Positions 1 through 64,000 of a DNA stretch of 64,000 nucleotides are shown here, one piece after another. The stretch comes from Eubacteriales bacterium. GTDB taxonomy: Bacteria > Bacillota > Clostridia > Oscillospirales > CAG-272. The stretch spans positions 25,293-89,292 of the forward strand of contig JBGVFH010000071.1 in assembly GCA_045120955.1 (NCBI GenBank), written 5' to 3'. Below the pieces are notes generated by a model that saw nothing but the letters and a program-made list of their open reading frames with translations, was not told where the DNA came from and made no database searches. A program made the translations under genes and the position numbers. The stretch's first letter is position 1, and each line of letters begins with the position of its first letter.

Positions 1-385
1 TCTCGACACGGACCCCGGAAAGGTGCGTGCAAAGGCTTACGACTTGGTGCTTAACGGCGTTGAGCTACTCTCGGGCTCTATCCGCATTACGGACTATGAG
101 CTTCAGGAAAAAATGTTTGACTGCTTAGGTCTGACAAAAGAGGAGATCGACTCTAAGTTCGGCTTCCTTGTTGATGCATATAAATTCGGTGCACCTCCTC
201 ACGGCGGCGCAGGTATAGGACTTGACAGACTTGCAATGCTGCTGTGCGGTGCAGAGTCTCTGCGTGATGTCATAGCTTTCCCGAAGGTGCAGAACGCAAG
301 CGAGCTTATGTCGGGATGCCCTGCTCCTCAGGAACAGAAGGCTCTTGATGAACTCGGTATCGCTGTTGTAGCAAGCGAGGAGTAA
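1..385 (+). CDS. aspS: aspartyl-tRNA synthetase, C-terminal fragment (gene starts upstream of the window)
   Basis: Class II aaRS motif 3 (GAPPHGGAGIGLDRLAMLLCG...AFPK) at the C-terminus; the ORF is open to the window edge. Confidence 0.75.
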   Translation, partial: LDTDPGKVRAKAYDLVLNGVELLSGSIRITDYELQEKMFDCLGLTKEEIDSKFGFLVDAYKFGAPPHGGAGIGLDRLAMLLCGAESLRDVIAFPKVQNASELMSGCPAPQEQKALDELGIAVVASEE

Positions 386-443
386 AGAATAATTCACATA
401 TAGCCGCACACCCGTGCGGCTATATATTTAAGAGACGGTCAAA

Positions 444-1358
444 ATGAAAAACACAACTACACTTGAGCCCTCAGGTGTGCTTGTAGTAAACAAGCACGCA
501 GGGGTAACGAGCCACGATATAGTAAACAAGGTACGACGCCTTTATAAGACGAAAAGAGTAGGGCACGCAGGAACGCTCGACCCCATGGCGACCGGAGTGT
601 TGGTCGTCCTTGTCGGCAGAGCGGCAAAAGCGAGTGAGTATGCGCATACATCCGACAAAAGCTACCGTGCTACTCTCAAGCTTGGTCTTGTCAGTGACAC
701 AGAGGATATAACAGGGAACTGTGCGCCGACTCATGCTCCCGTCCCGGATGAGCAGACGGTAATTGATGCCTGTCGCTCCATGCTCGGTAAAAGTATGCAG
801 ACCCCTCCCATGTACTCAGCTATAAAACATGGCGGAAAAAAGCTCTACGAGCTTGCACGTGAGGGTAAGACAGTAGAGCGTGAGGCGAGAGAGATCGAGG
901 TTTATTCTATTGATGCACAGAAAATAACTGATGACGAGTATGTTATAGATACAAAAGTCTCAAAGGGCACCTATATACGCACACTTTGCACGAATATAGG
1001 GGAGAAGTGCGGCTGCGGTGCCGTTATGGCGAGCCTTGAGAGAACGAACGCAGGCGGCTTTGACATTTCTGAGTCTCACACGCTCGAGGAGCTGGAGACG
1101 CTCGAGCTTGATGCGCTGACAGCTCTGCTTTATCCGACGGAGAGGCTGTTTTCTCACTATCCGATAGTAACGCTCGGAGATTTTTTCTACAAGCTGTGCT
1201 ACTCGGGCTGTGAGATATATCAAAAAAAGATAGGCACACATTATGATGTCGGTCAGTATGTGCGCCTGTATTCAAAGGACGGTTTTTTTGCCCTTGGTAT
1301 AGTCAAAGAATACGAAGAGGGAAGTGCCGTCAAGTGCGATAAGATATTTGTGCTTTGA
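444..1358 (+). CDS. truB: tRNA pseudouridine(55) synthase TruB
   Basis: HAGTLDPMATGVLVVLVG catalytic-Asp motif; C-terminal PUA-like region; length about 300 aa. Confidence 0.85.
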   Translation: MKNTTTLEPSGVLVVNKHAGVTSHDIVNKVRRLYKTKRVGHAGTLDPMATGVLVVLVGRAAKASEYAHTSDKSYRATLKLGLVSDTEDITGNCAPTHAPVPDEQTVIDACRSMLGKSMQTPPMYSAIKHGGKKLYELAREGKTVEREAREIEVYSIDAQKITDDEYVIDTKVSKGTYIRTLCTNIGEKCGCGAVMASLERTNAGGFDISESHTLEELETLELDALTALLYPTERLFSHYPIVTLGDFFYKLCYSGCEIYQKKIGTHYDVGQYVRLYSKDGFFALGIVKEYEEGSAVKCDKIFVL

Positions 1359-1451
1359 GCGCTGCGGCAGACCCAACAGCGGTGTTGCTCGTGGGTGCCA
1401 TGGCGGGACCATGGTGCTACTCGGGCGAGCACACAATAAGGAAACAAGCTA

Positions 1452-2246
1452 ATGCAAATAAAACATGAAAACGGTGTGGTCTACTACACAAGCGATAAAA
1501 TAAAAGTTCCCCATGCTTTTGCAACAAGACTCGGCGGCGTAAGCAAAGCACCGCATACCTCCACACTTAACCTCGCCTACGGCAGAGGGGACGATGAGGA
1601 AACTATAAAGGCGAATTTGCGCCGTTTTGCCGAGGCTGTCGGCTTTGCTCCCGAGAGCGTTTGCTCTCTGCCGCAGATACATTCAAGCAAGGTAATATAT
1701 GTGAGCCGTGATATGTGCGGACAAGGATATTTTACTCCGCCGAGCACCCAATGCGACGGCTACGTTACGCACGAGCGTGGTGTTACTTTGGGAGTAAAGA
1801 CAGCCGACTGCGTGCCGATACTGCTCGCAGATGAAAAGAACGGAGTGATAGCCGCACTTCATGCCGGTTGGCGCGGAACTTTTTCTGATATATGTGGGGA
1901 AGGCGTACGGCAAATGTGCGTGCATGGAGCGAAAAAAGAGAGTATCGTGGCGGTGATAGGTCCGTCAATATGCAAAAAATGTTATGAAGTGGGGCGAGAT
2001 GTCTACGATGCCGCAATATCATGCATAGGCGAGGATGCGCTGCGCTTTTTTGAAGAAAAGAGCGAGTCGGGCAAGTATCTCGTCGATATAAAAGGAGCTA
2101 ACCGATACCTTCTCGAGCGTGCGGGCGTGAATTGCCGGAACATAGAAATACTCCCTTTATGCACATATGAGCATCCGGAGCTTTTCTGGTCTCACAGATA
2201 TACAAAAGGAGAGCGAGGCACGATGATGAGTGTGATAACGCTGTAA
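1452..2246 (+). CDS. pgeF: YfiH/PgeF family (DUF152, laccase-domain) purine nucleoside/peptidoglycan-editing enzyme
   Basis: HAGWRGT motif with conserved Cys/His pattern (ICKKCYEVG); about 260 aa. Confidence 0.75.
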   Translation: MQIKHENGVVYYTSDKIKVPHAFATRLGGVSKAPHTSTLNLAYGRGDDEETIKANLRRFAEAVGFAPESVCSLPQIHSSKVIYVSRDMCGQGYFTPPSTQCDGYVTHERGVTLGVKTADCVPILLADEKNGVIAALHAGWRGTFSDICGEGVRQMCVHGAKKESIVAVIGPSICKKCYEVGRDVYDAAISCIGEDALRFFEEKSESGKYLVDIKGANRYLLERAGVNCRNIEILPLCTYEHPELFWSHRYTKGERGTMMSVITL

Positions 2247-2258
2247 AGGAGTAACAAA

Positions 2259-2870
2259 ATGGACATTCACGAAAAAATGCACAACGGTATGCTTTATAAT
2301 GACCAAGGAGACCCCGATCTGCTTGCTGAGCAGAGAGCCTGCCTTGAAAAGCTATACGATTTTAACGCAACTCGCCCCTCCGAGCAGGAAAAACGCAGAC
2401 AACTGCTCTGTGAAATGTTTGCCGAGCTAGGCGAGGGATGCTATATAGAGCCTCCGCTTCACGCAAATTGGGGCGGAAGACACGTACATTTCGGAAGAAA
2501 TGTGTATGCAAATTTCAGCCTTACCTTAGTGGATGATACGCATATATATGTAGGGGACAATACACTCATAGGACCGAACGTCACCATAGCCACCGCAGGT
2601 CACCCCGTAGACCCTGAATTACGTGCTATACCCACACAGTTTAATATGCCCGTACATATAGGCAAAAACTGTTGGATCGGTGCAGGAGCTGTAATTTTAC
2701 CCGGTGTCAGTATCGGAGATAATACCGTCATAGGTGCGGGCAGTATCGTCACAAAGGACATCCCCTCAAATGTTGTAGCTGTAGGCAATCCTTGCCGTGT
2801 CCTTCGTGAGATCGGCGAGCACGACAAAAAATACTATTACCGCAACCGTTCGGTAGAGGGGAATATATGA
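2259..2870 (+). CDS. maa: maltose/galactoside O-acetyltransferase (left-handed beta-helix hexapeptide repeats)
   Basis: N-terminal Mac domain (MLYNDQGDPDLLAEQRACLEKLYDFN) followed by hexapeptide repeats; close match to Maa/LacA family. Confidence 0.8.
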   Translation: MDIHEKMHNGMLYNDQGDPDLLAEQRACLEKLYDFNATRPSEQEKRRQLLCEMFAELGEGCYIEPPLHANWGGRHVHFGRNVYANFSLTLVDDTHIYVGDNTLIGPNVTIATAGHPVDPELRAIPTQFNMPVHIGKNCWIGAGAVILPGVSIGDNTVIGAGSIVTKDIPSNVVAVGNPCRVLREIGEHDKKYYYRNRSVEGNI

Positions 2871-2995
2871 TGGGAATGTCGGCAAGTCACTATGTTTTGC
2901 TCTTAATACATTGCAGTGTTTGCACGTATGTGCGCCGTCCTTTGTAATGGATGCCGCAGGCGAATTTTGCAACGCTTTTAAAACTATAAAACGAA

Positions 2996-3035
2996 ATATG
3001 CCGTGCTCCTTTTTTGGGAGCACGGCATATTTTAA
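2996..3035. terminator. bidirectional rho-independent terminator between convergent maa and pckG
   Basis: Perfect 14-bp stem atatgccgtgctcc/ggagcacggcatat with a tttttttg loop, flanked by T/A-rich runs on both strands. Confidence 0.7.
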
Positions 3036-3041
3036 TAAAAC

Positions 3042-4823
3042 TTATTTAGAAAGTCTTGCTTCAAGTGCGGAGAGCTCTTCGTAAAGCTCAGCGGGAACTC
3101 TGTCACCTACGAGTGAGTAGAATTCCTTGATATTTGCAATATCCTCGAGCCATGACTTGTTGTCTACTGTGAGAAGCTCACGGATAGTGTCAACCGTGAT
3201 ACCGTCAAGACCGTCGATGTCAATGTCCTCAGCCTTCGGAACAAAGCCGATAGGAGTCTCAACTGCGTCAACCTTGCCTTCGCATCTGTCAAGGATCCAG
3301 AGAAGAACACGCATATTGTCACCGAATCCGGGCCAGATGAAGTTGCCTTCATCGTCGGTACGGAACCAGTTAACGTGGAAGATCTTGGGAGCGTTCGGGA
3401 TAGAAGCCTCCATGTTGAGCCAATGCTTCCAATAGTCACCCATGTTGTAACCTACGAACGGACGCATTGCCATCGGGTCACGGCGAACAACACCTACTGC
3501 GCCTGTAGCTGCAGCTGTTGTCTCAGAAGCCATGATAGAGCCGACAAACGTACCGTTTCTCCAGCTTGTTGACTGGTAAACAAGGGGAGCGGTCTTAGCA
3601 CGGCGTCCGCCGAAGATGATAGCTGATACGGGAACACCTGTGAGTGAGTTGAATTCGGAAGAGATGCAGGGGCAGTTGATAGCCTTAGCTGTGAAACGAG
3701 AGTTGGGATGAGCGCCGCAAGTGCTCTTGTCAGCCTTGTTGTACTTAGTGTAATCCCAAGGATTGCCCTTCCAGTCGATAGCGTTTGCGGGAGGATTCTT
3801 GTCAAGACCTTCCCACCAAACTGTGTTGTTCTCTGTGTTATGAACAACGTTTGTAAAGATAGTGTCCTTCTGGCAGGTGTGAAGTGCGTTGGGGTTTGAC
3901 TTTTCGTTTGTACCGGGAGCAACACCGAAGAAACCGTTTTCGGGGTTTACAGCCCACAGTCTGCCGTCCTTGCCGACACGAAGCCATGCGATGTCGTCAC
4001 CTACGCACCATACCTTGTATCCGAGGTCTCTGTACTTTTTCGGAGGAATGAGCATTGCGAGGTTTGTCTTTCCGCAAGCAGAGGGGAAAGCAGCCGTAAC
4101 ATACTTGATATCGCCGTTAGGATATTCAACGCCGAGGATGAGCATATGCTCAGCCATCCAGCCTTCCTTGCGGCCGAGGTAAGAAGCGATACGGAGAGCA
4201 AAGCACTTCTTTCCGAGAAGAACGTTTCCGCCGTAACCGGAGTTAACGCTCCAGATGGTGTTGTCTTCGGGGAAGTGGCAGATATATCTGTTCTCTTCAT
4301 CGAGCTGTGCCTTTGCATGAAGACCCTTGATGAAGTTGTCGGAGTCGCCGAGAGCTTCGAGTACGTTTGTACCTACGCGAGTCATGATGAGCATGTTGAG
4401 TACAACATAGATAGAGTCGGTAAGCTCAATACCGTATTTAGCAAAATCAGAGCCTACAACGCCCATGGAGTAGGGAATAACATACATTGTTTTGCCCTTC
4501 ATGGAGCCCTTGTGAAGCTTTGAAAGCTTTTCGTAGCATTCCTTGGGGTCCATCCAGTTGTTGATGTTGCCTGCATCCTCTTTTTTGGAAGTGCAGATGA
4601 ATGTTCTGCCCTCAACTCTTGCTACGTCGTTTACGGCTGTTCTGTGAAGGTAACAGCCGGGAAGAAGATCCTGGTTGAGCTTTATCATTTCGCCTGTTGA
4701 ACAAGCCTCTGCGCGAAGCGCCTCAGCCTGCTCTTCGCTTCCGTCTATCCAGACGATTTTTTCGGGTTGTGTCATGGCCGACATTTCGTCGATCCATGCT
4801 TTGACAAACTTGTTTTCTGTCAT
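3042..4823 (-). CDS. pckG: phosphoenolpyruvate carboxykinase (GTP)
   Basis: 593 aa; GTP-PEPCK P-loop (FPSACGKTNLAML) and kinase-1a motifs. Confidence 0.9.
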   Translation of the reverse strand: MTENKFVKAWIDEMSAMTQPEKIVWIDGSEEQAEALRAEACSTGEMIKLNQDLLPGCYLHRTAVNDVARVEGRTFICTSKKEDAGNINNWMDPKECYEKLSKLHKGSMKGKTMYVIPYSMGVVGSDFAKYGIELTDSIYVVLNMLIMTRVGTNVLEALGDSDNFIKGLHAKAQLDEENRYICHFPEDNTIWSVNSGYGGNVLLGKKCFALRIASYLGRKEGWMAEHMLILGVEYPNGDIKYVTAAFPSACGKTNLAMLIPPKKYRDLGYKVWCVGDDIAWLRVGKDGRLWAVNPENGFFGVAPGTNEKSNPNALHTCQKDTIFTNVVHNTENNTVWWEGLDKNPPANAIDWKGNPWDYTKYNKADKSTCGAHPNSRFTAKAINCPCISSEFNSLTGVPVSAIIFGGRRAKTAPLVYQSTSWRNGTFVGSIMASETTAAATGAVGVVRRDPMAMRPFVGYNMGDYWKHWLNMEASIPNAPKIFHVNWFRTDDEGNFIWPGFGDNMRVLLWILDRCEGKVDAVETPIGFVPKAEDIDIDGLDGITVDTIRELLTVDNKSWLEDIANIKEFYSLVGDRVPAELYEELSALEARLSK

Positions 4824-5168
4824 GTTTGGTACCTCCGGGTTGTTTTTGTTTATTTATTTTTTAAAAAACTAACTGTTGGCTCTGATATGATTTTTGCAAT
4901 CTGCAGAGCAGGAAAAGCAAACAAAAAATGCAAATTTCTTTTCGCAGTTCAACTTTCCCCAAATGTCATTATACTATCGTTTTGTCAAATTTGCAAGATG
5001 TTTTTTTGAAAAATTCAAACTTTAATAAAAATTTAACGAAATTTTCATAAAACAGCTCAGCAAAAATAAAAATATGTTCTTTTGTGAGAAATCATGCGAA
5101 AAAATTCTGCCCCCGCAAAAAAGAGCATCCCTGTCGTTTTGATAACAGAGATGCCCTGAAAATCCGTT

Positions 5169-5660
5169 TTATTCCTCCGCTGAGCTTTGTGCTTGATTTG
5201 CCGATTTTTCCTTTTCTTTGAGCTTTTTGCTTCTTTCGCTTGCCGCTGTGATGCTTTTTGCCAAAGCAGAAAATGCCCTGCGCAATACGTAAGCAAGAAG
5301 TACAAACACAGCGTAAATAAGGCAAAATACGACCATTACGGAAAATCTGCCGCTCCCGCTCTGACCAAGTCCGAATACTCTCAGAAAGATTATGTAGAAT
5401 GCCGCCATGACTCCGATAAAATGTATCGGCAGACGTGCGGCAAGCGGAATTTTCTTTGCTGTGAGAAGATTGTTGAGTGCTCCCGTAATAAAGGAAAAGA
5501 GCAGTATCCACGGATAATTTGAGAGCGGTATTGACTTTGTCTGAGTGAGATTTTCTCCGTCTACAAACACCGAAAGCGCTCCCATGAGCACGAACACCGT
5601 GAGCGTGAAAACGAGCGCCGTTGAATAAACGATCTTTTTTGTGATATCAAAAATTTTCAT
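5169..5660 (-). CDS. hypothetical 4-TM membrane protein with Lys/Glu-rich C-terminal tail
   Basis: Four hydrophobic helices; no recognised motif. Confidence 0.45.
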   Translation of the reverse strand: MKIFDITKKIVYSTALVFTLTVFVLMGALSVFVDGENLTQTKSIPLSNYPWILLFSFITGALNNLLTAKKIPLAARLPIHFIGVMAAFYIIFLRVFGLGQSGSGRFSVMVVFCLIYAVFVLLAYVLRRAFSALAKSITAASERSKKLKEKEKSANQAQSSAEE

Positions 5661-5794
5661 ATATATCCTCGCATATAATAAAACACTTTATTTTTTAATA
5701 ATATCACACAAAGACATTTTTTGCAAGGCAATATGATAATTTTTACAAACATGATATACAATGCTGCCGTTGATGCATAAAAAGCAAGTCTCTG

Positions 5795-6895
5795 TCAGTC
5801 GGGAGAATTGTTCGGTGTGATGGTACGCTTTGAATATTTTTCGTTGCTTTTTGAGTACACCTCTGCTTTGTTTTTTGACAAAAAGGCTGTGAGGGCATAC
5901 ATATCCAGCCAAATCTGATTTGTGCCGTCCTTTTGCGACTCGTCGAATATTATCTGAAGTCCGAAGTGAAGATGCGGTGTGTCAATGTTGTTCGTGTCCT
6001 CTTTTGCGCTGTAGCCTGTCATGCCGAGATATCCTATCACTTCACCCGCATCGACTGTTTTGCCGACGTACATATCGTTGTACGGATGTCCCTTTCTCAT
6101 GTGGGCATAATACCAATATCTTTTGTTGTCAAACGAGCGTATGCCGACCCTCCAGCCCCCGTACTGATTCCAACCGCAAGCCACGACCGTACCTGCTTCT
6201 ACAGCCACGATCGGAGTGCCTACCGAGCCGAGCAGGTCATGACCGAGATGTTTTCGCTTGTACCCGTATGATCTGCTGTTGCCGAAATCATCGTAGTGGC
6301 GGTAGTAATATCCCGACGCTATGGGAGAAAAGAGCATCAGTCCGTATTTTTGCTCCTCGTTTGCAAGGGTGCCGTCATCGTTGTAGCTCCACTCCTTGTG
6401 ATCCCCGACAAAGCCGCCGAAAATGGCTTGATATACCTCCTTGTAATACGAAAGCAGCTTTGCGTTTTTACATATGTCCTGTTCGCTTTCGCCGTTTTGC
6501 AGTCTGGTGCAGAGCTTTTCTATATCGCCTTTTTTGTAGTTTTCATAGTTTCCGCCTTTTACGGCAGAGTAAAGCGACAGCAGCCGCACGAGCGTGATAC
6601 TGCCGTCAGAGTCGTTTTTGTTTTTTATATCCAGCTTGAGTGCTTCTTCCATAGCCTCGTCGCATACCGTCAGCTCCGCCCATTTTATATAATCCTTTTT
6701 TTGCTCCTCCCCCTCGCTTTCGCTTGCGTCGGCAAAGATATTGCTGCGGTCGAAAGCCAACGCACACGCAATACACAAAAGCAGTAGAGAAGCGGTAATT
6801 TTTAAAATTTTGTTTTTCAAGTTGTGAGCACCTCGTACGTATTTTTGTTTTTGAGTTTTTGCTCTTTTATATTTTGTGCACGCCGTGTTTTGCAT
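5795..6895 (-). CDS. M23 family metallopeptidase (peptidoglycan endopeptidase), membrane-anchored
   Basis: N-terminal TM/signal; C-terminal M23 motifs HxxxD (HLGHD) and HLHF. Confidence 0.8.
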   Translation of the reverse strand: MQNTACTKYKRAKTQKQKYVRGAHNLKNKILKITASLLLLCIACALAFDRSNIFADASESEGEEQKKDYIKWAELTVCDEAMEEALKLDIKNKNDSDGSITLVRLLSLYSAVKGGNYENYKKGDIEKLCTRLQNGESEQDICKNAKLLSYYKEVYQAIFGGFVGDHKEWSYNDDGTLANEEQKYGLMLFSPIASGYYYRHYDDFGNSRSYGYKRKHLGHDLLGSVGTPIVAVEAGTVVACGWNQYGGWRVGIRSFDNKRYWYYAHMRKGHPYNDMYVGKTVDAGEVIGYLGMTGYSAKEDTNNIDTPHLHFGLQIIFDESQKDGTNQIWLDMYALTAFLSKNKAEVYSKSNEKYSKRTITPNNSPD

Positions 6896-6941
6896 ATTCT
6901 TTTAAATCGTTATCGTACAGCAAAATAAAGTTGACAATTAC

Positions 6942-6970
6942 GGAAATATTATATATAATAATATAGTTAG
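6942..6970 (+). promoter_or_regulatory. sigma-70-type promoter upstream of the nusB operon
   Basis: TTGACA, 17 nt spacer, TATAAT; about 90 nt upstream of the nusB start. Confidence 0.55.
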
Positions 6971-7061
6971 ATAAAATAGCATAACTTTGCAATTTTTAAA
7001 AAAGCAAATGTTCAAAAATGACAGCGTATGAAAGGAGCCGCATAGGCGGCAGGAGAAGAAA

Positions 7062-7469
7062 ATGCTTAACAGACGTGAATCGAGAGAAGCGGTATTTTGC
7101 ATGGTATATGAGCTTGATTTTAACAAGGAGTGCGATATTGACACTCTCTTTGAAAATGCAATAGAAGAACGCTCTATTGAGAATAACGGTTACATAAAGG
7201 AGACTTTTTACGGTGTAGCGGGCAAGCTTGGCGAGATCGACGAAATGATAAAAAACAAGAGTGAGGGCTGGAACATCGATCGTATATCAAAGGTCAGTAT
7301 GGCGGCGATGCGCCTGTGCACATATGAGATCATGTACACGGACATTCCCTATAACATTGCGATAAACGAGGCACTTGAAATAGTGAAAAAGTTTGACGAT
7401 GTAAAGGCAAAGGGCTTCGTAAACGGAATACTCAACTCTGTTGCACAAGAGCTTGGAAAAAATGAATAA
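7062..7469 (+). CDS. nusB: transcription antitermination factor NusB
   Basis: 135 aa; NusB family N-terminus (RESREAVFCMVYELDF). Confidence 0.85.
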   Translation: MLNRRESREAVFCMVYELDFNKECDIDTLFENAIEERSIENNGYIKETFYGVAGKLGEIDEMIKNKSEGWNIDRISKVSMAAMRLCTYEIMYTDIPYNIAINEALEIVKKFDDVKAKGFVNGILNSVAQELGKNE

Positions 7470-8433
7470 AAACAAGATCGTGCTCGGAATAGACACCAGC
7501 AACTACACAACGTCTCTTTGCGTGACGGGAACAGACGGCAAGGTGCAAAAGAACATCAAGCTGCCGCTCGCGGTAAAGGAGGGCGAGGTGGGACTTCGCC
7601 AGTCTGATGCGGTGTTTTCTCATACGAAAAATCTTCCGTCGGCATTTCTTTTGGCAGACGGACTTATCAAAGACTCGGAGCTTGTTGCGGTTGGTGTGAG
7701 CGAACGCCCGAGAGATGTTGCGGGCTCGTATATGCCGTGCTTTTTGTGCGGTGTTGCCGCCGCCACGGCGATAAGCGAGAGTACGGGGGTAGCTCTGTAT
7801 ACCTGCTCTCATCAGGCGGGGCATGTTGCGGCGGCAATGTATTCGTCCGGTATGCTCCAAAAATATGACGGAGGGCGATTTATCGCTTTTCATGTGTCGG
7901 GCGGAACTACAGAGATGCTGCTGTGTCAAAAGAGTACAGAAGGGATATCTGCAGAGATCATCGGACAGACAAAGGACCTCAACGCAGGTCAAGCGGTAGA
8001 CAGATGCGGTGTCATGCTGAATATGAAGTTTCCCTGCGGTCCGTCTCTTGAACGCTCGGCGCTCGAGTTTTATGAAAGGGGCGGAGCGCTCTCCGGCTTC
8101 GGCGTGAGCGTAAAAGACTGCGACTGCTGTTTGTCGGGCGTGGAAAATCTCGCACGCAAGGCGTATGCAGACACCTCGGATGCGGGGTACGTTTCGGCGT
8201 TTGTGCTTGAATATATCGCAAAAACACTTGTAAAAATGAGCGAGGCGGCACAGAGAAAATACGGGGAGATGCCGATGCTTTACGCAGGGGGCGTTATGAG
8301 CAACAGCATAATAAAAGAAAGAATACGGCGAAAGTACCCCTGCGCATATTTTGCCGCTCCCGAGTTTTCCTCGGACAATGCGGCGGGAGTTTCGCTGCTT
8401 GCGCTCGAAAAATATCTGAGTGATAATATTTGA
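7462..8433 (+). CDS. Kae1/TsaD (Gcp)-family ASKHA protein, divergent; start may be 7441
   Basis: GIDTS N-terminus, H-x-x-G-H metal motif (SHQAGHV), C-terminal GGVxxN...DNAA pattern typical of TsaD/Kae1. Confidence 0.5.
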   Translation: MNKNKIVLGIDTSNYTTSLCVTGTDGKVQKNIKLPLAVKEGEVGLRQSDAVFSHTKNLPSAFLLADGLIKDSELVAVGVSERPRDVAGSYMPCFLCGVAAATAISESTGVALYTCSHQAGHVAAAMYSSGMLQKYDGGRFIAFHVSGGTTEMLLCQKSTEGISAEIIGQTKDLNAGQAVDRCGVMLNMKFPCGPSLERSALEFYERGGALSGFGVSVKDCDCCLSGVENLARKAYADTSDAGYVSAFVLEYIAKTLVKMSEAAQRKYGEMPMLYAGGVMSNSIIKERIRRKYPCAYFAAPEFSSDNAAGVSLLALEKYLSDNI

Positions 8434-8470
8434 GTGCGGAGAAAAATAAGAACAGAGAGCGGGTGATGGC

Positions 8471-9715
8471 TTGAACGAGCAGATGAAAATTGAAGACGGC
8501 GGCGCTCAGAGCCGCAATATTATCAGTGTCAGTGCGCTCAATGACTATATAAAGGGCAGACTTGAGTCTGACAGATTTTTGTATGATATATATCTCCGAG
8601 GGGAGATATCGAATTTCACAAACCACTATAAAACGGGACATTTCTACTTTTCTATAAAGGACGAGACGAGCGTTATCAAGGCGGTCATGTTCAAGGGCTA
8701 TGCGTCGAAGCTCAGGTTCATACCCGAGAACGGCATGAAGATAATAGCTCACGGGCGCATCGGTGCTTATGTGAGGGACGGACAGTATCAGATATACTGC
8801 GACGATATAGAGCCGGACGGGGTCGGGTCGCTGTACGTAGCATACGAACAGTTAAAGCGCAAGCTTGAGGCTGAGGGGCTTTTTTCTCCCGAGAGAAAAA
8901 AGCCGCTGCCGAAGATACCGTCGAGAATAGGTGTCATCACCTCGCCGACGGGTGCGGCTGTAAGAGATATAATAAATATTCTCGGCAGAAGATTTCCGTA
9001 TGCGCAGATGGTGCTCTATCCCGCCCTTGTTCAAGGGGCTGAGGCGGCACCCAGCCTGATAAGCGGAATGCGCCATTTTAAAAAGAGAGCGGATGTGGAT
9101 GTTATAATTATCGGGCGCGGAGGCGGCTCTATTGAGGATCTGTGGGCGTTTAACGACGAAACGCTCGCACGAGAGATAGCATCCTCGCCTATCCCCGTAA
9201 TATCCGCTGTAGGACATGAGACTGATTTTACCATATGCGATTTTGCCGCAGACAGACGTGCGCCAACACCGTCTGCCGCCGCAGAGCTTGCGGTTCCGGA
9301 TACAAAGGACCTTATGCGCAGGATATCGAACGTGACCGACAGATGCGAGTATCTTTTGTCTTCTGCCGTTGCGCAGAGAAAAAAGTATCTTGATGCCATA
9401 GCTACAAGACCTGTGCTGAAAAATCCGGAGAGATATATTGACGAGCGGCGCATGGATCTTTTGAGTGTTGACGAGCGCATGACAAGAGCGATGACTGATA
9501 TGAAAAAAAGCAAGGAGAGCTCTTTTACGCTCCTTGCGGCAAAGCTCAACGCACTCAGCCCTCTCTCGGTATTGACAAGAGGCTACAGCTTCGTATCCGA
9601 CGGAGAAGGAAAAGTGCTGAAAAACGCACACGGGCTGAATGTCGGGCAGAAAGTACGCATAAGCTTTGCCGACGGTGAAGCAGGGTGCAGAGTGGAAGAT
9701 ATAAAAACGAAATAA
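8471..9715 (+). CDS. xseA: exodeoxyribonuclease VII large subunit
   Basis: OB-fold N-terminus plus catalytic core; length and motifs of XseA. Confidence 0.85.
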   Translation: MNEQMKIEDGGAQSRNIISVSALNDYIKGRLESDRFLYDIYLRGEISNFTNHYKTGHFYFSIKDETSVIKAVMFKGYASKLRFIPENGMKIIAHGRIGAYVRDGQYQIYCDDIEPDGVGSLYVAYEQLKRKLEAEGLFSPERKKPLPKIPSRIGVITSPTGAAVRDIINILGRRFPYAQMVLYPALVQGAEAAPSLISGMRHFKKRADVDVIIIGRGGGSIEDLWAFNDETLAREIASSPIPVISAVGHETDFTICDFAADRRAPTPSAAAELAVPDTKDLMRRISNVTDRCEYLLSSAVAQRKKYLDAIATRPVLKNPERYIDERRMDLLSVDERMTRAMTDMKKSKESSFTLLAAKLNALSPLSVLTRGYSFVSDGEGKVLKNAHGLNVGQKVRISFADGEAGCRVEDIKTK

Positions 9716-9733
9716 TGATAACGGAGAACAAAC

Positions 9734-9982
9734 ATGAACAGCAAGACAGAAGATATGAGCTTTGAGGCGGCACTTGCGAGACTTGAGAGTATAGTTCGTA
9801 TGCTTGAGAGCGGTAACGCTCCGCTCGATGAGTCGCTTTCGGTTTTCGAAGAAGGTATAAGCCTTGTTAAAATGTGCAACGAAAAGCTTGAGGCGGCAGA
9901 GCAGAAGATAAAGATACTGACAAAGGGCGAGGGCGTGGAGCTTGTCGAAGAGGATTTTAAGCCTGCCGATATAAAAGGATAA
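9734..9982 (+). CDS. xseB: exodeoxyribonuclease VII small subunit
   Basis: 82 aa; FEAALARLESIVRMLESGNAPLDESL signature; directly follows xseA. Confidence 0.85.
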   Translation: MNSKTEDMSFEAALARLESIVRMLESGNAPLDESLSVFEEGISLVKMCNEKLEAAEQKIKILTKGEGVELVEEDFKPADIKG

Positions 9983-10006
9983 CTGTTTTTCTTTGGAGAG
10001 TACGGT

Positions 10007-10897
10007 ATGACGGTACACACGGATAATATTGAAAAATACATAAAAGAAAGCGCCCGTGAAACGGAGACAGCCCTTGCGCAATGTTTTGAAAATTCGGATG
10101 AGGATATTGCTTCGCTGTATGATGCCATGGCTTATTCAACTCTCGGCGCAGGGAAAAGGATAAGGGCGTTTTTGGTGCTTGAGTTTTGTCGTATTTTCGG
10201 CGGCGATATCGAGACGGCAAAGACGTTTGCCTGCGCACTTGAGATGATACACGCATTTTCTCTCATTCATGACGACCTTCCGTGCATGGATAACGATGAT
10301 ATGAGAAGAGGAAAGCCCTCCTGCCACGTAAAATACGGCGAGGCGCAGGCTCTTATCGCTGGTGATGCTTTGCTTATACTTGCCTTTGAGACGGCTTGCT
10401 CGGCAAACGCCGAGCCGAGAACCGTGCTCGAGGCTGTAAGGCTGCTTTCGGAAAATGCGGGAGCGAGGGGCATGTGCGGAGGTCAGATAATGGATATGCA
10501 CGCAGAAAGCGTGCGTGTGCCGTATGAATATCTGAAAAAGCTGCAAAGCCTTAAAACAGGGGCACTTATCGAGGCGGCGGCAAGGCTCGGATGTATTGCC
10601 GCAGGTGCCGACGGTAAGGCGTGCGAGGATGCGGTGAAATACGCATCATGCATCGGCAGAGCTTTTCAGATAGTTGACGATATACTCGATGTCGAGGGGG
10701 ACGAGGCGAGCCTCGGAAAGCCTGTCGGCAGCGACAGCGAGAGCAACAAGAGCACCTTTGTTACCGAGCTTGGTATCGAAGGCGCAAGAGCAGAGGCGAA
10801 GCGGCTGAGCGAAATGTCAAAGGAATATATCGTAAAATACAAGGGAGCGCAAAATCTGCTCGCTTTGTCGGATTGGCTGCTTGAAAGAAAAAATTAA
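10007..10897 (+). CDS. ispA: farnesyl-diphosphate synthase (geranyltranstransferase)
   Basis: First and second Asp-rich motifs (LIHDDLPCMDNDDMRRGKP; QIVDDILD). Confidence 0.85.
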   Translation: MTVHTDNIEKYIKESARETETALAQCFENSDEDIASLYDAMAYSTLGAGKRIRAFLVLEFCRIFGGDIETAKTFACALEMIHAFSLIHDDLPCMDNDDMRRGKPSCHVKYGEAQALIAGDALLILAFETACSANAEPRTVLEAVRLLSENAGARGMCGGQIMDMHAESVRVPYEYLKKLQSLKTGALIEAAARLGCIAAGADGKACEDAVKYASCIGRAFQIVDDILDVEGDEASLGKPVGSDSESNKSTFVTELGIEGARAEAKRLSEMSKEYIVKYKGAQNLLALSDWLLERKN

Positions 10898-10923
10898 CGT
10901 ATAAACGGGAAGCTTGGTTTTTA

Positions 10924-11703
10924 ATGAGACTTGACTTATATTTGCAGAGCAACGGTATGTGCCGAAGCCGTACAAAGGCAAAGGAGCATATATCCGAGGG
11001 CAGAGTAAAGGTAAACGGTACCGCCGTGACAAAGGCAGGCTATGAGGTGTGCGACGGTGATACCGTCGAATTTGACCGTCCCGAAAACGAGTATGTCGGA
11101 CGAGGCGCTCATAAGCTCGAAGGAGCGTTAGATGCGTTTTCGGTTGACGTGTCGGGCAAGGCGTGTATAGACGTCGGAGCATCAACGGGAGGCTTTACTC
11201 AGATACTGCTCTCTCGGGGAGCTGAGTCTGTGACGGCTGTAGACTCGGGACGGGGACAGCTCGACCCCGTACTCAGAGAGGATAAGAGAGTAAGAAACGT
11301 TGAGGGATGCAACGCACGTTATATGACACGGGACGAGGTCGGAGACGGGTATGCGCTGGCGGTAATGGATGTTTCGTTTATATCGCAGACGTATATTTTC
11401 CCCGCACTTTTCCCTTTGCTTTGTGAAGACGGTGTGCTCATCTCACTTGTAAAGCCGCAGTTCGAGCTTGACTCAAGGAGCGTGGGCAAGGGCGTTGTTA
11501 AAAACCCCGATATGCGCTACAAGGCGCTTTTGCGAGTGTACGAGTCGGTGCTCGTATTCGGCTATCATGTAAGTGACGTTGCCGTTTCCCCTATATGCGG
11601 AGGAGACGGGAATATCGAGTATTTGTTTTTGATAGAGCGAGGTGCCGAGCGTGATGCCGTCAGACAAAAGCTGAGGGTGCTTTCGAGCGGTAAAGGCATC
11701 TGA
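10924..11703 (+). CDS. tlyA: TlyA family rRNA (cytidine-2'-O)-methyltransferase
   Basis: N-terminal S4 domain plus FtsJ-like MTase (GASTGGFTQ). Confidence 0.8.
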   Translation: MRLDLYLQSNGMCRSRTKAKEHISEGRVKVNGTAVTKAGYEVCDGDTVEFDRPENEYVGRGAHKLEGALDAFSVDVSGKACIDVGASTGGFTQILLSRGAESVTAVDSGRGQLDPVLREDKRVRNVEGCNARYMTRDEVGDGYALAVMDVSFISQTYIFPALFPLLCEDGVLISLVKPQFELDSRSVGKGVVKNPDMRYKALLRVYESVLVFGYHVSDVAVSPICGGDGNIEYLFLIERGAERDAVRQKLRVLSSGKGI

Positions 11704-11737
11704 GGGATATATTCACATCAGCGTTCGGAGGTATGGT

Positions 11738-12622
11738 ATGGACTGTATTTCAAAAAAAGTAAAGACGGCGGTGCTCGTTACAAACACCGTCAAGGACAGA
11801 GAGCTTGAACATTTTAAAAAAATATACGAGCTTATAAAAGACAACGGGGCTGTAGTGCGTGTCCCCATCCTTTATAAAGAAATGCTCGGAGAGCGGTTCG
11901 ACGTGACATTTTGCGAGGAGAGTCAGCTTTACCGAGAGGCAGATGCGGCGGTCGTTCTCGGAGGCGACGGAACTATACTAAAGGCGGCATCGGGAGCGAT
12001 AGCTGAGGACTGTCCGATTCTCGGAGTAAATCTCGGCAGAATAGGCTATATGGCTGAAATAGGCAAGGACGAGACAGAGCAGATCAAGCGTCTGTTTGAA
12101 GGAAGATATAAGATAAGCGAGCGCATGACTCTTCATGTGAGTGTGGAGGACGGAGAAATGTGCCGTACTGTGTGCGAAAATGCCCTCAACGATGCGGTGC
12201 TTCGCCCTGCGAGCATGGGGCGTGTGCAGGCACTCAACGTTTATTCCGACGGCGTGCGTGTGTCCGAGCACAGGGGGGACGGACTTATAGTTTCGACGCC
12301 CACAGGCTCTACGGCATATTCGATGTCAGCGGGCGGTCCCGTGTTTGACCCGTCGCTTGAATGTATGTGTGTCACTCCTGTGTGTTCTCTTTCTCCTGCG
12401 GCAAGGCCGATCGTTTTTTCTGCTGAATGCGAGATAGAGATAGAAAATGCGGACGAAAATGCCGGCGGAGTGTTTCTCAGCTGCGATGGAAACGAGGGAA
12501 TGATAGTTGACAAGCACGCACGGATAATAGTGCGCCGTGCACAAAAAAAGGCAAAGCTCATTTCAATGGGCAACGAGGAGTTTTTCAATGTGCTCAGAAA
12601 AAAAATAATGAGCGCTATGTAA
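11738..12622 (+). CDS. nadK: NAD kinase
   Basis: GGDGTIL motif and NE/D dinucleotide-binding motif. Confidence 0.85.
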   Translation: MDCISKKVKTAVLVTNTVKDRELEHFKKIYELIKDNGAVVRVPILYKEMLGERFDVTFCEESQLYREADAAVVLGGDGTILKAASGAIAEDCPILGVNLGRIGYMAEIGKDETEQIKRLFEGRYKISERMTLHVSVEDGEMCRTVCENALNDAVLRPASMGRVQALNVYSDGVRVSEHRGDGLIVSTPTGSTAYSMSAGGPVFDPSLECMCVTPVCSLSPAARPIVFSAECEIEIENADENAGGVFLSCDGNEGMIVDKHARIIVRRAQKKAKLISMGNEEFFNVLRKKIMSAM

Positions 12623-12640
12623 AAATAAGGAAGTAAAATT

Positions 12641-13093
12641 ATGAAAAAAACAAGGCAGAGCAAGATAGTCGAGCTGATAAGCTCATATGATATCGAAACG
12701 CAGGATGAGCTGATATGCAAGCTTTCGGAGCACGGCTACAAGGTCACTCAGGCGACGATATCCCGAGATATACGAGAGCTCAAGCTCACAAAGATATCAA
12801 CGGGCAGCGGAGTGTATAAATATGTTATGCCCAAAGAGGATAAGGGCGGCAAGACGAAATTCAACAGTACCTTGACCGAGTCTATCACGCACGTTGACAG
12901 CGCACTCAACCAAATAGTGCTCAAAACCTACCCCGGTATGGCGGTAGCTGTTGCGGTAGGAATAGACTCTATAAATATGCCCGAAATACTCGGGTGTGTT
13001 GCGGGGGACGACACGATAATCGTGATATGCCGTACGGTCGAGTCGGCGGACAGCATTGCGGATAACATAAAGCATCTTATAAGAACGCTGTAA
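12641..13093 (+). CDS. argR: arginine repressor
   Basis: 150 aa; winged-helix N-terminus plus C-terminal oligomerisation/Arg-binding domain (GCVAGDDT). Confidence 0.85.
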   Translation: MKKTRQSKIVELISSYDIETQDELICKLSEHGYKVTQATISRDIRELKLTKISTGSGVYKYVMPKEDKGGKTKFNSTLTESITHVDSALNQIVLKTYPGMAVAVAVGIDSINMPEILGCVAGDDTIIVICRTVESADSIADNIKHLIRTL

Positions 13094-13119
13094 AAAGTAT
13101 AAAGAAGGAGACGACGCTC

Positions 13120-14814
13120 ATGCTCTCTAATATTCATATTGAGAATATAGCCGTTATAAAGAATATTGATATAGAGTTCGGTCACGGCTTTTGCGCTATA
13201 ACCGGTGAGACGGGAGCGGGAAAGACTGTCATCATGGACGCAATAAAGCTGCTTGTCGGGGCGAAGACCGACAGGGAGCTTATTCGGCACGGAGAGGAGC
13301 GTGCGCAGATAAGCGGGCTTTTCTCGGATATCGGCGAAGATGTGCAGAGGACTCTTTGCGATATGGGATACGAGTGCGAGGACGGGGAGCTTCTTGTCAG
13401 CCGCACCATAAGTGCCGACGGCAGGTCAAGCGTGAAAATAAACGGCAAGAGCGCAACGGCATCCATGCAGAGGAGCATTGTCGGCTCGCTGCTTGACTTT
13501 CACGGTCAGCACGACAATGTCACACTGCTTGATAAAAAAACGCATCTGCGTATGCTTGATGAGTATGCCGACACCGCCTCCGAGCTTGCTTCTTACAAGG
13601 AAAAGTACGCAGAGTACACAGATGCAAAAAGGAAGCTCTCTTCATTTATTGAGCAGAGCAAGGATAAGCAGAGACAGCTTGAGCTTCTCACAGCTCAGAT
13701 AAAGGACATCTCAGCGGTAAAGCCAAAGGTAGGCGAGGAGCAAAAGCTTGAGGCGGAGAGACTGAGACTTTCTAATATAGAAAAGGTAAGAAAGCAGGCA
13801 GGCTTTGCCTACAGAGCGATATACGGCGGAGAGAAGGGAAACGCCTGTATGCTTATAGATAAGAGCATCGGTTCGTTATCTGCGCTCTCTGAGGCGGTGC
13901 CCGAGTTTGCTGAGCTTTCCGCAAGACTGCGCAATGTTTATTATGAGCTGGGAGATATAGCGGAGGCAATAGGCGAGTATGCCGATGACGGTGAAGACCC
14001 GACGGCGGCACTCGACAAAATCGAATCAAGGCTCGATGCTATACGAAAGCTAAAGAAAAAATACGGAGCGGATATAGAAGAGATACTTGCCTTTTACGAG
14101 AAAGCAAAGAAAAAGGCAGGCGAGTACGAAAACTCGGACTTGACCAAAGAGGAGCTTGAGCGTGATTACAATGCAAGGCTCGGGGAGCTTTCAGTCTTAG
14201 CTGAGGTGCTGAGTGAAAAGAGACGCCGTGCGGCAGAGCAGCTCTCGGAGGGCGTGTGCGAGGTGCTGTCTTTTCTTGATATGCCGAAGGTGCGCTTTGA
14301 GGCTCGTGTGAGCGAGCCCGATACAGGCAAAAAAAATAAGGAAAGCGCATATTCGCCCGACGGAGCGGACGATGTGGTGTTTTTGATGGCATTGTCCTCG
14401 GGCGAGCCGATGCTTGAGCTTTCAAACGCAAGCGGAGGAGAATTGGCACGTGTTATGCTTGCGCTGAAGAGCGTTCTTTGCCAAAGGTTCGGTGCTCAGA
14501 CTGTTATATACGATGAAATAGATGCAGGAGTCAGCGGTAGGACGGCGAGAAAAATAGGAATGAAACTAAAACAAAGCGCAAAAAATGCTCAGGTAATATG
14601 CGTCACACACTCGGCGCAGATAGCATCATTGGCGGATGTTCATTACAAAATATGCAAAAATACGAGCGACGGGCGCTTTGAGAGTGATATACGGGAGCTT
14701 GACAGAGAGGGCAGGATAGAGGAGCTGTCAAGAATACTCGGAGGTCTGAGCGTTACACAAGCGCAAAGGCAGGCGGCTGAGGATATGCTCAACGGCGAGA
14801 GCGGGCTTTTATAA
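13120..14814 (+). CDS. recN: DNA repair protein RecN
   Basis: Walker A at N-terminus (GETGAGKT), long coiled coil, C-terminal signature/Walker B. Confidence 0.9.
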   Translation: MLSNIHIENIAVIKNIDIEFGHGFCAITGETGAGKTVIMDAIKLLVGAKTDRELIRHGEERAQISGLFSDIGEDVQRTLCDMGYECEDGELLVSRTISADGRSSVKINGKSATASMQRSIVGSLLDFHGQHDNVTLLDKKTHLRMLDEYADTASELASYKEKYAEYTDAKRKLSSFIEQSKDKQRQLELLTAQIKDISAVKPKVGEEQKLEAERLRLSNIEKVRKQAGFAYRAIYGGEKGNACMLIDKSIGSLSALSEAVPEFAELSARLRNVYYELGDIAEAIGEYADDGEDPTAALDKIESRLDAIRKLKKKYGADIEEILAFYEKAKKKAGEYENSDLTKEELERDYNARLGELSVLAEVLSEKRRRAAEQLSEGVCEVLSFLDMPKVRFEARVSEPDTGKKNKESAYSPDGADDVVFLMALSSGEPMLELSNASGGELARVMLALKSVLCQRFGAQTVIYDEIDAGVSGRTARKIGMKLKQSAKNAQVICVTHSAQIASLADVHYKICKNTSDGRFESDIRELDREGRIEELSRILGGLSVTQAQRQAAEDMLNGESGLL

Positions 14815-14858
14815 AATGTTTAATATATAAAATTTATGATTATTAAGGAAAAAACGGT

Positions 14859-15785
14859 ATGAATTTTTCTTTTGATATACAGAGCTATTTGTCAAGGCTC
14901 AATGAATATGAAGCTAAGACGATAAGATACATAGAAAATTGTCCGATGGCATCACTTACGACCTTCAAAATAGGCGGTCCGTGCGCAGTTGCCGTGTTCC
15001 CCGAAAATGCAAGCGAGTTAATATATGCGGCAGAATGTGCACATGGAACCGGCGCAAAAGTGAAGGTCATCGGACGGGGGAGCAATCTTCTGTGTGCCGA
15101 TGCGGGCTTTGACGGTATTGTTATCGTGTGCGACAACGCAGACAAGATCCGTGTCGAGGATGACATCATAGAGTGTGAGTGCGGGGCATCTCTTACCGCT
15201 GTTGCAAACGAGGCGTGCGAGGCAGGGCTGTGCGGTGCGGAGTTTATGTACGGTATTCCCGGAAGCATCGGCGGCGGTGTGTTTATGAATGCGGGCGCTT
15301 ACGGCGGACAGATATCGGATGCGGTCATACGGGTGGAGTGCATGAATATAAACACCAAGCAAAGATTTGTACTGATGCGTGAGGAGCTTGATTTTTCCTA
15401 CAGGCACAGCATTTTCACCGAGCATCCTGAGTATATCGTTTTGTCGGTGATGCTCAGACTCAGACACGGAGACAGAGACGGGATACAGGCAAAAATGCGT
15501 GATTATATCACCAGACGCAGAGAAAAACAGCCGCTTGAATATCCGAGCGCAGGCAGTACCTTCAAAAGATGCGAGGGCTACTATACCTCTCAGCTTATAG
15601 ACGAGGCGGGACTCAAGGGACTCAGCGTCGGCGGTGCCGCAGTATCCGAAAAGCATGCAGGCTTCGTTATAAACCGTGGCGGCGCTACCGCATCGGATGT
15701 TCTTGCGCTTGTTGATAAAATAAAAAAAGAGATATACTCAAAATACAACGTACAAATAGAATGTGAGGTAGAGTATATTGACTGA
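14859..15785 (+). CDS. murB: UDP-N-acetylenolpyruvoylglucosamine reductase
   Basis: FAD-binding domain (FKIGGP...) and MurB C-terminal domain. Confidence 0.85.
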   Translation: MNFSFDIQSYLSRLNEYEAKTIRYIENCPMASLTTFKIGGPCAVAVFPENASELIYAAECAHGTGAKVKVIGRGSNLLCADAGFDGIVIVCDNADKIRVEDDIIECECGASLTAVANEACEAGLCGAEFMYGIPGSIGGGVFMNAGAYGGQISDAVIRVECMNINTKQRFVLMREELDFSYRHSIFTEHPEYIVLSVMLRLRHGDRDGIQAKMRDYITRRREKQPLEYPSAGSTFKRCEGYYTSQLIDEAGLKGLSVGGAAVSEKHAGFVINRGGATASDVLALVDKIKKEIYSKYNVQIECEVEYID

Positions 15786-16674
15786 CAGAGAGCCTTCATT
15801 TACCGAGAGAGCGATATGCGAGGCTGTAGGTATTACAAGAAAAAATCTCTGTTGCGGCAGAGCGTTTGCCTTTGGCTTTATACTCGGAGCGGGGGAGCAA
15901 AGGGATAAGGACAATATATTTCTCAGAGCAAAGACGGCAGAGCTGTCAGAGTATCTGCAAAAGCTTGTGAGGGTGCAGTTCGGGCGTGAGGCTGTAGTGC
16001 GGTGCGTGAGCCAAAAGACGGGTACATACGAGCTGTCGTTTATATCTTCCCGAGCTGCCGATATGATAAACGACGCCGAAACGGCATACGAAAAAACGAT
16101 GAAATGCTCGGGGTGTTCAGGCAGCTTTCTATGCGGACTTTTTTGTGCGTGCGCAAGCATAAGCGACCCCAAGAGCGGATATTATCTGTCGCTGAGAATA
16201 CCTCCCGAATACAAGGATACGGTCAGCCGCACGCTTGTGGAAGCAGACATCTCTGCTTCTTACAGAGAGAGCGGGAAAAAAGGTGTCTTTTATATGCGTG
16301 CAAGCGGCATAATTGAGGATTTTTTGGCTGTGTGCGGAATGCAAAAGCTTCTTTTTGACTTTATGAACTGCAAAATAGAGAAGGAGATACGCAACAACGC
16401 AAACAGAAGCTCGAATATAGAATACAACAATATACAAAAAAGTGTCGGAGCGGCAAAGAAGTACATAGAGGCTATAGATTGGCTGAGGGAAAATGACAGA
16501 CTCACGGGACTTGACTCGGAACTTCATGAGGCGGCAAGACTGCGTGCCGAAAATCCCGAGTGCTCGCTGAGCACCCTCGGAGCAATGATGACACCTCCCG
16601 TGTCAAAGTCGGGGGTACTTCACAGACTCAACCGTATTTATGACATATATATCCGTGCTCTGAAAAAGGACTGA
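15778..16674 (+). CDS. whiA: DNA-binding protein WhiA
   Basis: Degenerate LAGLIDADG region plus C-terminal HTH; about 300 aa. Confidence 0.8.
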   Translation: MTDREPSFTERAICEAVGITRKNLCCGRAFAFGFILGAGEQRDKDNIFLRAKTAELSEYLQKLVRVQFGREAVVRCVSQKTGTYELSFISSRAADMINDAETAYEKTMKCSGCSGSFLCGLFCACASISDPKSGYYLSLRIPPEYKDTVSRTLVEADISASYRESGKKGVFYMRASGIIEDFLAVCGMQKLLFDFMNCKIEKEIRNNANRSSNIEYNNIQKSVGAAKKYIEAIDWLRENDRLTGLDSELHEAARLRAENPECSLSTLGAMMTPPVSKSGVLHRLNRIYDIYIRALKKD

Positions 16675-16746
16675 CGGAGCGGATAAAACAGAAATTAGCT
16701 TCGGTACGGGACAGGATAGATGATCTAAAGGAAAGGGGAAAAGCGT

Positions 16747-19700
16747 ATGGGCGATTTTGTACATTTGCATTTGCACAGCGAATACAGTCTGCTTGACGGA
16801 GCGTGCCGTATCAGCGACATACCGAAAGCCGCAAAGGCGGCAGGACACAGCGCCGTTGCCATAACAGATCACGGAAATCTGTTCGGTGCATATGCTTTTT
16901 ACCTATCCTGCAAAGCAGAAGGGATAAAGCCTATAATCGGATGCGAGGTGTATGTTGCGCCTCGTTCGATGAAGGACAGAGAGGGCAGAAAGGATGCAAG
17001 CGCAAACCATCTTGTTCTTCTGTGCAAAAACGAGGTTGGATATAAAAACCTGATAAAGCTTGTTTCGCAGTCGTACATTGACGGCTTTTATTCAAAGCCG
17101 AGAATAGACACGGAGCTGTTAAGAGAACATACAGAGGGGCTTGTGTGTCTCTCTGCCTGCCTTGCGGGATATATCCCGAGGCAGATATTGGCGGGCAATT
17201 TTGAAGGGGCGGTCGAGTATGCACAGATGCTTGACGGTATGTTCGGTCACGGCAACTTTTTTCTTGAGGTTCAGGATCATTTTCTGCCCGATGACCGCAC
17301 CGTCTGCGGCTCGCTGCTTGAAATTTCCAGACGCACGGGCATTGAGCTTGTTGCGACAAACGATGTGCACTATCTAAAAAAAGAGGACTCGTTCAATCAG
17401 GCGGTGCTGATGTGTATTCAGACGGCAAACGTGATAACGGACGGCAGACCCATAGGCTTTGAGACGGACGAGTTTTACTACAAGAGCACGGACGAGATGC
17501 GTGAGCTGTTCGCCTTATATCCGAGGGCGTGTGAGAACACGGTCAAAATAGCGGAGATGTGCGATTTCTCCTTTGAAGAGGATAAGCTGTTTTTGCCGAA
17601 ATTCCCGACAGAGAACGGGCAGAGCACATCGGATATTTTGCGACGGTGTGCGTTTGAGGGGTTTGAGAGAAGAATTGCAAACTCACAGATAAGCTTTGAC
17701 AAGCACTCAAAAGAGGAATATATCAGCCGTGCGGAGTATGAGCTTGAGATAATAGACAAGATGGGCTTTTCCGACTATTATCTTATAGTTGCAGACTACG
17801 TCGGATATGCAAAGAAAAAGGGAATTCCCGTAGGTCCGGGAAGAGGCTCGGGAGCGGGCAGTATAGTTGCGTTTTTTGTAGGGATAACGGATGTTGATTC
17901 TATAAAGTTCGATCTGCTCTTTGAGAGATTTCTCAATCCCGAGAGAGTGAGTATGCCCGACTTTGACGTTGATTTTTGCTACAACAGACGTGATGAAGTA
18001 ATAGAATATGTAAAGGAGCGCTACGGAAAAGAGCGTGTTGCTCAGATAATCACCTTCGGCACCATGGCGGCAAGGGCAGCGATAAGAGATGTCGGAAGAG
18101 CGCTGGGGATGAGCTATTCGGCGGTAGACGCTGTTGCAAAGTCGGTACCGAAGGGGCTTGATGTTACTCTTGCGGACGCCATGAAGACAAAGCGGTTTCG
18201 TGAGATATACGAAAGCGGCGAGTCGGAGAAAAAGCTCATTGACATAGCAATGGCACTCGAAGGTATGCCGCGCAACGCATCCACCCATGCGGCAGGCGTG
18301 GTCATTACCGACCGACCTGTCAGCGACTATGTGCCGCTTGCACGAAACGGTGAGACAGTCGTTACACAGTTTGACATGAACACGGTGGCGAAGCTCGGAC
18401 TTGTAAAGTTTGATTTTCTCGCACTTCGCTACCTTACAATAATACACGAGGCGGAGCGGCAGATTTCTGAGAGTACGGGTGAGCCGTTTGATATAAGCTG
18501 TATACCGCTCGACGATAAAAAGACCTTTAAGCTGATATCTGGCGGAAACACAAACGGTATCTTTCAGCTTGAAAGCGGGGGTATGCGACAGGTCCTTACT
18601 CAGCTAAAGCCCTCGTCTATCGACGATATCATAGCTACGATAGCGCTTTACCGTCCGGGACCGATGGACTCCATTCCAAGATATATAGAGCGTCGGCACG
18701 GCAGAGAGCTGCCGACATATCTGCATCCCTCACTCGAAGAGATACTGTCCGGTACTTACGGATGTATAGTGTATCAGGAGCAGGTCATGCAGATAGTTCG
18801 AAAGCTCGGCGGCTTTAGCTTCGGTCATGCGGACCTTGTCCGCCGTGCCATGTCGAAGAAAAAGGCAGAGGCAATGGAAGCGGAGCGAGGAGAGTTTGTG
18901 CGAGGATGTGAGCAGAACGGAATTACGGCAGACACCGCAAATGCGCTGTTTGACGAAATGGCATCCTTTGCATCCTACGCTTTTAACAAAAGTCATGCCG
19001 CAGCGTATGCCGTTATATCCTACAGAACGGCATATCTCAAAGCTCACTATACAAAATATTATATGGCGGCGCTCCTCTCAAGTGTGCTCGGCAACTTTGA
19101 AAAGACTGCCGAATATATCGGAGAAAGTGCAAAATTCGGCATAAAGGTGCTTGCCCCGAATATAAATGAAAGTAAAGTTGATTTTGCGGTAGTGGGGAAT
19201 AACATTCGTTTTGGGTTGCTTGCGCTCAAGAATGTGGGGCAACAGTTCATTGAAAAGATCATTTATGAGCGAAACAGAGGCAGATTTGAGTCCTTTGAGG
19301 ATTTTTTACGCCGAATGCAGCAAAGTCCTCAGTTCAACAAAAGACAGATAGAATCGCTGATAAAGAGCGGTGCGTTTGACGGATTGGGGGCAAAGAGGAG
19401 CCAGCTGTATGCAACTTATGAAAAACAGATGGACGCACTAAGCGAACGCGGCAGAAGCGAGGTTGCGGGGCAGATAGATATGTTCAGCGCATTTGAAGAG
19501 GACCTTGAGCGAAAGGGCTTTGAGTATCCGGAAATGCCCGAATATTCGGCAAAGCAGCTGCTTATGCTTGAAAAGGAGTCGAGCGGTATGTATTTTTCGG
19601 GGCATATGCTCGATGACTATAAGCTCGCTCTGTCCGAGATACGCACAAATACGTCAACCGAGATACTTTCAGCCGCCGACAGCGAAGATGCCGATGTCGT

Positions 19701-20313
19701 CTCTCCCGATGCCATGCTCGGCGCTCTCGGTGATAACAGCAAGGTCGTATTTGCAGGCATCGTGACAAAGGTTTCGGAGATGACCACGAAAAAAGGTGAA
19801 AAGATGGCATTTGTCATGGTCGAGGACAGATTTGCTGAGATAGAAACGGTCGTTTTTCCGACGGTATATGCAAAATGCGCAAGACTGCTCGGGGCCGAGC
19901 AGGGTATTGTCATACACGGCACGGTACAGCTGCGTGACGATGAAAAGCCTCGTCTGCTTGCGCAAAGGATATTTTCGCTCATACCCGACTCCGAGTATAA
20001 AAAAGGGTGCATGGATGCGTGTAATACGCATGCGGAGAAAGGCAGAGCGTTCGAAGACGGGCGCAACGGTCAGACGAACAGCATACAGAAAAAAACGGCA
20101 AGGCTGTTTTTGAAGCTCGATACGCTTGACTGCGAGCTTGCAATAAAGGCTGTCAATCTCTGCGAAATATTTTGCGGAAGCACACAGGTGGTGCTTTACG
20201 ACAGCTCGACACAAAAGTATACAAATTACAGCGGAAGCGGAGCGGACGCAAGCGCAAAGCTCATCTCGGAGCTGAAGGAGCTGCTTGGCGACGGGTGTGT
20301 CGTATTAAAATAA
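16747..20313 (+). CDS. dnaE: DNA polymerase III alpha subunit (DnaE-type)
   Basis: 1188 aa; PHP domain (HLHLHSEYSLLDGA), polymerase core, OB fold. Confidence 0.9.
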   Translation: MGDFVHLHLHSEYSLLDGACRISDIPKAAKAAGHSAVAITDHGNLFGAYAFYLSCKAEGIKPIIGCEVYVAPRSMKDREGRKDASANHLVLLCKNEVGYKNLIKLVSQSYIDGFYSKPRIDTELLREHTEGLVCLSACLAGYIPRQILAGNFEGAVEYAQMLDGMFGHGNFFLEVQDHFLPDDRTVCGSLLEISRRTGIELVATNDVHYLKKEDSFNQAVLMCIQTANVITDGRPIGFETDEFYYKSTDEMRELFALYPRACENTVKIAEMCDFSFEEDKLFLPKFPTENGQSTSDILRRCAFEGFERRIANSQISFDKHSKEEYISRAEYELEIIDKMGFSDYYLIVADYVGYAKKKGIPVGPGRGSGAGSIVAFFVGITDVDSIKFDLLFERFLNPERVSMPDFDVDFCYNRRDEVIEYVKERYGKERVAQIITFGTMAARAAIRDVGRALGMSYSAVDAVAKSVPKGLDVTLADAMKTKRFREIYESGESEKKLIDIAMALEGMPRNASTHAAGVVITDRPVSDYVPLARNGETVVTQFDMNTVAKLGLVKFDFLALRYLTIIHEAERQISESTGEPFDISCIPLDDKKTFKLISGGNTNGIFQLESGGMRQVLTQLKPSSIDDIIATIALYRPGPMDSIPRYIERRHGRELPTYLHPSLEEILSGTYGCIVYQEQVMQIVRKLGGFSFGHADLVRRAMSKKKAEAMEAERGEFVRGCEQNGITADTANALFDEMASFASYAFNKSHAAAYAVISYRTAYLKAHYTKYYMAALLSSVLGNFEKTAEYIGESAKFGIKVLAPNINESKVDFAVVGNNIRFGLLALKNVGQQFIEKIIYERNRGRFESFEDFLRRMQQSPQFNKRQIESLIKSGAFDGLGAKRSQLYATYEKQMDALSERGRSEVAGQIDMFSAFEEDLERKGFEYPEMPEYSAKQLLMLEKESSGMYFSGHMLDDYKLALSEIRTNTSTEILSAADSEDADVVSPDAMLGALGDNSKVVFAGIVTKVSEMTTKKGEKMAFVMVEDRFAEIETVVFPTVYAKCARLLGAEQGIVIHGTVQLRDDEKPRLLAQRIFSLIPDSEYKKGCMDACNTHAEKGRAFEDGRNGQTNSIQKKTARLFLKLDTLDCELAIKAVNLCEIFCGSTQVVLYDSSTQKYTNYSGSGADASAKLISELKELLGDGCVVLK

Positions 20314-20316
20314 ATT

Positions 20317-20350
20317 ATGCCGCACTTTGTACGGCATAATTGTAAAATAT
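20317..20350 (+). terminator. probable terminator after dnaE
   Basis: Hairpin ttatgccg/cggcataa followed by a T-rich tract. Confidence 0.45.
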
Positions 20351-20376
20351 ATTCTCATAAATTGACAAATGTTTTT

Positions 20377-20775
20377 TCAGGATGTATAATCCTGTATAAG
20401 AGAGACAAGCTCGTTTACGGAGTAAACGGCTATCCCCTCGCTTACCGCTTCTCTGTCGCTGAGCGGAAGAGAATAAACGTAGGTGTCAAGTATATCGACC
20501 ACCGTATATCCGTCTGCGGCATATATGGCGAGCTTTCCGTCCTTTACTCCGAGAACGTAGAGACGCTTTGCTTCGGCCGATATATTCTGTGAGTCTCCCG
20601 TGTCAGCGCTTGCGGATACATTCTGTGCGCAGGAGTGCGAAAGGATGTATTCACGGGTGTCGGAGAGCTTGATGCAGTTGATGGTGAGTAAAACGGTCAG
20701 TGCGATGCACAGCGAAAGGATGAGGGACAGTATTACGATGTATATGACATCCTTGGATCTGCTTTGTCTGTTCAT
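20377..20775 (-). CDS. hypothetical single-pass membrane protein (N-terminal TM, extracytoplasmic beta-rich domain)
   Basis: One strong TM after a basic N-terminus; transcribed divergently from the PBP gene. Confidence 0.45.
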   Translation of the reverse strand: MNRQSRSKDVIYIVILSLILSLCIALTVLLTINCIKLSDTREYILSHSCAQNVSASADTGDSQNISAEAKRLYVLGVKDGKLAIYAADGYTVVDILDTYVYSLPLSDREAVSEGIAVYSVNELVSLIQDYTS

Positions 20776-20912
20776 TTTGTTACCTCGTTATATAATTCAA
20801 ATTTTACAAATATTATTTGCATAAATTCATAATGTATTCAAAAAAATGGTATATACTCTATTATGAGCAATAATATGAAAAATAAACTTGCTTTCTGCGG
20901 AAGGGAAAAATT

Positions 20913-23651
20913 GTGAAAAAAGATATCGAACCAAACAGCAAAATTCAAAAAGAAAAGGTAGACTGGGATAAAGAGATACTGAACAGTATGCGTTTGGCGG
21001 GGAAAGGCATTTTCAAGGTGTTTTCCTACTTTTTCAACATAGTGTTTACTATTCTTCTCATATGTATAATCACGGGTATAATCGTGGGTTGTGCCTTTTC
21101 GATATATATCAAAAATTACATTGACCCGACAATAGACGAGTCATTGCTTGCGACGGGCGGTACGAGCCAGACCACGCAGATATATTATTACAACTACGAG
21201 GATATTGAGGCACGCCAGAACAGAACGGGTGATGCCGTTGAGCTCGAGGATCAGCGTCTGTACGGTGAGCAGAACAGCCTGTGGGCGGATTATGCCGACA
21301 TCCCGCAAGATCTCAAGGATGCCTTCGTCGCAATAGAGGACAAGCGGTTTTGGGATCACAGCGGAGTCGACTGGATAAGAACGGGATCCGCTGTGCTTAA
21401 GTTCTTTGTAGGAAACAGCTCATACGGCGGCTCGTCTATTACCCAACAGCTTGTAAAGAACCTGACCTCTTACGATGATGTTACCATTCAGAGAAAGGTG
21501 CAGGAGATAGTATGTGCGCTCAACCTTGAAAAAACGAAGTCAAAGGAAGAGATACTTGAGCTTTATTTAAATATTATTCCGCTCTCACAGCGTTGCTACG
21601 GAGTTCAGTCAGCGGCAAACACGTATTTCGGAAAGGATGTAAGCGAGCTGTCTCTTATCGAGTGTGTGTGTATCGCATCCATTACAAATGCGCCTACAAG
21701 ATATGACCCTGTACAAAACCCCGAGAACAATCAGGAAAGACGTGACAGCATCCTCGAGGAGATGCTCGCTCAGGGGTATATTACTCAAGAGGAGTTTGAC
21801 AGCGCATATGACAAGGAGCTGACACTCAATCTTACCGAGGTATCAACGACGATATCGACAAACTCATGGTATACCGACACGGTTATCGAGGATGTTATAA
21901 GCGACCTTATGGAAACCTATAATTACACAAGACAGGTTGCCAGCCAAAAAATATACTCGGGAGGTCTGCAGATATACACTCTCATGGACCCCGAGGTGCA
22001 GAATGCCCTTGATGAGGTATTTTGCGATGACAGCATATTTGAAAAGGCGCTGAAAAAAGAGGTCAGCGGAGTTCCTGCTGAGTCTGCTATGGTAATTACC
22101 GACCCGTACACGGGAGACTTGCTCGGAATAGTGGGCGGAAGAGGCGTGAAGACAGAGAACAGAATACTCAATCTGGCATCGCAAAGCGTGCGTGCGTCGG
22201 GTTCATCCATTAAGCCTCTTGCGGTCTACGGACCTGCGCTTGAGGAAGGAATAGTAACGTGGGCAACGGTGACGGACGATGTACCGGTCAACTTCGGAGA
22301 CGATGCGCAAAATCCCGTTGCATGGCCTAAAAACCTCCCCGTAAAATACAGCGGACTTACGACCATTGACGATGCTATCACCCGCTCGGTAAATACCGTT
22401 TCGGTAAAGACTCTTATGAAGCTCGGTGAGGAAAAGTCCTTTGAGTATCTTACACAAAAGCTTGGTTTTTACAGCCTTATCGAGAGCAAAACTCTTGAGG
22501 ACGGCAGTACGATCTCTGATATCGGACTTGCTGCGCTTGCTCTCGGTCAGCAAAACTACGGTGTGACCGTCCGTGAGATGGCGAGTGCGTTCTGCGTGTT
22601 CCAAAACGGCGGTATCTACAACAAAACAAGATCCTATCTTTACGTTTATGACTCAAACGGAGAGATCGTGCTCTCAAATGATGCGGAGTCCAATGTTGTG
22701 TTCAGCGAGGAGAACTCGTACATCATGACAAAAATGATGCAAAATGTGTTTGCATCTACCTCCAGCTCCGCCAACAGAGTCACACTCAGGAAAACGGTAA
22801 ACTGCGCAGGCAAGACGGGTACGGCAGGTAACGACTATGACAGATGGCTGCTTGCATACACTCCTTATTATGTAGGCGGCGTATGGTACGGATACAAAAC
22901 ACCTAAGGTACTGACAAATGAGCTTTCCACGAGCCCTTGCTCCTATGTTTGGGACGAGGTCATGACACGCATCCATCAAAAGTATATTGATGCGGCAAAA
23001 GCAGGCACGGAGGAGCTCAGAACATTCGATGATTCAAGACCGTCGGGTGTGATACAGTGCGAATACTGTATCGATTCGGGAAAGCTTCTCACAAGTGCGT
23101 GCAGACTTGACCCGAGAGGCAACAGAAGTGATGTGGGCTGGTTTGCAAAGGGAACAGAACCTACAGAGTACTGCGACTGTCACGTTGTAGTAGCATACGA
23201 TACTGCAAACGGCGGTATAGCACATTCGGGCTCAAATCCCAACAACGTCGTTGATGTAGCGCTTATCAAGGTGACTGACAGAGATTTCCCGATACAGGTG
23301 ACGATAGATGACGCTCAGTATGTTTACCGTCCGCTTTCCTCCGGTGTCAGACCGTCGGAGAGCTACGGTCAACCGTTCTTTATCAATATGGTGGCGAGCG
23401 GTCATTATGTAGGGCGAAGCTCAGCCTCGCACCAATATAACACCTTCAGCTATGTAGGCTTTGACTATGCGGCGTATGAGGCAGGCAGACTGCAGCTTGT
23501 GATAGGGCCGAAGGAACAGGTCTTTGCCGTTCAAAAAGAGGAAGAGACTGCAAATCCGGATGATACGGAAAACACAACACCGCCCGAGGACACATCGGGA
23601 CCTCCCGATGAGGATGTAATTGGTGTAGATGCTCTGACCGCAACAGAATAA
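20913..23651 (+). CDS. class A penicillin-binding protein (bifunctional glycosyltransferase/transpeptidase, PBP1A family) with C-terminal extension
   Basis: GT51 motifs (AFVAIEDKRFWDHSGVD; GGSSITQQLVKN), SxxK (SSIKP), SxN, KTG(T). Confidence 0.9.
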   Translation: MKKDIEPNSKIQKEKVDWDKEILNSMRLAGKGIFKVFSYFFNIVFTILLICIITGIIVGCAFSIYIKNYIDPTIDESLLATGGTSQTTQIYYYNYEDIEARQNRTGDAVELEDQRLYGEQNSLWADYADIPQDLKDAFVAIEDKRFWDHSGVDWIRTGSAVLKFFVGNSSYGGSSITQQLVKNLTSYDDVTIQRKVQEIVCALNLEKTKSKEEILELYLNIIPLSQRCYGVQSAANTYFGKDVSELSLIECVCIASITNAPTRYDPVQNPENNQERRDSILEEMLAQGYITQEEFDSAYDKELTLNLTEVSTTISTNSWYTDTVIEDVISDLMETYNYTRQVASQKIYSGGLQIYTLMDPEVQNALDEVFCDDSIFEKALKKEVSGVPAESAMVITDPYTGDLLGIVGGRGVKTENRILNLASQSVRASGSSIKPLAVYGPALEEGIVTWATVTDDVPVNFGDDAQNPVAWPKNLPVKYSGLTTIDDAITRSVNTVSVKTLMKLGEEKSFEYLTQKLGFYSLIESKTLEDGSTISDIGLAALALGQQNYGVTVREMASAFCVFQNGGIYNKTRSYLYVYDSNGEIVLSNDAESNVVFSEENSYIMTKMMQNVFASTSSSANRVTLRKTVNCAGKTGTAGNDYDRWLLAYTPYYVGGVWYGYKTPKVLTNELSTSPCSYVWDEVMTRIHQKYIDAAKAGTEELRTFDDSRPSGVIQCEYCIDSGKLLTSACRLDPRGNRSDVGWFAKGTEPTEYCDCHVVVAYDTANGGIAHSGSNPNNVVDVALIKVTDRDFPIQVTIDDAQYVYRPLSSGVRPSESYGQPFFINMVASGHYVGRSSASHQYNTFSYVGFDYAAYEAGRLQLVIGPKEQVFAVQKEEETANPDDTENTTPPEDTSGPPDEDVIGVDALTATE

Positions 23652-23659
23652 ACAAAAAG

Positions 23660-23711
23660 CTCGGGGACATCAATTCACGGTGAATTGATGTCCCCGAGTA
23701 TTTTTGCTTTT
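23660..23711. terminator. rho-independent terminator between convergent PBP and HdeD-like genes
   Basis: 19-bp perfect stem ctcggggacatcaattcac/gtgaattgatgtccccgag followed by tatttttgctttt. Confidence 0.8.
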
Positions 23712-23798
23712 GAGTGAGACTGTACATTTCAGCGCCTTAGCGGCAGAGCCGAGAGCGGTTGCCTCGGGCGGTATTTGTACTCAGCTGAGTTTTTGCTA

Positions 23799-24407
23799 TC
23801 AGTCGATCTCGGTAATGTCTTTGCTCTTTGATGTTTCGATGACCTCAGTTTGCTTTGATGTGCCTCTTCTTGTAGCAGCCATCGTCCATACTATCCAAAT
23901 ATCGGTCAGACCGTCGAAAACAAGGCTGATGCCGACAGCTATGGAGAGCCACTCCTTTTCATAGCAGACAAGCGAAAGAACACCTGCGCCTATGGTAATA
24001 AAGCCTATGATAAGAGCTACATACCATAGCTTGTGCGTAGCGCTCTTGAGATATGAGGAATACTTCATATCGGACAGACCGTGATAAAGAAGAATTACGC
24101 TGAGAATAACATATATAAGGCTTGAGCTTATTTCATCGGGACCGTCGAGCATCCAAACACCGATGACAGCCATGATGAGAGACGAGAACATAAGAAGAGT
24201 CTTTCCACCGGCGTATGTGTTGTCCTTAAAGCACATGACCAGCTGCACAAGCGCATTTATAATGAGTATTGCGCCGAAAACCATGCATACTATCATTGAT
24301 GATGTGTCCTTCCATACAAGAAGAGAAATTCCGAGAGCTACGCATACCATGGCGGATATAAGTGTACTGAACTCAAACGACTTTAAAAAGTGTATTATCT
24401 TTTTCAT
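23799..24407 (-). CDS. HdeD-family (DUF308) multi-pass membrane protein
   Basis: About 200 aa, six hydrophobic segments, repeat architecture typical of HdeD/DUF308. Confidence 0.55.
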   Translation of the reverse strand: MKKIIHFLKSFEFSTLISAMVCVALGISLLVWKDTSSMIVCMVFGAILIINALVQLVMCFKDNTYAGGKTLLMFSSLIMAVIGVWMLDGPDEISSSLIYVILSVILLYHGLSDMKYSSYLKSATHKLWYVALIIGFITIGAGVLSLVCYEKEWLSIAVGISLVFDGLTDIWIVWTMAATRRGTSKQTEVIETSKSKDITEID

Positions 24408-24552
24408 TTTTATGCCACCTTTACTGCAAAATATTTTTGGACAAGTCTATTATAACAAATATTATTTAATTTGTCACTCTATATTGAAAAAATTTTTGTT
24501 TTTTGTTATACTTTACCATGGAATATATTTTGTAGGTTTATACGGAGCTTTT

Positions 24553-25107
24553 ATGGTTATCAGAAAAACGTTGCCTGAGGATATTGATGATATCATGACC
24601 CTTATAGGTATCACAAGAGATAATTTCAGAGCTGACGGCATACCGCAATGGCAGGGTGAGTACCCGTCAAGGGAGCTTATAGCGGACGATGTGGCAAGGG
24701 GCGAGTCTTACGTCTGCGACATCGACGGAAGGGTGTGCGGCTTTTGCGCTGTTGTGGGCGGCATTGAGCCCGACTATGTGAAAATATACGAGGGCAGATG
24801 GAGAAATGAGCGGCAGTATATTTCGCTTCACAGAGTTGCGGTGGACCCGAAGTATAAGGGGTGCGGAATTGCAGCGGCAATGGTATCGAATGCTGTGCGG
24901 ATCGCTCAAAAAACGGGCATACTTGATATAAGGTGCGATACTCACAGACAAAACGCAAATATGCGGCGGATGCTTGAGAAAAACGGCTTTGAATATTGCG
25001 GGATAATTTATCTGTGCGAGGACGGAGCCGAGAGAGTGGCGTATCATAAGATAATTTCGCAAAGCTGTGAAGCTTTGCCGATAAAGGAACGGAGTGAATA
25101 TAAATGA
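24553..25107 (+). CDS. GNAT family N-acetyltransferase
   Basis: Acetyl-CoA binding motif (RVAVDPKYKGCGIAAAMV); start moved to the internal ATG because the upstream part of the ORF overlaps the minus-strand membrane gene. Confidence 0.7.
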   Translation: MVIRKTLPEDIDDIMTLIGITRDNFRADGIPQWQGEYPSRELIADDVARGESYVCDIDGRVCGFCAVVGGIEPDYVKIYEGRWRNERQYISLHRVAVDPKYKGCGIAAAMVSNAVRIAQKTGILDIRCDTHRQNANMRRMLEKNGFEYCGIIYLCEDGAERVAYHKIISQSCEALPIKERSEYK

Positions 25108-27017
25108 AAGACGGATATATTAAATGCGCCGGATGCGGAATTGATATTACGGTAGCAAACCCGAGAGAAAATGCAAAAAGAATAATCGAAGCGGTCAACA
25201 GAGCAGAGAGCGAAGGGGTAGATCTTCTTTGTATGCCCGAGCTTTGCCTGACGGGATATAGCTGCGGAGAGCTTTTTCTCAACAGCTCTCTTATCAATGC
25301 GGCAGAAGAGGCGCTGTTTGAGATAGCGGCACAGACAAGCGGATGCAATGTTGTGTTTGCGCTCGGTCTGCCGATAAGGCATTACTCAAAGCTGTATAAC
25401 TGTGCGGCGGTTGTTTGCCGCGGTGAGATACTCGGTCTTGTGCCCAAGACTCATATCCCTATGTACGGCGACCTTTACGAGGGACGCTATTTTGAGAGCG
25501 GAAGCATGATAGGCGAATATGAGTTTCACCGCTTTGCTTGCGGTGTCGAATGCTCTATAGGAAAGGATATGCTTTTCTCTCATGAAAGTCTGCGCAATTA
25601 TATTTTCGGAGTTGAGATATGTGAGGATCTGTGGGTGGCACAGACACCGTCCTTGTCGCTGTGTCAGCGAGGTGCGAAGATAATCCTCAATCTTTCGGCA
25701 TCGTATGAAACAGTAGGTAAGGCGGAGTACAGACATTTGCTCGTTGCATCTGCCTCGGCAAAGCTTCTTTGCGGTTATGTGTATGCAAACGCAATGGCGA
25801 GCGAGTCTACGCAGGATGCAGTCTTTGCGTCGCACAACATGATATATGAGTGCGGGGATCTGCTCGCAGAGAGCAAGCCCTTTGCGCAGGACAGCTTTAC
25901 AACGGCTGAGATAGATGTGGATAAGCTCAGCTACGAAAGAGCAAGGATAAACACATTTAAAGAAATAGGCGGCGCTAACTTTACCGTTTTCTCGCAAGAG
26001 GTAAAGAAACACAGTCTGACCCGTGCGGTTGAGAAAAATCCCTTTGTTCCATCGGACAAAAGCAAGCTTAGCGACAGATGCGAGCTGATATTCTCGATAC
26101 AGGCGCACGGACTTCTCAAACGAATTCAGCACACAAATACAAAAAAACTCGTGCTCGGAATCTCCGGAGGGCTTGACAGTACGCTTGCGCTTTTGGTAGC
26201 GGTAAAGGCGTTTGATCTATGCGGACGTCCGCACAAGGACATCATCACCGTCACGATGCCGTGCTTCGGTACCACATCGAGAACAAAATCAAACGCGCAA
26301 CAGCTATGCGAGTGTTTTGGTACGGATTTTCGCGAGGTGGATATTTCCGAGAGCGTGCGCAAGCATTTTGCAGATATAGGACATGACGAGTGTGAGCATG
26401 ATGCGGCATATGAAAATGCGCAGGCGAGAGAGCGTACACAGGTGCTCATGGATATAGCAAATCAAGAGTACGGTATGGTGATAGGCACGGGAGATCTGTC
26501 AGAGCTTGCGCTTGGCTGGTGTACCTACAACGGAGACCAGATGTCTATGTACGGAGTAAACGGAGGAGTGCCGAAAACTCTCATCAAACATATCGTGAAG
26601 CACGAGGCGCAGCTCGCAGCTCAAGACGGTGAGCAAATTCTCTCCGATACACTCTTTGATATTCTTGACACGCCCGTTTCTCCCGAGCTTTTGCCTCCGG
26701 ATGAGAGCGGAGCTATCGCACAGAAGACCGAAGATATCGTAGGTCCGTATGAACTGCATGATTTCTTTTTGTACTACACGGTCAGATACGGTTTTTCAGC
26801 TTCGAAGATATACCGTTTGGCACTCAAAGCATACGAGGGAGTGTATGACGCAGAAACGGTGAAAAAGTGGCTCGAGACCTTTGTGCGCAGATTTTTCTCA
26901 CAACAGTTCAAGCGTTCGAGTATGCCCGACGGAGTAAAGGTAGGCTCTGTGTCTCTTTCTCCGAGAAGCGATTGGAGAATGCCCACAGACGCAAGCTTCT
27001 CGGCATTTATGCTGTGA
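25104..27017 (+). CDS. nadE: glutamine-dependent NAD+ synthetase (nitrilase domain + NAD synthetase domain)
   Basis: N-terminal CN-hydrolase domain; C-terminal PP-loop (LVLGISGGLDSTLALLV). Confidence 0.9.
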   Translation: MKDGYIKCAGCGIDITVANPRENAKRIIEAVNRAESEGVDLLCMPELCLTGYSCGELFLNSSLINAAEEALFEIAAQTSGCNVVFALGLPIRHYSKLYNCAAVVCRGEILGLVPKTHIPMYGDLYEGRYFESGSMIGEYEFHRFACGVECSIGKDMLFSHESLRNYIFGVEICEDLWVAQTPSLSLCQRGAKIILNLSASYETVGKAEYRHLLVASASAKLLCGYVYANAMASESTQDAVFASHNMIYECGDLLAESKPFAQDSFTTAEIDVDKLSYERARINTFKEIGGANFTVFSQEVKKHSLTRAVEKNPFVPSDKSKLSDRCELIFSIQAHGLLKRIQHTNTKKLVLGISGGLDSTLALLVAVKAFDLCGRPHKDIITVTMPCFGTTSRTKSNAQQLCECFGTDFREVDISESVRKHFADIGHDECEHDAAYENAQARERTQVLMDIANQEYGMVIGTGDLSELALGWCTYNGDQMSMYGVNGGVPKTLIKHIVKHEAQLAAQDGEQILSDTLFDILDTPVSPELLPPDESGAIAQKTEDIVGPYELHDFFLYYTVRYGFSASKIYRLALKAYEGVYDAETVKKWLETFVRRFFSQQFKRSSMPDGVKVGSVSLSPRSDWRMPTDASFSAFML

Positions 27018-27032
27018 TTTCGGTTATAAAAA

Positions 27033-28277
27033 ATGAAAAAGAGATTGACCGTTATTTTGTGTGCCGCCATGTGCGCACTTATGTGCGCCTGCGGCATAAC
27101 TCCTTCTGTAAAATCACCCGGCTCTCAAACTTCCTCGACTGATATCGGTACTGCCGAAAGCGCAGTGCCGTCTGATACGAGGGATGCGTTTGCCGACGGT
27201 GCGCAGAGCACGGATGAGGTGCCGCCCGAGGTGTCTGTTGACACGGTGAGACTCGTTATGGTAGGAGATATTTTGATGCATGACCCCGTTATCGAGAGCG
27301 GCATGACGGAGGATGGCTGCAATTACGATCATCTGTTTGCAAATATATCACAAGAGCTTGCCTATGCGGATATAGCTATGCTTAATCAAGAGGTGATCAT
27401 AGCAGGAGAGCAGTTCGGCATCAGCGGTTATCCCCGTTTTAATTCTCCCCTTGAGCTTGCCGATGCAATAGGCAAGGCAGGATTTGATGTGGTTCTGCAC
27501 GCAACCAACCACACCTTAGATAAGGGAAGGGATGCTATGCTGAAATGCCTTTCTTATTGGAGACAAAACCATCCGGACGTAAAGGTGGCAGGTATGCACG
27601 ACAGTGAGGCGGATGCGGATAATGTTTGCGTAATTGAGAAAAACGGGATAAAGGTCGCCGTGCTAAACTACACCTATGGCGTAAACCCTGCGGGAGATCA
27701 GTATATCAAAAGCGAACCGTATCTTGTGGATATTTTGATAGAGAGTGAAGTAAAGCGCGACATTGAAAGAGCTAAGGAAGCAGCCGATTTTATTGTCGTT
27801 GCACCCCACTGGGGAGAAGAATACACTCATACACCTACAAGCTCACAGAAAAAATGGTGCGAGCTGTTTTTGAAGTGCGGTGTTGACCTTGTTATAGGCA
27901 CTCATCCTCATGTTCTTCAGCCTATTGAGTGGCTCGAGGGAGAGGATGGGCAAAGAACGCTTGTTTATTGGTCGCTCGGCAACTATGTAAACAGTACATC
28001 GGAGCAGGGCAGGGGCATTGGAGCGAGGATGCTCGGTGCTATGGCTGATGTGGTAATAGGCAAGGACGAAAACGGCAAGGTATATATCATGTCGGCAGGT
28101 GCGATAGGTCTTGTCACGCATGTTGATTTTGACAGCCGCGGCATCACAACATATAAATTTGAAGATTATACGCAGGAGATGCTCGCTGAGAACGAGGCAG
28201 TAAATAAAGACCCGTCATTTACTTACCAATACTGCATCGAAACCTTCAGCGAGCTGCTCGGAGATTTCCAAGATTGA
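27033..28277 (+). CDS. CapA/PgsA-family metallophosphatase lipoprotein (poly-gamma-glutamate-capsule-synthesis-like)
   Basis: Lipoprotein-like signal (…ALMCACG), calcineurin-like metallophosphoesterase motifs (GDILMHD; NHTLD; PHWGEEY). Confidence 0.7.
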   Translation: MKKRLTVILCAAMCALMCACGITPSVKSPGSQTSSTDIGTAESAVPSDTRDAFADGAQSTDEVPPEVSVDTVRLVMVGDILMHDPVIESGMTEDGCNYDHLFANISQELAYADIAMLNQEVIIAGEQFGISGYPRFNSPLELADAIGKAGFDVVLHATNHTLDKGRDAMLKCLSYWRQNHPDVKVAGMHDSEADADNVCVIEKNGIKVAVLNYTYGVNPAGDQYIKSEPYLVDILIESEVKRDIERAKEAADFIVVAPHWGEEYTHTPTSSQKKWCELFLKCGVDLVIGTHPHVLQPIEWLEGEDGQRTLVYWSLGNYVNSTSEQGRGIGARMLGAMADVVIGKDENGKVYIMSAGAIGLVTHVDFDSRGITTYKFEDYTQEMLAENEAVNKDPSFTYQYCIETFSELLGDFQD

Positions 28278-28293
28278 TAAAACACATTTTAAA

Positions 28294-29307
28294 ATGAGGT
28301 ATGCAATGAAAAAAGTAATTATTGATGTATTCGGCGCAGACACCCCCGATTCACTCATAAAGGGAGCGGCAAGAGCTACGCTTGAAAACGAAGACGTAAA
28401 AATACTTCTCCCCGGAGTGCCGCAGGTCATAGAGGATGTGCTTTGCGAATGTGAATATGATCCTCGGCGCATAGAGATACTGCCCGCAGAGCAGGTAATA
28501 ACAAACGATGACGATCCCGTAAATGCAGTATTTCAAAAGCGTCGTTCGTCTGTCGTTACAGCGGCAAAGTATTTTGCGGAAAATGACGATTGCATCGGGT
28601 TTGCATCTGCGGGAAACACGGGAGCGCTGTTGGCTGCTTCAACCGCCTACGTCGGCAGACTTGACGGTATAGAGCGTCCGTCGCTGTGCACGTTTTTGCC
28701 CTCAAGCAAGGATAGATTTGTGTGTATGCTTGACTGCGGTGCAAATGTGGATTGCAAGCCGCAGCAGATGATACAGTTTGCGCTCATGGGCTCGGCACTT
28801 GTCGAGTGCTGTGTCGGGGTAAAAGACCCGACGGTCGCAATAGTATCAAACGGTACCGAGTCACGCAAGGGCAATTCGTTTACCCGTGAGGTGTATTCGC
28901 TGCTTGAAAAAATGCCGATAAATTTTGTCGGTAACATGGAGGCGAGAGATGCGCTATCGGGTAAATACGATGTAATGGTGTGTGACGGCTTTGTTGGGAA
29001 TGTACTGCTGAAAAGCATCGAAGGCGCAGGTATGTTTACAGCTTCGGTCATGTTAAAGCATCTGAAGGCAAATATGCCCGAGAACACGGACCCCGCATTT
29101 TTGAAAAAAGCCCTCGGTGCGGCGATGGCAGAGATGGATTTTTCGAGCCGAGGCGGCGCCGTACTTATGGGACTGAAGAAAACCGTCATGAAAATACACG
29201 GAAACTCAAACGAGCGTACCGTACCCAATGTAGTAAAGCAGCTGCTCGATATTTCTGCGGGCGGATTTATAGACAGAACGAAGGAGCTTCTCCGAGCTGC
29301 GAAATAA
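28294..29307 (+). CDS. plsX: phosphate acyltransferase PlsX
   Basis: 337 aa; GNTGALLAAS and FVGNMEARD motifs. Confidence 0.85.
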   Translation: MRYAMKKVIIDVFGADTPDSLIKGAARATLENEDVKILLPGVPQVIEDVLCECEYDPRRIEILPAEQVITNDDDPVNAVFQKRRSSVVTAAKYFAENDDCIGFASAGNTGALLAASTAYVGRLDGIERPSLCTFLPSSKDRFVCMLDCGANVDCKPQQMIQFALMGSALVECCVGVKDPTVAIVSNGTESRKGNSFTREVYSLLEKMPINFVGNMEARDALSGKYDVMVCDGFVGNVLLKSIEGAGMFTASVMLKHLKANMPENTDPAFLKKALGAAMAEMDFSSRGGAVLMGLKKTVMKIHGNSNERTVPNVVKQLLDISAGGFIDRTKELLRAAK

Positions 29308-29446
29308 ACATAATTTGCATAGCAAAAAGCCAAAACCGCCGTGAGCGCCGTTTGAGCATTCGGGCGGTTTTGGCTCTGTACGTGAGAAAAATGAAAAATA
29401 TTTAAAATATTTTGAAATTATAAGCCAAAAAAGACAAAAATACTAT

Positions 29447-29476
29447 TGACAAAAACGCTCACAACGTGATACAATA
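29447..29476 (+). promoter_or_regulatory. sigma-70-type promoter of the str operon
   Basis: TTGACA, 18 nt spacer, TACAAT; about 110 nt upstream of rpsL. Confidence 0.55.
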
Positions 29477-29584
29477 TGATGTCTAATTATGATGCACGAC
29501 TGCGGCAAAGCGGTTTGTGCATGTGTAGTTGGAAAATAAAAGAAGACTGCATTTGCAGCAAATTTAAGAAGAAGGAGGAAAAAC

Positions 29585-29998
29585 ATGCCAACCTTTAATC
29601 AGCTCGTAAAATACGGACGCTCAAAGTCGGTTTACAAGTCAAAGTCACCTGCTCTTCAGCACGGCTTCAACTCTTTGACAGGTACACCTACCGACAAGTC
29701 TTCTCCTCAAAAGAGAGGCGTATGCACAAAGGTTACAACTACCAGCCCGAAAAAGCCTAACTCAGCTCTTCGTAAGATCGCCAGAGTAAGACTTACAAAC
29801 GGAATGGAGGCTACTACCTACATTCCCGGTATCGGACACAATCTTCAGGAGCACTCTGTAGTTCTTATCAGAGGCGGAAGAGTACGTGACCTTCCCGGAT
29901 GCCGTTACCACATCATTCGCGGAACACTTGATGCTCAAGGCGTTGCAAACCGCAACCAGAGCCGTTCCAAGTATGGTGCTAAGCGTCCGAAGAAATAA
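29585..29998 (+). CDS. rpsL: 30S ribosomal protein S12
   Basis: [12 protein letters not shown]... highly conserved S12 sequence. Confidence 0.95.
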
Positions 29999-30162
29999 TG
30001 GCACGGCCGTTATTTTAAAATAGACTGCCGTGCGATTACTCGCGCATGGTCGTTTGTGCCGTCTTTTAGAGTTTAAAGTATCAATCATGTTTTTCTTTGA
30101 TATAAAAACCGAGATGAGCACTTGCGGAAGAAGTCTTTCGAGTACCTATGAACTCATTAAAT

Positions 30163-30651
30163 ATGAAGGAGGGAAGTAAACGGCCAAGAAGAGGTCAAAT
30201 TTCCAAAAGAGATGTTTTGCCGGATCCGCTTTATAATTCAAAGCTCGTAACAAAGCTTATCAATAACATAATGCTCGACGGCAAGAAGGGTGTTGCTCAG
30301 AAGATCGTTTACGATGCATTCGAGATCATCAATGCAAAGGAAGGCGAGAATGCTCTTGACGTGTTCGCCGCTGCTCTTGAAAACATCATGCCCGTTCTTG
30401 AGGTTAAGGCTCGCCGTGTAGGCGGTTCTACCTACCAGGTTCCTATGGAAGTTCGTGCAGAGAGACGTCAGACACTTGGTCTGCGTTGGCTCACCGCTTA
30501 TTCAAGAAACCGTTCGGAGAGAACTATGGCTGAGAGACTTGCCGCTGAGATCTTAGATGCTAAGAACAGCGCAGGCGGAGCTTTCAAGAAGAAGGAAGAA
30601 ACGCACAGAATGGCTGAGGCTAACAAGGCTTTCGCTCATTACAGATATTAA
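30163..30651 (+). CDS. rpsG: 30S ribosomal protein S7 (start uncertain; 30148 also possible)
   Basis: [23 protein letters not shown]... KAFAHYRY conserved S7 sequence. Confidence 0.9.
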
Positions 30652-30694
30652 GTCTTATATTGCTTAGATTAAGACCTGTTAAGGAGAAGAACTA

Positions 30695-32773
30695 ATGCCA
30701 AGAGAATATTCACTGGAGCATACCAGAAATATAGGCATCATGGCTCACATCGATGCCGGAAAAACAACAACAACCGAAAGAATTCTGTTCTACACAGGTA
30801 AGACGCACCGCATGGGAGAAACTCATGACGGCGGCGCTACGATGGACTGGATGGAGCAGGAACAGGAGAGAGGTATTACAATTACCTCTGCTGCTACCAC
30901 TTGCTATTGGAAGGGTAACAGAATCAATATCATTGATACCCCCGGTCACGTTGACTTTACCGTTGAGGTTGAGCGTTCGCTCAGAGTTCTCGACGGTTCC
31001 GTAACAGTTCTTTGCGCAAAGGGAGGCGTTGAGCCTCAGTCAGAGACTGTTTGGAGACAGGCTGACAAGTATCAGGTACCCCGTATGGCTTATGTAAATA
31101 AGATGGACATTACGGGTGCAAACTTCTACCGCGTTGTAGATATGATGCATGAGCGTCTTCATGCAAACGCAGTACCGATCCAGCTTCCTATCGGAGCTGA
31201 GGGCAGCTTCCGCGGAATTATCGACCTTATCAATATGGAGGCAGACGTATATTACGATGACCTCGGTAAGGATATGAGAGTCGAGCCTATTCCGGAGGAT
31301 ATGATTGAAAAGGCTAATGAGTACCGTACAGCTATGATAGAGAGCGTTGCGGAGACTGATGAAGCCCTGTTTGAAAAGTACTGCGAGGGCGAGGAGCTTA
31401 GTGTTGAGGAGATAAAATCCGCACTCAGAAAAGCTACTCTCGCAAACAAGATAGTTCCCGTTGTTTGCGGAACTTCTTACAAGAATAAGGGTGTGCAGAA
31501 GCTTCTCGATGCCATCATCGACTATATGCCTGCCCCCACAGACGTTCCCGCTATCAAGGGCGTCAACCCCGATACAGGTGATGAGGACGAGAGAATTGCA
31601 AGCGACGATGCTCCTTTCTCAGCACTTGCATTCAAGATCATGACAGACCCCTATGTAGGTAAGTTGTGCTTCTTCAGAGTTTACTCAGGAACGGTTTCTG
31701 CCGGAACTGCTGTATACAACTCTACAAAGGACAGCACCGAGCGTATGGGACGTATACTTCAGATGCACGCAAATGAGCGTAAAGACCTTGATATCTGTTA
31801 CGCAGGTGACATCGCCGCTGTTATCGGTGTAAAGAACACCACAACAGGTGATACCTTCTGCGATGAGAAGAATCCTATCATCCTTGAATCTATGGAGTTC
31901 CCGGAACCTGTTATCAGAGTTGCTATCGAGCCCAAGACCAAGGCAGGTCAGGAAAAGATGGGTCTTGCTCTTGCAAAGCTTGCTGAAGAAGACCCGACCT
32001 TCCGTACCTACACCGATGAAGAAACAGGACAAACCATTATCGCCGGAATGGGCGAGCTTCACCTTGAAATTATCGTTGACAGACTTCTTCGTGAGTTTAA
32101 GGTTGAGGCTAATATCGGTAATCCTCAGGTTGCATACAAGGAAACCATCAAGAAGAAGGTTGACCATGAATGCAAGTACAAACGTCAGTCCGGTGGTTCA
32201 GGTCAATACGGTCACGTTAAGATCATTCTCGAGCCTAACGAAACAGGCAAGGGTTATGAATTTGTCAACGCAGTTACCGGCGGTGCGATTCCGAAGGAAT
32301 TTATTCCTGCCGTTGATGCAGGTATTAAGGGCGCTATGCAGTCCGGTGTACTTGCAGGCTACAATGTAGTTGACGTTAAGGTTACACTTTACGATGGTTC
32401 TTACCATGAGGTAGACTCATCCGAAATGGCGTTCAAGATCGCAGGTTCTATGGCATTCAAGGAAGCTATGAGACTCGCAAACCCGGTTCTCACAGAGCCT
32501 ATCATGAAGGTCGTAGTTACAATTCCGGACGAGTACATGGGAGATGTTATCGGCGACATCAACTCTCGCCGCGGACAGATCCTCGGTATGGACCCCGTTT
32601 CCGGCGGTCAGCAGGTTTCGTCTCTTGTACCTCTTGCTGAAATGTTCGGTTACGCAACAGCTCTCCGTTCAAAGACACAGGGACGCGGCGTTTACGCAAT
32701 GGAGCCTGCAGGCTTTATGGAAGTTCCGAAGTCTATTCAGGAAAGCATCGTAAATCAGAGAGCAAAGAAGTAA
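30695..32773 (+). CDS. fusA: elongation factor G
   Basis: 692 aa; G1-G5 GTPase motifs ([15 protein letters not shown]) and EF-G domains II–V. Confidence 0.95.
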
Positions 32774-32865
32774 TTTCTTGCTTAATGATACAGCGGAATA
32801 GTGTTTCCGCATAGCACTTTTGATTTAAAATTTAAAAAATATAATTATTTTGGAGGATATTAAAA

Positions 32866-34071
32866 ATGGCAAAAGCTAAATTTGAAAGAAACAAACCCCA
32901 TGTTAATATCGGTACCATCGGACACGTTGACCACGGTAAGACAACTCTTACTGCTGCAATCACAAAGTTCCTCTCTCTCGGTGATGAAAACATCGAATTC
33001 ATGGCATATGACCAGATCGATAACGCTCCCGAAGAAAGAGCAAGAGGTATCACGATCAACACCAGACACGTTGAGTACACAACTGAAGCAAGACACTATG
33101 CACACGTTGACTGCCCCGGACACGCTGACTATGTAAAGAACATGATTACAGGTGCAGCTCAGATGGACGGCGCTATTCTCGTTGTTGCAGGTACAGACGG
33201 ACCTCTTCAGCAGACTCGTGAGCACGTTCTTCTTGCTCGTCAGGTTGGCGTTCCCGCAATCGTTGTTTTCATGAACAAGTGCGATATCGTTGACGACCCC
33301 GAGCTTCTCGACCTCGTTGAGATGGAGATCCGTGACCTTCTTTCTCAGTATGACTTCCCGGGCGATGATATTCCGATCATCCGCGGTTCTGCTCGTGAGG
33401 CTCTCACTTCTGAGAGCAGAGATGCAAACGATGCAGTTTATGCTCCTATCAAGGAACTCATGGACGCTGTTGACAGCTACATTCCTACTCCTGATAGAAA
33501 AGCTGACCTCGACTTCCTTATGCCCGTTGAGGACGTATTCTCAATTTCCGGCCGTGGTACTGTTGCTACAGGTAGAGTTGAGCGTGGTACTGTTAAGATG
33601 GGTGACGTTGTTGAAATCATCGGTCTTACCACTGAGAGAAAGCAGACAACAATCACAGGTCTTGAAATGTTCCACAAGCTCCTTGACTCCGCTGAAGCAG
33701 GTGACAACGTTGGTGCACTCCTTCGTGGTGTTGCTAAGAACGAGATCGAGCGTGGACAGGTTCTCTGCAAGCCCGGTTCTGTAAACCCCCACACAAAGTT
33801 CATGGGTCAGGTTTACGTTCTTACTGAAAAAGAGGGTGGACGTCAGAAGCCCTTCTTCTCAGGCTACAGACCCCAGTTCTACTTCAGAACAACAGACGTT
33901 ACAGGTACTATCAAACTTCCTGAAGGTGTTGAGATGTGCCGCCCCGGCGACAACGTAAACATGGATGTTGAGCTTATCACTCCTATCGCTGTTGAAAAGG
34001 GACTTCGTTTTGCTATCCGTGAGGGTGGTAGAACAGTTGGTTCAGGCGTTGTTTCTGAAATCTACGAATAA
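32866..34071 (+). CDS. tuf: elongation factor Tu
   Basis: [27 protein letters not shown] motifs; 401 aa. Confidence 0.95.
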
Positions 34072-34108
34072 TCTTAACGGAGCATTTCGTTAATCTAGTT
34101 ATGTCGGA

Positions 34109-34137
34109 CGGGAGGCTCGCAAGAGTCTCCCGTTTTA
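34109..34137 (+). terminator. rho-independent terminator of the str operon
   Basis: cgggaggctc/gagtctcccg stem (one mismatch) followed by TTTT. Confidence 0.6.
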
Positions 34138-34214
34138 CATAATTTATCTTACATTCTTAAATTTATGCTGCGGCAAAAACGGTTGCCGCATATATTACAG
34201 TAATAATCTAAAAA

Positions 34215-34345
34215 ATATCTTTGGGGAATGGTGAAATTCCATACCGGCGGTAAGTGCGATGCACAAGCCCGCGAACGCCATATGGCGCCGAACAGGTGAA
34301 ATTCCTGTGCCGACGGTAAAGTCCGGATGAGAAAAGGTAAAAACA
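34215..34345 (+). ncRNA. FMN riboswitch (RFN element)
   Basis: Matches RFN core blocks: GGTGAAATTCC...CCGGCGGTAA...AGCCCGCGA...GCCGACGGTAAAGTCCGGATGAGAAAAGG (compare B. subtilis ribD leader GCCGACAGTGAAAGTCTGGATGGGAGAAGG); followed by an intrinsic terminator and an ECF riboflavin S-component gene. Confidence 0.85.
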
Positions 34346-34354
34346 TATTTTTGT

Positions 34355-34386
34355 GTTCCTCATCAATTCGAGGAACTTTTTGTTTT
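34355..34386 (+). terminator. FMN-riboswitch expression-platform terminator
   Basis: gttcctc/gaggaac stem followed by tttttgtttt. Confidence 0.7.
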
Positions 34387-34476
34387 AAAAACAAATCATG
34401 GGATGTTTTACTCCCGAATATGCGTATTTTACTTCCCCTCCGATAGCGAAAGCTTAATTAATGGAGGAAAATGATA

Positions 34477-35073
34477 ATGGAAAAATCAAACAAAAAAATA
34501 AAACAGTGTGTACTTATAGCATTTTTTTCGGCAATCGGATTTATACTGATGTTTATTGATATGTCCGTGCCGATAGTTCCGAGCTTTTTGAAATTTGACA
34601 TATCCGAATTGCCCGCACTTTTGATGTCATTTATCTACGGACCTGTCAGCGGTATAGCTGTGTGTCTCTTGAAAAACGCACTTCATCTTACGATAACGTC
34701 AACGGGCGGAGTAGGGGAACTGTCAAACTTTATTCTCGGTGCCGTATTTTGCATTGTTGCAGGTTTTATTTATAAATATAAACGGACAAGAGCAGGCGCA
34801 ATTATAGGCATGCTTGTCGGTTCTGCCGTAATGGGAGGTATTTGTTTTTTTACAAATCTCTATATTATGTACCCGTTTTATTATAACATCATTCCAAAAG
34901 AAGCGATACTCGGTATGTGTCAGGCGATATTGCCTTCGATAGATAGTATAGAAAAATCACTGTTGGTGTTCAACGTACCGTTTACGTTTGCAAAAGGTGT
35001 AATATGCTCGCTTGTAACCTTGCTTGCATATAAAAAACTCAAAAAAGCACTTAAAATTGAAAGTAAAAGATAA
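34477..35073 (+). CDS. ribU: ECF transporter S component, riboflavin-specific (RibU/FmnP-like); start chosen at second ATG for RBS spacing
   Basis: About 195 aa, 5–6 TM; ECF S-component fold; sits directly behind an FMN riboswitch; GGAGG lies 9 nt upstream of the ATG at 34477. Confidence 0.7.
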   Translation: MEKSNKKIKQCVLIAFFSAIGFILMFIDMSVPIVPSFLKFDISELPALLMSFIYGPVSGIAVCLLKNALHLTITSTGGVGELSNFILGAVFCIVAGFIYKYKRTRAGAIIGMLVGSAVMGGICFFTNLYIMYPFYYNIIPKEAILGMCQAILPSIDSIEKSLLVFNVPFTFAKGVICSLVTLLAYKKLKKALKIESKR

Positions 35074-35096
35074 ATACATAAATTGTATGAAACACA

Positions 35097-35133
35097 CGGG
35101 AAGAAACCTTGCAGGAGTTTCTTCCCGTTTTCG
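35097..35133 (+). terminator. rho-independent terminator after ribU
   Basis: 11-bp stem cgggaagaaac/gtttcttcccg followed by ttttcg. Confidence 0.7.
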
Positions 35134-35288
35134 TATATACGCAACCCCAACAAACCTCCTGCATGACCTTAAGCGCTTGCCTATAATATACCACCTTGAG
35201 GTTCGCTTAAACACGGATATAAAAATGTACACAATGCACAAAACTACGCTTTAAAATTGTGCAATAATAGAAGTTATGCAAAACCTAT

Positions 35289-35317
35289 TGACGGTCACGC
35301 GACCGTGTGTTATAATC
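35289..35317 (+). promoter_or_regulatory. consensus sigma-70 promoter with embedded 6-4-6 palindrome (candidate operator)
   Basis: TTGACG, 17 nt spacer, TATAAT; palindrome ACGGTCacgcGACCGT overlaps the -35 element and spacer. Confidence 0.6.
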
Positions 35318-35416
35318 AAACTACGATAAGAAGAGAGATGAGGTTAGGACCAAGACCCACTTCGAAATCGAACGGCGAAAGCTGTATACCTATTAAAAGA
35401 GGGAGGTGCAAACGAT

Positions 35417-35965
35417 GTGAATATTTTACCTGGTACTCTTATAGAAACCGGTAAACTGTCCGACGGGGATAGCCGAAAGATATTTGACAATATCTTTTCG
35501 TGCGGAGGACTTATGCTTTCTCAGGTATGCAACATGACAGGGCTTGAGCCTTATACGGTTCAAAACTGGGTAAAGCGCAGATATGTTACAAATCCCAGAG
35601 GACGAATGTACTCGCAAGATCAGTTTTCACGCATCGTACTGATAAATATGTTAAAGGAATCCTTGCATCTTGATATGATCGAGAGGCTGCTTTCCTATAT
35701 AAACGGGCATCTTGATGATAACAGCGATGATCTGATCACTGATTCAGAGCTTTATCATATGTTTGTGTCCTTGCTTGTAAAAATGGGTTCGCAATATGAT
35801 TGCACGCAGGCGCAGCGGATCTCAGAGGAAATAACGCAAAGCTACAGCGAGCCTGTCGCAGGCGCAAGAAAACGCCTCGTAAAGGTGCTTGTTATAATGG
35901 CGCAAACATATTTCTCGGCAGAGCTGAGACGCGGCGCTGAGATGCTGATGAACGAGCTTAGCTGA
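35417..35965 (+). CDS. hypothetical protein, possible DUF1836-like / MerR-like HTH protein (GTG start)
   Basis: GGAGG 9 nt upstream of GTG; HTH-like segment LSQVCNMTGLEPYTVQNWVKRRYV. Confidence 0.45.
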   Translation: MNILPGTLIETGKLSDGDSRKIFDNIFSCGGLMLSQVCNMTGLEPYTVQNWVKRRYVTNPRGRMYSQDQFSRIVLINMLKESLHLDMIERLLSYINGHLDDNSDDLITDSELYHMFVSLLVKMGSQYDCTQAQRISEEITQSYSEPVAGARKRLVKVLVIMAQTYFSAELRRGAEMLMNELS

Positions 35966-36001
35966 TTTGTTCCACTTATTGTATTATGGAGGTTGATATT
36001 T

Positions 36002-36652
36002 ATGCAGGCATGGTGGGATGCTCTTGACGTCTTGGGCAAAATATTTGCACTTATCGCTATTCCCTCGACGCTTATTTTAGTAGTGCAGACTATACTTATG
36101 TTTCTCGGACTCGGAGGTGACGGCGGAGCTGATGCCGTAGGGGAGGATATACCGTCAGAAATGCCGGATACTGATGTCCCCGGCGGAATTTTCGGAGATG
36201 ACGTACCGGGAGGAACCGATATTGACGGAGATGTTTCAGAGGAGCCGGGACTTAAGATATTGTCGTTTCGAACGATAGTAGCTTTCCTTGCGGTTTTTGG
36301 TTGGGTAGGCATTGAACTGCTCAAGCTCGGAGCGGGCAGCGCTATAGCTATTACGGTCGGAATTGCAGCGGGGATCATTATCATGGTAGTTATGGCTCTG
36401 CTGATAAGGGAGCTGTTTAAGCTGCAATCAAACGGAAACGTCGATATGAGAAACGCTGTCGGTGCATCGGGAACAGCCTATATTCCGATACCCGCCCAAA
36501 GAAGTGGAAAGGGAAAGGTTACCGTTACATTTCAAAACACATCTTGTGAATGTGATGCGGTAACGGACGAGAAGGAGGACATACCGTCATACAGCGAGGT
36601 GCTCGTAATAGGCATCAGCGGCAAGGATACTCTCGTAGTTAAGAAAAAATAA
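36002..36652 (+). CDS. NfeD-like membrane protein (short form; C-terminal OB-fold domain)
   Basis: N-terminal TM, acidic Pro/Gly/Asp-rich linker, second TM pair, C-terminal beta domain (GKGKVTVTF...VLVIGISGKDTLVVKK); lies upstream of the flotillin gene. Confidence 0.6.
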   Translation: MQAWWDALDVLGKIFALIAIPSTLILVVQTILMFLGLGGDGGADAVGEDIPSEMPDTDVPGGIFGDDVPGGTDIDGDVSEEPGLKILSFRTIVAFLAVFGWVGIELLKLGAGSAIAITVGIAAGIIIMVVMALLIRELFKLQSNGNVDMRNAVGASGTAYIPIPAQRSGKGKVTVTFQNTSCECDAVTDEKEDIPSYSEVLVIGISGKDTLVVKKK

Positions 36653-36675
36653 AGAGCACGGGAGTGGATTTGCAA

Positions 36676-37305
36676 ATGACAGAAGAAAAATACAAAGTAT
36701 CGGATTTTATTTATGATTCGATGAAAAGCCTCAGACCGTATCTGCTGTTTAATGCGGCGGGCTATGTTGCATATGCGTTTACCGTCGGTCATATCATGTT
36801 GGATGAACAAGTATCGGTTGAAGCAAAAAACAGATATTTGTGCTTTTATTCCGCCGCTATGTTAGCTGCATTTTTGGCTGTTTTGTGCAGTCTTGCAAAG
36901 AATAATATAGCTCGGAAAACTGCTCTGATAAAAGCGTCAAGAGCGGATGATTTTGATGCAAAAGCGTATTATAAGAATACGGTCATAAGAAATATCTTAC
37001 CGCTTTTTTGCGCAGGAATAGTTATACTTTTGCCATTTGCGATATTTTATATGCGTTGCGGCTACGGATATGAAAATTCGCTTGGAATTGAGAGGCTGTT
37101 TGCGGCAAATATGCTCTTTATGATACCGCTCGGCGGTATTTTGGGAGTGATAGTGCAAAACATTCTTTTCTCGGGTGTGTATTCTCTGTATCTGTATAAA
37201 CTGCAATGCCGTGAGCTTGCCGACAGAATGTGGCTCAAGGATGCGCCAAAGCAGGAAAAGGTCGAGCTTAAGCCGCTGAAAAAGGATAATTACAAAAATT
37301 ATTAA
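36676..37305 (+). CDS. hypothetical 4-TM membrane protein inserted between NfeD-like and flotillin genes (alt GTG start 36664)
   Basis: Four hydrophobic helices; no recognisable motif. Confidence 0.45.
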   Translation: MTEEKYKVSDFIYDSMKSLRPYLLFNAAGYVAYAFTVGHIMLDEQVSVEAKNRYLCFYSAAMLAAFLAVLCSLAKNNIARKTALIKASRADDFDAKAYYKNTVIRNILPLFCAGIVILLPFAIFYMRCGYGYENSLGIERLFAANMLFMIPLGGILGVIVQNILFSGVYSLYLYKLQCRELADRMWLKDAPKQEKVELKPLKKDNYKNY

Positions 37306-37350
37306 AAGATTTTTTAATAATATATTAGGACATCAAAGGAGGAAATTGTT

Positions 37351-38775
37351 ATGGGTCCAATTATTATTTCATGTGTAGTCGCACTTGTCATCTTGATGAT
37401 AATCATTTGGTTTTTTGCGCACTACAAACGCTGTCCTTCCGATAAGGTAATGGTTATTTACGGTAATATCGGTAAGAACAAAGACGGCACGAACAGAAGT
37501 GCAAAATGTATTCACGGCGGAGCTACGTTCATCTGGCCCGTGGTCCAGTCTTATGCATTCCTTGATCTTACACCTATATCCATTCAGGTCGATCTGAGAA
37601 ATGCACTTTCACGCCAAAACATTCGTATTGATGTACCGTCCCGCTTTACCGTAGGTATCTCAACTGAGCAGGGAATCATGCAAAATGCCGCTGAACGGCT
37701 GCTCGGACTTAAGCTCTCCGAAATTCAGGAGCTTTCAAAGGATATCATCTTCGGTCAGCTTCGACTTATCATAGCAACGATGGATATCGAAGAGATAAAC
37801 ACAGACAGAGACAAGTTCCTAGTAGCTGTCAGCCGTAATGTTGAGACAGAACTGAAAAAGATCGGTCTTCGCCTCATCAACGTAAACGTAACCGATATTA
37901 CGGATGAATCGGGATATATTACAGCCCTCGGTAAAGAGGCAGCGGCTAAGGCTATCAACGATGCAAAAAAGAGCGTTGCAGAAAAGGACCGTGACGGTTC
38001 GGTAGGTGAGGCGCAGGCACGCATGGATCAGCGTATCAAGGTGTCTGAGGCTGACTCCGTAGCTATCAAGGGTGAAAACGAAGCAAAAATGCAGATCGCA
38101 ATGTCAGAGGCAGCACTTCGTGAGAAGGAAGCAGAGGCTATGAGAATTGCAACATCTGCAGAAAAGATACAGGCGGCTCGTGCCCTTGAAGAGGCGTATG
38201 CCGCAGAAAAAGAAGCAGAGGATGCAAGACGCACCAAGGAACAGGCAACTCTTGAGGCAGACGTTATCGTAAAAGCAGAGATAAGAAAGCGTGAGCTCGA
38301 GCTTGCTGCAGAGGCAGAGGCAGAGCAGATAAGACGCAAGGCACAGGGTGAGGCTGATGCTGTATATGCAAAAATGGTGGCTGAGGCGAAAGGTATCGAG
38401 GAGATGCTGCGCAAGCAGGCTGCAGGTTTTGCGGAAATAGTGCAGAGTGCAGGAGGAGATCCGAATGCCGCACTCAAGCTCATGATAGCAGATAAGCTGG
38501 AAGTGCTCATGCGTGTTCAGGTGGATGCTATCAAGAACATAAAGATAGACAAGGTTACTGTCTGGGATAAGGGAACTGGTGCTGACGGTAAAAACTCGAC
38601 AGCAGACTTTATCTCGGGACTTATGAAGAGCGTCCCCCCGCTTGATGAGGTGTTCGGCATGGCAGGACTTTCTCTTCCCGAAATGCTCGGAAAGAAGCAG
38701 GAAGAGCAGGTAGAAGAGCCAAAGTCAGATGCTCCCATCGAAACCACAGCGTCGTCAGAGACAGAGGAAAACTAA
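37351..38775 (+). CDS. flotillin-like SPFH/band-7 protein (FloT/YuaG-type)
   Basis: N-terminal TM, SPFH domain, long Ala/Glu-rich coiled-coil flotillin repeats, C-terminal domain. Confidence 0.85.
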   Translation: MGPIIISCVVALVILMIIIWFFAHYKRCPSDKVMVIYGNIGKNKDGTNRSAKCIHGGATFIWPVVQSYAFLDLTPISIQVDLRNALSRQNIRIDVPSRFTVGISTEQGIMQNAAERLLGLKLSEIQELSKDIIFGQLRLIIATMDIEEINTDRDKFLVAVSRNVETELKKIGLRLINVNVTDITDESGYITALGKEAAAKAINDAKKSVAEKDRDGSVGEAQARMDQRIKVSEADSVAIKGENEAKMQIAMSEAALREKEAEAMRIATSAEKIQAARALEEAYAAEKEAEDARRTKEQATLEADVIVKAEIRKRELELAAEAEAEQIRRKAQGEADAVYAKMVAEAKGIEEMLRKQAAGFAEIVQSAGGDPNAALKLMIADKLEVLMRVQVDAIKNIKIDKVTVWDKGTGADGKNSTADFISGLMKSVPPLDEVFGMAGLSLPEMLGKKQEEQVEEPKSDAPIETTASSETEEN

Positions 38776-38790
38776 ACAACTAAACGCAGT

Positions 38791-38830
38791 TTATCCGATG
38801 CAGGTATGCTCCATATTCTGCATCGGATAA
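38791..38830 (+). terminator. strong stem-loop after flotillin gene (possible terminator or processing site; weak U-tract)
   Basis: 13-bp perfect stem ttatccgatgcag/ctgcatcggataa. Confidence 0.4.
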
Positions 38831-38852
38831 AAATTATGAGGAGAGCAGCGTC

Positions 38853-40034
38853 GTGAACAGATCGTTGAAGATACTTTTGAATGTAACGGAATGTATAGCT
38901 TCCACTGTGATATATATATTTATTACAGCTTTTTTGTACGCACTTAAACCTACAGAGGAGGCGGCATCAGATACATACCGCTTTAATATTTCACCGTATC
39001 TGAGCTTTTTGATAACGTTTTTTGCACTTTGTTCGCTTGTTCGTTTCTCATTTCTCTTTGACAAAGAAATGAAAGAAAAATTCGCCTCGGACGGTGACGG
39101 ACTTTATACATACCGTGAGCATTTTCGTTTTTTGCTCGGTTTTGAAAAAACATGGATAGGACTTGTGTTTTCTGCTGTATTGTATTTGTGCTTGCCGCTT
39201 GAAATTTTGAGTATTCCGTTGTTTTACGGGACAGAACCAAGCATAGTTATCAAGCTCGCACTCTTTCCCCTTTATATGTGTATTGTCTTTGCCGTGCTGT
39301 TTTGGTCGTCTCGCTCTGCTGCACAATTCTGGTATGATGATTCTCGGCGTATAAAAACAAAAAAATTTTATACCGCTTCCAACCGTATCCGTAAGACCGT
39401 TATGCTGATAATTTCATATTCTGTCGGCGGCGCATTGTTTGTGTATCTGGGGCACAGGGTTAGTCTCGCAGTAATGACAAATTCTTATTTGATATCAAGA
39501 AAAGCTATTTGGGCTGTGTTACTTTTCATAGTATTTATAGTAGTTATTCCCGCACTTTACCGTCAGACAGGCTCTATACTGAAGCGAAAGAAATTTATAA
39601 AGAATTTGAAAAAAGTATGTGCGGAGCACCGTTGCTCGCTCTCAGAGATAAAGCGTCCGTACCGCTCGCTTTTTAAGCTGACTCACGGTTATGACTTCGA
39701 CTTTGAACTAAACGGCACAAAATATGCGTGCAAGCTTCTGTACACCAAACACCGCCTGCGTCCGATCACTTTTTTTGAGAACGGAATGGCGGCACATGAA
39801 AACATCATAAAAGTAAAAAAGACAGAGCTGTTTCGAGTCAGATCGTGGTTTGAATACGGCTTTGATGCGGATGCGAAAAAGCTTTTGATAATCAATCCCA
39901 TCCCCAAGACCGTGAACGTGAGCGAAAACGGAAAGACAGCCCTTATCGACAATGGCGACAGAGTAGGCGAATACAAGATCTACTCAGCTACTGCACTTGT
40001 CAACGCCATCGACAGAAATACACTCGAGAGATAA
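38853..40034 (+). CDS. hypothetical 6-TM membrane protein with about 150-aa C-terminal soluble domain ending in repeat module X (GTG start)
   Basis: GGAGAG RBS 9 nt before GTG; six TM helices; the C-terminal 47 aa are encoded by a 131-nt segment about 98% identical to 41318..41448. Confidence 0.6.
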   Translation: MNRSLKILLNVTECIASTVIYIFITAFLYALKPTEEAASDTYRFNISPYLSFLITFFALCSLVRFSFLFDKEMKEKFASDGDGLYTYREHFRFLLGFEKTWIGLVFSAVLYLCLPLEILSIPLFYGTEPSIVIKLALFPLYMCIVFAVLFWSSRSAAQFWYDDSRRIKTKKFYTASNRIRKTVMLIISYSVGGALFVYLGHRVSLAVMTNSYLISRKAIWAVLLFIVFIVVIPALYRQTGSILKRKKFIKNLKKVCAEHRCSLSEIKRPYRSLFKLTHGYDFDFELNGTKYACKLLYTKHRLRPITFFENGMAAHENIIKVKKTELFRVRSWFEYGFDADAKKLLIINPIPKTVNVSENGKTALIDNGDRVGEYKIYSATALVNAIDRNTLER

Positions 40035-40079
40035 TGACAGGAGACATGAGACAATGAACGAAAAAAAGACGAAAGAGAA

Positions 40080-40322
40080 GTGCTGACATACGATTACGTC
40101 ACGGCTTATTTGCGAAGAAAAGTAAAAGAAGAAATTGTCTCAGTAATAATTGCGTCTGTGGCGGCTGTGTTTTGCTTTGCTTTTACTTTTATTGTCGGGA
40201 CTATCATTATATCGCGAGAACCTACTATCGTTTCGGTTTTTTATAGTATTTTGTTTATTGTTATACTCAGGATGTATTGCCTTATGCTATATAAAGCTAT
40301 GGATACCTATCTGCAAAAATGA
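40080..40322 (+). CDS. small 2-TM membrane protein (GTG start; an A7 run just upstream could extend the ORF to the ATG at 40054 by a +1A slip)
   Basis: 80 aa, two hydrophobic helices; A7 homopolymer at 40061..40067 separates it from an in-phase ATG plus RBS. Confidence 0.45.
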   Translation: MLTYDYVTAYLRRKVKEEIVSVIIASVAAVFCFAFTFIVGTIIISREPTIVSVFYSILFIVILRMYCLMLYKAMDTYLQK

Positions 40323-40596
40323 TCATGAACCGTGACGGATATTTTAAGGTTATAGAGGATACCGTAGTGCAAATAGGACCGAGCGAGCGCACAGGAAGAT
40401 ACAACCGGATATATCCGATATATTTTAAGGAAAACGGAAAAGCCATATGCAATACACAAAGATGGTATAAATATCTCTCTTAGGAAAGCAAGTGCATTCT
40501 TATTGTGTACGATAAAGATTACTATGCATTTAAATGTAATATTGTAGCGGTGTATCCGTCGATTATGTACAGATACGAACAATAAAGGAGAAGCTT

Positions 40597-41187
40597 ATGT
40601 CCGAGTACAGAATATCAAACTCAATGTACAAAAGAATCAAGGAGAGAAAAATCAGGCTCTACCTCTGGCTTGGAGTATGTGCAGTTATCGAGATCTTTAT
40701 TATTCTCTTGTGTATATATTGCGGCAGAGACGGAATGATTCTTTGCTGTCTGCTTGAGCCTGTATTTCTGTATCTTGTGTGGCGTTATCTCCGTCATAAT
40801 ATCAGAACCTTGTTTTTAAAGAATAAAACTGGTGTGCTCGAGAGGAAAATTTCCGATCGATGTGTCAACAGAAAGGGTGTTATCTCGGGTAACGCTTACG
40901 GTGGATGGAAAAGGGAAGTTGAGTATCTGCTAATTATAAGAACAGATAATAAAGAATACAGAATAGAGCTTCCCACAAAGGATTCATACCTTGCCTACAA
41001 CGAGGGAGATGTGGTGCTATTTGCAGAATTTATGCCTTATCCTATCGTTACGAGCAGGACTCCATCACTGGCTGTGTGCCCTCAGTGCGCATCCCTTCTT
41101 CACTACGAGGACGGCGCGTGTCACAGGTGCGGTCTTGAGGATATATATCCCGATTTTTGCAAAACTCCGAAATGGGAGAGAAAGTGA
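40597..41187 (+). CDS. hypothetical membrane protein with C-terminal zinc ribbon
   Basis: Two N-terminal TM helices, beta-rich middle domain, CPQC...CHRC zinc-ribbon motif; good RBS (aaaggagaag). Confidence 0.55.
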   Translation: MSEYRISNSMYKRIKERKIRLYLWLGVCAVIEIFIILLCIYCGRDGMILCCLLEPVFLYLVWRYLRHNIRTLFLKNKTGVLERKISDRCVNRKGVISGNAYGGWKREVEYLLIIRTDNKEYRIELPTKDSYLAYNEGDVVLFAEFMPYPIVTSRTPSLAVCPQCASLLHYEDGACHRCGLEDIYPDFCKTPKWERK

Positions 41188-41196
41188 GGAAATAAA

Positions 41197-41469
41197 TTGA
41201 AATATCAAACAAGAGAACCCCTGGCGAGAAAGAACATTTACAATGAACTCGTACATGGATTTAATTTTGATATTGCGGGTGGTTGTATTACATCGATTGT
41301 TATCTCAGCTATGATGATTTTGATAATCAATCCCATCCCCAAGACCGTGAACGTGAGCGAAAATGGAAAGACAGCCCTTATCGACAATGGCGACAGAGTA
41401 GGCGAATACAAGATCTACTCAGCTACCGCACTTGTCAACGCCATCGACCGCAACTGCCTCGACAGATAG
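41197..41469 (+). CDS. small protein carrying repeat module X at its C-terminus (TTG start, translationally coupled to upstream gene)
   Basis: gaggaa RBS overlaps the upstream stop; C-terminal 47 aa near-identical to the C-terminus of the 38853..40034 product. Confidence 0.45.
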   Translation: MKYQTREPLARKNIYNELVHGFNFDIAGGCITSIVISAMMILIINPIPKTVNVSENGKTALIDNGDRVGEYKIYSATALVNAIDRNCLDR

Positions 41470-41533
41470 TCGGTACAAGGCACAAAACGATGTCTGCCAC
41501 ATCTATCCCATTATTCATCAAAGGAGAAACACC

Positions 41534-41945
41534 ATGGTATGTTCCAAATGTGGAAAAATCGTATCTGATGTAACCGTTTTTTGCCCGAGCTGCGGCGAGT
41601 CTATCGACCGTAAAGCGCAACACGATGGGCTTGTAGTACATTCGGACGATTATTATCAAGTCAAAGACTACCAAAAAAGAGCAAAGTACGTTATGCTCTT
41701 TAATAATATCGTCATTTTTATGCGGCATGATATGGAGCTTGATATTCTCGCTTGGTGCAATATCAAAAGCGAATTCCGCAATAGAGCCTGAGATATCCGA
41801 GATGCGTCCGCCGTCTGAGAACGAGGAGATAGAAAAAGCAAGCTCAAAGATCAAAGCGGGAAAAATGATAGCTAAAATATCGGTCGGAGTCTTCATATTC
41901 AATTTCGTCTTAGGCATTGTTCTCGCTAAGCTGTTATATCTCTGA
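41534..41945 (+). pseudogene. zinc-ribbon plus TM membrane protein, apparently frameshifted at a T5 run (41715..41719); intact reading would be about 137 aa
   Basis: aggag RBS 8 nt before ATG 41534; N-terminal CxxC...CxxC zinc ribbon (ORF 41534..41791). The +1 frame (open from 41703 to 41945) continues as a TM helix; removing one T gives ...YVMLFNNIVILCGMIWSLIFSLGAI... Confidence 0.45.
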
Positions 41946-42108
41946 CAGTTACAGCAAATGTGATAGAAAAAGTAGAGGGCAAAGGTAAAGATATGCACCG
42001 ATAGCGTATCCGCAATGACGCCTATCGAAGATGCTTTCAAACTCAGCTTCACCGATGGGTTGCTTTCACTGAGCATATTTCCAACAATTTTTTTGAAATT
42101 AAAAAAAT

Positions 42109-42153
42109 GCGAGAGAAAGCTTTTTTAAAAAAGTTTTTTCTCGCATTTTTGTT
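42109..42153. terminator. bidirectional rho-independent terminator between the small-gene cluster (+) and malQ (-)
   Basis: gcgagagaaag/ttttttctcgc stem with T-runs on both strands. Confidence 0.6.
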
Positions 42154-42222
42154 ATCGAATAGGTAATTGAACGGATCCTCGCTCGCCGTTATGCACAGCT
42201 TCTGTAACAGAAAAACAACGGT

Positions 42223-42267
42223 AGGCGGGAGGATGGAGGCGGGCACTGCCCGCTTTGTTATTTTTGG
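42223..42267 (+). repeat. short intergenic repeat copy 1 (aggcgggagga..gcgggcactgcccgc hairpin plus T-tract)
   Basis: About 34-nt motif shared (about 31/34 identical) with 61584..61617; GC hairpin gcgggc-act-gcccgc followed by tttgttattttt. Confidence 0.6.
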
Positions 42268-43751
42268 TCTTCAACCTTTGGCAGACGGCAGTATGTCTGT
42301 GTCAGCTTTTTCATAATTCCTGCCAACCAAAAATTGATGCACTCGTCCTTTATTCTCCAGCACCAGTTTCCACCGAGCGTTGAGGGGGTATTCATGCGGG
42401 CGCTGTTGTCAAGTCCGAGCAGGTCCTGCATCTGCAGAATGCAGGTGTCAGCCGTGCTTTGCATAACGGCTTTTATCATTCCCCAGCTGTAGCCCTCGAC
42501 CTCGTTCAGCCTCAAATATTTTTTTGCGTACTCGACCTCTGAGTCAGCTGCATCGTTTATCCATCCCATGATAGTGTCGTTGTCGTGAGTACCTGTATAG
42601 ACTACACAGTTTTTTTCGTAATTATGCGGCAGGTATTCGCTGTCTCCGCTTGAGTCAAAAGCGAACTGAAGCACCTTTATACCCGGAAAACCACAGTCAC
42701 TCAGCAGTTTTCTTACCGACGGAGTGATAAAGCCGAGGTCCTCGGCGATGATCTCGGTTTCGCCGCAGCTTTGTTTGATAGCGTCAAACAGCTTTATACC
42801 GGGACCCGTAACCCATTTACCGTCCTTTGCGGTCTTGTTTTTGTAGGGTATCTGATAATATTCTGCAAAGCCGCGGAAATGGTCTATGCGAATAATGTCG
42901 AACATTCCCGTCATAGCCTTCATTCTTCTGCAAAACCATTTATATCCGTCCTCTGACATTCTGTCCCAATCATATATGGGATTTCCCCATCTCTGTCCGT
43001 CCTCCGAAAAGCTGTCGGGGGGACAGCCTGCCACATGAGTAGGGCAAAGCTCCTCATCAAGCTTGAACAGTTGAGTGTTTGCCCATACATCTGCGCTGTC
43101 ATACGCCGTGTATATCGGCATATCACCTATTATTTTGATATTTTTGGCATTTACATATTTTTTGAGGTCACTCCATTGAGAAAAAAACAGATATTGCTGC
43201 ATAAGGTACAGCGAAATGCTGTCCGAATGTTCCTCTTTGAAGCTTGCTAATGCTTGTGCATCTCTGTTTTTGTAGCATTGGGGCCACTCGTTCCATGCTT
43301 TTCCGCCGTGTGCGTCCTTGAGCGCCATGAAAAGCGCATAATTGTCAAGCCATGCAGAATTTTTGGCGCAAAAGGCAGTAAACTCTGGGTTTGACTTATC
43401 AAAGCGTGAATAAGCAATATCGAAAATGCTTTTGCGGTTGTGATAGACCCAAGCATAGTCGACCTTTTCGATGTCTTGCGTGTATTTTGATTTTTTCAGC
43501 TCAAATTCTGTGAGCAGTCCCATTTCGCAGAGTATATCGAGATCTATAAAATACGGGTTTCCCGCAAAAACGGAAAAGGACTGATACGGCGAGTCTCCGA
43601 AGGAGGTCGGTGTTGTCGGCAGCATCTGCCACAGCGACTGTCCTGCCTCGGAGAGAAAGTCCGCAAACCTGTATGCGGGCTTGCCCATGCTTCCTATTCC
43701 GTAGTCTGAGGGAAGGGATGATATATGCATTAAAATTCCGTTTTTTCTCAT
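42258..43751 (-). CDS. malQ: 4-alpha-glucanotransferase (amylomaltase)
   Basis: GH77 N-terminus GILMHISSLPSDYGIG; 497 aa. Confidence 0.85.
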   Translation of the reverse strand: MRKNGILMHISSLPSDYGIGSMGKPAYRFADFLSEAGQSLWQMLPTTPTSFGDSPYQSFSVFAGNPYFIDLDILCEMGLLTEFELKKSKYTQDIEKVDYAWVYHNRKSIFDIAYSRFDKSNPEFTAFCAKNSAWLDNYALFMALKDAHGGKAWNEWPQCYKNRDAQALASFKEEHSDSISLYLMQQYLFFSQWSDLKKYVNAKNIKIIGDMPIYTAYDSADVWANTQLFKLDEELCPTHVAGCPPDSFSEDGQRWGNPIYDWDRMSEDGYKWFCRRMKAMTGMFDIIRIDHFRGFAEYYQIPYKNKTAKDGKWVTGPGIKLFDAIKQSCGETEIIAEDLGFITPSVRKLLSDCGFPGIKVLQFAFDSSGDSEYLPHNYEKNCVVYTGTHDNDTIMGWINDAADSEVEYAKKYLRLNEVEGYSWGMIKAVMQSTADTCILQMQDLLGLDNSARMNTPSTLGGNWCWRIKDECINFWLAGIMKKLTQTYCRLPKVEDQK

Positions 43752-43864
43752 TGTCTTGTGTCTCCGGATAAGTGTGTTTGTGATATGAGTTTACGCTTCT
43801 TTTTTCATAAACATGATACTATAATACCACTTTTTTTGCATAATTACAATATTAAAATGCATAT

Positions 43865-44740
43865 TTATCCTTTTACTGCGCCTGCAACTATACCCTTTAC
43901 AATGCTTTTTTGGCAGAACAGATAGAAAATAATGATAGGAATGATGCTTATTATTACCATTGACATCATAGCTCCGATATCCTTTAGTCCGTAGCCTGCG
44001 TTAAGGTATTGTATCTGTATCGGAATGGTTCTGTATTTGTTGAGATCCAGCACTCTGTACGGCAACAGATAATCGTTCCATATCCACATAAGCTCCAGGA
44101 TGCTCACCGATACGACGGTCGGCTTCATTATCGGAAGGACCACACTGAAAAAGGTGCGGATAGGTCCGCAGCCATCTATTGTTGCCGCTTCTTCTATCTC
44201 GAGCGGAATGCTCTTGACAAAACCCGAAAACATGAAAACCGCAAGCCCTGCACCGAAGCCGAGGTATATGACGATGATACCGAGAGGGTTGCCAAGACCT
44301 AACCTGTTTGCAAGCTGAGGTAATGTATACATTACTGTCTGAAAGGGAACTACCATAGACACTATGCACAAAAGATAAAAGAATTTACTTGTCCTTGAGT
44401 TTCTGCGCGTGATATACCATGCGCACATAGAGGTGCACAGCAGGATCACAAATGTAGACGCAACCGTGATAAAGACAGAATATAACACCGCACTGTAAAA
44501 TGGGTAGTTGCCGCTTGCCATGCCGTTTACATAGTTTTCAAATCCCACAAAGCTCTCTCCGGTAGGAACTGAGAAAGGTGAGCGTGATATTTCATTGCGG
44601 CTTTTAAAGGAGTTTATGAGCACGACCGCAATAGGCATGATATACACAACTGATATAACGGAGAAGAGAATTGTGAGCAGCGTATTTACATGCTTGTTTG
44701 TGCCCGGCTTTTGAGACGGGTTATGCTTTTCTTTGGTCAT
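43865..44740 (-). CDS. carbohydrate ABC transporter permease (MalG-like)
   Basis: Six TM helices; EAA loop region (EAATIDGCGPIRTFFSVVLP). Confidence 0.8.
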   Translation of the reverse strand: MTKEKHNPSQKPGTNKHVNTLLTILFSVISVVYIMPIAVVLINSFKSRNEISRSPFSVPTGESFVGFENYVNGMASGNYPFYSAVLYSVFITVASTFVILLCTSMCAWYITRRNSRTSKFFYLLCIVSMVVPFQTVMYTLPQLANRLGLGNPLGIIVIYLGFGAGLAVFMFSGFVKSIPLEIEEAATIDGCGPIRTFFSVVLPIMKPTVVSVSILELMWIWNDYLLPYRVLDLNKYRTIPIQIQYLNAGYGLKDIGAMMSMVIISIIPIIIFYLFCQKSIVKGIVAGAVKG

Positions 44741-45708
44741 TGCTGTATCTCCTTTTTCTTTGTAAGTCTCAACTGCACAAGAGAAATTATGACAACAAAA
44801 ACAAAAAATATGATGGATTTTGCCTGAGCGGTACCGTTGGCTGAGAGATATGTCTCGTTGAACTGATCTACTATATTTCTTGCAATCGTGGAGGCGGTCT
44901 GTATGGTCTGACCGTTTTCGAGAACTACGCTCGGATTTGACGAGGTGATGAGTGCCGCATTTTGGTCATAGAGCTTAAATGAGTTTGTGAGTGTCAGAAA
45001 TGTGCATATAGTAATAGAGGGACGCACTATCGGGATGGTGACCTTGAACAGGGTCCTTGCGGGAGAGGCACCGTCTATTTTTGCCGCTTCTATCAACGTT
45101 TCGGGTACACTTTGCAATCCTGCTATATATATTATCATCATATACCCGATCTGCTGCCAGCACATAAGAATGATAAGTCCCCAGAAGGCGTTTTGAGTGT
45201 TAGAGGTTACGTTCATGCCGTAGTTTGCAAGTATTCCGTTTAATATGATCTGCCATATAAAGCCAAGAACGATACCGCCGATAAGATTTGGCATAAAAAA
45301 CACGGTTCTGAAAATGTTTGTTCCCCTTATTGCTCTTGTCAGCACATACGCAACGGCGAATGCGATTATATTTATGAGAAGAACCGAAACCACGGTAAAC
45401 AAAGCGGTAAAACCGAATGAATACCAAAATTGCGGGTCTGAGAAAGCTTTGACATAATTCTCAAAACCCACAAAGCGCAGCTTTTGTACTGTGCGGAATT
45501 CGAAAAAAGAAAGGTATATTCCCCATAAAAACGGAATGAGAAAACCTATGCAAAACGTAAGTGCCGTAGGAAGAAAGAAAATCGGAGAATATTTTGAGAG
45601 ATGAGATTTGCTTTTCTGACGGCGGACTTTGCCGTTTGCGTGCTTAGTCTGCCTTTTATCCACAGAAGCATTGTTGTTCATGCAGTACCTCCTTGTTGTT
45701 TTTTGCAC
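44737..45708 (-). CDS. carbohydrate ABC transporter permease (MalF-like)
   Basis: Six TM helices; EAA motif (EAAKIDGASPARTLFKVTIP). Confidence 0.8.
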   Translation of the reverse strand: MQKTTRRYCMNNNASVDKRQTKHANGKVRRQKSKSHLSKYSPIFFLPTALTFCIGFLIPFLWGIYLSFFEFRTVQKLRFVGFENYVKAFSDPQFWYSFGFTALFTVVSVLLINIIAFAVAYVLTRAIRGTNIFRTVFFMPNLIGGIVLGFIWQIILNGILANYGMNVTSNTQNAFWGLIILMCWQQIGYMMIIYIAGLQSVPETLIEAAKIDGASPARTLFKVTIPIVRPSITICTFLTLTNSFKLYDQNAALITSSNPSVVLENGQTIQTASTIARNIVDQFNETYLSANGTAQAKSIIFFVFVVIISLVQLRLTKKKEIQQ

Positions 45709-45771
45709 GACTCTGTTTTAAAGCTGTATATGCAACCGAAAGAGTTTGCTCTTTCGGTTGCATACGGATAT

Positions 45772-47085
45772 TCAGTGAGTTTTGTTATACTCGCTTGCCC
45801 ATCCTGAGATAAATGCATTTTTCACGTCATCCCAAGTGCCCGTACCCTCAGCATAAGCGGTAAGTGCGCCGCCTACACCGTTTTTCCATGTGTCAGAGGG
45901 AATGGTGGAAAAGTACCATGCCACAGGAGTTTTGCCGCTGTCAATATAGGCGTTTGCATCCTTTACAAGGACGTTTGATGACTCTTTTGCCGCTTTAAAC
46001 GGAGATACAAATCCCATCTCCTCGGCGAGTGCCGCAGTACCCTCGTCGCTTGTCACCACCCAATAAAGGAAGTCGAGCGTAGCCTTTATATCCGTCTCTG
46101 ACGCATCCTTGTTTACGCACCAATAGTTCTCTGAGCCCGTGCACAGTGCTTGATTTTCCTCCCCTTCAACTCCTATATATATAGGGATAATTCCTATCTC
46201 GTCCGTGTCGAGCTTGCCCTCGCCTGTAATATCATTTACAGCCCAAGTTCCGTTTTGATAAAATACCGCTTTCCCGCTTGAAAATTCAGCCACGGCATCA
46301 TCTCCCGTTTTAGTAGCTATCTGATTTTTGTTGCAGGTCGCATTGTTTATATAAAGATCCCATATAGCTCTGTAATTGTCAAGGTACTTTCCCTTAATGG
46401 CAGGGCTAGAGATGATGTTTTCATCCTTGTATTCGTAGTATATCGGTACATTTGCGAGATGAGTCTTAAAGCGCCAGTCGGAGGAGCCGTCCATTCCGGC
46501 GGATGTGAACGCTCCGTCTACACCAAGCTCCGTCTTGTGAGCCTGTATCTGTTCTGCGACGGTCTTTAGCTTTTCAAAGTTATTTATATCCTCGACGTTT
46601 TTTACGGTTGAGTAATCAGCCGAGAAATATTTGTTTAGAACGGTTTTGTTGTATATAAGTCCGTATGACTCGACTACGTATGCAATACCGAGCACCTGAT
46701 CGTCTTCCTTGAGCGCAAACTCATCACTTGTCAGCTCTGAGTAAAGTGCGGATGATGAAAGATCATAACAATAGTCCTTCCAGTTTGACAGCCCTACAGG
46801 ACCGTTGACCTGAAACAGCGTAGGAGCGTTCGTCTTTGTAATCTCAGATGTGAGAGTCGCCTCGTATTCGCCCGAAGCGGCTGTCAGTACCGTGACAGCT
46901 ACTCCCGTTTTGTCCGTGTATGTCTTTGCGAGCTTTTGCCATGCATTATTTTGCTCGGGCTTGAAGTTCAGATAGTATACTTTTCCATCACCTGCATTTT
47001 GGCTTGAATTAAAGCATGATGAAAGAACAGATGCCGGCATGATTATCATTAAAGCGGCAAGAAATGCATAAATAATTTTTTTCAT
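45772..47085 (-). CDS. ABC transporter extracellular sugar-binding lipoprotein (maltodextrin/oligosaccharide family)
   Basis: Lipoprotein signal (…VLSSCF), SBP family 1 architecture; first gene of an operon with the two permeases and malQ. Confidence 0.75.
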   Translation of the reverse strand: MKKIIYAFLAALMIIMPASVLSSCFNSSQNAGDGKVYYLNFKPEQNNAWQKLAKTYTDKTGVAVTVLTAASGEYEATLTSEITKTNAPTLFQVNGPVGLSNWKDYCYDLSSSALYSELTSDEFALKEDDQVLGIAYVVESYGLIYNKTVLNKYFSADYSTVKNVEDINNFEKLKTVAEQIQAHKTELGVDGAFTSAGMDGSSDWRFKTHLANVPIYYEYKDENIISSPAIKGKYLDNYRAIWDLYINNATCNKNQIATKTGDDAVAEFSSGKAVFYQNGTWAVNDITGEGKLDTDEIGIIPIYIGVEGEENQALCTGSENYWCVNKDASETDIKATLDFLYWVVTSDEGTAALAEEMGFVSPFKAAKESSNVLVKDANAYIDSGKTPVAWYFSTIPSDTWKNGVGGALTAYAEGTGTWDDVKNAFISGWASEYNKTH

Positions 47086-47175
47086 TTATCCTCCGTGTGC
47101 AGCTTGCAGTTTTTCTTTGTTTGAGCGTTTTTTCGTTACGCTATTTATTATGTGCATTTTTTTGATATTTACTAT

Positions 47176-47204
47176 TGACAAGTAAAAAAATTAATAATAT
47201 AATA
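47176..47204 (+). promoter_or_regulatory. consensus sigma-70 promoter of the metal-efflux operon
   Basis: TTGACA, 17 nt spacer, TATAAT. Confidence 0.6.
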
Positions 47205-47206
47205 CA

Positions 47207-47228
47207 CATGAACAATTATTCATATGTT
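47207..47228 (+). promoter_or_regulatory. candidate ArsR/SmtB (CzrA-type) operator
   Basis: Imperfect inverted repeat ACATGAACAATTATTCATATGT immediately downstream of the -10 element; resembles the TGAACAnnTATTCA-type operators bound by CzrA-like repressors. Confidence 0.5.
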
Positions 47229-47686
47229 TGAGTGAGGTGAAACGCATGAGTGAAAAAACAAATGCCAATATCAAAAGCGGCCTTTGTGACAATGAAGACA
47301 CATCAGAGCAAGATACGTCATTGTCTGCAGGCTTTCAGGGGGACGAATGCTGTGATTATATGCACGCACACAAGGTCATTATCGAGAGCATAAAGGAGCA
47401 GATGCCGAGCGAGGAGACATTGCTTGACCTGTCAGAATTTTTTCGTGTGTTCGGAGATAGCACGAGAATAAAAATACTGTACGTTCTTTTTGAGAGCGAG
47501 ATGTGTGTCTGCGATATTGCAAGGCTGGTGTCAATGACTCAGTCCGCTATCTCCCATCAGCTAAAGATATTGAGGCAGATGCGGCTGATAAAGTCGAGAC
47601 GGCAGGGAAAGACCGTGTTTTATTCGCTTGCGGATGAACACGTCAGGAGCATAATATTCGGCGGTATGGAACATATATCAGAGTGA
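47228..47686 (+). CDS. ArsR/SmtB family metalloregulator (CzrA-like, alpha-5 site) with Cys/His-rich N-terminal extension
   Basis: Winged HTH (…CVCDIARLVSMTQSAISHQLKILR…); D-x-H-x10-H-x-x-E alpha-5 metal site (DEHVRSIIFGGMEHISE); N-terminal DECCDYMHAH. Confidence 0.75.
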   Translation: MSEVKRMSEKTNANIKSGLCDNEDTSEQDTSLSAGFQGDECCDYMHAHKVIIESIKEQMPSEETLLDLSEFFRVFGDSTRIKILYVLFESEMCVCDIARLVSMTQSAISHQLKILRQMRLIKSRRQGKTVFYSLADEHVRSIIFGGMEHISE

Positions 47687-47702
47687 TTTTTGGAGGTACG
47701 AC

Positions 47703-47921
47703 ATGACAAAAACTTATAAAATTATAGGTGTTGACTGCGCAAACTGCGCCGCAAAAACAGAGGCGAGAATATTAAAGATAAAAGGAGTCAATGACTGCTC
47801 GATATCTTATATGACGCAAAAATTGTATCTTGAGGCTGATGACGAGCGATTCGAAAGTGTGCTGCAAGAGGTATTGCGTGTTATAAAAAAGTATGAGCCG
47901 GACTACAAGGTGATACTCTGA
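47703..47921 (+). CDS. heavy-metal-associated (HMA) domain protein
   Basis: 72 aa; GVDCANCAAK metal-binding loop. Confidence 0.7.
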   Translation: MTKTYKIIGVDCANCAAKTEARILKIKGVNDCSISYMTQKLYLEADDERFESVLQEVLRVIKKYEPDYKVIL

Positions 47922-47934
47922 AAGAGGAAAATGT

Positions 47935-49812
47935 ATGGCTGAGATATATCGAGAAAACAAAAAAGAAATATTAAAGATAGCGGCAGGTACGCTGACGCTT
48001 ATTTTGGCTTTTGCGTTAAATCTGCCGACAGACGGAGGCTTTGCGTGGGTATATTTTGTACCGTATATTATTTGCGGCTTTAACACTTTATACAAGATGG
48101 TACGAAACATTTTGCGTCTTGATTTTTTTGATGAGAATTTTCTCATGGGCATAGCTACTATAGGTGCGCTGTGTACGGGCGAATATCCTGAGGCGGTGCT
48201 TGTAATGCTGCTTTACAAGGTAGGGGAGCTTTTTGAGAATATCGCAGTTTCCAAAACCAGAAAAAGCGTGGCGGCTCTGAGCGAGATATGTCCGCAGAGT
48301 GCATGTGTTTACCGTGGTGAAAATTTGGTATGTGTGCCTGTAGAACAGATAGAAATATCCGACATTCTGGCTGTAAAGGCAGGGGAACTGATACCTGTTG
48401 ACGGCGAGATATGTGAGGGTGTCACAACGCTTGATGCCTCAGCTCTTACGGGAGAGTCGCTTCCGCAGGAAAAGTCGGCAGGAGACAAGGTGTACTCGGG
48501 ATGCATCAACATCAGCGCCTTTATCAAGGTGAGAGCGGAGAAAAAGGCAGCAGACAGCACCGCCGCAAAAATACTTGAAATAACAGAGAATGCGGCACGG
48601 AGAAAAGCGAAAACCGAAAAGTTCATTTCAAGGTTTGCACGCATATATACGCCTGCCGTGGTTTTGGCAGCCGTTGCGCTTGCATTTATCGGACCGTGCT
48701 TTACGGGGGACTACGGTGCTAATTTTATACCGTGGCTGCACCGTGCGCTTATATTTCTTGTAGTGTCATGCCCGTGTGCCCTTGTAATAAGTGTGCCGCT
48801 CGGATTTTTTGCGGGTATAGGTGCTGCCTCAAAGCAGGGAATACTCATAAAAGGCTCGGGCTTTGTTGAGGCACTGTCAGAAGCGCACACGGCAGTCTTT
48901 GATAAAACGGGAACTCTCACAAACGGCAATTTTTCCGTCGTAGGAGTTACCTGTACGGCAGAAGTGAATGCTGATACGATTTTGCTCTATGCGGCATCGG
49001 TAGAAGCCGCCTCAAACCACCCTACGGCAAAGGCAATAGCAAAAAGCGTCGGCGATAAGCTTGCTTGCTCGGATATAAGCGAGACGGCGGGGGAAGGTAT
49101 CACTGGCATTATAGACGGAAAACGCATCGCATGCGGAAATCTCCGCCTTATGCAAAGAGAAGGCATTGATATAGGCGAGGATAATAGCGGCAATGATGCT
49201 TCAAGCGTCGTATATGTCGCATATGACGGCAAGTATTGGGGTCATATTGAGCTGTCCGACACACTAAAGCATGATGCCGCCGAAACGGTAGCGGCGCTCG
49301 GTGAGATAGGCATAGCAAGAACGGTAATGCTCACCGGAGATATGCAAAGCGTTGCGGCTCAAATATCCGAGAAAGTAGGGATAGATGAGTACATAGCATC
49401 TCTTTTGCCGCATCAAAAGCTTGAGCATATCGAGCAGATGTGCGCACGACTTAAAAAAGGTCAAAGACTGATATATGCAGGCGACGGAATAAACGATGCG
49501 CCCTCGCTTTCACGTGCGGATATAGGAATAGCCATGGGTGGGCTTGGAAGCGATGCGGCGGTCGAGGCTGCTGACGTTGTACTCATGGACGACGATATTT
49601 CGAAGATCGCAAAGGCTGTCGATATATCAAAGAAGGCAATGAGGACCGTGCGTTTCAATATTGCATTTTCTCTTGCTGTAAAGGCTGTCGTTATGTTGCT
49701 CGGTGTCGGGGGTGTTGCGGGAATGGGACTTGCGATATTTGCGGATGTCGGTGTTTGCGTGATAGCAATAGTAAATTCGATGTCGTTGCTTTCGTATAAG
49801 ACAAGGGTATAA
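47935..49812 (+). CDS. heavy-metal-translocating P1B-type ATPase (Zn/Cd/Co-type, no N-terminal HMA domain)
   Basis: CPC transmembrane motif (VVSCPCALVISVP), DKTGTLT phosphorylation site, GDGINDAP hinge motif. Confidence 0.9.
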   Translation: MAEIYRENKKEILKIAAGTLTLILAFALNLPTDGGFAWVYFVPYIICGFNTLYKMVRNILRLDFFDENFLMGIATIGALCTGEYPEAVLVMLLYKVGELFENIAVSKTRKSVAALSEICPQSACVYRGENLVCVPVEQIEISDILAVKAGELIPVDGEICEGVTTLDASALTGESLPQEKSAGDKVYSGCINISAFIKVRAEKKAADSTAAKILEITENAARRKAKTEKFISRFARIYTPAVVLAAVALAFIGPCFTGDYGANFIPWLHRALIFLVVSCPCALVISVPLGFFAGIGAASKQGILIKGSGFVEALSEAHTAVFDKTGTLTNGNFSVVGVTCTAEVNADTILLYAASVEAASNHPTAKAIAKSVGDKLACSDISETAGEGITGIIDGKRIACGNLRLMQREGIDIGEDNSGNDASSVVYVAYDGKYWGHIELSDTLKHDAAETVAALGEIGIARTVMLTGDMQSVAAQISEKVGIDEYIASLLPHQKLEHIEQMCARLKKGQRLIYAGDGINDAPSLSRADIGIAMGGLGSDAAVEAADVVLMDDDISKIAKAVDISKKAMRTVRFNIAFSLAVKAVVMLLGVGGVAGMGLAIFADVGVCVIAIVNSMSLLSYKTRV

Positions 49813-49825
49813 AATGAAACAAAAA

Positions 49826-49866
49826 GGGTACGGAAAATACCGAATATTTTCCGTACCCTTTTTTCA
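49826..49866 (+). terminator. rho-independent terminator after the P-type ATPase
   Basis: 14-bp perfect stem gggtacggaaaata/tattttccgtaccc followed by tttttt. Confidence 0.8.
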
Positions 49867-50143
49867 GCTTTTATGTGACAATAATTGAAACGAAATGCGT
49901 ATTTAGATGCGTGTCTAACAGCAGATGACAAAAAACAAAGAGAAAAAACATCATCTGCCAAAGTATAGCAAAAGTTTTCCACAACGGTTGTGTGAAAAAT
50001 GTGCAAAACTTGAAGCACTTTTCCGCATTGCAATGCGGTTTTGTTTTTTTGAGGAAAAAATTCGGGAAAGTTTTGCACATTTTCTGTCTCTCGATACCTG
50101 AGTGTCGTGTGCGATTTTATGTTAGAAAAATATAAAAGGAGAG

Positions 50144-51793
50144 CTACTGCACCTTGATGCTTTTTTCATCTACCGTATGAAGCTTAAACCAAAAATCTGA
50201 ACCGTGACCTATTTTACTGCTGACACCGAAAGCGGCATTGTGAGCATCAAGTATATCCTTTACAATAGACAGCCCGATTCCCATGCCTAACTCGGAGCGC
50301 TTGTGATAAGCGTCAGCACGATAGTATCTCTGCCATATATGCGGCAGCTTTTCGGCTTCTATTCCGTCACCCGTGTCGTATATATCTATTCTTACGACAG
50401 ACTCGGCATTTGTTTGCGAGACAAACACCTGCTTGTCCTCGCCCGTGTAGTTTACCGCATTTCCTATGAGGTTGTAGAGCACCTGAGATATCTTTTCCTT
50501 GTCAGCAAAAACGAACGCATCCTCCTTGGCATCAAGCATAAAGGTGTAGCCCTTACATTCGTTTAGCTTTTCAAAGCGTGCGACGGTTTCCCGCAAAAGC
50601 TCCGTTATGCAAAAGACCTGACAGTTGAGCACCCTTGCGTCCTTTTGCGCTTTTGAGACCTCGAGCAGATTATTTACAAGAGAGCTGAGCCTTTTAGTTT
50701 CGTCAATGATGACCTGTACGTTTTCGGAAGTGTTCTCTCCCGGAATATCACGCATGACCTCTGCATAGCCGTTGATCATGGTCAGAGGCGTGCGTAGATC
50801 ATGCGAAATGTTTGAAATCAGCTCGTTTTGCAGTTTTTCAAGCTTTGAAAGCTCCGTGCAGGCATAAGAAAGCGTCTCTGACAGCTCGTCTATCTCCCTG
50901 CACCCGCCCCCTTCAAAGGCAACGTCGTATTTTCCTTTTGCAAGCTGTTTTGCGCTGTCGTTGATTTTTGATATCGGTTTTGATACCTTGTTAGAGAAGA
51001 GAAGGGCAACCGCAAGAGAAAATGCGATGCACAAAATGCTGATAATAAAGAGCTGTATTTTTATTGTTTCGCTCACCGTGTCAACAGGTGTGAGTGAGCA
51101 ATCAAAAAGTATCAGATAATCGGTACCCGACTCCGAGCTTGTGATCCTCGAATATACCAGCCGCACGATGCTCGACTCAGCCTTTTGTTTTTTTTGAGTG
51201 AATTCGTCGGTCTCTCCGCTATGCGATCGGTCGCTGTTCGGAGAGGGAAAACCGTCGGGTATGCTCGAAAACGCTTCTGTGTCGGTCGGCAGCGTAGGCT
51301 TGTCTGTATTGCCGACCCCTTGATCTCCTACTGCGATATCTGAAAAATCAAGGGTGTAGCTGTATGTTCCGCCGTTTGCCTTCGTTTTTTCATATATGTC
51401 GGATATCATATCCGAGCTGAAATGACCGATTATGCTGTTTGGGTGCTCGCTTGAAGCGGCAAGCTGTTCGGCTTTTGACGAGTAGACTATCACACTTATG
51501 TTTTCTTCAGATGCAATTCCGTCTGTATATGTTTGTATCTCCTCTTCGCTCATGCCTACGTATCCGTCGGCGGCGCTTGAGAGACTGTTTATTGTAACGT
51601 GATAGTAAAACTCATCAAGAAAAATTATCTGAAATACCCACAAAAGAGAAATGGTGAAAATACAAAGAGCCGCAAGATAAGCAAAAATTTTAAATTTAAG
51701 CGAAAGCTTCTTCTTGTACTTGCTCGTTGTGACGGAGTTATTTTTGGGGGACTCGTTTTCTTTATTTTTTCGGCGCATCAAATCTGTATCCAA
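50144..51793 (-). CDS. sensor histidine kinase (two TM helices, extracytoplasmic sensor domain, HisKA plus HATPase_c)
   Basis: H-box ISHDLRTPLTMINGY; N, G1, G2 boxes at the C-terminus. Confidence 0.85.
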   Translation of the reverse strand: MDTDLMRRKNKENESPKNNSVTTSKYKKKLSLKFKIFAYLAALCIFTISLLWVFQIIFLDEFYYHVTINSLSSAADGYVGMSEEEIQTYTDGIASEENISVIVYSSKAEQLAASSEHPNSIIGHFSSDMISDIYEKTKANGGTYSYTLDFSDIAVGDQGVGNTDKPTLPTDTEAFSSIPDGFPSPNSDRSHSGETDEFTQKKQKAESSIVRLVYSRITSSESGTDYLILFDCSLTPVDTVSETIKIQLFIISILCIAFSLAVALLFSNKVSKPISKINDSAKQLAKGKYDVAFEGGGCREIDELSETLSYACTELSKLEKLQNELISNISHDLRTPLTMINGYAEVMRDIPGENTSENVQVIIDETKRLSSLVNNLLEVSKAQKDARVLNCQVFCITELLRETVARFEKLNECKGYTFMLDAKEDAFVFADKEKISQVLYNLIGNAVNYTGEDKQVFVSQTNAESVVRIDIYDTGDGIEAEKLPHIWQRYYRADAYHKRSELGMGIGLSIVKDILDAHNAAFGVSSKIGHGSDFWFKLHTVDEKSIKVQ

Positions 51794-52457
51794 CTCCTCG
51801 CAAGGTTACTATAAATTTGCTGTATTCTCCAAGACTGTGGCGAAGCAGCTTTATATGAGTGTCAAGCGTTCTGTCTCCGCCGAAAAAATCATATCCCCAG
51901 ACCTCGCATATCAGCTTTTCTCTTGTCAGAGCAATATTTCTGTTGCGGACAAGATAAAAAAGAAGCTCATATTCCTTCGGAGAGATGCTTATGGGTTCGC
52001 CGTTTATATATACTATTCTTGCGGTGAAGTCTATCTTCAGCCCCTCCGCCTCGTATGTTTCGTTTCCGCCTTGCTTTTCTTCTGCGTCCGTCCTTGCGTT
52101 TCTGCGTTTGAGTATGGCGTCTATTCTCAGCATCAGCTCTTTAGGAGAAAAGGGCTTTACTACATAGTCGTCTATCCCAAGCTCAAAGCCGTTTATTTTA
52201 TCGTATTCCTCTCCCCTTGCCGAGAGCATGATTATCGGGACGTTGCTGTTTTTTCTTATCTCTCTGCAAGCGGAAAAGCCGTCAAGCTCGGGCATCATTA
52301 TGTCCATAATGATGATGTCAAACTCATACTGACGGCACATTGCAAGTGCGGCAAGACCGTCTGCCGCCTCGTATATCTTATGTCCGTCAAATTCCGCATA
52401 TTTCTTTATAAGTTCTCTTATTTTAACCTCATCGTCTACAACAAGAATGTTATACAT
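51762..52457 (-). CDS. OmpR-family response regulator
   Basis: Receiver domain (VVDDE...D...K) plus winged-helix trans_reg_C. Confidence 0.85.
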   Translation of the reverse strand: MYNILVVDDEVKIRELIKKYAEFDGHKIYEAADGLAALAMCRQYEFDIIIMDIMMPELDGFSACREIRKNSNVPIIMLSARGEEYDKINGFELGIDDYVVKPFSPKELMLRIDAILKRRNARTDAEEKQGGNETYEAEGLKIDFTARIVYINGEPISISPKEYELLFYLVRNRNIALTREKLICEVWGYDFFGGDRTLDTHIKLLRHSLGEYSKFIVTLRGVGYRFDAPKK

Positions 52458-52577
52458 TTACTGCCTCCCTTGCAATATAACACGGTGATAAATGCGCAAA
52501 TCGGTGCGAAAAAACATGAGCTTTCCGCACCGCCTGCACTATATTTAAAAAACTTTAACTGCTTTGCCTTTGCTGTG

Positions 52578-54131
52578 TCATGAAGCGGGCACGTACTCGT
52601 AGCAGGTGAGGGTGACTTCCGTATGATATTCACGTCCGTTTTCTGTTCTTGCAACGGTTGCTTTTATCGTGTCACCGACCTCATGCTCGGCAAGAATGCT
52701 CTTTATGTCCGACATTGTCGATACGGATATGCCGTCTATAGATACAAATCTGTCATCCTTTTCAAGCTCGGTATTCTTGCCGGGATCGTCTACATAAACG
52801 CCGGCTTTTACCGTATAATACTTAAAGCCCTGTACATATGTCATATCCTTGTCGTACGAATATACGGTAATGCCGAGGCTGACCTTGCCCTTTACATAGC
52901 CGTATTCGATAAGCTGAGAAGCAACATCAAATGCGTGGTTTATCGGAATAGCAAAGCCGAGTCCCTCAATGGTTGTCTCTGATGAGGAAGATGAGGATTT
53001 TGCATTTACAACACCGATAAGCTCCCCTGCCATGTTAAAGAGTCCTCCGCCGGAGTTTCCGGGATTTACGGCAGCGTTTGTCTGGAGAAGCACCATTTTC
53101 TGTCCGTCTATCGTTATCTCACGGTTGAGTGCGCTGATTATTCCGTTTGTAACCGTTCCGCCGAGAGAACCGAGAGGATTTCCTATTGCGATGACATCTT
53201 CTCCGAGCTTAATTGCGTCGCTGTCACCGAGAGTAGCGGCACTCAATCCCGTTGCGTCTATTTTTATTACCGCAACGTCTGACTCTTCATCTGCACCGAC
53301 TACGGTTGCCTGGTATTGCTGTTCATCTGTCGTGCGGACATAAATAGTGTTTGCGCCGTTGACGACATGGTTGTTGGTGATGATATATCCGTTTTCGCTG
53401 ATGATAACACCCGAGCCTGCACCGCTTGTAACGTATTGACCGTAGAACTGTGACTCTTGAATGTTCTCTGTCACTATCTCAACTACCGAGTTTCTGACCG
53501 CAGCGATAACGTCCGTCATGGTGGTGTTTTGTGTGGTGGAGCCTTCGACCTTGTTTATGTTTACGGGAGCATTTACCTCATTGTCGGAGATATCGGCGGA
53601 CGAGTCATCTGCTCCTTTGTCATTTGAACTGTCTGTATCGGAATAGTCGGGGTCATTTATAAGGAAGCTGTACGCAAGATATGCACCTCCTATACCTGTA
53701 GCTCCTGCCAATATGATGCAGGAAAGTATGACAGCTGCGACCTTTAATGCGCCGCTCTTTTTCTTTGCCTTCTTTTTGGGTTGATTTTCAGCGTTGGCAC
53801 CGTATGAGGGGTCGTTTGAAAATGTATAGCTCGCCTGTGCTCCGCCGTCATTTCCGCCTCTGAAATATGGGTTTGAGTACGGGGTGTTTTGATACTGTCC
53901 GTGAGAGCCGACGCCCATGCCGGACGGAGCGCTTGCCTGCGATGCTTGAGAGGTACCGGTGTTTGCTTGAGTGCTTTGTTGATCGTTACCTCTTTCGCAT
54001 GCACTCTGCTCGCTTGTTATCGGTTCGTATACGTTATCTGTAAGGTTGCTGTTTTTTTGTGTGTTCTCGGCTATGTCCGAATTGTTGTTATCATTTTGAT
54101 TGTTTGAGTTGTTTATGTTGTATTCCGCCAT
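52578..54131 (-). CDS. HtrA/DegP-family serine protease with PDZ domain and Asn/Gln-rich disordered N-terminus
   Basis: TM anchor, catalytic triad context (…GNSGGGLFN…), C-terminal PDZ domain. Confidence 0.85.
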   Translation of the reverse strand: MAEYNINNSNNQNDNNNSDIAENTQKNSNLTDNVYEPITSEQSACERGNDQQSTQANTGTSQASQASAPSGMGVGSHGQYQNTPYSNPYFRGGNDGGAQASYTFSNDPSYGANAENQPKKKAKKKSGALKVAAVILSCIILAGATGIGGAYLAYSFLINDPDYSDTDSSNDKGADDSSADISDNEVNAPVNINKVEGSTTQNTTMTDVIAAVRNSVVEIVTENIQESQFYGQYVTSGAGSGVIISENGYIITNNHVVNGANTIYVRTTDEQQYQATVVGADEESDVAVIKIDATGLSAATLGDSDAIKLGEDVIAIGNPLGSLGGTVTNGIISALNREITIDGQKMVLLQTNAAVNPGNSGGGLFNMAGELIGVVNAKSSSSSSETTIEGLGFAIPINHAFDVASQLIEYGYVKGKVSLGITVYSYDKDMTYVQGFKYYTVKAGVYVDDPGKNTELEKDDRFVSIDGISVSTMSDIKSILAEHEVGDTIKATVARTENGREYHTEVTLTCYEYVPAS

Positions 54132-54306
54132 TTTATTGCTCCTCTCTACAAATTTTGACTTGTCGTCAAAATCAGCTTTTAGGCTTTCACTGTTATTAGT
54201 ATATCCGTAAAATGTGACGGTTTTATGATTGTTGAAAAAATAATAGTTGAATAATGAACGAACAACTCATGCATTCACTGCACAGAGGCATATAAAGCGC
54301 CGACTC

Positions 54307-54723
54307 TTAATTTCTTTGGCTGTCAAGGTAGTTTTGCAGTATTATCTGAGCGCTGAGAGTGTCTATGACCTGCTTGCGTTTTTTGCTCTTTATGTCTGTG
54401 ATGGAAAGCATCCTGTGCGCCTGCATGGTGGAGAGACGCTCATCATAAAGGATTATCTCGCTGTCGGTGTGCTCCTTCAATATCTCAACAAAAGCCCGCA
54501 CCGTTTCCGCGCGCCATCCCTCGCTTCCGTCCATGTTTTTTGGCAATCCCACAACTATTTTTTCGCATTTGTTTTCTTTTGCAGCTTTTGCTACCTCTTC
54601 GGCGGTGCTTTTCATCCCTCCGGGAGAGATATAACCGATGCCCGAAGCAAGAAAACCCGTTTCGTCCGAACGGGCAAGCCCTGTCCTTTTGTCTCCGTAG
54701 TCAACTCCGAGTATTTTTGGCAT
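54307..54723 (-). CDS. ruvX: Holliday junction resolvase-like protein RuvX/YqgF
   Basis: 138 aa; ILGVDYGDKRTGLA N-terminus. Confidence 0.85.
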   Translation of the reverse strand: MPKILGVDYGDKRTGLARSDETGFLASGIGYISPGGMKSTAEEVAKAAKENKCEKIVVGLPKNMDGSEGWRAETVRAFVEILKEHTDSEIILYDERLSTMQAHRMLSITDIKSKKRKQVIDTLSAQIILQNYLDSQRN

Positions 54724-54780
54724 ATTTCTTTATCCTTTACATTATTTCTTCAGAAAAACTTTTTATTATTCATTCTTCAC

Positions 54781-55860
54781 TTATACAATCAGCATTGCGT
54801 CTCCGAATGAGAAAAATCTGTATTTCTGCTCTACGGCGGTTTTGTATGCGTCCATCACAAATTCTTTTCCCGCAAAGGCGGAAACAAGCATGAGAAGTGA
54901 TGACTCAGGCAAATGAAAGTTTGTGATGAGCGCATCGGTCGCCTTGAATTTGTATCCGGGATAGATAAATATTTTTGTTTGCTCGGATACGGGGTGTACC
55001 GTTCCGTCCTCGCTTGCCGCAGACTCAATGGTGCGGCATGATGTTGTGCCCACACATATGACTCTGCCGCCGTTTTTTCTGCGTTCGTTGATAATGTCAG
55101 CCGCCTCTTTGGTCACTGTGATAGTCTCTGCGTGCATGACATGGTCTGTTATTTTATCTGCCTTGACGGGGCGAAATGTACCGAGCCCCACATGGAGCAT
55201 TACGGGTACGACTGCCGTGCCCTGCGCTTTTATTTTATCGAGAAGCTCCGTCGTAAAATGAAGCCCCGCCGTCGGCGCCGCGGCACTTCCGCGCTCGTTT
55301 GCATACACGGTTTGGTAGCGCTCGTTTGGATTGTCTGTTGAATGGATATACGGGGGCAGAGGCATAGCGCCTACCTCGTCAAGCAGAGCAAAAAATTCAT
55401 CGTTTGGTGAGTATTCAAATCTTATCTTTCTGTTGCCTTCTTCGACTATATCAACGACCTCTGCACGGAGCACTCCTCCTCCGAACTCAAATCTCCGCCC
55501 GACCTTGGCACGTTTGCCGGGGCGGGTCAGGCACTCCCACGTGTCTTTTTCTTCGCATTGCTTTAAAAGCAACAGCTCAATGCTTTTCTCGGGGGATCCC
55601 TCGGCGTTGCCGATAAGGCGTGCGGGTATGACCTTTGAGTCGTTTATAACAAGGACGTCCTCTGGGCGAATATACTCGGTTATGTCATGAAAGATACGGT
55701 GTGCAAGCGTTTTCTTTTCTCTGTCAAGACACATCAGGCGTGAGCCGTCACGATGCTCTGCAGGATGCTGAGCTATCAGCTCTTCGGGAAGGTCGTAAAA
55801 AAAGTCGCTTGTAAGTAGCTGTGTATCTATTCTTGTGTTTTCTATCATTATGCTTTTCAC
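54781..55860 (-). CDS. queA: S-adenosylmethionine:tRNA ribosyltransferase-isomerase
   Basis: 359 aa; QueA family sequence throughout. Confidence 0.85.
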   Translation of the reverse strand: MKSIMIENTRIDTQLLTSDFFYDLPEELIAQHPAEHRDGSRLMCLDREKKTLAHRIFHDITEYIRPEDVLVINDSKVIPARLIGNAEGSPEKSIELLLLKQCEEKDTWECLTRPGKRAKVGRRFEFGGGVLRAEVVDIVEEGNRKIRFEYSPNDEFFALLDEVGAMPLPPYIHSTDNPNERYQTVYANERGSAAAPTAGLHFTTELLDKIKAQGTAVVPVMLHVGLGTFRPVKADKITDHVMHAETITVTKEAADIINERRKNGGRVICVGTTSCRTIESAASEDGTVHPVSEQTKIFIYPGYKFKATDALITNFHLPESSLLMLVSAFAGKEFVMDAYKTAVEQKYRFFSFGDAMLIV

Positions 55861-55967
55861 TTTCTGTTATACTGTCATATACTGAAAGAAGACAGTAATT
55901 CTTACAATAAATTATATACTATCAAGACTTATTTTTCAAGAGATTTTATCATACAGGAGAAAAACAT

Positions 55968-56870
55968 ATGAAAAAAACATATGCGAAAACAAAGAAAAAA
56001 ATCTTTGAAGGGGTTGCTACCGCTCTGATAACCCCGTTCAAAAACGACAGAATAGACTACACGGCATTTGAAAATCTTATCGAGCGGCAGATAGAGCTTG
56101 GGGTGAATGCGTTGCTTTTCTGCGGAACGACAGGGGAAGCACCGACACTCAGCGAAAAGGAAAAGGCAAATATTTTCACCTTTGCAAAGAAAACGGCAGG
56201 GGATCGTGTACCGCTCATATTCGGAAGCGGCACCAACTCCCACGCCGCCACCATGCGGCTCTGAGCCCGTGCGATAGAGTGCGGCGCCGATGCGCTTTTG
56301 TGTGTGACTCCGTATTACAACAAGGGCACACCGAGAGGGATAGTTACGGCGTTTTCCGAGGTATGCTCGCTCGGGGCACCCGTTATTTTATATAATATTC
56401 CGTCGAGGACAGGTGTGGATGTTGATATGGATATGCTAAAGCAGCTCTCGGAGGAGGAAAACCTCTGCGCTATAAAGGAATGTGCGGGTGTTAGCCGTAT
56501 CAGCAGCATATGTGCGGAATTTCCCGATAAGTACGCAGTATATTCGGGAAATGACGGTGAATTTTTGCCCTCGCTCAGTGTAGGGGCAGTGGGAGTTGTC
56601 AGCGTTATGTCAAATCTGTATCCGGAGCTTATTTCGGGCATATACAAGGATTTTTGCGCAAACGACAATCAAAACGCAAGAAAAAAGCATCTTATGATGC
56701 AAAGACTGAATTCCTTGCTTTTTTCCGTTACAAATCCCGCCCCGATAAAATACGCAATGAGCATAAGGGGACTGTGCGAAAACACGCTTCGTCTGCCTCT
56801 TATGCCTGTCGAGGGAGAAATTTGCAAAAAAATAGAGAATGAAATGAAAAAAATCGAACAAAACATTTGA
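55968..56870 (+). pseudogene. dapA: 4-hydroxy-tetrahydrodipicolinate synthase interrupted by an in-frame TGA at 56262..56264
   Basis: ORFs 55968..56264 and 56298..56870 are in the same frame; the conceptual product …[35 protein letters not shown]… aligns colinearly with DapA (GTGSN...TPYYNKP...YNVPGRTG). Confidence 0.6.
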
Positions 56871-56960
56871 CTTAACGACCGTTTGCGGTTATAATAGATA
56901 AGTAAATGATAAAATGCGAAACAATGTGCATTTTGCAGTTTTTCGTGAAAGGACTTACAA

Positions 56961-57806
56961 ATGAATTCTGAGAAGATAAAAATGCTCAAGAAGACTGCCG
57001 CAGAGGTACGTCTCGGAATACTTGAGGGTGTTTACAATGCGGGCAGCGGACATCCGGGCGGCTCGCTTTCGGCAGCTGACGTGATGACATATCTTTATTT
57101 TTGCGAGATGAATATCGACCCGCAAAATCCCAAAATGCCGAACCGTGACAGATTTGTTCTGTCAAAAGGACACGCGGCGCCCCTTTACTATTCGGTGCTT
57201 GCAAACAGAGGTTACTTCCCCAAGCAGGACCTTGCCACCCTGCGCAAGCTTGACAGCTACCTTCAGGGACATCCCGATATGAAGCACACCCCCGGCGTTG
57301 ATATGTCGACAGGTTCGCTCGGACTTGGCATTTCGGCGGCGTGCGGTATGGCTCTTGCAGGAAAAATAGGTAAGTATGATTACCGTGTTTATACAATGAT
57401 AGGAGACGGTGAATCAGAGGAAGGACAGGTATGGGAGGCGGCTATGTTTGCCGCTCATTACAAGCTCGATAATCTGTGCGCTCTGCTCGATCTCAACGGC
57501 CTTCAGATAGACGGAAAGATAACCGATGTTATGGACCCGACTCCGCATGATGAAAAGTTCAGAGCGTTCGGCTGGAACGTGTTTACGTGTGACGCACACG
57601 ATTTTGACTCTATCGAGGCGGCATTCAACGAGGCAAAGAACGCAAACAACGGCAAGCCCTCTGTTATTATCTCTTCTTCGGTAAAAGGAAAGGGCGTATC
57701 GTTTATGGAAAATCAGTGCGACTGGCACGGAAAAGCACCGTCAAAGGAAGAATATGAAACGGCGGTCAGCGAGATAAAAGCTTATATGGAAAGGGAGTGT
57801 CTGTGA
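56961..57806 (+). CDS. transketolase, N-terminal (TPP-binding) subunit
   Basis: GSGHPGGSLS and GDGE motifs; split-type transketolase. Confidence 0.85.
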   Translation: MNSEKIKMLKKTAAEVRLGILEGVYNAGSGHPGGSLSAADVMTYLYFCEMNIDPQNPKMPNRDRFVLSKGHAAPLYYSVLANRGYFPKQDLATLRKLDSYLQGHPDMKHTPGVDMSTGSLGLGISAACGMALAGKIGKYDYRVYTMIGDGESEEGQVWEAAMFAAHYKLDNLCALLDLNGLQIDGKITDVMDPTPHDEKFRAFGWNVFTCDAHDFDSIEAAFNEAKNANNGKPSVIISSSVKGKGVSFMENQCDWHGKAPSKEEYETAVSEIKAYMERECL

Positions 57807-58750
57807 TGGCGGATAAGATAGCAACAAGACAGGCTTACGGCGAGACTTTGCGTGACATTGCAGAGCAGTTTCCCGAGCTTGTAGTTCTCGATGCAGACCT
57901 TGCGGCGGCTACTAAGACAGAAATATTTAAAAAGGCATACCCCGACAGATTTTTTGACTGCGGTATTGCTGAGGGCAACATGATGGGCGTAGCGGCGGGA
58001 CTTGCATCCTGCGGAAAGATACCGTTTGCATCCAGCTTTGCAATGTTTGCAGCAGGCAGAGCGTTTGAGCAGGTGAGAAATATCATCGGATATCCTCATC
58101 TCAATGTAAAAATAGGAGCTACTCATGCGGGCTGTACCGTAGGCGAGGACGGCGCTACACACCAATGCAACGAGGATATCGCTCTCATGCGTACTATTCC
58201 GGGTATGGTAGTTATCAATCCTGCTGACGCAGTTGAAGCGAGAGCTGCGGTGATCGCAGCAGCTGAATACGTAGGACCTGTATATCTGCGTTTCGGAAGA
58301 GCGAATGTTCCGACAGTAAACGACAGCAAGGACTACAAATTTGAGATAGGCAAGGGAGTTACCCTGCGTGACGGCACAGATGCTACCATCGTAGCGAGCG
58401 GAATTACCGTTCATATTGCGCTTGAGGCGGCACAGCTTCTCAGCGACGAGGGAATAGATGCAAGGGTCATAAATATCCATACGATAAAGCCGATAGACAA
58501 GGATCTTCTTATAAAGGCGGCAAAAGAGACGGGAGCTATCGTTACCGCTGAGGAGCACAACATTATAGGAGGACTCGGAAGTGCGGTATGCGAGGCTGTA
58601 TGCGAGCAATGTCCCGTACCCGTTGTCAGAGTCGGCATGAACGATGAATACGGCAGAAGCGCATCTGCGGCTCGGCTTCTTGAATATTACGGCTTTACTG
58701 CGGAAAATATCGCAGCCAAGGTTAAGGAAGCTATTGCAAAGAAGAGATAA
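57797..58750 (+). CDS. transketolase, C-terminal (pyrimidine-binding) subunit
   Basis: Follows the N-terminal subunit with a 10-nt overlap; transketolase Pyr and C-terminal domains. Confidence 0.85.
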   Translation: MSVMADKIATRQAYGETLRDIAEQFPELVVLDADLAAATKTEIFKKAYPDRFFDCGIAEGNMMGVAAGLASCGKIPFASSFAMFAAGRAFEQVRNIIGYPHLNVKIGATHAGCTVGEDGATHQCNEDIALMRTIPGMVVINPADAVEARAAVIAAAEYVGPVYLRFGRANVPTVNDSKDYKFEIGKGVTLRDGTDATIVASGITVHIALEAAQLLSDEGIDARVINIHTIKPIDKDLLIKAAKETGAIVTAEEHNIIGGLGSAVCEAVCEQCPVPVVRVGMNDEYGRSASAARLLEYYGFTAENIAAKVKEAIAKKR

Positions 58751-58841
58751 GCATATTTATATTTGTTTTACAGAGTAAAAGCAGGCGGAGATTTCTGTCT
58801 GCTTTTCGGTTATAAAAAGAAAAAAACACAAGGAGGACGAC

Positions 58842-59303
58842 ATGAAAAAAATTGCAAGCTTTACGGTTAACCACGACAAGCTGAAAAAGGGAATGTACAT
58901 CTCACGCATCGACGGAGATGCCGTGACGTACGATATAAGGATGAAAATACCCAACGGCGGCGACTATCTCGGCTGCGGGGAGCTTCATACCTTCGAGCAT
59001 CTTTTTGCTACTTTTGCACGCAACAGCTGTTATTCTGACAGTGTTATATATGTAGGGCCTATGGGATGCCGTACGGGATTTTATCTTATTTTGCGTGACA
59101 CGGTGAGCCATTCTCAGGCAATCGGGCTTGTTAGGGATGCGTTTTCGTTCATATCGGATTTTGAGGGTGAGATACCGGGAAATAAGCGTGAGGAATGCGG
59201 CAATTATCTTGAGCATGACCTTACAGGAGCTAAAGCGGTCGCGGCTGACATGGCATCCGTACTCTCTGATTGGAACGAGCAAAAGCTCAATTACGAAAAC
59301 TAA
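58842..59303 (+). CDS. luxS: S-ribosylhomocysteine lyase (AI-2 synthase)
   Basis: 153 aa; HTFEHL metal-binding motif and conserved Cys. Confidence 0.8.
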   Translation: MKKIASFTVNHDKLKKGMYISRIDGDAVTYDIRMKIPNGGDYLGCGELHTFEHLFATFARNSCYSDSVIYVGPMGCRTGFYLILRDTVSHSQAIGLVRDAFSFISDFEGEIPGNKREECGNYLEHDLTGAKAVAADMASVLSDWNEQKLNYEN

Positions 59304-59411
59304 CAAAAATTGTTTGCTCATTTGTATGAGTGCTTGACTATCTCCCGAAAAAATGATACAGTTATTGTAATAGTATGATTATTTAGGCAGTGTAACGAAA
59401 GGAGCGCAGGC

Positions 59412-61442
59412 ATGGACCAAAATAATGAGCGCATGACTTTATCCGAGCAAAAACCTACAGCTCAGGATACTGCAAACGGCGAAAATGAGAAAAACTCCGT
59501 TTCGATATCACCCGAGGGTATGGCCTCAGGAGGGCATGAGACGGACGGCGAACAAGACTGTTACGGTGCTGTTGCGGCATATGAACAAGATACCGAAAAT
59601 ACAAGCTCCGAGCAGAATGTTTCGAAGGATGTCACTGTACCTCCGCAAATTACATATGAGGCGGCTGTTTCAAAGAAAAAGAGGGGATATTTGCGTATTG
59701 CGCTGATAGCGGCGGCACTCGTACTGTTGGCAGGCATTATAAGTGCTGCAGTTTTGATTGTTCCGATAATGGGGAGCGCATCCGCTATTAAAAAAACGTT
59801 CAGTGCGGTCTTTTTCGACCTTGATGTTGCCGACGCTATTGGTAATGCCGCTCAAAAGAGCGGAGCAGAGGTCAAATATGAGATAAATCTGCCAAGCGAA
59901 GCTTGCATAGGAGATTCGAGCTTTTATATTGGATTTGAAAGCTGCACCGCTCCAAAGGACGGAGCAGGCAGTGCAAATCTGACCTTGGAATATGAGCCTG
60001 ACAGCTTTGAGCTTGATTTTTATTATGACGAGGATATATTTGCTGTCGGAGGTCTGTACGAGGACTCGGATAAATACATAAGCATTCCTCGCAAGGATGC
60101 CGTGAGCGCACTTGAGAACTCTGTTTTTCATCCCGACAGCGGCTCTGCTTATGCGCTTGACACAGAGAGCTATGAGCAGCTCGTCAACGCTCTGAAGATG
60201 TACGCATCAGAGCATGACAAGGAGACGAAAAAGGAGCTAAAGGAAATAAATGATGCCTTTGGCGATATACTCAAAGAGTGGAGCAAGCAACTTCGCCCAA
60301 AAACCTCGATATATTTCTCTGAGGACGCCTTTTGCCTCTGCAAAAAGGTGAGCTACAAGCTCACGGAAGACAACATCGGCGACATGATAGATGCTGTTCT
60401 CACACAGACAGAAGAGAGCGAGGTATTTGAGCAATATCTCAATTATATATATATTCTCGGGGAAGAAGAAACAAAAAAGACCGTGACAGAGCTGCTTGAA
60501 GAGCTTGAGGACTCGCTTGATAATTGCGAGCTTGAGCTTTCTTATGTCATAAGCAAAGGCAAGGTGTGTGAGCTTGACTGTGTCATCGACACAAACGGTG
60601 ACACGATCGAGGTCGAGATAGATTTTTTTTACTCAAACAACGGTCAGTGCAGCTTTGACGCTTATATTCTGAACGATCCGGCGTCAGGCAGTGAGACTGA
60701 GACGGAGCTTGAATATCGCAAGAAAACGTATGCATCAAGTACCGATATTGAGATCGACATTGAGCAGATATCATATAGCGGAAAAAGCTCGACTACCAAA
60801 AAATTTGATGTTGAGATCAAATATGACCGAGATAAAAATACATATGAGATCGATTTGGGCAGCATTGATATATGCGGGGATTTCGTTTTGAACGAAAAGG
60901 ACAGAAAATTCCGTTTGTCCGTCGATGTGATCGAAATTTACGGAAGCAACCTGCTGGACTCGCTCAACGGGAAAACCTTTGTTGATATTTCAGTTGAGGG
61001 ATGCAAAGACACCCCCAAGCTTTCTGTGCCTGAAAATGTCGATCTGTTTTCAATGGCGGAGGAGGATGTTCGCTCGTTTGTACGGCAGATCCCGATACAA
61101 GAGCTTGACTGTGTGATGAAAGGGCTGTCTGAGCAAGGCTTGATGATCGAGTTTACGCGTGACGGACAGATCTTTGACGAGACTGAGAAGCATTTGGCTA
61201 AAAAATATCAATACATAGCGCATTATGAACGGTATATTATACAGAAGCAGTCGATGGGCAGAGATTATTCGAAGAAGGTATATATCTATAACGATGAATT
61301 TGATGTATATTATCTGCTTGCCTACTCGTCCAAAACAGGCGAGATAAGTGTCGAGTACGCATATGAGCTTACATCAAAGATAAAGGCGGCGTATAACGAG
61401 GCATTTACCGACAGCGACTACGGACTTATAGTGCGTTCTTAA
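59412..61442 (+). CDS. hypothetical single-pass membrane protein: acidic disordered cytoplasmic N-terminus, one TM, about 560-aa acidic extracytoplasmic domain
   Basis: TM LRIALIAAALVLLAGIISAAVLIVPIM; no recognisable catalytic motif. Confidence 0.5.
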   Translation: MDQNNERMTLSEQKPTAQDTANGENEKNSVSISPEGMASGGHETDGEQDCYGAVAAYEQDTENTSSEQNVSKDVTVPPQITYEAAVSKKKRGYLRIALIAAALVLLAGIISAAVLIVPIMGSASAIKKTFSAVFFDLDVADAIGNAAQKSGAEVKYEINLPSEACIGDSSFYIGFESCTAPKDGAGSANLTLEYEPDSFELDFYYDEDIFAVGGLYEDSDKYISIPRKDAVSALENSVFHPDSGSAYALDTESYEQLVNALKMYASEHDKETKKELKEINDAFGDILKEWSKQLRPKTSIYFSEDAFCLCKKVSYKLTEDNIGDMIDAVLTQTEESEVFEQYLNYIYILGEEETKKTVTELLEELEDSLDNCELELSYVISKGKVCELDCVIDTNGDTIEVEIDFFYSNNGQCSFDAYILNDPASGSETETELEYRKKTYASSTDIEIDIEQISYSGKSSTTKKFDVEIKYDRDKNTYEIDLGSIDICGDFVLNEKDRKFRLSVDVIEIYGSNLLDSLNGKTFVDISVEGCKDTPKLSVPENVDLFSMAEEDVRSFVRQIPIQELDCVMKGLSEQGLMIEFTRDGQIFDETEKHLAKKYQYIAHYERYIIQKQSMGRDYSKKVYIYNDEFDVYYLLAYSSKTGEISVEYAYELTSKIKAAYNEAFTDSDYGLIVRS

Positions 61443-61583
61443 AAACGGTACAGAACATTTATAACGAAAAACCGTATATGAAAGCCGAAATGCTTTCATA
61501 TACGGTTTCCTTTTTGTTGCATAGGAAATTGCAAAGTTACGTCCCGCCGTTTGGTTGAGTTAAAGAAGATCCAAAGATACAAC

Positions 61584-61618
61584 AGGCGGGAGGACGGGTG
61601 CGGGCACTGCCCGCTTTT
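61584..61618 (+). repeat. short intergenic repeat copy 2 (aggcgggagga..gcgggcactgcccgc hairpin plus T-tract)
   Basis: Near-identical to 42223..42256; hairpin followed by ttttgc; lies between convergent genes. Confidence 0.6.
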
Positions 61619-61636
61619 GCACTCAGACGGTAAAGG

Positions 61637-63442
61637 TCATATGTTGCTCGACTGTATTTTGTCCATTTCAGCGTAAATGCCGCCGAGTCGAAGCAGCTGC
61701 TCGTGCGTTCCGCATTCTGCTATCCTGCCGTCGGATATCACAAGAATAAGATCGGCATTGCGTATGGTCGAGAGACGGTGTGCTATTGCAAATATTGTAT
61801 GTTTGCCGCTGATAGCCGAGATAGCTTTTTGTATTTGCTTTTCCGTCTGTACATCGACAGAGGCTGTAGCCTCGTCCAAAATGATTATCGGTGCCTTGCG
61901 AAGGATAGCTCTTGCGATGGCTACACGCTGCTTTTGACCGCCCGAGAGACGAAGACCGCGCTCGCCTACCATAGTGTCATATTTATTCGGCATATTCATA
62001 ATATCGTCGTGTATGTTCGCCGCCTTTGCCGCATCTGTTATCTCCTCGTGCGTTGCATCCGGCTTTGCATATGCGATGTTTTCCTCTATGCTTCCGTTAA
62101 AAAGAAATGTATCCTGCAGTACGGGCGCAATGTTCTTTCTCAGACTTTTCAGACTTGCATCCTTTATGTCTACTCCGTCGATGAGAATTCTGCCCTCTGT
62201 CGGGTCGTAAAAACGTGAGATGAGCTGTGTCAAGGTCGTTTTTCCGACTCCGGTGGGACCTACGAGCGCAACGGTCATGCCTGCATGAGCCTCAAAGGAT
62301 ATGTTTTTGAGTATAGACTCAGACAGAGCGTCTGAGTAGGAAAAGCATACGTTTTCAAATGTTACTTCTCCTTTGACATCGCACAGTTCTACAGGCTCGG
62401 GCTTTTCCTTTATTGAGGTTTCGGTGTCGATTATGCTCATCACACGCTCTGCGCTTGCCATTGCCTGCTGTAGATTTTCAAGCATCGTGGCAAGTCCCGA
62501 TATCGGTGTGTAGAACAAACTGAGATAAAGCACAAAGCTGACAATATCTTCAGCGTTGATGCTCTGCTCATATGCAAGATAACCGCCGAAGCCTACAACG
62601 AGCACCGTTCCGAGGGCGGATATAAATTCGACAAGCGGATGAAAAAGGGCGCTTTTTTTCAGCGCACGCAGTACCATGTCTATGTGAACGCTGCTTTTTT
62701 CGGTTACTATGCCGTACTCGTAGTCCTCTCTGCCAAAAGACTGTATTTCATGAATTCCGGAAAGATTATCCTGCAGCTTTCCACTGAGTTCTCCTTGCTT
62801 GTGCTGTGCTTTTTTAAACATGGGGCGTATCTTAGTCACAAAAATAACGCCCGATATGAGTATGAGTGGTATCGGCGCACAGGTAATGACAGCAAGCTTT
62901 GCGTTAATGCATAGAAGTATTACAAGCACACCGATAAACGTGACCGCATTTGTTACCATGTCGGGAATGATATGAGCGTAAAGAAGCTCAAAGTCCTTTG
63001 TGTCGGTGATTATACGGCTGAGCAGATCACCCGTTTGCTTGTCATGAAAATAAGAAAGGTCAAGCGTCTGGAGCTTGTCATACGTCTTGCATCGAATATC
63101 TCCCACAAGATTGTGTGCCGCTTTGTGTGCAAGGTAATTGCTCAAAAAACGAAAAACAACACGCAAAAGATATAGAGACATAAGAGCAAGCGCAAGCCAT
63201 ACGATCAGGGAAAGTGAGCTGTAGTCAATACCGTCTCCGATTATTCCGGTAGCATACGACAAAACTCTCGGTGCCGCCAAATTTACAGCCGTGAGGCAAA
63301 GCGTGGAGAGTATCGCCAAAATATAATATTTTCTGTATTTTACAGCCTCTCGGCTGAGTCTCAAGATTATTTTCATTTTTACCTCCTGTGGTGTCTGAGA
63401 TTTGCCTCTTTGTATTTTAGCATATAATCCCCGCCTTTTCAA
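61637..63442 (-). CDS. ABC transporter ATP-binding/permease protein (MsbA-like type I exporter)
   Basis: Six-TM domain plus NBD with Walker A (GPTGVGKTT), LSGGQKQR signature, Walker B (ILDEATASVD). Confidence 0.85.
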   Translation of the reverse strand: MKRRGLYAKIQRGKSQTPQEVKMKIILRLSREAVKYRKYYILAILSTLCLTAVNLAAPRVLSYATGIIGDGIDYSSLSLIVWLALALMSLYLLRVVFRFLSNYLAHKAAHNLVGDIRCKTYDKLQTLDLSYFHDKQTGDLLSRIITDTKDFELLYAHIIPDMVTNAVTFIGVLVILLCINAKLAVITCAPIPLILISGVIFVTKIRPMFKKAQHKQGELSGKLQDNLSGIHEIQSFGREDYEYGIVTEKSSVHIDMVLRALKKSALFHPLVEFISALGTVLVVGFGGYLAYEQSINAEDIVSFVLYLSLFYTPISGLATMLENLQQAMASAERVMSIIDTETSIKEKPEPVELCDVKGEVTFENVCFSYSDALSESILKNISFEAHAGMTVALVGPTGVGKTTLTQLISRFYDPTEGRILIDGVDIKDASLKSLRKNIAPVLQDTFLFNGSIEENIAYAKPDATHEEITDAAKAANIHDDIMNMPNKYDTMVGERGLRLSGGQKQRVAIARAILRKAPIIILDEATASVDVQTEKQIQKAISAISGKHTIFAIAHRLSTIRNADLILVISDGRIAECGTHEQLLRLGGIYAEMDKIQSSNI

Positions 63443-63555
63443 TCAATTATCCGAAAAATATACTGCATACGAGTCCTTTTACAGCCGATATTATCTTGAA
63501 TTTTTGCTTAATTTTTGATAAAATCGTGTTATGCACAAGGAAAGGGAAAATACTA

Positions 63556-64000
63556 TGGCAAACAAAGCGCAGATAGACAAATACAACCTGACATTGCTCA
63601 AAAAGCTGAGCATTTTTCTCAATGTCGAACCGAATTATATAAAAGCTGATATGGTAAAGACTGTATGCCGTGAATGTGATATGTCCGAGTCTGAGGCATA
63701 TTCTTTTTTGCTGGCTTCCGCAATTTACCTCGACGTGGCGGAAAACGAGCATGACAGAGAGCTGTTTGAGCTGTATTTTCCTCATATGATACGGCAGCTT
63801 GATGCGGACAAATATTCAAACGACCCGTATATGAAGAAAATAAAAGTTCCCATTCTGCAAGACGGCGCATGGGAGCTGTGCGAGCGCAAATATGAGCCTT
63901 ATGAGGCTTTTGCCTGCGATGACCTGAAATATTTTACCGACGGCAGAGTTGCGGCGCAGATAGGCTTTTTTAACAAAGAATACAGATATCCGTGCGTATG
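63556..64000 (+). CDS. hypothetical protein, N-terminal fragment (runs off the window end)
   Basis: ATG at 63556 with an open frame to the window edge; not in the ORF track because no stop falls inside the window. Confidence 0.35.

What the first reader, a model, noticed from the sequence alone, without database searches (positions are those of the whole stretch)
39883..41448. The repeat copies differ only by synonymous changes, and divergence rises abruptly at the repeat's 3' edge
Inside the 131-nt block the only differences are aac/aat and act/acc. Immediately after it the final codons differ (aga/cgc, aat/aac, aca/tgc, gag/gac, taa/tag) but largely keep the amino acids. This is the signature of an older duplication whose core was recently homogenised by gene conversion or recombination. 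It implies that both proteins are expressed and under selection.
Basis: seen in the sequence. Interest (0 to 1): 0.55.

Follow-up and report, generated by a model that had tools for sequence, protein, structure and literature searches.

The report
Gene end copied into downstream fragment
The last 150 bases of a membrane-protein gene recur 1.4 kb downstream inside a short patchwork reading frame; the pattern is a real scar of recombination between the two copies, most strains have collapsed them into one gene, and nothing shows that the short copy is a selected protein.

Summary
Bases 39883-40013 and 41318-41448 differ at 2 of 131 positions, both synonymous. The next 21 bases differ at 8, and that jump is significant.

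Copy A is the 3' end of a 393-aa membrane protein (ORF A, next to a flotillin gene). It belongs to a widespread family with no Pfam model. Copy B ends a 90-codon chimeric ORF. Its first 41 codons probably come from the 5' end of an unrelated neighbouring gene. Its last 49 codons cover only a third of the family's C-terminal domain.

Tail A (NTLER) is the form found in all close relatives. Tail B (NCLDR) and the zinc-ribbon gene after it match the end of the full-length gene in the species' common haplotype. Thirteen contigs carry that haplotype, all with one copy and without the 1,435-bp unit. So the core groups A with B, while the tail groups B with the single-copy gene. That is a recombination mosaic.

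I read it as A's core copied into B (gene conversion in the broad sense). The single-copy form has the architecture that A x B deletion would give.

This is an ordinary recombination scar of modest interest.

The parts
38853..40034 (+). ORF A: a 393-aa protein with an N-terminal helical membrane part (about residues 1-258) and a conserved beta-rich C-terminal domain (about 282-393). It is a member of a large uncharacterised family.
   Evidence: ORF list. Homologues of about 400 aa. 712 cluster representatives at E<=1e-3. No Pfam, NCBIfam or PADLOC hit. AF2 models.
39883..40013 (+). Copy A of the repeat core (131 nt), encoding LIINPIPK...NAID, the last strands and the final helix of the C-terminal domain.
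40014..40034 (+). Tail A (RNTLER plus TAA), the Thr-type tail found in all close relatives.
   Evidence: Tail A is 76-81% identical in DNA to the tails of L003, L004, L012 and L013, and 62% identical to tail B.
40059..40585 (+). Disrupted homologue of the 220-aa membrane protein that follows ORF A in L003. It is split across two frames and has an in-frame TAG at 40481-40483.
   Evidence: tblastn of the L003 220-aa protein against the window. The sequence is identical in L010.
40597..41187 (+). 196-aa membrane protein with a C-terminal CxxC...CxxC motif. It is a conserved neighbour of ORF A in related species.
   Evidence: Homologues lie downstream of the ORF A homologue in L003, L004, L012 and L013-15.
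41197..41469 (+). ORF B: a 90-codon chimeric ORF with a TTG start. A GAGGA motif at 41186-41190 sits 6 nt upstream of the start.
   Evidence: The identical 90-aa product is on record in NCBI (P0015), and a variant P0017 is in ENA.
41197..41317 (+). The 5' part of ORF B. It is probably a remnant of the 5' end of the gene that follows the 196-aa homologue in L012 ('gene D').
   Evidence: A 39-aa ungapped alignment to the N-terminus of the L012 191-aa protein scores 58, against a shuffle mean of 23.5 (sd 4.0); 0 of 2000 shuffles reach it. There is no match to the ORF A family profile (-0.8 bits).
41318..41448 (+). Copy B of the repeat core (131 nt), with 2 differences from copy A.
   Evidence: Spanned by the independent contig L016.
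41449..41469 (+). Tail B (RNCLDR plus TAG), the Cys-type tail. It is orthologous to the tail of the full-length gene in the single-copy haplotype.
   Evidence: Three-way alignment. 81% identical to the L001 tail and 62% to tail A. Cys is the commonest residue at this position across the family, in 89 of 171 proteins.
41534..41945 (+). Gene for a zinc-ribbon protein with two membrane helices, broken here by the loss of 11 nt after 41701. Its neighbourhood defines the context of tail B.
   Evidence: A homologue directly follows the Cys-tailed family gene in L005.
39764..41519 (.). The segment in which the two-copy haplotype (H2, this window) and the single-copy haplotype (H1) differ by about 15% plus the 1.4-kb indel. 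The flanks on both sides are about 99.8% identical.
   Evidence: Mismatch maps against L001 and 12 further H1 loci show the same edges in all of them. dS is 0 in the gene body and 0.54-0.65 in the segment.
42105..42148 (+). The first terminator-like hairpin downstream of ORF A. ORF A through the zinc-ribbon gene therefore look like one transcription unit.

Best explanation
Copy B is not a second gene. It is a 3' gene fragment stranded downstream of the intact gene by an old rearrangement. That rearrangement fused the first 41 codons of a neighbouring gene, in frame, to the last 49 codons of an ORF A-type gene.

The fragment's tail and the zinc-ribbon gene after it come from a Cys-tailed version of the gene. 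Tail A and the two genes after it (the 220-aa and 196-aa homologues) are the native arrangement of this clade.

The 131-nt core of B was later overwritten by non-reciprocal copying from A. This is ectopic gene conversion, possibly within the same repair event that created the 5' junction. The copied tract resolved inside the most conserved part of the module, just before codon Arg-388. That gives a near-identical core, a sharp 3' step into old divergence, and a 5' edge that coincides with the rearrangement junction.

The two direct repeats are substrates for RecA-type recombination. A crossover between them removes the 1,435-bp unit and leaves a full-length gene carrying tail B directly upstream of the zinc-ribbon gene. 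That is the architecture of the common haplotype of this species.

Shown: the anatomy, the conflicting trees, the chimeric make-up of ORF B, and the haplotype polymorphism. Inferred: the direction of copying (A to B), the order of events, and the origin of the single-copy form by deletion.
For: - The step in divergence is significant.
- Trees conflict. Core: A and B are 98.5% identical, and both are 85% identical to the single-copy allele. Tail plus downstream spacer: B aligns with the single-copy allele, while A's downstream sequence is unrelated.
- dS between A and B in the core is 0.07, against 0.65 between either copy and the single-copy allele. Yet tail B and its flank are shared by both haplotypes, so B's context predates the split while the core identity is younger.
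- A compared with the single-copy allele shows no jump in divergence at 39883 (12.6% upstream, 15.3% in the core). A's core is therefore contiguous with its own gene, which points to A as the donor.
- The order ORF A (Thr tail), then a 170-220-aa membrane protein, then a 190-201-aa zinc-ribbon protein is conserved in L003, L004 and L013-15. L012 has ORF A, then the 201-aa zinc-ribbon protein, then the 191-aa 'gene D'. Window 40036-41187 is therefore native, not an insertion.
- ORF B's N-terminus matches the gene that follows the 196-aa homologue in L012.
- All 13 single-copy loci have ORF A body, core, Cys tail, then the zinc-ribbon gene.
- The C-terminal domain folds as one compact unit (pLDDT 90), and the module contributes its last four strands and final helix.
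- No integrase is present in the interval, and there is no plasmid or phage match.
Against: - Neither haplotype is the direct parent of the other. They differ by about 15% across 39764-41519, on both sides of the indel. The deletion origin of the single-copy form is therefore inferred from architecture only.
- Identity runs right up to the 5' junction with no leftover old mismatches. That fits a single event that created both the junction and the copy slightly better than a later, separate conversion.
- No two-copy locus with an unconverted B was found in any other lineage, so concerted evolution could not be demonstrated across lineages.
- The match between ORF B's N-terminus and gene D rests on a single protein that has no other relatives.
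Confidence: 0.6

Rival explanations
1. Single duplicative insertion (cassette displacement) with no later conversion. The resident gene was single-copy with tail B, followed by the zinc-ribbon gene. DNA from a Thr-tailed relative (tail A, the 220 gene, the 196 gene and the start of gene D) entered by one homologous crossover at the conserved 3' end of the core and one illegitimate join. This duplicated the resident core, so A and B were identical from the start.
For: The single-copy, Cys-tailed form is by far the commoner haplotype. Identity begins exactly at the illegitimate junction. The 3' step lies in the most conserved coding stretch, a natural place for a crossover. A Cys tail followed by a zinc-ribbon gene also occurs in the distant relative L005.
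Against: The block said to be inserted is the native syntenic neighbour of ORF A in every close species. The present single-copy allele has a core 15% different from B, so it is not the pre-insertion parent. The model needs an unusual duplicative topology, through a sister chromosome or a circular intermediate.
Confidence: 0.22
2. ORF A and ORF B are two expressed paralogous proteins. Both are under purifying selection, and their shared module is kept identical by gene conversion.
For: ORF B is open in three independent data sets and has a GAGGA motif 6 nt before its TTG start. It sits in an operon with no intervening terminator. The core differences are synonymous.
Against: ORF B holds only a third of a single compact domain and is a chimera. 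It is absent from 13 contigs of the same species and from all other species read. Only one substitution is assignable to B, and the additional variant is non-synonymous. Both neighbouring genes are broken in this genome. Conversion alone preserves the frame.
Confidence: 0.1
3. A programmed cassette switch comparable to Rhs or CdiA main-gene/orphan arrangements. The conserved core serves as the homology for swapping the gene's tail and its downstream partner genes (220/196 against the zinc-ribbon gene).
For: [quoted passage not shown] Both the fused and the unfused states exist in the population.
Against: Only six residues differ after the homology block. There is no toxin or immunity signature, no Rhs/YD or CdiA features, and no PADLOC hit. 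There is only one fragment, not an array. One partner gene is a pseudogene.
Confidence: 0.05
4. An assembly artefact. Two strain variants of one gene end were chained into a false tandem arrangement.
For: The source is probably a metagenome-assembled genome, and both haplotypes circulate in similar samples.
Against: L016 (k=141, longer than the core) links gene D', the core and tail B to the zinc-ribbon gene. L010 links the A-specific base, tail A and the insert to gene D' and the start of the core. These come from two other samples, at 98-100% identity. With those links, only the assembled order is consistent.
Confidence: 0.03

Closest known systems
Ectopic gene conversion (concerted evolution) between duplicated bacterial sequences, for example tufA/tufB in Salmonella (from my own knowledge, not checked here)
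   Same: A tract of near identity between two copies in one genome, bounded by an abrupt return to old divergence. The tract and its flank give conflicting trees.
   Different: One partner here is a 150-nt fragment inside a chimeric ORF, not a complete gene. Homology ends at a rearrangement junction on the 5' side. Concerted evolution across several lineages could not be shown.
Rhs main gene plus orphan rhs-CT fragment in Salmonella Typhimurium (PMC3967940)
   Same: A full-length gene is followed by a 5'-truncated fragment that keeps a stretch of the conserved region. Recombination in that stretch deletes the interval and fuses the main gene to the fragment's end. The common haplotype here has the architecture such a fusion would give.
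   Different: There is no variable toxin domain (only 6 residues differ), no immunity gene and no Rhs repeats. The shared stretch is 131 nt rather than 522 bp. The protein is a multi-pass membrane protein next to a flotillin gene.
RecA-dependent deletion between short direct repeats
   Same: Two direct repeats 131 nt long and 98.5% identical flank a 1.3-kb interval. A population variant lacks one repeat unit plus the interval.
   Different: The deleted variant is not a simple derivative of this haplotype. It is about 15% diverged across the junction region, so a further allelic replacement is involved.
Homology-facilitated illegitimate recombination, i.e. one homologous plus one illegitimate join (from my own knowledge)
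   Same: One edge of the identical block lies in homologous sequence and the other is a junction with unrelated sequence.
   Different: That process normally replaces DNA rather than duplicating it. No donor sequence was identified.
Silent partial cassettes that donate sequence to an expressed gene (pilE/pilS type; from my own knowledge)
   Same: A promoter-distal partial copy of the 3' part of an expressed gene lies nearby, with non-reciprocal sequence transfer between them.
   Different: There is a single cassette with almost no sequence diversity, and the inferred transfer runs from the gene to the fragment. There is no sign of a variation system.

Membership tests
Ectopic gene conversion between a gene and a partial copy | Two homologous copies in the same genome | tested here: met
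   Repeat D1, 151 nt, spacing 1435. Only two copies in the window. Confirmed in two other samples.
Ectopic gene conversion between a gene and a partial copy | A near-identical tract bounded by an abrupt change to much higher divergence in flanks that are still homologous | tested here: inconclusive
   Met at the 3' edge: 2/131 against 8/21, p=1.3e-6, permutation p=5e-5. Not met at the 5' edge, where homology ends altogether at a junction.
Ectopic gene conversion between a gene and a partial copy | Conflicting trees for the tract and its flank when an orthologous sequence is added | tested here: met
   Core: A=B (98.5%), and both are 85% identical to the single-copy allele. Tail: B is 81% and A is 62% identical to that allele. 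Tail A is 76-81% identical to orthologues in other species.
Ectopic gene conversion between a gene and a partial copy | Copies within a genome more alike than orthologous copies between lineages that each carry both copies | not testable with these tools
   Only one lineage with both copies was found, in three near-identical samples.
Rhs/CdiA-type main gene with orphan C-terminal cassette | A downstream 5'-truncated fragment that retains part of the conserved region of the main gene | tested here: met
   Copy B has 131 nt of the conserved module and lacks the first 343 codons.
Rhs/CdiA-type main gene with orphan C-terminal cassette | A variable C-terminal toxin domain after the conserved region, with a cognate immunity gene next to it | tested here: not met
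   Only 6 residues follow the block. The downstream genes have no toxin, immunity or defence hits.
Rhs/CdiA-type main gene with orphan C-terminal cassette | Rhs/YD repeats or CdiA-type delivery domains in the main protein | tested here: not met
   No Pfam or NCBIfam hit. The model shows a helical membrane part and a small beta-rich domain.
Integrative element inserted into the 3' end of a gene with att duplication | An integrase or recombinase within the segment flanked by the repeats | tested here: not met
   The interval holds a broken membrane-protein gene, the 196-aa gene and the start of ORF B. No recombinase domain was found. No plasmid or phage match.
Integrative element inserted into the 3' end of a gene with att duplication | The segment is foreign, that is, absent from the same position in related species | tested here: not met
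   Related species carry homologues of the interval's genes directly after the ORF A homologue.
PD-(D/E)xK (restriction-endonuclease-like) fold, for the C-terminal domain that contains the module | Fold similarity to known members | tested here: inconclusive
   [not shown]
PD-(D/E)xK (restriction-endonuclease-like) fold, for the C-terminal domain that contains the module | A conserved acidic/Lys catalytic motif on the core strands | not tested
   The invariant residues are listed (Y-x-C-K, G-D, Y), but they were not mapped onto a catalytic site.

The most novel reading that the evidence does not exclude
The conserved 131-nt module could act as a built-in recombination handle. It would let strains switch the gene between two states. 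In one, the gene has a Thr tail and is followed by the 220/196 membrane-protein pair. In the other, it has a Cys tail and is followed by the zinc-ribbon membrane protein. That would be a main-gene/orphan cassette system in a non-toxin, flotillin-linked membrane-protein family. In this reading the 90-aa chimera is either the stored cassette or a small membrane-anchored competitor of ORF A's C-terminal domain.
Probability: 0.06. Interest if true: 0.55.

Novelty: new member of a known kind. Interest (0 to 1): 0.27.

Why it matters
The locus is a clean, well-bounded natural example of how a stranded gene fragment keeps exchanging sequence with its parent gene. It also shows how such a fragment can mediate a presence/absence polymorphism of two neighbouring genes within one gut-type Clostridia species. 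It is a useful caution too: an open, near-identical partial copy with only synonymous differences is not evidence of a selected protein. The wider value lies less in the repeat than in its host gene. That gene belongs to a large family of about 400-aa membrane proteins (at least 712 clusters at 50% identity). The family has no Pfam model, has a C-terminal domain with a weakly nuclease-like fold, and sits in a conserved cluster with a flotillin gene.

Tried and rejected
- ORF B's N-terminus as a decayed remnant of an ORF A-type gene. MAFFT paired HGFNFD with GYDFDF, but the family profile gives -0.8 bits. Rejected.
- The single-copy allele as a simple A x B deletion product of this haplotype, or as a crossover with a longer, unconverted B. 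Rejected, because tail B and the spacer also differ by about 20% and a 75-nt indel between the haplotypes, and divergence begins 119 nt upstream of the repeat.
- The 1.4-kb interval as a mobile insertion. Rejected on synteny and the lack of any recombinase.
- A JGI metagenome scan for further loci found nothing.
- A search for ORF B-like proteins found only the window's own product, one variant, and a fragment of the single-copy gene.
- 'Gene D' of L012 has no other relatives and is not significantly similar to the 220-aa protein.
- The first 98 nt of L011 match nothing else that was fetched.
- An early impression of two frameshifts in the 220-like gene was corrected to one frame change plus one in-frame stop.
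Full report
**1. The observation**

The window holds one two-copy direct repeat in this region, 39883-40033 and 41318-41468 (151 nt, 94% identity, spacing 1435). Codon by codon, the 131-nt core differs at two third positions, AAC/AAT at 39929/41364 and ACT/ACC at 39992/41427.

The remaining seven codons differ at eight bases: Arg AGA/CGC, Asn AAT/AAC, Thr ACA to Cys TGC, Glu GAG to Asp GAC, and stop TAA/TAG.

The change in divergence is significant. A Fisher test gives p=1.3e-6. A max-chi-square test places the breakpoint after 40013, with permutation p=5e-5.

**2. What the two copies belong to**

Copy A is the 3' end of ORF A (38853-40034, 393 aa). Copy B is the 3' end of ORF B (41197-41469, 90 codons, TTG start).

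ORF A has no Pfam, NCBIfam or PADLOC hit. It nevertheless belongs to a large family of proteins about 400 aa long. A word-indexed search found 14 relatives. A full HMMER scan with the family profile found 712 cluster representatives at E<=1e-3 and 325 at E<=1e-30.

The repeated module supplies the last four strands and the final helix of that domain, about one third of it. It is not a self-contained unit.

**3. ORF B is a chimera**

The first 41 residues of ORF B do not match the ORF A family profile (-0.8 bits).

They do align without gaps over 39 residues to the N-terminus of a 191-aa protein in L012. That protein's gene lies immediately after the homologue of the window's 196-aa gene, which is the same relative position. 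The alignment scores 58, against a shuffle mean of 23.5 and sd 4.0, and 0 of 2000 shuffles reach it.

ORF B is therefore most simply the 5' end of that neighbouring gene fused in frame to the last 49 codons of an ORF A-type gene.

This link rests on a single protein that has no other relatives, so I call it probable rather than shown.

**4. Related genomes**

*Other species (ORF A homologues 39-54% identical).* L003, L004 and L013-15 share one gene order: a DUF1836 protein, two unknown membrane proteins, a Band_7 flotillin, the ORF A homologue, a 170-220-aa membrane protein, and then a 190-201-aa membrane protein with a zinc-ribbon motif. L012 has the flotillin and the ORF A homologue followed by the 201-aa zinc-ribbon protein and then the 191-aa 'gene D'. 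Each locus has one module copy and a Thr-type tail (N-T-L-E/D-R).

Window 40036-41187 is therefore the native neighbourhood, not an insertion. In the window, the 220-aa homologue is broken by a frame change and an in-frame TAG.

*The same species, common haplotype (H1).* The closest relatives have flanks about 99.8% identical to the window. The haplotype was read in 13 contigs from ENA, Logan and NCBI. All 11 other protein variants in the 90%-identity cluster of ORF A carry its C-terminus.

H1 has a single full-length gene followed directly by the zinc-ribbon gene. The 220 and 196 genes and ORF B are absent. Its gene ends in RNCLDR, the tail of copy B. The spacer after it aligns with the spacer after copy B and not with the sequence after copy A.

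*The same species, two-copy haplotype (H2).* This was found in three independent data sets: the window, L010 and L016. L016 was assembled at k=141, longer than the core. It links the 196-aa gene, ORF B, copy B, tail B and the zinc-ribbon gene. This excludes the alternative resolution of the repeat, and with it a misassembly.

**5. The mosaic**

| Comparison | Result |
|---|---|
| Core, A vs B | 98.5% identical |
| Core, A or B vs H1 | 85% identical |
| Tail B vs H1 tail | 81% identical |
| Tail B vs tail A | 62% identical |
| Tail A vs tails in other species | 76-81% identical, although the cores are only 67-74% identical |
| dS, ORF A body vs H1 | 0 over 208 synonymous sites |
| dS, 39762-40013 vs H1 | 0.54-0.65, with dN/dS about 0.1 |
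| dS, A core vs B core | 0.07 |

H1 and H2 differ by about 15% between 39764 and 41519 and are almost identical outside that segment. The edges are the same in all 13 H1 loci. One of the two haplotypes was therefore brought in from a diverged lineage by homologous replacement, and neither is the direct parent of the other.

Tail B and its zinc-ribbon context occur in both haplotypes, so they are older than the split. The A-B core identity is much younger than the split.

Across 171 family members, the position that is Thr in tail A and Cys in tail B is Cys in 89, Val in 29 and Thr in 27. Thr is the state in all close relatives of ORF A. In L005, a Cys-tailed family gene is followed directly by a homologous zinc-ribbon gene.

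**6. Most likely mechanism**

B's core was copied non-reciprocally from A, which is ectopic gene conversion in the broad sense. The tract ended in the most conserved coding stretch, just before Arg-388. It started at, or ran up to, the junction with the foreign 5' part.

A is the likelier donor. Divergence between A and H1 shows no jump at 39883 (12.6% upstream, 15.3% in the core), so A's core is continuous with its own gene.

The two repeats should then be able to recombine. A crossover would delete 1,435 bp and give ORF A body, core, tail B and the zinc-ribbon gene. That is the architecture of H1.

I give this reading a confidence of 0.6.

The main rival, at 0.22, is a single duplicative event in which the Thr-tail block was inserted into a Cys-tailed single-copy gene and the resident core was duplicated. 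It explains the exact coincidence of identity with the 5' junction somewhat better. It conflicts with the native synteny of the block, and with the 15% difference between B and the present single-copy core.

**7. Selection and expression**

ORF B inherits a start region with a GAGGA motif 6 nt before its TTG. No terminator-like site lies between ORF A and 42105. It may well be transcribed and even translated.

Nothing indicates selection, however:
- Two synonymous differences arise by chance with P of about 0.05-0.11.
- With H1 as outgroup, the change at 39992 falls on A and only the change at 41364 falls on B.
- The only further B variant, in L016, is non-synonymous, K to N.
- The fragment lacks two thirds of its domain.
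- Most strains and all other species read lack it.
- The flanking 220-like gene and zinc-ribbon gene are both broken in this genome.

**8. Comparison with known systems**

The locus behaves like ectopic gene conversion combined with direct-repeat deletion.

Its topology is that of an Rhs main gene with an orphan fragment. In that system, recombination in a shared stretch (522 bp, 95% identical) fuses the main gene to the orphan (PMC3967940). The defining features of that system are absent here: there is no variable toxin domain, no immunity gene and no Rhs repeats.

It is not an integrative element either. No recombinase is present, the interval is native to the clade, and there is no plasmid or phage match.

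**9. Verdict**

This is a real and well-bounded recombination mosaic. It is correctly observed and partly correctly interpreted. It is an ordinary outcome of bacterial recombination, a new example of a known kind, and of modest interest (0.27).

Noticed in passing
[not shown]
   Followed up: partly
window 35417-41187; L001, L013, L017: A conserved gene cluster: DUF1836/MerR-like protein, two unknown membrane proteins (219 and 213 aa), a Band_7 flotillin, the ORF A family gene, then small membrane or zinc-ribbon proteins. The flotillin is 91% identical between species in which ORF A is only about 50% identical.
   Followed up: partly
window 40059-40585: The homologue of the 220-aa membrane protein that follows ORF A in L003 is disrupted here. 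Its N-terminal part is in one frame and the rest is in another, with an in-frame TAG at 40481-40483 and an internal gap of about 29 aa. The sequence is identical in the independent contig L010, so this is not a sequencing error.
   Followed up: yes
window 41534-41945 (site after 41701): The gene for the zinc-ribbon protein with two membrane helices is split into 85-aa and 72-aa ORFs by the loss of 11 nt (GCCGTAATAGG). The intact 140-aa version is present in L016 and in most single-copy loci. The broken version occurs in the window, L001, L002, L023 and L025, so the deletion is found on both haplotype backgrounds.
   Followed up: yes
window 39764 and 41519: Sharp edges of a segment about 15% diverged between the two haplotypes, embedded in flanks about 99.8% identical. 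The edges are the same in all 13 single-copy loci, which is the signature of a single allelic replacement from a diverged lineage. L016 has a further small patch of 6 mismatches at 41532-41566.
   Followed up: partly
L001 4931-5005 (spacer of the single-copy haplotype): The single-copy haplotype has 75 extra bases between the gene and the zinc-ribbon gene. They include a weak terminator-like hairpin (4947-4964 followed by a T run) that the window lacks.
   Followed up: partly
window 42098-42155 and 42236-42256: A 29-nt-arm inverted repeat with adjoining arms (86% complementary) and a second GC-rich hairpin, both followed by T runs. They are probably the terminators between the convergent + strand operon and the GH77 (4-alpha-glucanotransferase) gene on the - strand.
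   Followed up: no
L011 1-98: The first 98 nt of this 930-nt ENA contig match nothing else that was fetched, while the rest equals the single-copy haplotype. This is probably a chimeric contig end.
   Followed up: partly
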